Assembly: GCA_964016885.1 (NCBI GenBank)
Contig: OZ024743.1
Coordinates: forward strand, 2,418,001 to 2,482,000
Source: Eledone cirrhosa
Taxonomy: Eukaryota
Direction of reading: 5' to 3'
DNA: 64,000 bases
Below are positions 1 through 64,000 of the stretch, in pieces. Positions within the stretch are counted from its first letter, which is position 1. Each line of letters starts with the position of its first letter. The position numbers and the translations under genes were made by a program. The notes under the pieces were generated by a model that did not search any database, was not told the DNA's origin, and saw only the letters and a program-made list of their open reading frames with translations.

Positions 1-83
1 CGCGCGTATGTATATATATATATATATATGTTTTTGAAATGCGCATAATAAAATACATGGAACTCTTTTAACCATCTTTTGAT

Positions 84-139
<56 letters not shown>

Positions 140-275
140 AAAAGAGTCAAGACACCGACGGCTGAGCTCCGGCCGATTCGACAGCTAGATCTGAACCAAT
201 ATATATATATATATATATATACATGCATATGCACGTGCATACACACACATATATAAATTAATACCATCAATATAT

Positions 276-959
276 ATAAAAGGGTATGGATATTTCAACA
301 GGCACTAGGTACCTATAGAAATATGCAAGGTCTTCATAATAGTTGTGGTTCGATGGTATTAATTTGAGATACCAGAACTATAAAAATGAGCGGAGCAAGC
401 AATTATCAAACAATTATAGAACAGGTGATTATTTAAATTGATTTTTTAAATTATTTAAAGAATTGTTTGATAATTGCTTGCTCCGGTCATTTTTATTGTT
501 CTGGTATCTCAAATTAGTACCATTGAACCACAACTATTATAAACACCTTGCATATTTCTATAGGTACCTAGTGCCTGTTGAAATATCCATACCCTTTTAT
601 GATTTTTCTCCTTATGTAGAGAACAAAAACGTTGTATCGTGCTGCTGGTTTTAGTGGCATGATCAACAAGTTTATAATAAAACAGCTCTTACTTGCGGCC
701 TGATTTTGCGTATGTGTCATTTTAACGGCCTGACCGCATGTGTTAGGCAGGAAGCGAAATATTGACTTACTGTGAGATTAGCAACCTTATAGTATGGAAA
801 TAAGCTGTCTGAAGATCTAATTCTTTCCATTGGAAATTCTCTGGATTTCCAATCTTTGGATTGGTGAAACCGTCGGTAACAGCAATAGAACAGGTGATTA
901 TTTAAATTGTTTTTTAATTTATTTAAAGCATTGTTTGATAATTGCTTGCTCCGCTCATT

Positions 960-960
<1 letters not shown>
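276..960 (+). mobile_element. ORF-less PLE-type/retrozyme-like unit (~470 nt period) with HHR and 5' inverted arm
   Basis: Inverted arm 276-415 vs 461-600; direct repeat ATAGAACAGGTGATT...GCTCCG at ~416-492 and ~885-960; HHR at 804-883; flanked by (TA)n. Confidence 0.7.
804..883 (+). ncRNA. Type-I hammerhead ribozyme
   Basis: GCTGT-CTGAAGA-long stem II (inner ATTGGAAATTC/GGATTTCCAAT)-GAAA-CCGTCGG-TA-ACAGC; stem I GCTGT/ACAGC; GUA triplet. Confidence 0.85.
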
Positions 961-1047
<87 letters not shown>

Positions 1048-1139
1048 AAGTAACTCCGTCGGAAAGGTCCAGGAAAAAAGAGTGCTCTATGTAGGTTACA
1101 GAGCTTATTAGTTATGTAATAAACAACATAAGATAATTA

Positions 1140-1200
1140 TTTCATTTACCAGTGGTTTCTTGAAAGCAAACAAAATTTGCTTTCAGTCATCAGAATGAAA
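1140..1200 (-). ncRNA. Type-I hammerhead ribozyme
   Basis: TTTCATT-CTGATGA-CTGAAAGCAAATTTTGTTTGCTTTCAA-GAAA-CCACTGG-TA-AATGAAA. Confidence 0.9.
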
Positions 1201-1386
1201 AAATCCTGGTGTATTTATTGACAGTGGATTTTAAAAACAAAAATATAATCTATATGAAAGTGAGGCTGGAAAAGGAAGAATGAAAGGAAAAAGAATAAAT
1301 ATAAAGTAGATAAACGCACATGCACACACACACACGCACACACACATATACATACACACATACATATATACATATATACACATATA

Positions 1387-1475
<89 letters not shown>

Positions 1476-1567
1476 CTGGAGTTGCGACCGATAGATAGTA
1501 TTAGCAATTGGAAAGACCAATGGAAACACTGTTTCCTCGGTCCGATTTGACGAAAGTCGATCGTTAG

Positions 1568-1658
<91 letters not shown>

Positions 1659-1859
1659 TATGTATACGTACATACATATATGTATACAGACGTACAGTAG
1701 TATGTATATATATATACATACATGCACACATATATATATGTACGTATGGATTCACCGAACATTTATTATAAGGCTCGGTGTGTTTGTAAACAAACATCCC
1801 GTATTAAGCCGTAGTGTCCAGCAACCACCGTTGCTCGTTTGTTCAACACTGACAAAGGA

Positions 1860-1902
1860 ACGCTGTACTAGTTTTAAGCTTATTAGCTATCATCAGCAAC
1901 GT
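1860..1902 (-). ncRNA. Hammerhead ribozyme with mutated core (GAAA to AAAA)
   Basis: ACGTTG-CTGATGA-TAGCTAATAAGCTT-AAAA-CTAG-TA-CAGCGT. Confidence 0.7.
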
Positions 1903-2059
1903 ATACCTTCCTGCCAGATGATTGAACGTCCGAAAGTATATACTTTCCTTATGCATATTAACGGCTGAGTAGCTCAATTTGCATATCGAGTGGGTTAATC
2001 GCCGGGTGCACCGAAAACGATAAACGGAAAAAATGAAACGAAATTTATACGAAATGTAT

Positions 2060-2102
2060 ACGTTGCTGACGATAGCTAATAAGCTTGAAACTAGTACAGC
2101 GT
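2060..2102 (+). ncRNA. Minimal type-I hammerhead ribozyme
   Basis: ACGTTG-CTGACGA-TAGCTAATAAGCTT-GAAA-CTAG-TA-CAGCGT; palindromic stem III CTAG. Confidence 0.85.
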
Positions 2103-2329
2103 TCCTTTGTCAGTGTTGAACAAACGATCAACGGTGGTTGCTGGACACTACGGCTTAATATGGAATGTTTGTTTACAAACACACCAAGCTTTATAATAAA
2201 TGTTCGGTGAATCCATACGTACATATATATATGCAAATTGGGCTACTCAGCCGTTAATATGCATAAGGAAAGTATATACTTTCGGACGTTTCATTTTTTT
2301 CCGTTTATCGACGTCAAACGTAACTTCGT

Positions 2330-2887
2330 TGAATGTTCATAATACCAATCTATATCAGAAAACTATTATTCCTATCGCAAATAACTTCTCCAATCCAATT
2401 CCTTCTATAAATAACACTAGGTCACTTGTTAATAACTCTGTTAATTTCTCTAATCGTAATTGTAATTGCCCTGTTAGAACTAAATGTCCTCTTAATAACC
2501 AGTCTTGATAAAAACTTAGTCTATGAATGTAAGGTTATAACTGATACCAATTCCTTTACCTATTTCGATTCCACCTCCACTTCCTCCAAAGCTAGATTTT
2601 ATAATCACAATTCGTCTTTTAGATACCAACTTAAAAGAACTAACACGGCACTCTCGGAACTCATATGGTCCTTGAAAGACAAAAATATTAACTATATCAT
2701 CTCTTGGAGAAAGGTTTGTTCTGCCTTTCCTTACCTGAATTCTTCCCTATCCAGAACATGTAATCTCTGCCTAGCCGAGAAATTTACCATTATATCTAAT
2801 TTCAATTCTATAATAAATAGACGCACGGATTTATTTTCTCTCTGCTTGCATAAATTCCACAGAACATTCCATAAGGTATACAGTTAA
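2330..2887 (+). pseudogene. Penelope-like element GIY-YIG endonuclease fragment (frameshifted)
   Basis: NCNCPVRTKCPLNNQ|LDKNLVYEC...YFDST..SKARFYNH...CNLCLAEK...INRR...CLH across ORFs 2200-2508 and 2426-2887. Confidence 0.9.
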
Positions 2888-3825
2888 TATCTCAATACCT
2901 TACTAGTTTAAAATCCTTTTTCTCAAAGGCTTATATATCTTTTACAAATATACCCATCTTTCTACCTTATTTCAATATTATATATTATATAATACAATTT
3001 ACTCATTCTATATCATTCCTCTTTATCATTTTCCTTTCTTCCTTTTTTCTTTTTAATTTCTAACCTCTAATCTGTACTTTTTCTTCCCAACTACTTCTCA
3101 ATTCTTATTATTACTCACCACAACATTATCCATTCTTCCATCTTTCCTCATATCATTGGCCATAAAAATTATTTTTTTAATACATTATAGTATTACCATT
3201 AGAAGTCCTTCGTAAACATATAATTTTTTGACGTTAGGTTTTTTTTCTTCCTAAAAATGTTCGTCTCCCCCATCCTTTCATGCTCGTTTTAAACTACTAC
3301 TTAATTTGACTTTTACATATTACAATACATAAAAACAAACTTAAACCCTAACTAATTTCTTTTAATATATTATATTATTACCATTAGAAAATATTTCGTA
3401 AACATATATACTTTTTGATGTTAGATATTTTCTTCCTTAAACATTCTTTTCTTCTTTCCTTCCGCGCTCATTTTAAACAAACTATTTACGTACACATATT
3501 ACATTACATAAAAACAAACTTAAATCCTAACTAATTCCTCTAAATTCATAACTCATTCATTCTTCTCCTTCTTTTCACATTATATCCTTAATAACATTAA
3601 TATTTTTATTTTAATAATACATATTAATAAATTCTTTTCCTCGCACATATTATTAAACCCTTCAATATACAAACCTTAATTTAATACTATTCTTAATTCT
3701 TTTTTCTTCATGCATAAACCTGATTAACTTTTAATTTCAAAATCTTTTAAATTATCTATTATCTTCCAACGGCTTTTTAATTTCTCTCTGTGAGACAATA
3801 TATATTTTTTTCTCAGTTGTAAAAG

Positions 3826-3939
<114 letters not shown>

Positions 3940-4144
3940 CCCATCTCTCCTCCTCTCTCATCCTTCCTTCTTATACTCCTCCCCCACCATCCTTTACTCT
4001 CATCTCTTCCTCTTCCTTACCTTTTTCAACCCCCCCCCCCTCACTTTTTCCCAATCTCATACATCAATCTTCATTTATTTTTCATATGTTGATTTAAAAC
4101 TTCACTATTCACAAGTGTTTTTTAAGCTTCATATCATGTCTCCC

Positions 4145-4215
4145 TATTTTATCTGATGAGAACGCAGATATCATCCCATGATGATATTTGTTTTTGAAAT
4201 GCGCATAATAAAATA
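4145..4215 (+). ncRNA. Type-I hammerhead ribozyme
   Basis: TATTTTAT-CTGATGA-GAACGCAGATATCATC(CCAT)GATGATATTTGTTTTT-GAAA-TGCGCA-TA-ATAAAATA. Confidence 0.9.
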
Positions 4216-4337
4216 CTTGGAACTCTTTTACCCATCTTTTGATCTTATATTATTTATACTCCAGTCCTACAAACTGTAGAGTGCTACTTATCCAATATTT
4301 GCATTTCTTTATTGTGCTACAATAAAACTCACCTCCT

Positions 4338-4405
<68 letters not shown>

Positions 4406-4616
4406 ATGTATATATATATATATATGTGTGTGTATATATGTATATATGTATGTGTGTATGCATATGTGTGTGTACGCGTGTGTGTGTGTGTGTGTGTGTG
4501 TGTTTATCTACTTTTATATTTATTATTTTTCCTTTCCTTCTTCCTTTTCCAGCCTCACTTTCATATAGATTATATTTTTTTTTTTAAATCCACTGTCAAT
4601 AAATACACCAGGATTT

Positions 4617-4677
4617 TTTCATTCTGAAGACTGAAAGCAAATTTTGTTTGCTTTCAAGAAACCACTGGTAAATGAAA
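4617..4677 (+). ncRNA. Type-I hammerhead ribozyme (inverted partner of 1140-1200)
   Basis: TTTCATT-CTGAAGA-stem II-GAAA-CCACTGG-TA-AATGAAA. Confidence 0.85.
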
Positions 4678-4706
4678 TAATTATCTGATGTTGTTTATTA
4701 CATAAC

Positions 4707-4752
<46 letters not shown>

Positions 4753-5058
4753 CACACGCATACACACACAAATACATATATATACATGCATACATACACA
4801 CACAGGCATATACGAACACACACGCATACATACGTACACACGCACGCAGACACACACACGCAGACACACACACACACGCGCACACACACACACATATTTC
4901 AAGCATGAATGAGTGATAATGTACTTTTACAAAATATGTCTGCTACTGAGGCATTCAAAGAAAAACACAAAAACATAAAATATTGAAGACAAACAAAAAT
5001 AAACAAGAAACGAGAAGAACAAAGAAAACTAAATCAGTCAATAAATAAATAAAATAAC

Positions 5059-6118
5059 ATGGTGGTAGAAGTGGTGGTGGAGGTGGTGGTTTAGTTGTTG
5101 TTGCTGGCGGTGGTGTTGGTGGTGGTGGTGCTGTTGGTGGTATAGTGTTGTTGTTGGTCGTGTTGGTGGTGGTGGTGGTGGTGGTGGTGGTGGTGGTGGT
5201 GGTGGTGGTGGTGGTGGTATTATTGGTGGAGGTGGTGGTGGTAGTGGTGGTGTTGGTATTGTTAGTGGAGGTGGTGGTGGTAGTAGTGGTTTTGGGGTTG
5301 GTGGCGGTGGTGGTGTTATTGATGTTGATGGTGGTGGTGTTGGTGATAGTGATGTTCTTGTTAGTGTGGTAGTGTTGTAGTTGTTAGTGGTAGTGATAGT
5401 GTTGTTGTAGTTGGTAGTGTTGTTATAGATGGTGGTGGTGTTGTAGTTGGTGGTGGTGGTGGTGGTGAAGGTGGTGAGGGTGGTGAAGGTGAAGGTGGTG
5501 GTGGTTTGTGGTGGTGGTGATGGTGGTGAAGGTGGTAGTGATGGGTGGTAGTGATGGGTGTTGTTGTTGGAGGTGGTGGTGGTGGTGAAGGTGGTAGTGA
5601 TGGGTGTTGTTGTTGGAGGTGGTGGTGGTGGTGGTGAAGGTGGTAGTGATGGGTGTTGTTGTTGGAGGTGGTGGTGGTGGTGGTGAAGGTGGTAGTGATG
5701 GGTGTTGTTGTTGGAGGTGGTGGTGGTGGTGAAGGTGATAGTGATGGGTGTTGTTGTTGGAGGTGGTGGTGGTGGTGAAGGTGGTAGTGATGGGTGTTGT
5801 TGTTGGAGGTGGTGGTGGTGGTGAAGGTGGTAGTGATGGGTGTTGTTGTTGGAGGTGGTGGTGGTGTGGTGAAGGTGGTAGTGATGGGTGTTGTTGTTGG
5901 AGGTGGTGGTGGTGGTGGTGAAGGTGGTAGTGATGGGTGTTGTTGTTGGAGGTGGTGGTGGTGGTGAAGGTGGTAGTGATGGGTGTTGTTGTTGGAGGTG
6001 GTGGTGGTGGTGGTGAAGGTGGTAGTGATGGGTGTTGTTGTTGGAGGTGGTGGTGGTGGTGAAGGTGGTAGTGATGGGTGTTGTTGTTGGAGGTGGTGGT
6101 GGTGGTGGTGGTGAAGGT
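5059..6118. repeat. GGT/GTT-rich minisatellite (~42-48 bp unit)
   Basis: Repeated (GGT)n-GAAGGTGGTAGTGATGGGTGTTGTTGTTGGA units. Confidence 0.95.
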
Positions 6119-6226
6119 GCTGTTGTACAGGGAATAATTATGACAGCAGCCACTGAACTGCCAGTAAAGGTTCGATATATAAGAGTGGAGTAGTGATCGG
6201 TCATTGGTTGGAAAGTATGTCAGTTG

Positions 6227-6316
<90 letters not shown>

Positions 6317-6581
6317 ACAGATGCATACATACATACACACACACATACACATATATATATATACATATATACTGTATATATATATATATAATTTTCTATA
6401 CTTTCATTTATATACAGTATATTCGATATATCTCATATGAAGTAATACAGCCAATTTTCCACACAATACTTTTAGTTAGCACCCCGAACGCTTAATTAGG
6501 AATATACTCACTTATTTCCTAATGTTTGTTGAGTGAGTTGGAATTTGGCCGGAGTATCGCTAAAAGCTTTCTCCGATAATG

Positions 6582-6629
<48 letters not shown>

Positions 6630-7219
6630 TGAGATTCTACAGGACTAGAACTGTTTCATTCTTTGTGTATACATATACACACAAGTCTATTGAGCACTCT
6701 TATTCAATATGTGTATTTCCACATTTTCCCGAATAGTTTTCGCGGATGTAGAGGTTATCTCCCTTGCCGAATTCCATGTGCGTATTTAGCTTGGGTTATG
6801 CCATTTCATTCGTTTGGACAAAGCTCGTTGTAGAAGTAAATTTCCTGTCCGCTGATATCTAGAAGTCTTATATATTTTTATGTGAGCTGATAGAGAGCAG
6901 TTTAAGGATTTACAGAAACCCAAGAAGCTAGATTTAACATCTTCCTAGCGGGTCCGGGTATGCTTTTTACATTCATTTAATTTATTGATTTATTGAGATT
7001 TTTTATCTGAGTGTCCCGAATCTTCCGGATCGCAAATTTTCGATCGTGCGGTTGATTATAGACTTGTTCTGTGTGTGACGGTATTTTAACGATAGTTATA
7101 GCTCTGATTTATCTAAATTATGGAGCACTCTGCCGCTCATATCGAATTTTGTTTATCGTGAACTCGTGCGCCGATTTTTCGATACTCGATTATTCTACTA
7201 TATATATATATATATACAT

Positions 7220-7291
<72 letters not shown>

Positions 7292-7332
7292 CATACACAC
7301 ACATATATACATATACACACACATACACACAA

Positions 7333-7373
<41 letters not shown>

Positions 7374-7477
7374 AACAAATATATACATATACATACACAC
7401 ACACACACACATACATACACATATATATATATATATACACACACACGCACACATACACATATATAAGGAAAAAGCAC

Positions 7478-7553
<76 letters not shown>

Positions 7554-7599
7554 TACACCATTCATACATATATTCATACATATATACACACATACACAC

Positions 7600-7712
<113 letters not shown>

Positions 7713-7716
7713 TATA

Positions 7717-7813
<97 letters not shown>

Positions 7814-7940
7814 CACACACACATATACATACACATATACACACACACATACACATGCATACATATATACACAAATACATACACACATATACACACACAT
7901 ATATATATATACATACATATATATATATATATATACATAA

Positions 7941-7971
<31 letters not shown>

Positions 7972-8136
7972 TACACACATATACATACATATACACACAC
8001 ATATATACACACACACACATATATACTCATATATATACACACGCACACACACACATACACATGCATATGTATAAATATATATATATATATATATATAATA
8101 TTAAACAAATGGAAACTATATTTATAAAACCATATT

Positions 8137-8202
8137 TATTTCGTTATATATATTTCTGGGATATCATATTAAAAATATGGTATGCCTTCCTCAGACAAAA
8201 TA
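8137..8202 (-). ncRNA. Type-I hammerhead ribozyme
   Basis: Reverse complement of the HHR at 10474-10539. Confidence 0.85.
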
Positions 8203-10473
8203 CAATACATAAGCTGTTTTAAAATAATTGGTGACATACCTTGTAATAATGCAACTTCCATTTAAAAAGTTGATTTGGTAGTGAAACTGTTATGACAGTT
8301 ATATAGAAAGAAAAACGAAGATGAGAAGAAGAAGATGAAGAGATGTATGTAAATAAAAAAAAGAGAAGATGAAGAGATGTATGTAAAGAAAAACAACGGA
8401 GCGAGATAGAGAGACAAGGAGCAGAGAGAAATACATTGAGGAGGTGAAAAATATAGTAGGCTGCTTTTGGACAGATGATCATCGTATATGTGAGAGGTTA
8501 AGGGAAGGAATACAGTTAAACTAGTGTATAGGAGAAAAAGAAAGAAAGATGATATATTTAAAATATATTAAAAATATATTATGTCTCATCTATTTGAATT
8601 ATCAATTTTTATGAATTAGGTATTATAATGTAAATATCAGTATTCATGAATGAGACACATATCCATAATGTGTGAAAAAAATGACCACATGCTCAGTTTA
8701 AAAATTCTTAGGTCTATAAGCAAAATCTGAGATAAAACATCAAACATAAGTATATATGCATTCTCGTGAAAAAAAGAGAAAAGAGAAGGTTATCTCAAAT
8801 TCAAGTTGATAAATATAGACGCACATGTGAACCTACGTGATACGCTGCACCGATTCTTATATTTCATGAAAAACTTCAATGCGTCAGAAAAGATTCACCC
8901 TACATACATTTACATACATATATACATATATATATAGACACAAAATATATAAGATATACATTAAACATCTAAAATAACATTCCAGCCTCACTTGCATGAT
9001 CATCGATCAAGCATAGAGTAGACAACAGATATCAATATTAAAACTAAAAACGCCAAGAATATCTTCGTCACTCCACAGAGTATCTAGGGACGCAAGAAAA
9101 CATAGTATGCCACGCATATCGGTCATAGAATCAGAGTCAAAAGCAAACAAACCAAAATTGTTCACCAAGCCTTATTTAGCAGAAATTCCCTTAATTTACG
9201 AACCAATTTATTCAGCTGTTGCAGACATAGATTGAACTCAACATTTAAATATAAATATAAATTTAAAATGTAGTATAAAATGTAGTATATTTACTTAAGG
9301 TATTTGACTATTTATGATACTTGGCGATAAATCTTTCGATTCCTTCAATTTTTTTTTAAAAACCTTTCTGCATGAATATATAATTAATGAGATTAAATAA
9401 ACTACCCTAAAATTGGCGTTGTCCCAATTTTTTAAGCTGGATAAACTTCTATAATAAATATAAGAGCATTTGTAGAATAAGTTTTGAATGATTTCTGCTA
9501 AATAAGGCTTGGTGAACAATTTTGGTTTTGTTTGCTTTTGACTCTGATTCTATGACCGATATGCGTGGCATACTATGTTTTCTTGCGTCCCTAGATACTC
9601 TGTGGAGTGACGAAGATATTCTTGGCGTTTTTAGTTTTAACATTGATATCTGTTGTCTACTCTATGCTTGATCGATGATCATGCAAGTGAGGCTGGAATG
9701 TTATTTTAGATGTTTAATGTATATCTTATATATTTTGTGTCTATATATATGTATATATGTATGTAAATGTATGTAGGGTGGAATCTTTTCTGACGCATTG
9801 AAGTTTTTCATGAAATATAAGAATCGGTGCAGCGTATCACGTAGGTTCACATGTGTGTCTATATTTATCAACTTGAATTTGAGATAACCTTCTCTTTTCT
9901 CTTTTTTTCACGAGAATGCATATATACTTATGTTTGAAGTTTTATCTCAGATTTTGCTTATAGACCTAAGAATTTTTAAACTGAGCATGTGGTCATTTTT
10001 TCACACATTATGGATATGTGTCTCATTCATGAATACTGATATTTACATTATAATACCTAATTCATAAAAATTGATAATTCAAATGGATGAGACATAATAT
10101 ATTTTTAATATATTTTAAATATATCATCTTTCTTTCTTTTTCTCCTATACACTAGTTTAACTGTATTCCTTCCCTTAACCTCTCACATATACGATGATCA
10201 TCTGTCCAAAAGCAGCCTACTATATTTTTCACCTCCTCAATGTATTTCTCTCTCTCCTTGTCTCTCTATCTCGCTCCGTTGTTTTTCTTTACATACATCT
10301 CTTCATCTTCTTCTTTTTTTTATTTACATACATCTCTTCATCTTCTTCTTCTCATCTTCGTTTTCTTTCTATATAACTGTCATAACAGCTTCACTACCAA
10401 ATCAACTTTTTAAATGGAAGTTGCATTATTACAAGGTATGTCACTAATTATTTATAAAACAGCTTATGTATTG

Positions 10474-10539
10474 TATTTTGTCTGAGGAAGGCATACCATA
10501 TTTTTAATATGATATCCCAGAAATATATATAACGAAATA
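10474..10539 (+). ncRNA. Type-I hammerhead ribozyme
   Basis: TATTTTGT-CTGAGGA-stem II-GAAA-TATATA-TA-ACGAAATA. Confidence 0.85.
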
Positions 10540-10667
10540 AATATGGTTTTATAAATATAGTTTCCATTTGTTTAATATCGTAAACCTACTCCAGATACTG
10601 TTGAGTGCTTTTATATCAGTTATAAAATATTTACTCGTTGTAACCCAACAATCTTAAATAAAACTTT

Positions 10668-10714
<47 letters not shown>

Positions 10715-10799
10715 ATATATATACAAATATACACATACATACACATACCTATACATAAATATACACATATATACAGACATATAACGCATATATACACAC

Positions 10800-10841
<42 letters not shown>

Positions 10842-10917
10842 GCATACACACACACACACACAAATATATATACACACTCTCTCACGCACATATATATATA
10901 TATATATACATATATAC

Positions 10918-10974
<57 letters not shown>

Positions 10975-11003
10975 CACATATATATACACACCTGCCCACA
11001 CAC

Positions 11004-11038
<35 letters not shown>

Positions 11039-11075
11039 TACACACATACACACACACACACATATATATATATAT

Positions 11076-11128
<53 letters not shown>

Positions 11129-11541
11129 CACACATATATATATATATATATACATATACATACACATACACATACATACATACATACATACATACATACA
11201 CATATATATATACATATATATATACACATATATATACATATATACATATATATACATACATAAATATACACACATAAAACACATATACACACAAACATAT
11301 ATATATATATATATACACATACACATACATATACACACATACAAACAAATATATACACATACAAATAAATAAGTACTCAATAAATATACGCATATACGCA
11401 GGCACATAAAAACACCTCTACAGGCAGAAAATGTAGATACGAAAGAGGTACTCACATAACCATAGTGGCCGTATTTCAGGTTGAGGAGGGGTGGGGGTAG
11501 GGTGGGGAGGAGGTATAGGGGCCAATAGGGGGAGGTCGTTT

Positions 11542-12234
11542 TTAGCCATCGGGCTTTAACACTGGCTTAAAGTGTTTGAAAGTTGCAAAGTTCTTCTGCA
11601 TGCAGTTCGGGCAGTGTTCAGAGAGTTTGTTCAGTAGCGGGCCCTTGGCGAATAAAATTTCGTAGCTCTCTGAAATACAAAGGTCGCAGCCCTTGTGTCC
11701 TCCGTTGTAAGAGCGCGCTTACTGGAGTATTTTCCATTTAAGCGTGAAGGGGGTGGAGTTCCTTTTGAGGTCCCAAACGTAGGAGGCGAGTGTTGTCTGA
11801 TTTGATTTATCCGGTCTTCTGAAGGAGTGGGTATGGGCATACCAACGGGTCTTAAACTTGTTGGAGGTCATGCCGATGTAAGTTTTTTTGCAATCCTCGG
11901 TGCCTGAGATGACATCGCATTTGTATACGATATCATTTGTGAGGCATTTGTTTTCAAGTGGGCATGCTTCCTTATTTAGGCAATTACATAGAACCCCAGT
12001 CCGGGGATTGATTTCGGAGGTGGTTGGCTTATTTAATTTTTTAGAATTGTGGTTGGCTATATTCCTAGCTAGGTTAGGTGTGGTGGAGTAAGACAGTCTT
12101 ATTGTGTTCTTGTTAAAGATGGTGTGGTACCTATGTTGTATGGGGAAGTGTAATTTCAGTAAAGTGAAGAAAATCCTAGCTATCGGAGTAGATACCTCTC
12201 TATTGAAGGGAGGGTTGTACCAGCTAATCTGCCT
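11542..12234 (-). pseudogene. Penelope-like element C-terminal fragment (RT thumb/linker plus GIY-YIG), one internal stop; missed by the ORF track
   Basis: Manual translation: SWYNPPFN...LSYSTTPNL...[22 protein letters not shown]...TYIGMT..FKTRW..H...KWKILQ*ARSY...CDLCISE...LLNK; TAA at 11719-11721. Confidence 0.92.
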
Positions 12235-12235
12235 A

Positions 12236-12292
<57 letters not shown>

Positions 12293-12415
12293 CTGTATAT
12301 ATATGTATATCTGTATATATATGTATATATATCTATGTGTATTTGTGTGTATATGTATACACATGTATATTTGTGTTTGTATGTATGTGTGTGAGTGTAT
12401 TTATATGTGTATATA

Positions 12416-12446
<31 letters not shown>

Positions 12447-12475
12447 GTATGTGTGTGTGTATGTATATATATATA

Positions 12476-12532
<57 letters not shown>

Positions 12533-13120
12533 ATGTATGTGTGTATGTATATGTATGTATATAAATATATTTATATATATGTGTGTGTGTTTTTATGTGT
12601 GTATATGTGTATGTGTATGTGTGTTTATGGTTGCGCGTGAGTGTGTAAGTGAGTATGTTTTTTTGTGAATGTGTCTGTTGATTTTTGGCATATAGTTGAT
12701 TAGTTTAAGAGAAGTTCGAAGATAATTGTAAGATATGCACTCAGTATTTTGAATCTGTCTACAGAATTCTCTAAACCTTTGTCACTTGGTAGAACCTTAA
12801 TGATTTTAGCTTTTAAAGAATCTCCCTTTTCTTTAATTCTATCGACCATGACTGACCCCCCACTGATCTTATAGACATCTGTTAGCTTAAGAGAAACTTA
12901 ATGACAAGGAATGGTATGCCATCCGGAACCTGTTTATAGAATTCTGTCTGCCCTTGTTACTCTAAAAACATAAATAAATAAAAATAAACTATAGCTTTGT
13001 AGAATTAGCTTTTAATGAATTCCCTTTTCTATCAACCAATGACCTACACCCATCCCACACCTCACCCTCTCCTACCACTTGTAGAAACCTATAAATACCA
13101 TTTTTATTTTTTTGATAGCC

Positions 13121-13171
13121 AGATTCCTGATGATTTCTAAAGAATGAAACAGTTCTAGTCCTGTAGAATCT
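13121..13171 (+). ncRNA. Type-I hammerhead ribozyme
   Basis: AGATTC-CTGATGA-TTTCTAAAGAAT-GAAA-CAGTTCTAGTCCTG-TA-GAATCT; truncated inverted copy at ~6628-6664. Confidence 0.85.
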
Positions 13172-13253
13172 CATCTATATTAAAACTTTTATACTCTGCT
13201 ATGTATTGAGTACCTTACTTACTGTGGTTACCTCCGATTCAACCCGGAATAAC

Positions 13254-13296
<43 letters not shown>

Positions 13297-13386
13297 TATA
13301 TTTACACACATATACACACAACTTTCACATGTATATATAAATATATGATATTAAATAAATGGAAACTTTATTTATAAAACCATATT

Positions 13387-13451
13387 TATTTTATTATATA
13401 TATTTCAAGGGCAACCAAGACACCATTGGTGGGCTTTCATCAGATAAAATA
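13387..13451 (-). ncRNA. Type-I hammerhead ribozyme
   Basis: TATTTTAT-CTGATGA-AAGCCCACCAATGGTGTCTTGGTTGCCCTT-GAAA-TATATA-TA-ATAAAATA. Confidence 0.85.
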
Positions 13452-13453
13452 CA

Positions 13454-14153
13454 ACGTATACCTTCCTGCCAGATGATTGAACGTCTGAAAGTATATACTT
13501 TCCTTATGCATATTAACGGTTGAGCAGCCTAATTTGCATATCGAGTGAGTTAATCGGCCGGGCGCACCGAAAACGATAAACGGAAAAAATGAAACGAAAT
13601 TTCATTTCTCACTCTTAGTACGGCTGTTACTTAAATATAAGTATGTATATAAGCATTATAATTATTATAAGCATTATAATTATTATAAGTATTATAATAA
13701 ATGTTCGGTGAATCCATACGTACATATATATGTGTGCATGTATGTGTATATATATATATATGCATACTACTGTACGTCTGTATACATATATGTATGTACG
13801 TATGCATACTTAAATTTAAGTAACAGCCATACAGAGATTGAGAAATGAAATTTCGTTTCATTTTTTCCGTTTATCGTTTTCGGTGCGCCCAGCTGATTAA
13901 CTCACTCGATATGCAAATTAGGCTGCTCAGCCGTTAATATGCATAAGGAAAGTATATACTTTCAGACGTTCAATCATCTGACAGGAAGGTATACGTTGCT
14001 GACGATAGCTAATAAGCTTGAAACTAGTACAGCGTTCCTTTGTCAGTGTTGAACAAATGAGCAACGATGGTTGCTAGACACTGTACGGCTTAATTCGGGA
14101 TGTTTGTTTACAAACACACCGAGCATTATAATAAATGTTCGGTGAATCCATAC

Positions 14154-14220
<67 letters not shown>

Positions 14221-14288
14221 CATGTATGTATATATATATATACATACTACTGTACGTCTGTATACATATATGTATATACGTATACATA

Positions 14289-14290
<2 letters not shown>
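13454..14290 (+). mobile_element. ORF-less PLE-type/retrozyme-like unit (~434 nt period) with 5' inverted arm
   Basis: Inverted arm ~13454-13645 vs ~13805-13998; direct repeats ~13690-13810 and ~14123-14290; HHR at 13993. Confidence 0.75.
13993..14035 (+). ncRNA. Minimal type-I hammerhead ribozyme
   Basis: Same core as 2060-2102 (CTGACGA...GAAA-CTAG-TA). Confidence 0.85.
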
Positions 14291-14335
<45 letters not shown>

Positions 14336-14866
14336 AACCACCTATTTTTTATGTAAAATGCAAAATCAACTTCCTTCGTAACACATATTAGAAATGTAAA
14401 CAACTAATAATTGTAAATTATTTCTATTTCTATAATAATTATACTTGCACAATTATTAATCTATATAGATATTTATATACTTACAACCTATTGTAATGTA
14501 ATAAGATAAAATCTACTTACAACCATAATTCTTCATATAATCTAATTGATTATATATACAATATTATAACTCATAATATAGCTAAATAAATTTAAATTCT
14601 GGAATCATATTCCACTTTTCCTTTTAAATTAATGTAAACACAAGCTCTTCTTCCTTTTTCTTCTTCCTACTCATACATTTAAATTCTGCATAGCGTCTAA
14701 AATAACGGGGTTTTTTTCAGCCCTATACCTCTACCTCATTTGCATACTCATCTTAATAATTTGAAATATCTGACTTTTCTTCTCTTATCCCTTCACTATC
14801 CAAGGAAAACTTGAACCGTTAAGGTATCTTTTCTTGGTTATGTCAAAATTTCTAAAACAAAGTTTG

Positions 14867-14927
14867 TATTTTATCTGATGAAAGCGTACCAAAGTTTTGG
14901 TACCCTTGAAATATATATAATAGAATA
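14867..14927 (+). ncRNA. Type-I hammerhead ribozyme
   Basis: TATTTTAT-CTGATGA-AAGCGTACCAAAGTTTTGGTACCCTT-GAAA-TATATA-TA-ATAGAATA. Confidence 0.85.
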
Positions 14928-14993
14928 AATATGGTTTTATAAATATAGTTTCCATTTATTTAATATCATTGTATGTATATTTATATATATATA

Positions 14994-15074
<81 letters not shown>

Positions 15075-15239
15075 TATACACACAGAGAGAGAGGGGAGGG
15101 GAGAAATAGATAAATAAACAGATAGATAGATATGTTTCTTTATTAGACACGGGGGCACAAAAGAAGGGGACAAATACAAAGGGGGAAGTTTACATACAAT
15201 AAAAACGTGTAAAATATCACAAATGCAATTGAAAAGTTA

Positions 15240-18202
15240 ATCGATTTTCCGGGCGCCCGTGTCTGTAGAGCTTGTCTCGAACTGGTAGAGCTCCTCAGTA
15301 GCTCTGCCAGGCCAGGGACTTTTGGAAGTTGTCCATGGGTCCCGGGCGGAAGGTTCTACCGAACAGACTGGCCAGTTCGTCTTCCTCTACGCCTAGAGTT
15401 TCTCCGAGCGCGTCGTCGCACTTGCTGTGGACCAACCCTCTATAGAATGACGAAGTGGAGTCTTCACTGATCGCCGGGTCCGCCTGCCAGAGGGCTGTGA
15501 GCGCCTGAGCACATTCGATGTGCCAGTCGCCATTTTCCTCGGTCTTTACTTGACCCAGGACTGCAGCTCGGTCAGCGAGACGAGTCGTGGGAATGCTCAC
15601 CTCACGAACGGAGCCCACACCGGTTGTCTGGTGAGGAATGCGTGGAGGTGCCGCAGCCTGAGCGCGTGTTTGCGCATCGTCAGCCACGGCATCGCCAGCC
15701 CTCCGTTTGAAGAGTGTTGGCAGCAGATGGATCTTCTCACCAAAGGAGCCCGCTTCTTCCAAAGGAATTGGAAGAGCGCGCGCTCCATTTTGGTGAGCGT
15801 TTTGGCTGGACAAGGCATGCCGGTCAAGCGGTAGTAGATGGCGGACGCTATAAAAGTGTTCGCCACCTCCGCTCGACCTTTCAAGGATAGTTTGCTCTCG
15901 GCCCACTTCTGGGTGAGTGCAAACACCTTTTCCGTCACTTCGTTCCAGTTCTTCTCCACCTGGAGGTCCGGACCAAACCAGACCCCGAGCAGCTTTACCG
16001 GTCCTTCCGTCCAGCATCCGACGACGCCATCGTAAAGCATCGGTCTGCCTCTCCACGATCCGAGTTGCAAACCGATGGACTTGTCCCGGTTCAGCTTCGC
16101 TCCTGTGAACCTTTCGTATTCCTTCAGTAAGGTGCCAACTTCCTCGATTTGCGAGGTGCTCGACACCATTACTGTCACGTCGTCGGCGTAGGCCGACGCC
16201 CCTTTCCGCATTGACAGTTCCAGAGGGATGCCCTGCAATAGCTCCAACTTCCGCAGTAGTGGCTCGAGAGTCAGTACGTATAGAAGGGAGGAGAGAGGGC
16301 ATCCCTGTCGGATGGATCGCGTGATATGGAACGGCTCTGACAGGTAGCCGTTCATCTTGGCCCTTGCAGCAATCCAGCCCCTGAATACAGGTCTGAAGCC
16401 TGCGGCCTCGAGCACTGCATCCAGGTAACGATGGTCAACCCTATCGAAATCCTTAGACTGATCCAAGTTGATTAGGACCCCACCGAAGCCGGGTTTACAC
16501 CCTACCCTCTCTATGATGTATCGCATGAGGTGGAGGTTGTCGTGTATGGACCTGGTCGGGATTGCGTATGTCTGCGCTTCTCCCACCAGGTTTTCGACGA
16601 CAAGCGCCAGCCTCTTTGCCAACACCTTGGCCAAAATCTGTAACTCTGTGTTTAGCAGAGTTATGGGCCGGAAGTTGCCTATGTCATCCCCCTTATTCTT
16701 GTCCTTCCTGAATAGTGTGACTACGCCCCTAGTCACAGAAATGGGAATTCTCCCGGTCTGCTGCCAGTTGCAGTAGACCGCTTCCAGGAAACCGGAGAAC
16801 AAGTCCGGCATTGCTACGTAAAATTCGTAGGGTAGACCGTCGAGACCTGGAGATTTGCGTTTTCCGCATTGGCTCAGCGCGTCCCCTATCTCAGCGGCTG
16901 AAATCGGCTTTTCGCAGAACTTCGCCTCGCTGTCCGAGAGTCGCGGTAGGCCGTCGAGGTATGGACCGAAATCCATAGCCCCTCCCGGCGCCGCCCTGCC
17001 CGAACAGCTGAGAAAAGTGCCGCTGAAAGGCCGCGCACATCTGCTTCGGCTCACGTGTCACGCGTCAGTCTTGGTCCTCCAAAGACCGAATCGTGGACTT
17101 GTTGCCACTTTTTGCCTCCGTCACCCGGGCCCTGCTAACAGCTTTGGCTCCCTCCTTACTCAGAGCACGTATTTTGCTTCTGACAACGCAGCCCTCGTTC
17201 TTTGCGTCGAAGAACTGGTCCAAGGCCGTTCTCGTTGCTTCCACTTCTAATTGCTTCTTCTACTTTATCTGTCAGTTCCTTCTCGGTCCTATTACTATTT
17301 AACGCTAATTCTTCACTAAAAACTAACGAGTCTAATCTAACTGCTGTCTTGAGAGAGTACCACCATCTGTTGTTGACAGTGGCCCCTGTCAAGTGCTGTT
17401 TAACTAAAGTGCTAATCCGTCTACTGTAGGCTTTGCATGTCGGTAACGACAAGTTCAGCTTCCAGTAGCCGGGTCCTTGTCTATGGGTTCTATCAAGGTT
17501 GACCATGCTGGTCACTAGTTTGTGATCTGAATAGGCAACCATGAACATTTGTGGACAGCTTAACATGTCCCTATCTTCATTTCTAACTAGAACCCTATCT
17601 AGGTACGATCTAGATGTTCCGCCAAGATTAGTCCACGTCCACGGTGGCACAGTCAGAAAATCTAGTCGATATCTATCGGCCAGGTCAAATCGGCCGATTA
17701 ACTGTTTGAGGCTGTTACACCCCCCTTTATCAGGACATGCTCCCACATAGTCCCAACGTGCATCTAGGATTCCTTTCCAGTCCCCCACTAAAAGCAAGGA
17801 ACGGGACGTTCCCAGAAAAGTTTCTAGACGTTTGAAGAAGTCTGGCCGCGGTGTCCCGGATGGGACATATGCAGCCACCAGCCTGAAGGCTCCACCTTCA
17901 CTACCGTCAACGATTAGGACCACCAGTCGACCCTCCGGGTCCAGATGTATCGTCTGTGTTACGAGGTCCAGGTGTTTCCGCAGCAAAACGGCAACCCCGC
18001 CCCCACCTCCCGGCTGACAGAGAGATGCGTAGACCTCAAAGTCGTCAAAGATGGGGGCCAGCTGTCGCTCGCTGTGGATCCTGGACTCGCAAATTGCTAC
18101 TGCATCCATACTGTGCGATCTGAGGTCGTTTAAGAGTTTGCTCTGTTTCCAGGGCATCCCCAGGCCGCGTACATTCACACATCCAACTCTTATATTAGCC
18201 AT
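15240..18202 (-). pseudogene. LINE ORF2: APE endonuclease (17156-18202) and reverse transcriptase (15597-17054), frameshifted
   Basis: NVRGL, ICES, VGDW, YLDR, SDH, YWKLN; KSPGLDG, NFRPITLLN, LDQSKDFDRV, RQGCPLS, YADD; C-terminal LAWQSY*GALPVRDKL. Confidence 0.93.
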
Positions 18203-18217
18203 GTTGGTGCTGAAAAG

Positions 18218-20166
<1,949 letters not shown>

Positions 20167-20715
20167 GAACGAATGCAAAATTTTGTTTAGAAATTTTTTT
20201 TCACCGAAGAAATTTTTCAAACGAAAATTCCACCCCAGGCAAGGGTGAAGCTGAGTTGACCCACCGTCTGAAAGTCCAGGTGTGGGGTCAAGCTATAAAA
20301 TAGTATCAAATTTAACAATAAATTTTTGATTTCTTACTTAGAAAATCAACAAAAACTTACCAGCGAACTGGCACGCACACATCTGCAGATACAGATAGAT
20401 AGATAAATAGATAGATATGTATGTTTGTTATATGCACGTTCCACTGAGGAAGTTATTACTACCTCGGTTCGTCAATTCGACATATTTGTTATATATACAC
20501 ACAACCCACACACCTATATATATATATATACACACACACACAAACACGTACACACAGAGACAAACACTAACATATATGCACACACACACTAGTATCTTCG
20601 ATGTAGCAGGAAGCTTTTAGTATTAGAGGAGGAGGGGCGAGGAGATGTTAATATCTAAGTATATGAAATACAGTTACCTTCCTCAGCTCTGCATTTATTT
20701 CTTGATACACACACA

Positions 20716-20764
<49 letters not shown>

Positions 20765-20889
20765 CAACAACAACAAAGCGATACATACACACATTATTCA
20801 TCTGTCTTGAAATTAATAGCTTAACAGTGAAGTGTATAACATAATTTGTAATGTGTGGATATACATAGACGTACACACCCACAGCCACA

Positions 20890-21000
<111 letters not shown>

Positions 21001-21147
21001 TATTTTCCGTTGTGTTGTAATATAAATATTACACACAGTAGATTATCAGCTCACGTAGAGTTTGCTCGACGGTTCCAGTTGTAGTTCCAAAAGTAATCCG
21101 GAGAAAAATAGAAAGATTTGAATGGATACAGTTTAGTTGAAAGGAAT

Positions 21148-21267
21148 TTATTGACACGTGTTTCTATAACAGTTACATAACCTAAAACAGCTGCTATCTA
21201 CAAACTTTTAGTTATGCAGACATTCAATATTTCAATGTTATTATTTACTGTCATTTCATCAGAATAA
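21148..21267 (-). ncRNA. Type-I hammerhead ribozyme with extended stem II
   Basis: Inverted copy of 25175-25294. Confidence 0.75.
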
Positions 21268-21842
21268 TATTACTGAGGACCTATTTAGTTTTTATAGAGA
21301 ATATTAGGAGGGGGGGGGGGTGAAGTTGTTAGAAGAATAGTTGAAGGAGTGGTTTTTCGATAGCAGTGAGAATTCTTGGTGGCAGTGAGTAATTAGATTC
21401 CCATCTGTTGTTTTGACATTTTTTATAGAATATATTATTGGTTATTTTTCTAAATCTATAGAAGGATTAGAGATAGTAAAGATATGCGTGGTTGGTTTTG
21501 TGTTTGCACTTAATTAACATTCAGACTTAAATTTTTCTTTCAAGTGTAAGTATCCTTTCACACACGCATTCACACACAAATATATTTGCACACCTCTACA
21601 AAATACATATACTCACAATTCACATATTCATACTTACATATATATACACATGCATACACATATATATACACACATGTATTCATGTACATACATACGCGCT
21701 CATGTGTATACATTTTCATACTCAACTTATCTTTATATACACACGTATAGACACACACATATATACATACATACTCTAGTCCATGTGTACACACATACAC
21801 ATACATACACATCTATATACACACATATACATACACATATAT

Positions 21843-21919
<77 letters not shown>

Positions 21920-22308
21920 CATATACACACATATATACATATATATATATATATAAGCACTTTAATACATGAATACACTTACATCTAACTATACACATCA
22001 AACATATATATATATTTACTTATTTATATACATTTTCACATATATATACATACTTATGGACGTTTTTAGACACATTCATTATCACATATTTGCACCTATT
22101 CTCATCAGCATATCTTTCCATTATTAGTGTGGTAATTTAAGGTTATTAATATATGTTGAGAAGAGATTGTTTTTATATTTTTCTAACTAGATTAAGGTTT
22201 ATATAGTTGGGGGATGTCCCTCTTTTATGTAATATTCGGCTTGTAGTGGGAAAAAAGGGTTTTAGTTCTGTGACGGCAGAATAATGTTCGTTCAATTCTG
22301 TTATTCAG

Positions 22309-24242
22309 TTGCACTACATACAACAACTTCATTCGAAAAGAATTACATAAAAAATATAGAAAAACGAGTGAAGTAACCCTTAAGCACATCAATGATGAGG
22401 CATGCGAAATAGTGAAAAATCTCGGAATCGAAGATAGGACAGGACCACTCTTACCGGCGGTACCCACCTTCAATCTTAAGGACCACAAGGTAAACTTTGA
22501 TAATGACCCTAAAATTAGATTAATCTGCCCCTCTAAATCAGATATAGGTAAAATAAGCAAATATATCTTAGATAGAATCATCCCCCAAATTAAGGCTAAG
22601 GTTAACATTAAACTCTGGGGGAAGACCCAAGAAGCAATAAGATGGTTTAATAGCATTAGCAATAAGAATAAATCTAAGTTTATCCAGTTTGATATCGATG
22701 AATATTACTCATCGATATCACCTGAAACTTTGAATAGAGCCATTAAGTTTGCTAAGGATAACTCTGACCTTACAAACGATGAAATTAAGATTATATTAGA
22801 AGCTAGGAAAACTATAGTCAAATTTGAGAACAGTTATTGGGTACGTAAAGATAGACCCTCTAACTTTGACATAACAATGGGCTCTAACGATTCGGCGGAA
22901 ATAACTGATATTGTGGAGTTATTTATCGCCTTTAGACTCCAGGAAAAATTCAGCAATCTCCACGGCGGAATATACCGCGACGATGTTCTCCTCCTAGCTA
23001 AAAACCTTAATAACCAAAAACTAGAAAAACTACGCAAAGATATAAGAAAACTACTACTCGAAATAGGACTAACTATAACATATGAATACAACCTTAAAGT
23101 AGTTAACTTCCTGGATGTCACACTCAATTTCAACTCTGGTTTGATTAAACCGTTTCATAAATTGAATGAAAATCTCAAATACGTAAATGTTGGGTCTAAC
23201 CACCCCATCTCTATAATTAAATCTATCCCTAAAAATATTTCCCTTAGAATCTCGGGTCTATCTTCTAACATACAAGTATTTAAGGAACACGCCGAGTACT
23301 ACGATAACGCCCTTAGTAAAGCAGGCTACCTCAACAAAATAGAGTACATAGATGGGAACAATCAAAACACCCAAAATAAATCCCACATAGGTAGATATAA
23401 TAACACAACACCAAACCACACTTACTACCATAGTATGCACACCAGTAAACCAACAAACAAAACTAATAGAAAGCGATGCAAAGAGTACTTATGGTATAAC
23501 CCCGAATACAATAGTTCCATTAGTACAAATTTACCAGTACTCTTCTTTAAAATAATTAAAAGACATTTTCCCACATCACACAAATACCACAAAATCCTAA
23601 ACCCTACCACTATAAGACTGTCATACTCTACAGCGTTAAACCTTGAACAACACATAAAAAAGATCAATACTAGAAGGTTAAACGAAAACACTAAGAACTT
23701 AAGTACAAAGAACACAAAAAAAATCAGTAGACAATACGCTACAGAACATAAATAAACCACACCTAAGTTCGTCCGCAATACTACTCCAGAGAAAACCCAA
23801 CGTACACAACTGTAACTGCACCTATCCTGACAACTGCCCCCTCGGCAGTAACTGCCTGGAAAAAAATATTATTTATAAGTGTACCATTAAATCCGGAGGC
23901 AACGAGTGGTATTACGTGGGATCAACGGCAACATCGTTTAAATCTCGATTGTATAGGCATTCTTACTCAATAAAACACCAGAGCCAAAGAAATGTAACAA
24001 CTTTAGCAGAAAAAGCTTGGACGCTCAGGGATAACGATAAAAAGTTTACCCTAAAATGGGAGAAATTAGCTAAAACCCAAAGCTTTTCCAGGAGCCAAAA
24101 TTTCTGCAAATTGTGTAATCTTGAGATTTATTACATAATCACACACAAGAAGAAACTGCTGAATAACAGAATTGAACGAACATTATTCTGCCGTCACAGA
24201 ACTAAAACCCTTTTTTCCCACTACAAGCCGAATATTACATAA
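22309..24242 (+). CDS. PLE reverse transcriptase plus GIY-YIG endonuclease (single frameshift at the A8 run 23716-23723; N-terminus truncated)
   Basis: FDIDEYYSSI, MGSNDSAE, YRDD, FLDVTL, SNHP, WYNP; then CNCTYPDNCPLGSNCL, IIYKC...YVGST..FKSR, CKLCNLE, LLN, CRH. Confidence 0.92.
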
Positions 24243-24557
24243 AAGAGGGACATCCCCCAACTATATAAACCTTAATCTAGTTAGAAAAATATAAAAACAA
24301 TCTCTTCTCAACATATATTAATAACCTTAAATTACCACACTAATAATGGAAAGATATGCTGATGAGAATAGGTGCAAATATGTGATAATGAATGTGTCTA
24401 AAAACGTCCATAAGTATGTATATATATGTGAAAATGTATATAAATAAGTAAATATATATATATGTTTTATGTGTATAGTTAGATGTAAGTGTATTCATGT
24501 ATTAAAGTGCTTATATATATATATATATATGTATATATGTGTGTATATGTATGTATA

Positions 24558-24606
<49 letters not shown>

Positions 24607-25174
24607 GTGTATGTATATGTGTGTATATAGATGTGTATGTATGTGTATGTGTGTACACATGGACTAGAGTATGTATGTATATATGTGTGTGTCTATACGT
24701 GTGTATATAAAGATAAGTTGAGTATGAAAATGTATACACATGAGCGCGTATGTATGTACATGAATACATGTGTGTATATATATGTGTATGCATGTGTATA
24801 TATATGTAAGTATGAATATGTGAATTGTGAGTATATGTATTTTGTAGAGGTGTGCAAATATATTTGTGTGTGAATGCGTGTGTGAAAGGATACTTACACT
24901 TGAAAGAAAAATTTAAGTCTGAATGTTAATTAAGTGCAAACACAAAACCAACCACGCATATCTTTACTATCTCTAATCCTTCTATAGATTTAGAAAAATA
25001 ACCAATAATATATTCTATAAAAAATGTCAAAACAACAGATGGGAATCTAATTACTCACTGCCACCAAGAATTCTCACTGCTATCGAAAAACCACTCCTTC
25101 AACTATTCTTCTAACAACTTCACCCCCCCCCCTCCTAATATTCTCTATAAAAACTAAATAGGTCCTCAGTAATA

Positions 25175-25294
25175 TTATTCTGATGAAATGACAGTAAATA
25201 ATAACATTGAAATATTGAATGTCTGCATAACTAAAAGTTTGTAGATAGCAGCTGCTTTAGGTTATGTAACTGTTATAGAAACACGTGTCAATAA
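25175..25294 (+). ncRNA. Type-I hammerhead ribozyme with extended stem II
   Basis: TTATT-CTGATGA-(A)ATGACAGT...ACTGTTAT(A)-GAAA-CACGTG-TC-AATAA; GUC triplet. Confidence 0.8.
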
Positions 25295-25326
25295 ATTCCT
25301 TTCAACTAAACTGTATCCATTCAAAT

Positions 25327-25374
<48 letters not shown>

Positions 25375-25381
<7 letters not shown>

Positions 25382-25810
25382 TAACAAATGGAAACTATAT
25401 TTATAAAACCATATTTATTTCATTATACATATTTCAAGGACACCAAAGCAAATTATGGTGCGCTTTCATCAGATAAAATATAATATAGATCAGTTTTATA
25501 AACAAATATTGACATACCCTTAAAGAATGCAACCATGTCGGTTGGAAGCTCCCGATATGGTTGCATTCTTTAAGGGTATGTCAATATTTGTTTATAAAAC
25601 TGATCTATATTATATTTTATCTGATGAAAGCGCACCATAATTTGCTTTGGTGTCCTTGAAATATGTATAATGAAATAAATATGGTTTTATAAATATAGTT
25701 TCCATTTGTTAATATATTGTATTTTTACTCCAAAAATTTGTTGAGTGCTTTATATCAGTTATAAAAATATTTGCTTGTTGTATCCCAACAAATTAAATAT
25801 AACTTCTACA
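25375..25810 (+). mobile_element. Short PLE pLTR fold-back (~167-bp arms, ~10-nt loop) with two HHRs
   Basis: Arms 25375-25541 / 25552-25718; HHRs 25416-25480 (-) and 25613-25677 (+): TATTTTAT-CTGATGA...GAAA-TATGTA-TA-ATGAAATA. Confidence 0.85.
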
Positions 25811-26202
25811 TATATATATATATATATTCTGTCATTACCACAACAGAGGTCCGACGAGCTTTTGATTCCAGAGTGGGGCCAGATTGATGCTAATTAGTAG
25901 CGATATGCGCGTCACCATCCAATAAACGTAATGAAGGAGAAACCATTCGTCCTTGTAATCGGCAGTATCGGTAGAGGGTCGGACGCCATGCTTTCTAGCA
26001 TAGAGTTACGGCCCTTGCTATTCTGAGTTCAAATATGTTGTCTATCGTATCGACCCTTAGTAGCTGTTGCAGTGTTGTATTCAATTTATCGATCTATATT
26101 TGTCATGACACACCATAAATACATCCACACACACAAGTATCTATTATTGATGTATCTATATAACTTCTATGGTCTGCGTAAGAGTGTGAGAGAGAAGGAG
26201 AG

Positions 26203-26264
<62 letters not shown>

Positions 26265-26544
26265 GAGAAAGCGACACACATACATCCCCCACTACACTCA
26301 TATCCCCGCACTACACACATATCCCCCATACACACACATACACACACACACATACATACACACACATACACCAACACACATATGTAGAAGTTAGATTTCG
26401 GTTTTTGCGTGTACGTGCTAGGCGGCGATTGGTTGAGACGTTAAAAACCTCGGTGAGAATGATTTGCAGTATTCGTCGCGCTTCTCTGTGTTCGGAGTTC
26501 AAATATATAAACTGTGTTGTCAAGGATGGAACGTTTTTGAGAAT

Positions 26545-27015
26545 TGATGTGCGATTAAACAACAGTATTCTCACCATATGCCTGATACGTTAAAAACGTC
26601 TCTGATCATATATTTGATACATGAGAGATGATCTGGTATTAAACAATACTCGCAATAAGTGCCTGATATGTTAAAAATATCTTTGATCATATATATTTGA
26701 TACATGAGAGCTGATCTGAGATTAAACAGCAGTACTCTTACCGTGGGTTTCATATGTTATAAACATCTTTGGTTATATATTTGATACATAGGAGTTGATT
26801 TATCTGATGTTAAATAGTACTCTCGCCACATGTCTGATATGTTAAAAACGTCTCTGGTCATATATTTGATATATGAGAGTTGATCTGAGATTAAACAACA
26901 GTACTCTTACCGTGAGTCGCATATGTTGAAAACGTCTTTGATCATATATTTGATACAAGAGAGCCGATCTGGTGTTAAACAATAGTACCCTCACTGTGGA
27001 TTCCATGTATTAAAA
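26545..27015. repeat. Degenerate ~84-bp tandem repeat (~5.5 units)
   Basis: Recurring TTAAAAACGTCT..GATCATATATTTGATACA.GAGAG.TGATCTG at ~81-86 bp spacing. Confidence 0.85.
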
Positions 27016-27552
27016 GTTGTATTTCGCTCTACAGCGCCCGCCCGACACAATCATTTGTTTAAATATATACACATATATCCAATATAAGAAATTTATATTG
27101 GATATGAATAGGAATAGTTATTGAAAAGGTCACAGAATGTGTGACGAAAGAGCTTGGATGATCAAATATCACAGTAGAAGAACCACCTGTTACTGAACGA
27201 ACCAAGCAATGGATTAGTTACCTAACTAATAATTGTTTCTACTTTTGGTACAAGGCCAGCAATTACTGGTGCTTTATTTCATCGATCCCGTAAGAATTAA
27301 AGGCAAAGTTGACCTCGGCGGGATTTGAACTCATACCGTAAAGGGCCATAACTCTATGCTAAAAAGTTCTTATTGAGATTCAGCTTGACAAGGCTGGCCC
27401 TTTTGAATTACACGTACAACCTATCCAGAGCCTGTCACCTTCCTCTTCGCCTCCCATACTTATGTATTTTAAATATTTGTAGTGTTTTTCTAATCATTTT
27501 ATAGTCATTCATTCATTTAGTTACTCATTAGAAAATTGGTTGAAAAATAAAA

Positions 27553-28259
27553 GGAATAGGCTACGTAGCTGGTCCCGGCAAAATAAACAAACATGCTTTT
27601 TAAGCTTGTTTTACCGGTAAACCTTAAAGGGATGCAACTCTTGCCGGGGTCGCGGAAACTTATTTTACCACTAAATAATTGTTTCTACGTTTAGCACAAG
27701 GCCAGCAATTACTCAGTGCATTACTGGTACTTTATTTTATCGACCCCGTAAGGATGAAAGGCAAAGTTAACCTCGGCGGGATTTGAACTCAGAATGGCAA
27801 GGGCCGTAACTCTATACGTCAAAGCATGGCGTCCGACCCTCTACCGATACTGCCAATCCACTTCCCTTTTTTACCACTAAATAATAAATAGTGTTTTAGA
27901 ACCCAGGTAGTGACTACTATCTTTAACGCAGGTCGTGACTTTCTGCTAGAATCCTTAAGTCATATGGAACTCAGTAGATGTGTATGTAACTCAGTAGATG
28001 TGTGTGTAACTCAGTAGATGTGTGTGTATGTTACTAAAGTGTAACGTACGTTACGAATGGACGAAACACAAGCAGAGTTATAAGATGATGACAAAATGAT
28101 TTTAACTTGTTTTTTAACATTTAATGGTGGAAATGGAAAAGATTTCAAATTGTCTTAACAATTGTCTTAACTCGGGCCGCAACTCATGGTGTCTGACACT
28201 GTTACCGGCTAAATAGCCTGGGAGTCTATTTTACCGGGGCCGGCTACATAGCCTCTTCC
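27553..28259. mobile_element. Non-autonomous DNA transposon (TIRs) with a nested SINE
   Basis: TIR GGAA.AGGCTA.GTAGC.GG.CCCGG.AAAATA; SINE ~27680-27868 flanked by 17-bp TSD TTTTACCACTAAATAAT. Confidence 0.65.
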
Positions 28260-30325
28260 AAAATAAAAAATATAATTTCTTCCATTGTTCTAGATGTGCT
28301 TATAAGTTTCAATATCAGATCTGACTTATTGAACTCTCAAAAAAAAATTATTCTTTCGCAGCTAAATGAACTGGAGACACAGGAAATAGGGTGTCTTGCG
28401 CAGGAAAGCAACGAGCCGCCAGGAATCGAACTCACAACAGTAAGCTGATCACCTTAACCCCCAGGCCACGCACCTTCACCATGGCGTATTGCGAATGTAA
28501 ATAGACTAAAATGGCAACAATAAATCGGAAGAGCTTACATTACTACTTTATAGTGCTATCACGATTAATTTAATAGCACGCGAGCGTGTGGGCCTGTGTG
28601 TGTATGCGTGTGTGTCTATATGTGTGCCTGTATGTGTGTATGTCAGTATGTGTGTGTGTGTGTGTGTGTGTATCAGTATGTGTGTGTGCGTGTGCTGCAC
28701 TCATGGCAGGGTTAGTATGCCAGAGCTGCAGGCTCATTCAGGTAAAACACCTGTTTGGTGTTCAACTTCTGTAAACGTTTATGTAACTCTGTACTTCCGT
28801 GTACATCGCTACTACTACAACTACTACTACTACTACTACCAACACTGCCACCATCGCCGCTACAACCACCACTATATTAAAATGTTTAGTTAAGCAAATG
28901 GATGGTTAAGTTATCGATAAACTCTACTTAAGAGAAATATTTTTCTTTTCTTTATTCTAAACGATCGCTAAACTCCAGGGTGTATTGTGGATGACAAAAC
29001 TAAAATTTAGTGTCTTCCGGCACTAAGGGGTTTGGGGCGCTTAAGCCCTTCCAATAATTTGTTTCAATATGCTTGAGCTTTGTTTTAAATATTTTTGTGT
29101 GATCATGTTTTTAATTTCTTTCTTAGTCTCGTATTGCACGAGCTAATAATGGTTTCTACTTTAGGCACAAGGCCAGCAATTTGAAGGGGAGGGGAAAGTC
29201 GATTAAATCAACCTCAGTGCGTGACTGGCACTTTATTTTATCGACCCAGTAAGGATGAAAGTCAAAGCAAACCTCGGCGGGATCTGAACTCTGAACGTAA
29301 AGGGCCATAACTCTGTGCTGAAAAGCATGAATAATATACATGTACAGTATATATACTTAACTCCCCCTCCCCCCAATCCACAACTGTAACGGAAGCTCTG
29401 AAATGTGTTTTGTGTCATAAAGCAAAAGAGCAGACACTTTTCTTCTGAAGAACACCTAACATCGTTACCCAAGTGTTTTGCACTCGGACGTTGTGAGGGG
29501 AGCGTTCTCTTGAGCTTGGGAGTCCATGTGCTGACCTCTTCTTGATCCCATGGAGAAAAAAATCTTGCCTCGGAGGATGGCGAAGGAGACGCGTTGGAAT
29601 AACCATTCCAGCTCCTTGTGGGGCTCGTTCCAACTCCGCCCTGATAGTAATTACTATAGAGATGGTCAAAGAACGCCGAAAATCTCCAATGCTATATGTT
29701 CGACCAGAAACATATCGGAGAGCGAATTGCTAAAACCATGAAAATTCGTAAACAAGGGTGGTGGAAGCATTTCTGAATTGGGGGTGGGGAGAGGGGCAAA
29801 TTTGATCAATTTAGTTTTAGTGATTAGTTTATCTTTCTGCACTCTAAAATGGGCAGAAAATGCAATTTCAGTCCAAGCAGGTCATATTACATTTACAGCT
29901 TTCAATTATTATGAAGTTAATTATAGCAAAATGACCTATGGAATCTGTTTCTGAATACACATACTAGCAATTGGTAAATAGTGATATGTGGAGAAAAAGT
30001 TATGACTTGACAAAAAAATTTACTCTGCTGGTTAACATAATATATTGCACTGTTATTATAAAATATCAACCAAGATATAAAAGACTTTGATATACGATAA
30101 ACATAACATGTACATATATTTTAGCACATATACAAATAGATGTGTTTTGGTAGTTTGGGGAGAGAAATATAATTATTGGTGAGGAATAGCATGCCCCTCC
30201 CCCAGTTCCACCGTCCCTGGCAAAGTATCCTCAAAATATCAAAGTGTAAAAATCTAACTTTGATCATGTTTATTTTGACATACTTAGAAACAATATTTGG
30301 CAGATACTACCAGTTATATCATGCG

Positions 30326-32389
30326 ATTAATTGTTAGAGGCGTTAGGACGTCACATTAATTGTTAGAGGCGTTAGGATGTCACATTATTTGTTAGAGGCG
30401 TTAGGACGTCACATTAATTGTTAGAGGGCGTTAGGACGTCACATTAATTGTTAGAGGCGTTAGGACGTCACATTAATTGTTAGAGTGCGTTAGGACGTCA
30501 CATTAATTGTTAGAGGCGTTAGGACGTCACATTAATTGTTAGAGGGCGTTAGGACGTCACATTAATTGTTAGAGGGCGTTAGGACGTCACATTAATTGTT
30601 AGAGGCGTTAGGACGTCACATTAATTGTTAGAGGGCGTTAGGACGTCACATTAATTGTTAGAGGCGTTAGGACGTCACATTAATTGTTAGAGGGCGTTAG
30701 GACGTCACATTAATTGTTAGAGGCGTTAGGACGTCACATTAATTGTTAGAGGCGTTAGGACGTCACATTAATTGTTAGAGTGCGTTAGGACGTCACATTA
30801 ATTGTTAGAGGCGTTAGGACGTCACATTAATTGTTAGAGGCGTTAGGACGTCACATTAATTGTTAGAGGGCGTTAGGACGTCACATTAATTGTTAGAGGG
30901 CGTTAGGACGTCACATTAATTGTTAGAGGCGTTAGGACGTCACATTAATTGTTAGAGGCGTTAGGACGTCACATTAATTGTTAGAGGGCGTTAGGACGTC
31001 ACATTAATTGTTAGAGGCGTTAGGACGTCACATTAATTGTTAGAGGGCGTTAGGACGTCACATTAATTGTTAGAGGCGTTAGGACGTCACATTAATTGTT
31101 AGAGGCGTTAGGACGTCACATTAATTGTTAGAGGGCGTTAGGACGTCACATTAATTGTTAGAGGCGTTAGGACGTCACATTAATTGTTAGAGGCGTTAGG
31201 ACGTCACATTAATTGTTAGAGGGCGTTAGGACGTCACATTAATTGTTAGAGGGCGTTAGGACGTCACATTAATTGTTAGAGGCGTTAGGACGTCACATTA
31301 ATTGTTAGAGGCGTTAGGACGTCACATTAATTGTTAGAGTGCGTTAGGACGTCACATTAATTGTTAGAGGCGTTAGGACGTCACATTAATTGTTAGAGGG
31401 CGTTAGGACGTACATTAATTGTTAGAGGCGTTAGGACGTCACATTAATTGTTAGAGGGCGTTAGGACGTCACATTAATTGTTAGAGGCGTTAGGACGTCA
31501 CATTAATTGTTAGAGGCGTTAGGACGTCACATTAATTGTTAGAGGGCGTTAGGACGTCACATTAATTGTTAGAGGCGTTAGGACGTCACATTAATTGTTA
31601 GAGGGCGTTAGGACGTCACATTAATTGTTAGAGGGCGTTAGGACGTCACATTAATTGTTAGAGGCGTTAGGACGTCACATTAATTGTTAGAGGCGTTAGG
31701 ACGTCACATTAATTGTTAGAGGCGTTAGGACGTCACATTAATTGTTAGAGGCGTTAGGACGTCACATTAATTGTTAGAGGGCGTTAGGACGTCACATTAA
31801 TTATTAGAGGCGTTAGGACGTCACATTAATTGTTAGAGGCGTTAGGACGTCACATTAATTGTTAGAGGGCGTTAGGACGTCACATTAATTGTTAGAGGCG
31901 TTAGGACGTCACATTAATTGTTAGAGGGCGTTAGGACGTCACATTAATTGTTAGAGGGCGTTAGGACGTCACATTAATTGTTAGAGGCGTTAGGACGTCA
32001 CATTAATTGTTAGAGGCGTTAGGACGTCACATTAATTGTTAGAGGCGTTAGGACGTCACATTAATTGTTAGAGGCGTTAGGACGTCACATTAATTGTTAG
32101 AGGGCGTTAGGACGTCACATTAATTGTTAGAGGCGTTAGGACGTCACATTAATTGTTAGAGGGCGTTAGGACGTCACATTAATTGTTAGAGGCGTTAGGA
32201 CGTCACATTAATTGTTAGAGGCGTTAGGACGTCACATTAATTGTTAGAGGGCGTTAGGACGTCACATTAATTGTTAGAGGCGTTAGGACGTCACATTAAT
32301 TGTTAGAGGCGTTAGGACGTCACATTAATTGTTAGAGGGCGTTAGGATGTCACATTAATTGTTAGAGGGCGTTAGGACGTCACATTAAT
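30326..32389. repeat. Satellite array of 29/30-bp units (~70 copies)
   Basis: ATTAATTGTTAGAG(G)GCGTTAGGACGTCAC repeated without spacers. Confidence 0.98.
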
Positions 32390-32491
32390 AGTGCTAGGCT
32401 CTCTCCGTTCTGAGATCAAATCCCACCGAGGTTAACTTTGCCTTTCGTACTTTTGAGGTTGATAAAAGAAGTACCAGTCCAGCCCTGTACT

Positions 32492-32574
<83 letters not shown>

Positions 32575-32996
32575 TCTACATCTCTCTCACCTCTTGAAGA
32601 AATCAGTTATGTTCAAACCTGTCTCCGCCAGGTTTAAAATGCCTAAAACACGTTGTATGTCTTTACGGCGCCACTATGACTCCATCAGGAGTTACCTGTC
32701 TATACAAAGTATATATTATAGGCTCCATATCTGTATTAACCTAACCAAGCAATACCTCACTTCACTAAAGTATAGTGGATTTATGCATTGAAAACAAACA
32801 AAAAAAGTAAAACGAAAAGAAATTAATCTTTAGTATTCCATGTGGAAGGCGCCATAGTTGTTGTATGAAGCCGTAGAGGGTGCTATTGTGACATATCTTG
32901 GGCATTTTAAACCTAAGGGAGGCCATCCCCTCCTCTCCAGGTCTGAACACAGACGATTTCTTCCAAAGAAGAGAGAAATACTGAGAGATAGAGAGA

Positions 32997-33043
<47 letters not shown>

Positions 33044-33944
33044 GGTTATAGAGGGTTATAGAGGACGAATCGACCCCAGTACTGGACTGGTCATTTTTTT
33101 ATCGACCTCGAAAGTATAAAAGGCAAAGTTGATCTGGGCGGGACGTGAACTCAGAACACATAGAGCCGGAAGGAATACAATAGAACCATTCTAGCCAACG
33201 TTCTAACGACTCTGCCAGTTGACCATCTCGGCTATTGTAGAACAGTAATTTGAGAGCTGGTTTCGGCTGTCAGTTGGAGATATATTATTTAAAATATGTT
33301 GTTAAAAGACATGATTGTCACAGTATCTTCTCACACAAACACACAATAGAACATGCACATACACAAACAAACACATATACATACACACACACATACACAA
33401 TAAATAGAACATACACATACATACACAAACACATATACATACACACACATACACATGCACAATAAATAAAACATACGCATACATACACACACATATACAT
33501 ACGCACTTACATACACAATACAACACGCATGCATACACAAACAAACATATACATACACAAACACGTATACATACGCACATACATACACACTACAACACAC
33601 GCATGCATACACAAACAAACATATATATACACAAACACACATACGCACAGATAAAACAAAATATATACAAACACAAGCACCCACAAACACGTACAGACAT
33701 ATATATAGGGTAGTTGTACTTTAATCCAAAGAAACCAACAATTAAATTGTATTGTAGTAAATGTTATGTAAGAAAAAACACTGTGAAACGAGTAGTAGTA
33801 GTAGTAGTAGTAGTAGTTGTTGTTGTTGTTGTTGCTGTTGCTGTTGTTGTTGTTGTTGTTGTTGTTGTTGCTGCTGTTGCTGTTTTTGTTGTAGCCCTCT
33901 GTTCTTTAAAATCTGATGATAACAATGATGTTGGTACACCATTT

Positions 33945-35640
33945 TGCTCCTTAGGGGTGACAAGGAGCAAATTGAGTCTGATATCATTCACTACCAAAAA
34001 GGCATCTTTCAGGGTGATAACGTGTCTGAGCAGCTCTTCGTTATTTCATTAAAGCCCCTATTATACCTACACACAAAACATAGTGACCATAGAAATGGAT
34101 CCAGAAGTAATTACCATATTTTCTTTGTCGATGATCTGAAATTGTATGGACTAAATATCAACTGCATAAAAAAATAATTGGACCTCATTACCAAATTTCC
34201 TACAGACATTGGAATGGAATTTGATGAGTCCAAATGTGCTTTTTTTACAATAAAACAAGGAAAAGTTGTGCCCTCCTTTAAAATCTAAAAATGAATGGCT
34301 TGACGATACCACTTCTACAGTCAGGTAACAATTATAGGTATCTTGGACTGGATGAGAATGTCAGACATGGAGTTATAAATAAGGAGAGGACGAGGAAGGG
34401 AACTTCAGGAGAGTAAAGAGAATATTGTCATCATAAATCTCAGCGTACAATAAGCACATTGCCCATAATACTTTTGCTGTGCCCATCCTAACACCATCAT
34501 TTGACCTGCTGAACTGGTCATTGCAAGAACTGAATGAGATGGATGTAAGGACTCGCAAGCTGCTCAGTGTTTCTTGAAACTTTAACGTGAATGGTAATGT
34601 GGATAGGCTATATTTCTCATGCAAGAAGTGTGGTCAGAACCTAAAATCCATATTAACATCATACAAGACTCAGATAATAACACTGAAGCAACATCTTCAA
34701 TAGAAGAAAAAGGTCAACAGCCATCTTGCTCATGTTTATGGGGATGGAAATACTAATATCATTAGGATAGCCATTGATCTAGAAGAGAGACATGAAATAA
34801 AACCTGAATAAAATAGAATGTCTCCCAGGAACATTGGAAGACACTACTCAATGCTCGAATAAAATAAGAAAATGGATCAATTCACTGAGTATTTGAGACG
34901 AAAAACACAGACCATAGAGAGGATAAACTATACTAAAATCTTGGCATCGTGTTCCGACAAGTTCATAACATCCCACCTTGAAGGATATCTCCATGCAATC
35001 CAGGAACAAGAAATCCCACCAAGTACCTACTGCACAAAAGAGGAAGGTCATCAGTTGACAGTAAATGTAGGCTGTAAAACAAACTCTGAATATGCTAGCC
35101 ATATTATTGCCAACTGTGAAAGAATGTCTTCTCTTTACTACCTCCCCATGAGGCATCATGTGATAGCTAGAACGATCTGGAATGCATTACAGAAGTTGAA
35201 AATCAAATCAAATAGGAAGGAATGTGTTGAGACTTGACTGGTGGAATCTAAAAATAAAATCTGCCATCAAATTAAAGCAAAACATGCTCTTTTGAAGAAG
35301 TCAGAAAAATACAAAAGAAAGAGGATATCTACGGACCATATATGGGAGGTTTGTAGATCCAGTATCTACAGACTCGTTCAGCTTCAAATCTGTCATTATT
35401 GGAGCTACAGGATATATAGCAACTTACCTAGACGAAAGTATAACTGAGCTTGGATTTATGGGAAAATAACGTCACTCCTTAATTCATAAGCTACAAATAG
35501 CCGCGATATGTGGAACCTTCAAAATTTGTAAAACCTTCTTATGGTTCAAAGGATGAACGCTTACAGAAGAGACGACAGTTTCCTTTCTTTACAATCTTGC
35601 CACCGGAAGCTAGCAAATCAAAAATAAACTCAAAATTCAG
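33945..35640 (+). mobile_element. Degenerate R4/Dong-like (RLE-type) non-LTR retrotransposon, 5'-truncated
   Basis: GIFQGDNVS, HIFFVDDLKLY, IGMEF..SKC, YRYLGL, DRLY, AIQEQ, HIIANC..RH; many stops and frameshifts. Confidence 0.8.
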
Positions 35641-36543
35641 AGAGAGTACATACATATATACATACATACATAGACACACACACACACACACATACATACA
35701 TACATGGTGGCTGCCAACTCGTTTTCGTGTACGGCCACTACTTTATATCCATGTAGGAGAACCCTTACCGATGCACTGAACGAGTGTGACTTTTTAGTCC
35801 AGCCAGCGACTTGAAAACTCTGGTACAAACACTACACTTGTGACAATTATTGACATATAGTGCTGGGCCCATGGTACCATGTGGCGACAAGTGAAGAGAG
35901 ATCTCCAGATATAAAGCAATGCCTGTGCCGTGAAGCTTTTATAGTGAGCAAAGGCACTGCACAAAGCCAGTCCCACTCTCTTAACCAAGATGATATTTAC
36001 CAAAAAGAAGAACAAGTCAACGTCATTGGAATCCATCAGGGTTGCAGGTGTTATATCAGAGTTTTCCTTCTCCTAGAATTCTGCCTTGACAAAGGCTAAG
36101 GGGTCATTTCTCCCGGTGATTTTGGATGGCTATTGACTCTTAAGAGCTCCTTTGCCCTTTGACAGGTTTTGTTTTTAGTCTTGCAGGATGTCCAAAGTCA
36201 CCCTCTTCACCAAGAAACCTTGGTGGGGTTGCCAGTTTAGTCGCCAACGACCCGACCATGGGACAGGTTGTACTGGGATACATGTTACCAGTAGCACCAA
36301 CTGGTGACCTGACATACATACATACATACATACATACATACATACATACATACATACATACATACATACATACATACATACATACATACATCTAGCGCAT
36401 TCCAAGATAAATAAACAACACTTATCTAAAAGCCATTTGAAATAGACTAAAGAGCCACATGCGGTTCTAGAACTACCTGCGGTTCCGGAGACACCTGTTC
36501 TATAACCACAAATGTCAGTATCTTTCTCTGTTTATATCTTCTA

Positions 36544-36657
<114 letters not shown>

Positions 36658-36749
36658 AGAGAGAAGGGGGGACGTGTGTGTGTGTGGGGGTGATCTATTG
36701 ATGAGAGATCAAAGAAAACAGTGCTCAATCCGTTGCAAGAAAGCCTATT

Positions 36750-36935
36750 TAGTATAAACAAAGTCTCATACACTTAACATGTATGTACTACCGTTGGTTT
36801 GATATATCAGTCCCCGTGCCCGAACAAAGGACCAGTTTAAAGGTGCCTCCTCTAATATACAGTGGTATCCATAACTGGATCCCGAAACCAATGGTCACAC
36901 ATACATGTTATGTGTATGAAACTTTGTTTATACTA
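36750..36935. repeat. Small fold-back/MITE with ~37-bp inverted ends
   Basis: TAGTATAAACAAAGT.TCATACAC.TAACATGTATGT inverted at both ends. Confidence 0.65.
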
Positions 36936-36957
36936 TATATATATATATATATATATA

Positions 36958-37284
36958 CAGTGTACCCCCGGCATTCGTGGTCCCGGTTATTCGCAGAATT
37001 TTCCTTAGAACCTAACTAATAATTGTTCGTGGAAACCACCACATATTCGCGAAATCGTAAATATCTTCCGCGATTTTTTATAGCTTTTTTCGTGGCAATA
37101 TATATTTTTTCACGCTTTTTAACGCTAAATTATTAATTACAATATACCTTATTTGCCCGCCTATATTTTATATTATGTTTTGACTTTTATAGGCATTTTT
37201 ATGGACCACGTCCAATATTCGCGGTGTTTCATTCTTCGCGGATGCTCTAGAAACGTAACCCCCGCAAATACCGGGAGACAACTG
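36958..37284. mobile_element. Tc1/mariner (pogo/Tigger-like) MITE
   Basis: TA-CAG...CTG-TA ends with imperfect TIR CAGT.....CCCGG.ATT.G.GG. Confidence 0.65.
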
Positions 37285-40087
37285 TATATATACAATACAT
37301 ACATAAATGTTCATATACATAATATACAATACATATATAAGTGAACACATATACACATACATACATATATGTATATACAAAACATACATACATAAATAAA
37401 ATAAAGAAATAAATGTGTGTGTCTATACATGTACAATATTGTACATTATAATTTAACGCAGAATTTTTTTTTGGGGGGGGGGGGGGCAGTATTAAATAAC
37501 CTAGGGGAGATAATTAAATAATATTCATGTGCAGTTATCTCTCTTGCAAACTACATTTAAATTAATTGCAATTTATAAACAGCTGCTTCATCAAATATAA
37601 TAGTTTTCAAATTAACATCTAAATGTGATGCAACTCAGAGATTTTTAAAATCAAATGTGACAGATGTAGAGTTGGTTAACAATTTACACATTAGAAAATA
37701 CCTGCTATTGATATAACAAACTCTGGTCAGCACAACAGGTTTAGTCATCAATATCGATACAACAGAGGCCCTTGGATTGTTAGTGTCGAACAAAATGTTT
37801 TGCGGCATTTAATTACGGCTCTTTTCCTTCTGAGTTCAAATCTTACCGAGGTCAACTTTGCCTATAATCTTTCCGTGGTCGATAAAATAAGGTACCAGTT
37901 GATATAATCGATTTCTCTTATGTCTAAATTAGAAATCATTATACAACAGCCTACGCATTTCTCTCTCATTTACCAGAAATACCTACTCCCAGCCGGGCCA
38001 AAGAAATTAACCCCCTTTTCTGCATATCTCTATCTATCACTGTTACCTTCAAATCCTTGTCAACCTTAACTATCCTACTTCAGGTTGTCAATGTATGTGA
38101 CATGACATCCACCACACTTCTCTGTCCATTGTTGCCATTTTCAGTTCCTAGACAGATTCGAGGCCAGTATCTTGCTTTAGTTTTCCAATGTATGTGACAT
38201 CCACCACACTTCTCTGCCCGTCGTTGTCATTATCAGTTTCTGGATAGATTCCAGGCCAGTATCTTGCTTTAATTTTTCAATGTATGTGACATGACACACA
38301 CACCCCACCTTCCCACTTTGTACCATAGATCCCACAGGGCAACGTTTGATGCTTTCTCTTAAGGATGTCATGCTGATAAATGGATTCGACATTCACTCAT
38401 CTTTTCACTTACTTTAAGAAGGTTTCCATACAAGCAGTCTTTTGTCATGTCACATTTTGCTGGCATTTCACATCAAGGGCCATACACAACATCTTTGTGT
38501 AGCATCTAACAAGGGCTATACATAGATCCTTGTTCAGCAGCTCACAAGGGCCACACAGAACATCCTTGTGTAGTAACTATCAAGATTGTTTTCTGCTCAT
38601 TTCATGAATGCCCATGTCTCGCTGCCATATAAGAGAACCAACACAAACAGTAGCTAGGAAATAGTTAACCAGCTCTTAACCTCCAGAGATGTATTTCACT
38701 GGAACATTCCACGTCTTCCTTTTCTACAAATCCACATCAATGGGAATTAAACAGCTTCACTGTAAAGACCTCCATCAGTTTCAATAATCAGCATTTCAGT
38801 TATTCAGTCTATGGAACAGCCTGTTCATGAAATTTATATTATATACAAGTGGCTGAGTATTCCACAGACACGTCCACTCAAAGTAATTCTCAGGATGATC
38901 ATTGTGACACAGTGTGTGTTAAAGTTGGCCAATTGAATTTTAGGTACAGCCCATCTAACAAGTTTCCACAATGTTTCCATTTATCCAATTTCACTCACAA
39001 GGCATAGGTGGATTGTTAAAACATTTCTTCAAATAAATGCATTTGTACAATATGGTTATGTTTTATTGTAGAAATATATAAACAATAACACTACCATAAT
39101 GAATATTTTAAAAATTCATTTCACAATTTTTTAAAGAATACATTTAATCAATAAATATATTAAATCATTGTAACATTAAAATATTTGAAATAATTCCTAA
39201 ATGCAATCACAAATTCTATTCTGATAGTTTCTTTCCTCGCACATGTCGCCAATGGAATTCTCTTCCTGATCACTATAATTTGCAAAAATTCAAAAGCAAC
39301 ATCAATCATCATCTTGTCTTGAATTATGTTCTCTCTGTTTTGTCCCTCTCTCCCCTCTCAGTAACCCCTTGCATTTTACTGGCTTTATTTGGGGATGAGC
39401 CAAAAAAATATAAATAAATAACTTTGTTTATATTTTATCACAGCTATTGTAGTTTTCTATTTCAGACGGATACCATGCTTGAAGTTTGTTCCCTCTTCTT
39501 TCCCTCTTCTTTCATTCTTTCTCTCTCTCCTCTGCTCTTCCCTTCCTCTTACTGCTGCTTTTCTTTCCTTCTTTCTTCTCCTACCCACCACTCTTACTCA
39601 TCACTTCTGCTCGCTACCACCTCAACAGCCAGTCTTCATTGTTGTCTTTTCTAACAGTGATCTGATACTGAGTGGTACTTTTAGTTAAACCATCGAAACC
39701 AGAGGCGGTCTAAGAGCTGATAAGTGTATTTAAATGTTTGTGTGACCTTCTCTCATCCATTTTCTTCCTTTTCTCCTATCACTTCTGCGGGCCAACACAC
39801 TTCTAGCTGCTGATTTCTATCCTTTGAAATAAAGTTTACCTGATGCTGTCATTGACGGCATTTTGTTGTTTTAACAGCTTCTTTGCGTTCAGTTCTTCCT
39901 ATTATTCTACAAATTCTAATACACTCGCACTTCAAACTTGATATTTGAGATAACTTTGTTTATAAATAAATAAATTAACTTAAAAGCTTCAACGCATGTT
40001 TTCTTGATGATGAAAAATAGTTCAACAAGTTGGGCATATAAGCCCCTGAAAACAGAAAAAAGTGGGCGTGAGTTAAAGCTTTTAACT

Positions 40088-40297
40088 TTAACCCTTTAGC
40101 ATTTACATTACTCTCTATATAATATTATATTTTCACAGTAAAGGCTTTATTTCACCTAATTATTTCACACAATATTGAATCTATGAGATTTTGATATTAT
40201 TTATTTTCAGTATAAGTGGCCAGTTACAGCCGGTTTGAACAGAAAGAGGTGAGAGAATTATGGCTGGATATGGCCAGTTTAAATGCTAAAGAGTTAA
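40088..40297. mobile_element. piggyBac-like MITE (also at 48911-49123 and 50474-50702)
   Basis: TTAA-CCCTTTAGCATT...AATGCTAAAG(A/G)G-TTAA; three related copies. Confidence 0.75.
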
Positions 40298-42781
40298 GTT
40301 AATTTCAAAAATTCATACCTGATATAAAAATAGATCAAAATTTAAATAATTGAAATTTAAAAAAAAACAAAGGTAGTAGTAAACTTTGCAGTTCAATAAT
40401 TATTTTTAATTACTTTGAATTACATGACATTGTTCAATTTGACCTAAGGTCACAAATTTATGGGGAAGAGATGTAAGACATTCGTTTTTTTTTTGTTTTG
40501 TTTTTTTAATTCAAGATCCCAGACCTCACTCGCTTACCAAGTGTGGTGGAACTCCTCAAATCAGACCAAGGAAACAATGTTTCCATTGGTTTGTCCATTG
40601 CTGATACTATCTACTGGTCGCAACTCCTGGCAAAAAGAGCAATGTGAAATAAAGTGTCTTGTCACTATGCCTTTATCAAACTAAGAACCATGGCTGGCTC
40701 ATGGTTTTAGCTGGCTGGAAGCTTATCTCATACTTTACACCACACTCTGATAGATTTTTACAATATCAAACTCATTTCTCTTTTCTTAAAAAATCTCAAC
40801 AGTCTTTAAGAAATATTCTTACTTCCAAGCCATTAAAATTGATATCAAATATTGAAATAACTATTATAAATTCTTACAAAATAAACACTATCCTTAGCTA
40901 TTATTTTGAAAATTGTTATCTAAATTAATAAAAGAGACATTTTTGATAATGTTACAATATATAAAATAAGATAAATTTATTAGATAGGCAAACAAAAAAA
41001 TCAAAGTTCTTTTTATAATCAACAGAATCAGTTGTTTATCTTCAGGGTTGATTTTATAAGCAAAGCAAATCAGTAAAGACCCAGACTATGAGCAAGATGG
41101 TTGGATAACATCCATTAATGCAGTTGGATTATTTGGAGACTGTTGATGTTGCTGCTGATAGGACCCTCTGGAAGGTATATCTGAGGACTCTACCCCCAAG
41201 ACCCTTTGAAGGAGGAGGGAGAGGATAAAGGAGGTAGGATAAGGGAAGAAGAGGAGGATGAGGAGAAAGTGTAAGCAAATCAGAATGATATACTTGTAAA
41301 TCAATGAAGTCTGTGTGTGAATAATGTAGAATGAATAATAGTAGTGGGCACACAGGAGAGTACAGAGAGCAAGGAATGGATTACAGTAGCGGACTCCACA
41401 GGAGAATAAGAATAGCATGAAAACTCTGAAGAAGAAGCTCCAATCCACAATTACTGACAGATCTTCAGGGCCCCACCTTCACCCAATCAATCTCTAATCC
41501 ACAATTACTCACTCGGTGTAAGTAACAGAGCAAGAACCCAATCATCATGAGAAAGTTGCAGAAATGAACTGAGTACATCAAAAGAAGAAGGCAAGAAAAC
41601 ATCCTCTGGGCACAAGATGAAAGAAAGAAGGGTTGACAGGCCAACAAGCACTAAGGAGAGCTCAAAAATATCAGAAGAAAGAGAGGAAGGTTGACAGGCC
41701 AAACATCCTCTGGAATGCTCTTTACTGGACATCAGAAGGAAAAGAAGAAGATGAACTGGCTATCTGACACTAGACAGCTCAAGACTATGAACCAAAGCTG
41801 GTTGAACCCTTCCGAAGTTCTCTCTGAATAGATAGGAGCATTGACCCTTCATTCCTGCCCTATATGTCAGTAAACATAACTGGAATGACTGACTGATAAA
41901 ACCAACAAACTTACACCAAATTATTTTTATCTAGAAGAACCCATTAAAATTCAATCATATTTAAAAACTGTCTTATTTCTATTTTGATGCCTAAATTTAT
42001 ATACCTTGATAACACTGTTTCATTATGCTAAATATTTCAATGTGTCTTCAGTTTCATTGTGTAGCTTAAGCTGTTGAATACTCCAGCACTGAAACACACA
42101 AAGGCTATGAGAAGAAGAAGAAGAATATCAATGATAATTTACTATAACATCATTTCTTCAATATTATTTACAACTAACTCAATAAATATAGTATAGTGAA
42201 TATTCCTGGTTGGATCAAAACACGTTTTAAATACCAACAGAAGAGGAAAAGGAACATTAGTTTGATAATTATATTTAATTATCAATCAATTACAAATAAT
42301 CTACCAATCTATTTAACTATTTACAAATTATTTTCTATTTTTAACTTTAATGGAATAATGCTGATCAACTAGTCATAATATAAGGTATTTTTTTCAATGA
42401 TTGTCCAGCATCAACTAATTACCAGTTCAGTTATTCAAAATTCTTTCTTTACCCAAAGTACTAATGACAGTTCACATGAAGAAAAGACAAGCTACCAAAC
42501 TTTGCACCATCCTGTTAAAGATACTGAAAGAGAAATCACATCTTAGATAATATTTCCACAAACAACAAGCCATGTTTCTGAAACTCTCACACACACACAC
42601 ACACACAAAAATATATATGTATATTACATATATATATATATATATACGTATGTGAGTGTGTTCATGTGAGAGTGTGTATGTAATAATATATATATATTAT
42701 ATATATATATATATATATCACAGGATCTAGCCATGGTTTATGGTTTATAGGAAAATAACTTGCAGTCACACAGTAACTAAT

Positions 42782-42985
42782 TTAATCACTGTAACGCCGT
42801 TTAAGTGTGCGGTATTTTTTCAGCATGTATAAAGCTTCTAGCTCCTTAACAATATATTCACCACGAGCAATCATCAGCTCAATGTCCTTTGGCTCTGTCA
42901 GGTCCCTATTCTTCAGAAAAACAGTCTTTAACTTGGTCCGAAAATATTCATAACCTTTAGGATAATCTTTTCCCAAGTGTAATAA
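42782..42985 (-). CDS. ETFRF1: Electron transfer flavoprotein regulatory factor 1 (LYRM5), last coding exon
   Basis: AG acceptor, then [24 protein letters not shown]...[25 protein letters not shown], closely matching LYRM5. Confidence 0.93.
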
Positions 42986-43299
42986 CTAGAAAACAACAAA
43001 GTAAAAACAAAAAAAACATCATCAGTGACATGAGAAGAATATTCAGAGAATGAGGCACAATGCAAGGAATATTCTGTGTTGAGGGAATAATTTACTGTTT
43101 CAAACATTATCATCAACACTAACAACTATTTTGGTATACTGATATATATATATAGGTGTGGAAGTTATTTAAAAATTTTACACAAACTATACCCTTTTGA
43201 TATAATGTCCATATACTGTCACTTTTCCATTTCAAGGGGTTAAATCCCCAGTTTTATTCAGTTATATTATAGTTAATATGTGTTGTAGTAGGCTTTACA

Positions 43300-43808
43300 A
43301 CAAGTAAAACATACTCTTAAATATATTATATGATATATGAAAGTCCAGCTGTATGATGCCACTGTATGAAGTGTGATGTTGCATGGAAGTGAAACATGAA
43401 CAGTAAATGCAGAGGATATGTGGAGGTTGGAGAGAAATGAAGCAAATATCCTTCAATGGATATGTCATGTTAATATACATGAATGGCAAATTATGGATGG
43501 GCTGAGAGAAAAACTGGATATAAGAGGAATCAAATGTAGTATGCAATAAAGAAGAAGACTGTACTGGTATGGAAGGTAATGCATATAGATGATATTTGTT
43601 GGGTGAAGAAGTGCCAGGAGTTCCTAGAGGAAGGAAACAGCAGTAGAAAACCAAGGAAGACCTAGGCAGAAGTGGTGAGAGCAGATTTCATAATACTGAA
43701 GCTCACAGAGATGATGAAGGAATAAAGCAGTTAGAGGGGAGCTGTGCAGGAAAAGACCTGTCAAACCCATGCAAGCATAGAGAAGACGATGTAAAATGAT
43801 GATGAAGA
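43300..43808 (+). mobile_element. RTE-type LINE 3' relic in the ETFRF1 intron
   Basis: Decayed LY..TV.SVMLHGSET motif; (GAT)n tail. Confidence 0.55.
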
Positions 43809-43874
43809 TCTATAAAACAGATTGAAAATAATAATTAAGTTTTGTGGAATAATTAAGTTTAATAAAATACTAAC

Positions 43875-43928
43875 TGTTTTATATAAGGCCACAACTTTGG
43901 GCCGGAGGTTCTGGTTGGTTGCTGCCAT
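43875..43928 (-). CDS. ETFRF1: ETFRF1/LYRM5 first coding exon
   Basis: ATG MAATNQNLRPKVVALYKT then GT donor; phase-0 join gives the LYK-LL LYR-type motif (85 aa total); upstream polypyrimidine/AG acceptor at 43995. Confidence 0.9.
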
Positions 43929-44947
43929 TTAGTAAAGACCAATAAAATCTCTCAATGTCTGCTGTGATATCTCATCAATTACATCCAACTGATTCTGAAA
44001 ATAAAAGAGAAAATGCAAGTAATACAAAGAACGAACTAAATATTAAAATTCATACAAAAATGAGAAAACTCAACATTAGGTTGTTTTAACAACCTAATGC
44101 CATCAAAGACAGCAATAGACAAAAATGCTGGACAGAGACCAGCAACCAATGGTCAACAGAGAGTCAATCCACAGGGTGGGCGACAGACAGATGAAACATA
44201 GAAAAGATTGAGGGAGGAGCAGGACAAGGAGAAGTGTAGAGGTGTACAGAAGTGACTGGAAGAAAGAAACAAATAAAGGCAATGTACCAGGCAAGCTCAC
44301 ACACACATTTGACTGCTGGTCTCTGTCCTGAGCCATTTTTGCCCATCACTGTCTTTTACAACTATTCTAGCGTTGAGTTTTCTCATGTTTGTATGAATTT
44401 TAATATACTCTCGCCTCATCTCAACAAGAGATATCAATATTTATTCATTGAACTAAATATTGTTGTTCTGGTAGAACCGTATAATTAACAATACTAACAT
44501 TTACAAATACAACATACAATCATCGCTTCATCCTCATCGTTTTTCTGTCAACTTTTCCATCTTGATATGGGATGGATGAGACTTTTTGAGGCAACGTTTT
44601 ACAACTGGATGCCCTTCCTGACACTAACCCTTTTAGTTGCTTCTTGAGACACATAGTAATACAGTGTACCTATTCTTAACTGGATACATATGGTTATAAA
44701 TAAATAAATAATCATTTCTAATTAAGATACAAGGCCAGTAATTTTTAGGGAAGGCAAAGTCGATTATACCCCCATTCCTCAGTATATGACTGATCCTTTA
44801 TTTATCGACCCCAGAAAGATTACAAAAAAGTTGACCTCAGCTATAATATACTGACAACAACAACTATCTGAGTTAACATAGTACCAAGGACTATTGGCAA
44901 ATAGGTTTATGTATTGGTAAATAGGTTTATACATTGTCAAATAGGTT

Positions 44948-45446
44948 TGTACAGCCACCGGAAATAACATCTGTGAAATATACAGCGCCATCTACCTGTT
45001 AGCTAGCTACCTCAACGTGAAACAAAAGAACCCTTAAAGGCTACCAGAATAAACGCCTACACATCGGCTAAACATCAAACGATTATTTCTGTATAAATAG
45101 AGTGGTTCCAAACACTTCAGCAGTCGACATTTGGCAGAGTCAACTCGCGTATCATTGTTCCTCGCCTCTGCCACGCTTTGTCACTCACACACGCCTTGTA
45201 CCTCGTATCGTCGCTTCAGGTGAAAATAAATAGCTGATCGAATTTACATCTCGCCTTGCTTCGTCCTTTCAACTTGTGCTTTCGTCTGTCCATCCTCAAC
45301 AGTTCTTTTAAGGGCTATGTGCGACAACAGTCCTTTTAAGGGCTATCTTCAGATCTGATCAGACCGTATGCGATAACAGTCCTTCTAAGGGCTATTCTCG
45401 GATCTGATCGGAAGTAGTGACCAGACTGACTAACCACGCCGCTACA
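44948..45446 (+). mobile_element. Solo LTR
   Basis: TGTA...TACA ends, 4-bp TSD GGTT, internal TATAAATA then AATAAA; inserted in an AAATAGGTTTATAT minisatellite. Confidence 0.75.
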
Positions 45447-45454
45447 GGTTTATC

Positions 45455-45665
45455 ATTATCATCATCATCATCACCGTTTTACGTCCGTTCTTCCACGCTA
45501 GCATGGGTTAGATGGGTTGTCCTGTTGTGGGCAGTGTCCAGTCGGCTGACCATGCCTTGCTCATACGGGAACTGATTCTGGCTTGATTTCTACAGCTAGA
45601 TGCCCTTCTTAACACTAACCTCATTTACAGTGAGTGCTAGGTGCTTTTTTTTGTGGCGCCTACAC
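45455..45665 (-). mobile_element. SINE with RTE-like (GAT)n tail (near-identical inverted copy at 48247-48450; others at 47820-47980 and 61500-61836)
   Basis: TTAGGAAGGGCATCCAGCTGTAGAAA...CCCATGCTAGC.TGGAAGAACGGACGTAAAA-(GAT)n. Confidence 0.75.
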
Positions 45666-46399
45666 ATCCACTTTACAGTGTGGGCTGGGTGCTTTTTTGC
45701 CATGGCACCTCCGCAACCACTTTGCAGTGGGAGAGTGTGGGGGCATATTGTCTATATGCTTCAGCTTCAGCTTGTACCCATGGGAAGTCGGGTCTTCTGT
45801 ATTACTGCGTGACGCCAGAGGTCACGGTCGTGTGTCATCGCCTTTGAGAGGCGTAATTGGGTAAGGTCGGTTTATGTATTAGAAAATAAGTTTGTGTATA
45901 GGCAAATATGTTTATATATTGTCAAATAGGTTTATATATCATAAAATAGGTTTATATATCATAAAATAGGTTTATATATATTGACAAATAGGTTTATATA
46001 TTGGCAAATAGGTTTATATATATGACTTAGTTATTCAAAACACAATAACACAGTTCTCTCCTCTTCAGACACAGCTCAATCCTCTTCAGTCACAGCTATC
46101 TCTCCTCGTCAAAACACAATACTTTACAACACTGTAAACATTACTACAACCATGTGATAGTTAATGACAACAAAGTAGGTTGACACAGATACCAACAGAT
46201 AATAAAGGTCACTGTTTGTTTGTTGTTTTTAATCAACCTAGTCTATCTAATTATAAATGGGTTATTGTTGTTGTTTGACCCTGGACCAGCCTTTCTAGAT
46301 ATGGCTCTCAAATTTTTTTGTCATCATCATCACCATTTTACGTCCATTCTTTGCATATCTTAATAATGAAAATAATAATGAAAATTATTGTGTACAGTG

Positions 46400-47545
46400 C
46401 TCAGGTGCACTACAACTTATCAAAGGTGCATGTATAGTACATAGAATTATGTACAAATGTCAGGAAAGTGAACAGTGTATGAGTCATGATATACACACAG
46501 ACACGCACATACTTGCATGCTTGTGTATGGAGGGGGAATATCAGGTATAGTGTTGGCAAATTACGGGAAGAATGGAAGTTTTGAAGGATGTAGTGTCCTG
46601 ACAGCTAAAAACTGATGCAGGTAGTTTGTTCCATGCTTCAGCAACTCTGAGCATGAAAAAATGTTTCTGAAAATCATGGGAGCTGTGTTGTTTCCTGATT
46701 TTGTAAGCATGTCCACGGGTGTTAGACACATGGAATTCAAAAGGGTGCTCAGGGTTGTTGTTGGCAAGATAGTTAATAATTTTGTGCGTGTCTACCAAGT
46801 CAGTTGCCAAATGTTGGAGCTTTAATGTATCCCTGCCCAGGGAAGCAAGGTGTTCAGAGTATGGTAGATGACTGATGGATGGTATTCGTTTGGTTGCACA
46901 TCTCTGAACAGTTTCCAGGAGATCACTATCCTGAGCAAGATAGAGGTTCTAGACTAATGATGCAAATTCTAAGTGTGGACACACCATAGCTATATACAGC
47001 TTTATAGCTGAAGAGTGGCTGAGTGATGCTAAGACACCCTCAGCCTTCTTGACAATTTTAAAAATGTGCTTTGTCCAACTCAAATCGCTGTTGACAATAA
47101 TGCCCAGGTCATGTTCACAAGAAGACTTTTTAAGATTGGTGTTGTGAAGGGAGTATGTGAACGCTAGGTTTTTCCTCCCAAAATGCATGGTGGTACACTT
47201 GTCCACAGCTAGCATGAGTTGCCAGTCCATAATCTTTTTTTATCTCAAGGTACAGCTTGATGTCATCAGTGTATTTCAGCACTGTGGCATTCTTTAAGTT
47301 CGCATCTATACCATCAATATATGCAACAAACAAAAGAGGACCAAGAACAGATCCCTATGGTACACCAGATGTCATCTCATACGGTGAAGAATGCTGTCCT
47401 AGAACCTTGACTATCTCTTTTCAACTGAGAATGAAGGACTTCAACCAGTTATAAAGATCATCTCTCACACCCATTGTGGAGAGTTTTGCCATGGGTCACA
47501 GAATTAAAATCTTTAGTAAAGTCAAGGTAAATAACATCCACCCAT
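46400..47545 (-). mobile_element. CR1-clade LINE RT/3' relic
   Basis: YLDF, SGVP*GSVLGPLLFV, YTDDIKLY, DKC..MHFG, DLGI, HLEFA, TRGH, WNKLP. Confidence 0.85.
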
Positions 47546-47644
47546 GATGAAAGAACGCGGTGACTGGGAAGATGCTGAGCTGAGAAGTACCTGCTCAACC
47601 CATGCCAGCATGGAATAATGGATGTAAAAACGATGATGACGATG

Positions 47645-47810
47645 ATATATATTTATTTCATTATAGAAATGACCTACATGACAGAAACAGTTCTTGTCAT
47701 GTTGAAGTCATTTCTATAATAAAATAAATATGCTTATACTCTATTAACGTATTGAGTACTTTTTTTTAACAGTGGCCACCTCCGGATGTACATTGTGAAT
47801 CCACCTATAT
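47645..47810 (+). mobile_element. Tiny PLE pLTR-end fold-back relic
   Basis: ~85-nt palindrome followed by ATACTC...TATTGAGTAC...GTGG..ACCTCCG, similar to 13190-13240. Confidence 0.5.
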
Positions 47811-50800
47811 ATATGTAAATGTGGTTGGCGTTAGGAAGGGCATCTAGTCGTAGAAAACCAGCCAGAAACTCTCCTATATGAGCGAGACTCGGTCACCCGA
47901 CCCACCTTGCCTCTAAATGGGATATACTCGTCTAACTCATGCTAGTGTGGAAGATAGACGTTAATCAACGATGATGATGAAGCCACACACACACACACAC
48001 AAACAAACAAACAAGTAATATATATAATTGTTTCTACTTTTGGCACATGGCCAGCAATTATCCCAGTGTATTACTGCTACTTTATTTTATTGACTCCGTA
48101 AGGATGAAAAGCAAAGTTAACCTTGGCAGTATTTGAGCTCAGACCATAAAGACTCTTTGCTGCAAAGCATGGCGTCCGACTCTCTACCAATACTGCCAAT
48201 CCACCGCCCTTTGTAATATATATAATGTTTATGATTTACAAAACATGTAGGCACCACGAAAAAGCACCCAGCACTCACTGTAAATGAGGTTGGTGTTAGG
48301 AAGGGCATCCAGCTGTAGAAATCAAGCCAAATCAGTTCCTGTATGAGCAAGGCATGGTCAGCCGCCCAGACACTGCCCACAACAGGACAACCCGTCTAAC
48401 CCATGCTAGCGTGGAAGAACGGACGTAAAACGGTGATGATGATGATGATGAAAACAAATCAATAAAAAAAAAGTCTGAAAGAAAAATAGAAAGAAGGCAT
48501 ACACACTCAATTACACAAAACAAGGAATGTTGGTATTTCATGACAGTGGTATCAGTTTAATATATATTTTTGTGGTTGATATGAATTGTACTCAATCAAG
48601 GCTTCAGCTCATAGTTTGGTTGACAGTTAAGCCATTAATCAAGGCTCCAGATCAAAGTTCAGATGACAGTTAAACTAACATGCCTAGAATAACCAAGTAC
48701 ATTTATGAGCATCACCTGATAATTCAGTAATACAAGCTGCCAGCAATGACAGAAAACTTTATTATCAACAGCCCAGTTCCCTAGATGTCTCAAATTTCAT
48801 CGTATTTCAGGAAGTAAGTTTTTTTTTCTTGCTTTCTGAGTCTTTTTTTAAATTGTTACTATCCATTTGTATTTTTGTTTAAATATGTATGCATTTACAA
48901 TTGATATGATTTAACCCTTTAACAGTTACATTCCCCTATATTTACTCTTATATTTTCATGGAAAAGGCTTTACCTCACATATCGATTCTATGAGATTTTG
49001 ATATTATTTATTTTGAGAACAATACCTTAACATCAGTATGAGTGACCAGTTACAGCCGGTTTAAAAAGAAAGAGGTGAGGGAATTCTGGTTGGATATGGC
49101 CAGTTTAAATGCTAAAGGGTTAAACCTTTTAGGGTTCTACTTCTTTGGCGAGTGACTTGATCTGAGACTGTGTTGTAACTAAAGCAATAACAGCAAGGAT
49201 GAGTTAGCGGTACTTTTGCTCTTTCGCACATCCTGGATGCTGTGGCAAAAGTGAGGATCATTGAATCTGTAGCTGAATAGAATTCTGAAATACCAGGAAT
49301 TATCAGCAAAATATTTTTTTCAGCCAGTGATGTTTGAGAAATTTGGGGGACCTGGACCACTGACGAGGTCTTTGTTATTGTTAGTCAACTCACCTTATTG
49401 ATGTATCAGGTAATGCCTGGAAGTGTGCTTGGTTATTCCAGTGTCTTAGCCTCGCTATCACCCATGATAATGCCATGTGTATGTTGATTAGAGAGAAACT
49501 CTGCTGCCCCTAGTTGTGATGTGTGATTGAGTGTGCATGCCTTATCCAGCTTCTTTTTTTCTTTTACCCGATTACCTTCTTCTATATATAAATTTGAGCA
49601 ACTTCCGTCCATCCGTCCTTCCGTCACACACTAGAGATGCCTGAGGAAGGAAGGGGTGATGACGTCATACACTAGAGATGATTGAGGAAGGGAGAGGTGA
49701 TTATGTCACACACTAGAGATGACTGAGGAAGGAAGAGGTGATGACAAACTACAGAAAACAGCATCTAACATTCACTACACTTGTGTGTACAATCTATATA
49801 TAAATTTGAGCGACTTATTTTTGTAAGTGTGTCTGTGTTTGTGCATTTATAATAATATACTAATACACGCTTCAGAGTGTTGAAAAACATTCTAGTACGT
49901 AAATTGTTAATCTTTTGCTAATTTATTTAAATAAAATACTAACCAATATTATAAAAATTAGGTTTTTGTAATTCTCCCTTAATGTTTTCTTATATAAACA
50001 AAAGGAAAAAATTGTCTCCGAAATTGTATGGATTGGCAGAATCGTTAGAGCATATGACAAATATGTAGCAGTATTTGTTCCAGCTGTTTACATTTACATT
50101 CTGAATTCAAATTCCACCAAGGTCGATTTTACCTTTCATCGATAAAATAAAGTACCAGCCATGTACTAAAATTGATATAATCGACTTTCCCCTACCCAAA
50201 AATTGTTAGCCTTGTATCTAAATTAGAAACCATTTTATTGTGTCTGAGGTGGTGAATTGGCAGAACTGCTGGAATGTGAGATAGAATATTTTGTTGTATT
50301 TGTTCTGGCGCTCTGTATTCTGAGTTCAAATCTTGCCTTTCAACCTTTTGAGGTCGATAAAAAAAAAAGTACTAGTCCAGTACTGGGGTCAATTCTTCCT
50401 ATATATATCTTTCTCATTTTCTCTCTCTCCACTTCTCTGAAAGAAATTGGCTGGAATATGGGCTTTGCCAAGTTTAACCCTTTAGCATTTAAATCGGTTG
50501 TATCTGGCCAGAATTCTCTCACCTCTTTCTGTTCAAACCTGCTGTTACTGATTGCTTATACCAACGTTAAGATATTGTTCTCAAAATAAATAATATAAAT
50601 ATCTCGTAGATTCGATATTATGTGGGATAATTATGTGAGATAAAGTGTTTACCATGAAAATAAAATAGTAAATATAGAGTAATGAAAATGCTAAAGGGTT
50701 ATATTGCACAAGACATGCTGTATATCACTACAGTACCCCTACAATTCTTCCAGCAGTTGCATGTCCATACATACATAATGTGCTCAACATTATTTTATCA

Positions 50801-53800
50801 AGGAGAAACTGTTGCAGCTAAAAACAAATCTTTGAGTCAAATATAATAGCTTCAGTTGTAACTCAGTACATCTTAACTCATAACATCCTGTCGGTGAATT
50901 GGCAGCATCGGTAGAGTGTCAGACACCTAGATTTACAGCACAGAGTTATGGCCCTTTACGTTCTGAGTTCAAATCCCGCTGAGGTTAACTTTGCTTTTCA
51001 TCCTTACGGGGTTGATAAAATAAAGTACCAGTAATGCTCTGGGATAATTGCTCGTCTTGTGCCAAAAGTAGAAACAATTATCTAGTAGAAAATATTTAAA
51101 AGTTCATCTGATAATTCAAATGTTTATCTTTTTAAAGTGTATCTATGTACTGAATGAAGTAGTCAATGTGGTGCAGTTGAACCACATTTGTCTGACATAA
51201 AGCTGGTGGGAGTTTCATTCGGACTGGCGATATTTTTGTGAAGGCACATGGTTTAATGATTAGAGAGTTGGATTCATAATCATGAGGTTGAGAATTTGAT
51301 TCTCTGACCAGGGGACGCATTGTATCCTTGAACAAAACACTTTATTTTACATTTCTCTAGTTCACTCAGCTGCAGAAATGAGTTACATCATTGGTGCCAA
51401 GCTGTATCGGCCTTTGATTTTTCCTTGGACAACATTGGTTGTGTGGAGTGGGGCGACTAGTATGAATAAGCAACTGCTGGTCTTTCACAAAGACACCTTG
51501 TCTTGTGCCTCTGAGGGCAACTTTCTAGGTGCAAAACCCATGATCATTTATGTGCTGAGAATAATTTCCAGTAAGAAAAAATTAAGGGAATCATATATAA
51601 GAAAGAAAATATTAAGTTTATTATAAATTCTGGAGTTAATAAGGGAAACTCTACAATATTTAATGATTTGCTAGAAAATTGCCCTCAATTCTCCCTCAAA
51701 CCATGCCATACTGCCATTAAACAATATAGTAAAAGATACAATATATACTATCTAAATAAGACATACACAGATACATATATATATATACACACATACATAT
51801 ATACATTCCCACATATGCATACACAGACATATATATATATATATATATCTTCTTTACCCACTTATTCCTGAGAGGGTCATGGAGGCAGAGTCCTGAAACA
51901 CTCCTTTCAGTGGGTCCTGTCAGAAGCAACCTTCTCCAACTGATCTGGCTGAATCCCCAAGTGAGACCAGCCATGCTCATGGATGTTATCTATCTTGCAT
52001 GGGGTTTACCTCAAGGTCTCCTGCCAGTTGGTTTTTACCTGTAAAATCTGTCCAGTGATTTTTCCTGAGACATTCTAACCACATGCCCATAGCATATATA
52101 TATATGCATATACTATACACTATCTGAATAAAAGACACACACACATATATATCAGCAGTATCATTTTATATGTTTTCCATGTTGGCGTGGGTTGGACAGA
52201 TTGTTATCGTTCAAAATAGGATGGGTCAGAGAATTATATTTTGTTTTGCTCATATACCATGCTAGCGTAGAAGATAGATGTTAAACAAAACAATATTTGC
52301 CATGGTTTCTATGAACGGATGCCCTTCCTAACACAAACCACTCAACAGAGTATACTGGGTGTATTTATGTGTGGGACTAGAACATGAGAGATCATTGTCT
52401 TCAACTCAGCATTGTCTCCATTCAAATACCAACCATTTTACAGAGTGTACTGGGTGCATACTTACGATTCATGAAAACCAATTTTGGGGTTCAGAGTGTG
52501 CCAAGTGTGCCAGGGGTTCAATCTGAAAGCAAACATAGGAATACCACAAATCAGCTCTGATTGACCAGACATATAAAACATTCTAATCATGACCATCCCT
52601 TCCTTTTCTATATCTAGAAACTACAGTATTTGTAATTTGATGTAAATGTGTGTGACTTGCAGTCATGAGGCAAGCTGTATCTGTCTTTGCCTTTCCTTTG
52701 GACAATATCATATACAGTGTATATATACTGTACATAATGTATAACATATATAGTGTACAATATCATCATCATCGTCGTTTAACGTCTATCTTCCACAGTG
52801 TATATATGAGTTATGGCGTCACTGGTGCCAAGCTGTATCAGTCTTTGCCTTTCCCTTGGACAACATCAGTGGCATGGAGTGGAAAGACTGGATGCATGGG
52901 TGACTGCTGTTCTTCCACAAAAACACCATGCCCAGACGTGTGCCTTGAAGAACTTTCTAGGTGCAAATCCATGGTCATTCGTGACCGAAGGTAGTCTACA
53001 AAGTGAGGATGTATCAGTTCAAAGTGAATTAATATCAGATCTTTCAAGATGAGCACGTCTCACTTCAAAGTAAAAATAGTGATTTCATAGTGAGCTAAAC
53101 TTACTTGACTTAATTAGCCAAGAATGCATAATGTGTTTTACATAGAGAAAATAGCAGAGATTTTATTAGTTAGAGAGTATATTATAAACAGAAACCAGAA
53201 AGACTGCTCATTTTTAATCACAATCCTAATAGCTGGTTTTCTATTAAATTGTTACATTGTAAAAAACAAACAGCATCTAAACTTGTTGAACGAATGTTTG
53301 TTTGTTTTTTTTTTTTGTTATGGTTGTTGTTTTATGGGGTGGGTGGGTGTTATTTCGTGTTCTGTTTGTCTCTAAATATCAGAATCAAATTGTTTGTGGT
53401 AAACTCATTCTGAAATCACTATTCTCACAATTAAGTCGCCACGTCTAATTTTGAAATATTTAATCTCACTTTGAATTACAAATACTGTTTATTGTTCAAC
53501 GTCTTTTACGGTGAGCTTTAATAGGAACGGGACCATCTGGCTGCTATTTCTAGCAGCTCAGATGATCTAGTAGAGGCTTGTTGGTGCTACTAAGCAAAGG
53601 TGACCTAACCCACCAGTCACTAGGAGAAGGGGTAAACCTAGTGGGGTGTTCGGCTGGGTAAGAATAATGGGTCACCCTGATAGATAAAGGATGCCCGAGG
53701 CAGATTTTAAGTTTTTCATTACCATATTTCTTATTAAACACGGTTATGAAATGTGTTTCAGTTAGTTTTCAAAATAATCCGAAATTTGGAGGAAGTTAAT

Positions 53801-55974
53801 AGAATAATCAAATTTGTCATTAGTAAACTGATATTTCTAAAATAAAAGGTCATAATTCAAAGATAAACATTTTAAAATGAGCAATTTTGTATCATAAATC
53901 CAGAGTTGTTTGGTATAAAAGGGGTGACCCAGTCTGATTGTATCAGCAAGTGGCTGGGATAGGTGTATTGGGTTAAAGATATTTACATAATGCTATTGAT
54001 TCTTAATAAATATATAACTAAAATAAATAAGATTGATAAATACTTTGATTGCAACAGAGAGAATTGGAGTGAGGACAAAGAAAACAAAAAAAGAACTGTG
54101 GACTCGAAATTTGTCGGCTGTTGTTAAAAACTGCTTTCCTTGCGTAATCTGTTCATTATAAACACTAACGTTTTTGTTAACTAGACAAAACCAAATGTGT
54201 GGAAGAACGATAAAAACTACACCTTTATTGGTTGGAATAGTCGTTGATAAATAAATATGAAACATTAAGCGAATCCCGTGTTGTTTTTTATTTGTAGTAG
54301 TAGTAATAATAGTATTTATTATTGATTTATTTACCTGAAATGGTGACCGGCTAACGATAAGATGAAAACTACACAAAATAAGTGTCCAATCCAGGCAACT
54401 CTATTATCTCCCTTGAAGAAAGATAGTTCTAACGTTCTGTCACTAGATGACGTATTGCTTTCAAGCGGTGTTATGGTAATTATTGTCAAAGTTATCGTTC
54501 TGAGTTCAGATACCGCCTAAGTTAAGCTTTGCCTTTCACCCTTTCCGAGTGGGTAAAATAAAGTGCTAGTAACCCACTGGAGTCGATTTAATCGAGACTT
54601 TCCTCTTCCCTTCAAATTGCTGGCCTTGTGCCAAAAGTATAAGCAATTATTACTCCCGTCTCACTTTGGAGGTGAAATTTATATTTTTGCATGGATTTTG
54701 GTGTGTTTTGAACGAATTTGACCTTCAAAACCGTCGGGAGTTATTCGTCCCTCGCTCCATTAACTAAAAAACGTAAAATTTCGACAGTTTTGAAGACCAT
54801 ATTCGTTCAAAAACCACAGAAAAATACAAATTTCAACTCAAAAGCGAAACCAGTGTAGTTGTAAACATTTACCAAGTTTTTATTTTATTCTAAGTTAAAA
54901 TTTATTGATTTTACAGATTTCGTTAGAATTTTCATGTTTTGAACGAATGCAGCCTTCAAAACCCGATACGGTGTGCTACATAAACACATAGTAAACATAA
55001 TTGTTTCTACACATAGTAAACAATAAATGTTGCTCACATCCTAATCAAAAATACTTTATAGACAAAGTACTTGAGGTAATTAGAAACATTTATTAAAGTA
55101 CAAGTCAAGTCCTGAGATCGATATAAGATTCCTAAAAAGCATCCTAGGTGGAGAAATACTTATACCAACAGGATCAAGTCATCTATCAGTACTGTCTTCC
55201 ATACACACAGCATCAAGTCATCAAGAAATAGTCTTCCAGACACAACAGCATCAGGTCACTTAACAGTATTGTCTTCCATACACAGCATCAAAATGCTGGC
55301 TAATTCCATGAGAAGAAAAATGTTAAGAACAATAGCAGATGTCAAAACTGATAGACTCCTTTATCCTTATAATTGCTTTTTTTTTATCTTGTATGAAAGT
55401 CCAAATATATATATTTTTAATTTTAACAGCAAAAAGTAGTTCAATGTTTTCAGCATGTCTGTTGTATCATCATGTTGGGTTGACAGAATCATTAGAGCAT
55501 CTGACACAATACCTATTGTATTTAATTATGTTCTGAGTTCAAATCTTGTTGATGACAATTCTGACATTCGTCTTTCTGGGATCATTAAAGCTAAGTACAG
55601 GTGGGGAGCAATTTGATATTTCTATAAAGCCCATGAGATGTAAATGAAATTATAAAAGAAGACTAGGAACGCTGTATTGCTTAAATAAAAAAATTATGAA
55701 ATATTGCTTATATTTTTATCTGTTTTGTGCTGCACGATGTGCAGTTTTGAACATTTCCTGTAGCATATCTGTATATTAGATATTTTGTATCACTTTGCTC
55801 AACATTTTGGACAATTCCAATGACATATCTAGGGCAAAAATTGGCAGATTTGTTAGGACAACAGATAGAATGCTTTACAATATTCATTCCAGCTCTCTGC
55901 AGTCTGAGTTAAAATCACATCTAGGTCACCTTCGCTTTTCATCCTTTTGAGGTTAATAAAAAAAGATACCAGCG

Positions 55975-57160
55975 ATTTTTCCTCTTCTACTCGTGGCTCT
56001 ATGTGGAGTAACTCTGATCTCCGAGTTATGCACTCTATTGAGTAACATTACTCCAAAAATACTTCAGAGGAACCCCATTTCGGCTGCTTGTATTTGCGAT
56101 CATATTCTTTCGGTCATTACCCAAGATTCATGACCGTAGGTAAGGGTTGGCACAAATACCGAATTGAAGACAGCAAGTTTGGCTTTTACACTAACTCCCT
56201 TCTTCTGATTAGCAAATGCTAAAGCTGGCACATTACTGCACCAGCTTTAGCAATTCTTGCACTTAAATCACCCTCCAGACTTCCATCACTTGTGAACATG
56301 GCCCTGAGATACTTGAACTTCTCCACCTGCTTCAGTGGAACTCCATTCACATGTAGAGTGCACTGTGCAGGCTTCCTTGAGAGGACGAGTGTCTCAGTTT
56401 TTGCAACACTGATTTTCATTCCAGCCATGTAGCACTCGGTATCAAACCTATCAAGTGCAAGATGGAGATCACCTTCTGTCAAGTTAAGTAACACCATGTT
56501 ATCTGCACATTCTAGCCGACTGATTTTACACCTGGCTGCGCATGTCAATCCTGTTCATGAAAATAATGAACAGGAGAGGTGGCAGTACGCACCATTGGCG
56601 AAGCCCAACTTCCACATGGAATGGTTTCAATTTAATACTATTTATCTGAACACAAATATTCGAGCATTCATATAGAAACATCAGGACAGCAAGAAGCTGA
56701 CACTTCTATTTAAGGCTGTTAACATCTCGAGCTGGATTTCATTTTCCCCAGCAGCCTTGCCACATTTGAGCTTGTTAACTGCTCTTGCGATCTCAGCCTC
56801 TGAATGGTCTTCGAAGTAACATTACTCAATAGTGTGCACAGTTTAGAGATCAAAGAGTCACTCGAAGCAGAGCCACTACTTCTCTGAATTGAGAGATCAT
56901 AGCTCTCATACTATGGGCATGTGGTTAGAATGTCTCAGGAATGAATTGCTGGACAGATTTTACAGGTAAAATCAACCAACAGGAGACCTAGGAGTAGACA
57001 CCAAGCAAGATGGTTGGATAACATCCATGAGCTTGGCTGGTCACATCTGGTGATCCAGCTTGATAAGTTGGAGGTAGTTGCTTCTAACAGAACCTGCTGG
57101 AAGGAGTGGTTCAGGACTCTGTCCCCATGACCCTCTCAGGAATAAGTGGGCGAAGAAGAA
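55975..57160. mobile_element. RTE-type LINE relics (RT on minus 55975-56700; C-terminus on plus 56820-57160)
   Basis: ADNMVLL, GMKISVAKT, QVEKFKYL, ARIAKA; YYGHVVRM, RPR..ARWLDNI. Confidence 0.8.
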
Positions 57161-57692
57161 GATTCTTCCTCTATGTTTCTTTCTCATTTCCTCTCTCTCA
57201 TGCTCTGGAAAGGAGAAAATTGTCCAAAGAATGTCATTACAGTGCCTCTAATACTCCGCCAGGAGTTACGTGCCTAATAAAATTGAGTAGCATATCCGTA
57301 CATCAGATTTGTTCTTATTCACTCAACATTATTCCATTTCTGAAGAAAGAAATGATGTGAGTGGTCGACCAGATCCCTTCTCACAGCAAAACATAGTTGA
57401 TTCGAAGAGAGGGGAAGGGTTATGATGCAACTGGGAATTATTTGAAACAAATAAAATAGATTAGATATATAGATGATAATGAAGGTGCTGGTAGTATTAC
57501 TGATGGAGTTGGTTGTGGTGATGCTTCTAATGATGATGCTGCTGGTGGTGGTGGTGGATGTGGCAGTGATGGTAGTGTCGCTGGGGATATAAAGTGATGA
57601 AAAGTAGTAAGGACAGATTTGTCTAATCTATGTATATAAATTTGGTCATTATTATTACATTATTATCAAATAATGACAAGGACGATAACCGC

Positions 57693-58553
57693 AATATAAT
57701 TGTTTCTACTTTAGGCACAAGGCCAGCAATTACTCAGTGCATTACTGGTACTTTATTTTATCGACCCCGTAATATAATTGTTTCTACTTTTGGCACAAGG
57801 CCAGCAATTACCCAGTGCATTACTGGTACTTTATTTTATCGACCCCGTAAGGATGAAAGGCAAAGTCAACCTCGGCGGGATTTGAACTCTGATCATAAAG
57901 GGACGTAACTATGCTGGAAAGCATGGCGTCCGACCCTCTACCGATACTGCCAACCCACCATCAGACCCCGTAATATAATTGTTTCTACTTTAGGCACAAG
58001 GCCAGCAATTACCCAGTGCATTACTGGTACTTTATTTTATCGACCCCGTAAGGATGAAAGGCAAAGTCAACCTCGGCGTGATTTGAACTCTGATCATAAA
58101 GGGACGTAACTATGCTGGAAAGCATGGCGTCCGACCCTCTACCGATACTGCCAACCCACCATCAGACCCCGTAATATAATTGTTTCTACTTTAGGCACAA
58201 GGCCAGCAATTACCCAGTGCATTACTGGTACTTTATTTTATCGACCCCGTAAGGATGAAAGGCAAAGTCAACCTCGGCGGGATTTGAACTCAGATCGTAA
58301 AGGGACGTAACTATGCTGGAAAGCATGGCGTCCGACCCTCTACCGATACTGCCAATCCACCGTAATATAATTGTTTCTACTTTAGGCACCAGGCCAGCAA
58401 ATTACTCAGTACATTACTGGCACTTTATTTTATCGACCCCGTAAGGATGAAAGGCAAAGTCAACCTCGGCGGGATTTGAACTCAGATCGTAAAGGGACGT
58501 AACTATGCTGGAAAGCATGGCGTCCGACCCTCTACCGATACTGCCAATCCACC
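57693..58553 (-). mobile_element. Head-to-tail array of tRNA-derived SINEs (1 partial plus 4 full units)
   Basis: A-box-like TGGCAGTATCGGTAGAG, B-box GAGTTCAAATCC, body GACTTTGCCTTTCATCCTTACGGGGTCGATAAAAT; ~190-200 bp period. Confidence 0.9.
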
Positions 58554-59519
58554 GTAATATAATATAGGTTAGTTGGCAGTTTGTTTTGCGGATATGTTAT
58601 AGGAAGGGAATGACCTTTCCCACTACACCGCTATATATGTTTTCTGTTTGTAAGCAAATAAATCTATTATGACCTGTCACATGATGAAAGAAAACAATAT
58701 ATTGCTAGTTGTTCCGTGTCATTCCGTGGCTTGATATTTCATCAGACTTCCGATCATATAAAGTGGACAATTTCAAACAGATATCTTACAGAAAAAGGGT
58801 AAACATTTGGGACAGGTAAGTCGGGCAAAGATTGTATTGGTATTTGTTGTTTTTGTTTAGCTCACCTGTATGATCAAAGACGTTCCAGTCGTCATCATCT
58901 CGTCTGTTTTTATGTTCTATATCTCTGGCTACTTTATCCAATGTGGTTATAATGTCTCGGGAAAGAATTTCTGAACATATTTTACGGGTTGAAATTTTAT
59001 TTGTCAACATAACCGACATCATAATATTACAAATAAAAAGAGAAAAAAGAAAGAAGTGGGAAAGAAAAAAAGAAAAAAAGACCCACACAAGCAAGTAATA
59101 CACACATCTAAAACCACATACAACAAAAGGCAGGCGAAAGGGGTGTCAAACGAACCGTAGTCGGCACATGACCTAGGGGTGGACAAACGAACCGTAGTCG
59201 GCACATGACCTAGGGGTGGACCCCGAGCATGATCGTTGGATAACATCCATGAACTTGGCTAGTCTCACTTGGAGATCCAGTTGGTTCAATTGGAAGCGAT
59301 TTCTTCTAACAGGACCCGCTAGAAGACATGCTTGATGACTCTGTTCCTACGACCCTTCCAGTGGGCGAAGAAGAAGATTATCATTTTTTAACGGCGATAG
59401 CGAGAGAATTGGTTCTACAAAGTCTCTGTTGAGTTCGCTAAGTGATGTCGTCTGTTGTTTCGCTCTGAGCAGACCTGGTAAATCAGTCTTATGAAACTTA
59501 GGGGCCCTATACGGACATG

Positions 59520-60193
59520 GGTCCAGCTCTTTACGTTCTGAGATCAAATCCCGTCGAGATTAACTTTGCCTTTCATCCTTACGGGGTCGACAAAATAAAG
59601 CACCAGTAATGCGCCGTGGTCGATTTAATCGACTTCCCCCTCCCCCAAAAAATTGTTGGCATGTGCCTATAGTAGAAATCATTAACTTTGCCTTTCATCC
59701 TTACGGGGTCGATAAAATAAAGTACCAGTAACGCGCCGTGGTCGATTTAATCAACTCCCCCTCCCCTCCCTTCCTAAAAAAATTGTTGGCATGTGCCTAT
59801 AGTAGAAATCATTTGGCAGTATCGGTAGAGGGTCGGACGCCATGCTTTCCAGCAGAGTTACGTCCCTTTACGATCGAGTTCAAATCCCGCCGAGGTTGAC
59901 TTTGCCTTTCATCCTTACGGGGTCGATAAAATAAAGTACCAGTAATGCACTGAGTAATTGCTGGCCTTGTGCCTAAAGTAGAAACAATTATTTTAAGATT
60001 GGGCGGTGGATTGGCAGTATCGGTAGAGGATCGGACGCCATGCTTTGACGCATAGAGTTACGGCCCTTGCCATTCGGAGTTCAAATCCCGCCGAGGTTAA
60101 CTTTGCCTTTCATCCTTACGGGGTCGATAAATTAAAGTACCAGTAATGTAGTGCGTAATTTCTGGCCTTGTGCCAATAGTAGAAACAATTATT
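59520..60193 (+). mobile_element. Cluster of four copies of the same tRNA-SINE family (many more dispersed, e.g. 27231, 29150, 48025, 50895, 60900)
   Basis: Same A/B boxes and body as 57693-58553. Confidence 0.9.
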
Positions 60194-60283
60194 ATGTTAA
60201 GATTGAAGTACCAGAGAGCCCTGAGTTAATGAAGCCCAGATCAAAGTATTTCTAGCCACGCTGCTCCCATTTTTAAAACAGTA

Positions 60284-60312
60284 CTAGACCACCCGTGACC
60301 CGTTGGGTCACG
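60284..60312 (-). mobile_element. Helitron-like 3' terminus
   Basis: Perfect GC-rich hairpin CGTGACCC-AAC-GGGTCACG, then a short spacer and CTAG|T. Confidence 0.5.
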
Positions 60313-63088
60313 TTCACTTCAAAATATTTTTTTTAAATCATGTTCACTTAAAAATAATTTTTTAATAATTAAAATATACACTGACATGTATATAATGTGA
60401 AATGAAACTGGAAGGCCCCATATATATTTGTGTGTGTATGTATATATATAAATGCATGTGCTTGTATACATACATACATATATATATATATGTGTGTGTA
60501 TATATATATGTGGGTGTCTGTGATCTATATACACACACACGCATATATATACACATACACCCACATCTATATATATACACACAACACCACCAGCTCTCTC
60601 TCTCTCTCTCTTCCATTCTCCTTTGTCTTCTCTCACTATCTGTCTCTCTTTCAATCTAATCTCTCACAGCCACTATCTCTTTATTTCTATCCTTTTCTCT
60701 CTCTCTCTCTCTCTCTCTGTATCAAGGTACCTGGAAAAACCCCACATCTCGGGAACAGGTGCTCCAGTTTACTCGAAACTTGTTTTATTCCATTTGTATT
60801 CCCAGTTCAGGATCAACTTCCTTTCAAAGTATTTAAAATGAGCACCCTTTTGGCTGTATTACATTACAGCCAAGCAAGCAAGCAATCAGAATTATACACC
60901 ATGCTTTGATGCATAGAGTTACGGCCCTTTCTAATCTGAGTTCAAATCCCGCTGAGGTTAACTTTGCCTTTCATCCTTACGGGGGTCGATAAAATAAAGT
61001 ACCAGTAATGCACTGGGTAATTGCTGGCCTTGTGCCAAAAGTAGAAACAATTATATATATTGTGTGGCTGCTGTGAGATAGAGGGGGTTGTGGAGCTGTT
61101 GTGGGAGGGGGATTGCTGGAAATTGGGGGACGCCTGACCGGAAGCAGGAGGACGGGGGCAACTCGAGGCATCAGGCCGTGAACAGCCCTCTATTAGCTGT
61201 TGACCCTGCAAGGTGACGGGTGTGCAAAGACAGACGTTAGTGGAAGTACCCCACCAGGGTCAAATTCCTTTCAAAGTATTTTCCCATTATGCACCCTTTT
61301 GGCTGTATTACATTACAGACAAGCAAGCAATCAGTATTATATATATATATATATAGAGAGAGAGAGATAGATGTATATCTGAGACTATAGTGTTCTTCTT
61401 GAAAGACGTCCTTAAGACGGTGGTGGGTGATTCGTGTGAGATTTGATACCGCCATCACATATCAGCTTACTCGAATGCGCGTTTGTATTTGTGTGCGCGA
61501 GGAGGCGCATGGCTTAGTGGTTAGAACATTGGCCTTGCAATCGAAAGGTTGTGAGTTCAATTCTCAGACCAAGTGATGTGTTGTTTCCTTCAGCAAGTCA
61601 CTTTATTTCACATTGCTACAGTTTACTCAGCTGTAGAAATGAGATGATAGGGACTGGGGTCCATATCATTCCACTGCAAAGTGGTCGTGGAGGTGCCACG
61701 GCAAAAAAGCACCCAGCACTCACTGTAAATGAGGTTGGTGTTAGGAAGGGCATCCAGCTGTAGAAATCAAGCCAGAATCAGTTCCTGTCCCACCCTTGCA
61801 AGCAGGGAAAAGCGGACATAAAATGATGACGATGATGTGTATCTGTATTTGTGTGTGTGTGTGTCTGTATGTATGTCTCTGTATGTGTGTATGTGAATCC
61901 CGCATCAGTGTGTTTGTTTATATGTGTGTGGTGTGTGTATGTGTGTAACTATGTGTATATGTATCTGCAACTGAGTGTGTGAAGGTGTACTCATTCTTTT
62001 CCTTTTCAAGAATTTCGTAAATTCAAAAGTTCCAAAGTAAATGTTTTCTACACCTTTATTCATAGGTGGCGAATTGGCAGGGTTATTAGAAAGAGTGGAT
62101 ATAATGGTTTGTGGTATTTGTCCTGGCTCTCAGTCCTCTGAATTCAAATCCCATCTAGATCAACTTTGCCTTTCATTCTTCCCGGGTTGGTAAAAGAAGT
62201 ACCAGTCAAATACTGGAGTCAATTCCTCAACTATATCTCTTTCTCACTTCCTCGTTATCATACTTTCTCTTTCTCTCAAATAAATCAACTGTATTTAGAC
62301 CTGAAAAAGGGATGGGATATGCCAAGTTTAAAAATCACCCAAGATACTGTATCTCACTATAGTGCCCCTATGTCTTCATCAGGAGTTACAGGTCTATATG
62401 CCAAGTTTAAAAAACATCTAAGACATGCTGTATGTCACTACTGTATCCCTCCACAAATATATAAACCTGTAACTCCATCAGAGGCTTTGTACATCCCTGT
62501 TAATAAATTTACTTCCACTAAACTAACTTTGCCAACTCCCCTTTATCTCTATTCTCTGTAGGCAATAATTTTATTTTATTTTTTAATGACTTAATGACAT
62601 GATCATTTTTAAAGGGTATATAGGTCTCTTTTTTATTGTTGTTTATTAAGTTCCTATGAATAATTATTTGTGTATATGTGTGTGTTTCTATGCATATGTA
62701 TGTATCTGGCTTCTTGTGTGTTTATCTGTGTTTGTCTATATATATATCTGTGCGTGTTTATCTATGTGTATGTATCTGTATCTGTGTGTATGTGTCTACT
62801 TTAATATTCTATTTCTTCTGTGTTTCAGTAAATAATTCTGTTAACAACAATGCAGTCACTTCTAGACGTTTCAACATTAACAACATTGCTTACAACTACA
62901 GTTGGAACTAACGATACAACAAGTACAAACACTTCAATCACTACTGGATATATATGTTCAGTGATATCGGTCATCTTCTATGGTAGCAACTTTGTGCCAG
63001 TTAAACAGTATGAAACTGGAGATGGTAAAATATTTAATTTCTCTCTAAATAAAAGAATGTTGTAGTTTGCTTGAAGCATTGTGGTATA

Positions 63089-63470
63089 GGAAATACAAAT
63101 TTAAATAGGTTTAAAAGCCCTACAATGCGTACAAGATTAAAGGTGCCAGCACACACATGCATATATCAAACACATGTTCTCACACATATTTCACTAAGCG
63201 CACGTGCAAAGCTTTAAATTTTAACGTCTTTTCCATACATTTAAATTAAATCTGCCAGCCAAACAACAACTCTTCTTTGATTTCTCTTTGATGACCTACA
63301 CACAGATCCTCTCTTGATAATGGGTTTTTAAACCTGAAAATATTTGAGATAATTAAATTTGCTAAGGTAAAATTATCGTCTTCATTCTTTCCTCTATAAC
63401 TCCTATTACCTTGGCACCTTTAATCTTGTACACATTATAGGGCTTTTAAACTTATTTAAATTTGTATTTC
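63089..63470. mobile_element. MITE with ~60-bp TIRs
   Basis: GAAATACAAATTTAAATA.GTTTAAAAGCCCTA.AATG.GTACAAGATTAAAGGTGCCA inverted at both ends. Confidence 0.7.
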
Positions 63471-63499
63471 TCTCTAAATATTTTCTTGGTTGTAAATGC

Positions 63500-63820
63500 C
63501 TGGCAAATTATTTGATCTGAGACCAACTAAAGCAATTACTTTGCAAGAAGAGTAATTTTAACCACAGTTGTACATGTCTGGCAAATGACTTGATCTGAGA
63601 CTGTGTTGAAACTAAAACAATTACATTGTGGAAAAATCCTTTTAGTCACAATTGTACATGTGTGACAGGTGACTTGATCTGAGACTCTATATTGAAACTA
63701 AAACAATTACATTGTGGAAGAGTCATTTTAAACACAGTTGTACATCTTAGGCAAATGACTTGATCTAAGACTGTGTTGAAACTAAAGCAATTATAGTATT
63801 GAAGAGTCATTTTAGTCATC
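63500..63820. repeat. ~85-bp tandem repeat (~4 units); single related copy at ~49147-49197
   Basis: GGCAAATGACTTGATCTGAGACTGTGTTGAAACTAAA recurring. Confidence 0.85.
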
Positions 63821-64000
63821 CAAAAGGGTTGCAGTGTAAGAAAAATGTTGATACCAAGAAATAAAATGATGAATGTAGAATGAATTTAACAGTTTCTTTG
63901 TGTTTTTGATTAATATACAGATTAATAATTGCCTTCTCTCATTTCAGGAATGTTTTTCCAATGGGTGTTATGTTCTGGGATATTCTTGGTAGGACTTTTC

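Follow-up and report, generated by a model that had tools for sequence, protein, structure and literature searches.

We describe a family of short, non-coding hammerhead repeats in the genome of Eledone cirrhosa whose insertions carry Penelope-type signatures: truncation, tandem copies, an inverted arm, and a tail. The family is likely reverse transcribed, and integrated at (TA)n tracts, in trans by the reverse transcriptase (RT)/GIY-YIG protein of a Penelope-like element (PLE), probably from a circular monomer RNA. Dispersed non-coding hammerhead repeats of this kind are animal non-LTR retrozymes, an already known class, and the family shows the testable features of the metazoan members of that class, i.e., a conserved hammerhead and a small, non-coding, head-to-tail unit.

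The hammerhead unit and its relatives

The family was recognized from one insertion in the window (the whole 64,000-nt stretch of DNA analyzed here). The insertion reads from unit position 185 back to position 46 (inverted), then from 1 to 469, and then from 1 to 81. Its parts and flanks are as follows:

268..275, (TA)n target remnant, left side (read from the sequence)
276..415, minus strand, inverted, 5'-truncated second arm, unit positions 46 to 185, 96% identical to 461-600, with the tail and fixed 3' end B on its outer side
416..884, plus strand, one full 469-nt non-coding unit
497..600, plus strand, 104-nt "tail" between fixed 3' ends A and B
804..883, plus strand, type I hammerhead, predicted cut after A878
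885..960, plus strand, 76 nt that repeat the start of the unit and stop at fixed 3' end A
961..980, (TA)n target, right side (read from the sequence)

End A corresponds to unit position 81 (window 496), and end B corresponds to unit position 185 (window 600). The sequence-only reading had described a non-coding hammerhead unit with a direct repeat, preceded by an inverted arm, and each of these elements was confirmed. A repeat search of the window recovered the inverted pair (276-415 and 461-600, 140 nt, 96% identity) and the direct repeat, in which the stretch from 416 to the 490s recurs at 885-960 with a spacing of 468 to 469 nt. The longest ATG-initiated frames, with the unit junction included, encode 17 amino acids (aa) in the sense direction and 50 aa in the antisense direction.

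A motif scan found a single type I hammerhead in the insertion (276-960), with CUGAAGA at 809-815, GAAA at 866-869, and GUA at 876-878. Stem I pairs 804-808 with 879-883 (GCUGU/ACAGC). Stem II is long (817-864, ~50 nt) and has a U.U base pair at its foot, as does the axolotl hammerhead HHR_Amex2 (PMC7229834); the sister families described below have a canonical G-C pair there. Stem III (869-877) is short (3 bp) and self-complementary, with a predicted duplex energy of -13.3 kcal/mol, and such a palindromic stem is consistent with the way metazoan hammerheads are described to fold as dimers (PMC4209133). Rfam gave no hammerhead match at the gathering threshold and four unrelated matches below it, so that the ribozyme is recognized by its motif and by covariation. 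The predicted active fold (-19.6 kcal/mol) lies 3.3 kcal/mol above the minimum-energy fold (-22.9 kcal/mol).

Conservation of the motif was followed in 49 near-full units that fall into three subfamilies, 85 to 91% identical to each other. The 80 nt of the ribozyme contain only four subfamily-diagnostic columns, and these form stem II pairs 818-863 and 820-861; the density of such columns does not differ significantly from that in the rest of the unit (4/80 versus 45/389, P = 0.11). Within the ribozyme, 24 cells of the alignment were changed on both sides of a pair, a result reached in 0 of 500 shuffles. Among 189 stem I sequences, GCUGU/ACAGC occurred 127 times, GCUUU/AAAGC 14 times, and GCUAU/AUAGC 5 times, the compensated variants being contributed by the sister families. 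The hammerhead core was intact in 76 of 87 copies that had not been picked by the hammerhead pattern, in a search that itself demanded a near match. Pairing in the predicted ribozyme is preserved through compensatory changes between subfamilies and sister families, with the covariation reflecting a few inherited events in related sequences rather than many independent ones. Changes to both partners also turned up in other hairpins of the unit (overall, in 10 of 95 pairs), and whole units folded as circles were far more stable than shuffled sequences in six of six cases (z, -2.6 to -6.3).

Copies were collected from several searches. The first look at the genome returned 1,979 candidates, the best 40 of which were scored; an exact 21-mer gave 132 matches (control, 0), and patterns combining a 3' end with TA gave 56 and 122. 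Loci picked by whole-unit similarity, by the hammerhead, or by a 3' end plus TA amounted to 179 insertions with 253 arms after duplicates and locus L024 were dropped, which is a partial, query-biased sample of the family. Most full copies measure 457 to 470 nt, and the family unit is ~467 nt. Eight tandem pairs spaced 459 to 470 nt apart, and no triple, occurred among the 100 matches listed out of 132, although exact patterns and collapsed assemblies could conceal long arrays. Sister families (loci L235 to L294, L152, and L157; 167 and 146 exact pattern matches) have matching stretches 67 to 90% identical to the unit, a period of 466 to 491 nt, and the same two ends. The earlier suggestion of an undescribed retrozyme holds in part: the class has been published, including its proposed PLE origin, and a search of the openly available literature found no paper on the family itself.

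Other hammerhead-like sequences were noticed in the window. A second family with the core CUGACGA...GAAACUAGUA lies at 1656-2233 and ~14029 (elsewhere at L302:1744-2169 and L113); it has 42 cores in the sequence examined, which at two loci lie 423 and 425 nt apart on the same strand, and inverted arms with unequal outer ends, and it is probably another retrozyme-like family. Further minimal hammerhead-like motifs were located by the motif scan at ~1147 (minus strand), 4207, 4670, 13165, 14919, 25424, and 25669, several of them in palindromic stumps.

Insertion ends and the RNA template

The 3' ends of the 253 arms fall at two sites 104 nt apart: 135 at A (unit ~81) and 97 at B (unit ~185). The other 21 lie elsewhere, some of them in arms that continue into other sequence or whose ends are slightly eroded. 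Most of the A and B ends (222/232) adjoin (TA)n, a share inflated by the TA-anchored search patterns; in an earlier set chosen without TA, the share was 131 of 138. Target-site duplications are unreadable within (TA)n. The 5' ends, in contrast, are scattered around the unit. Twelve lie within 10 nt of the predicted cut (10.8 expected), and none of the 253 arms begins exactly on it; an enrichment of 5' ends at the cut was therefore rejected. The variable permutation points anticipated by the sequence-only reading were thus found for the 5' ends but not for the 3' ends, and no fixed 5' end or pair of long terminal repeats was seen in the 179 insertions. That reading had also noted that the direct repeat begins ~7 nt after the cut, and had taken the insert for about one cleavage-to-cleavage monomer plus ~75 nt. 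The repeat does start at the seventh base; since 5' ends near the cut are not enriched, we attribute this offset to chance, and the monomer interpretation loses its support. Small clusters of 5' ends occur at unit positions 15, 123, and 137 to 139, which are TA-like microhomologies, and at position 452, the 3' foot of stem II and a possible site of RT pausing. Apparent ends near unit position 330 in L016 and L024 were discarded, as these are one duplicated locus broken by other sequence.

Single-arm insertions number 106, and variable 5' truncation, partial tandems, and inverted 5' arms are all present. The 71 head-to-head two-arm insertions (one tail-to-tail and one three-arm locus being excluded) comprise 53 with one arm ending at A and the other at B (A+B), 2 A+A, 1 B+B, and 15 with an unclassifiable end. 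A+B thus accounts for 53 of the 56 classifiable inverted insertions (P = 4e-13 against 50%), and a search of the openly available literature found no paper with such a counted rule. Arms in the three same-end exceptions diverge by 0.083, 0.091, and 0.151, compared to a mean of 0.043 for 45 A+B insertions (P = 0.005), as for separate events. The two arms of one insertion differ by about 5% and agree at 1,058 of 1,166 bimodal (subfamily-allele) sites, versus 48% for random pairs. Central joints overlap mostly by 0 to 6 nt, and 42 of the 53 B arms pass site A. These counts imply one start site per strand, with A and B as the putative start sites of reverse transcription.

The cut site is spanned by 187 of the 232 A/B arms, and 72 of the 253 arms exceed one unit, the longest (L024) reaching ~3 units; a linear cleaved monomer was therefore not the usual template. 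We judge it rather likely that the template was a circular RNA, because arms reach up to three units in the absence of long arrays among the matches listed and because 5' ends do not pile up at a start site. The same non-autonomous, PLE-dependent element could instead have been copied from an uncleaved linear transcript of two or three units, with no circle involved. Seamless crossing of the cut site is equally expected from uncleaved RNA, the active hammerhead fold is not the minimum-energy fold, unprocessed RNA served as template for an anole PLE in vitro (PMC11167929), and 8 of 9 Xenopus retrozyme dimers did not cleave (bioRxiv 10.64898/2026.07.22.740005). However, a linear template would leave unexplained not only the lack of a 5'-end pile-up and of long source arrays among the matches listed but also the maintenance of ribozyme pairing by compensatory changes; moreover, mutually similar upstream flanks sit at different unit positions, and upstream and downstream units show no strong recurrent difference except for a U-run at end A. 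We consider a linear template possible but doubtful. Contigs of unrecorded type in two runs from one sample contain the unit junction together with (TA)n flanks, as genomic DNA would, and are uninformative on RNA.

With a circular template, the insertions could arise as follows. Transcripts of two-unit loci would be cut by their hammerheads, probably paired as dimers through the self-complementary stem III, and then closed to a circle by ligation. Once the PLE protein had nicked the two strands of a (TA)n tract, cDNA synthesis would begin from U-rich sites inside the RNA, with site A used for one strand and site B for the other. The stopping point of each cDNA would vary, in some cases lying beyond a full round, and short microhomology would then join it either to the target, giving a single arm, or to the other cDNA, giving a head-to-head insertion such as that in the window.

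Penelope-like elements in the same genome

An autonomous PLE in the same genome has intact frames of 785 to 798 codons, a (TA)n target, and a 113-nt tail that sits 51 nt upstream of the ATG. A frameshifted copy of this young element, with a 1.2-kb inverted arm, occupies 21108-25334 of the window; others are at L297 to L302. The 785-aa protein had no Pfam or PDB match, and a PLE fragment had only one Pfam match, below threshold. The 785-aa protein is assigned to PLEs because clusters of similar proteins carry HTH_animal (31% in the first), GIY-YIG, and RVT_1 and because of motifs known from the literature. Truncated fragments of the PLE endonuclease region from other families were seen by eye at 2340-2900 (plus strand) and 11719-12200 (minus strand), as was a LINE-like element at 15295-20292 (minus strand), whose frames resemble an endonuclease and an RT and which has another open reading frame (ORF) upstream.

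All five copies of the autonomous PLE with both ends visible are A+B. Since this element obeys the same rule, we ascribe the rule to the PLE machinery at work here; it links the family with that machinery and is no evidence for a circle, and we rejected its use as proof of one. The unit had no nucleotide match to the one autonomous PLE family examined. Alignment of the tails gave P = 0.35 for this unit and P = 0.008 and 0.066 for two sister units; GAACnACAACT, a motif picked out by eye as common to both tails, was set aside because the alignment is not significant for this unit.

Alternatively, the ORF-bearing copies of an autonomous PLE might have escaped the searches, and the copies seen might be its pLTRs (truncated at the 5' side), which is part of the outcome that the sequence-only reading itself had named as refuting it. 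The anatomy is indeed that of PLE ends, PLE fragments are abundant (60,490 candidates in the genome), and only the best candidates of the searches were scored. Nevertheless, no ORF-linked copy was found among the 179 insertions examined, nor did the 60 sister-family loci bear this reading out. The 72 arms longer than one unit traverse it whole and reenter it without an ORF, the sister families have the same closed period, and the 300 nt upstream of the 106 single arms contain no match to a PLE protein. An ORF for RT plus GIY-YIG between pLTRs is absent from the copies examined, and the PLE ORF fragments in family loci are downstream, opposite, or distant. In the one close case (L252), a unit lies head-to-head with a PLE ORF, but a (TA)n tract separates the two, which are thus independent insertions; L061, considered as a 4-kb autonomous unit, proved to be two separate insertions. 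For the copies seen, the pLTR interpretation is already largely refuted, and we regard it as very improbable overall. It is extremely unlikely that the family is a DNA-level element (a MITE, a Helitron-like element, or satellite fragments) whose hammerhead-like motif is incidental: inverted repeats and an AT-rich target are present, but the length of the inverted arms varies, their outer ends being fixed and their inner ends variable, 106 insertions are single armed, and the stems covary as RNA pairs, G.U included.

Relation to known systems and significance

Mobilization of metazoan non-LTR retrozymes by PLEs was proposed by Cervera and de la Pena (2020; PMC7229834). As with the elements in that report, the family unit is non-coding and AT-rich, occurs head-to-tail, has one type I hammerhead, and coexists with PLEs; circular RNA is predicted for it. 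The units described there are 150 to 450 nt long and form long arrays, whereas those found here are 457 to 491 nt long, occur mostly as dispersed insertions of 0.1 to 2 units, and have a clear PLE-type tail, an inverted arm, and a ~50-nt stem II. Li, Clavereau, and Pollet (bioRxiv 10.64898/2026.07.22.740005) sampled 31 vertebrates, 3 insects, and 1 coral and presented non-LTR retrozymes as non-autonomous PLE derivatives on the evidence of co-occurrence and, in Xenopus, of pLTR homology. The class and its proposed PLE origin are the same here, and our unit falls within their range of 51 to 972 bp. Unlike in Xenopus, there is no homologous pLTR in the one PLE family examined, and the link is the insertion signature.

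Insertions of EN+ PLEs, as characterized in PMC3846280 and PMC8557442, share with the family 5' truncation, partial tandems, a head-to-head inverted arm, a tail at one end only, and an AT-rich or (TA)n target; the family differs in having no ORF and in a tail of 104 nt rather than 30 to 40 nt. The one-end-only rule known from those insertions is counted here, at 53 of 56. In vitro, the PLE tail is delimited by two RT start sites inside the RNA, and two such sites may likewise operate in the family; that in vitro study saw no strand difference in start site, in contrast to the one site per strand implied by our counts, and found that the anole PLE could do without cleavage and mainly copied RNA that was uncleaved (PMC11167929). 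Non-autonomous Chlamys elements such as MRC1 resemble the family as non-coding PLE dependents with pLTRs and head-to-tail copies, but they generally resemble an autonomous family at the 3' end, a likeness that our unit does not show to the one PLE family examined, and their clade is described as lacking canonical hammerheads (PMC8557442).

PLE mobilization of animal retrozymes has hitherto been proposed from co-occurrence and homology. Here, insertions of a non-coding hammerhead family bear the same signature as those of an autonomous PLE residing in the same genome, i.e., two ends separated by ~100 nt, each represented once in an inverted insertion, and a (TA)n target. We offer tentatively, at a little less than even confidence, that the family is a long-lived lineage of circular ribozyme RNAs of ~470 to 490 nt that is under selection for RNA structure, has no surviving coding parent, and parasitizes PLE proteins. 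How the tails and inverted repeats of PLEs arise is a question to which the counted A+B rule is relevant. If our interpretation is correct, the insertions show a PLE complex priming two target strands from two sites on one RNA and copying overlapping stretches of it, which would explain both the tail at one end and the inverted-pLTR architecture. The family would then offer a minimal template for reconstituting that architecture, and its 467-nt length makes the question testable in the existing in vitro system.
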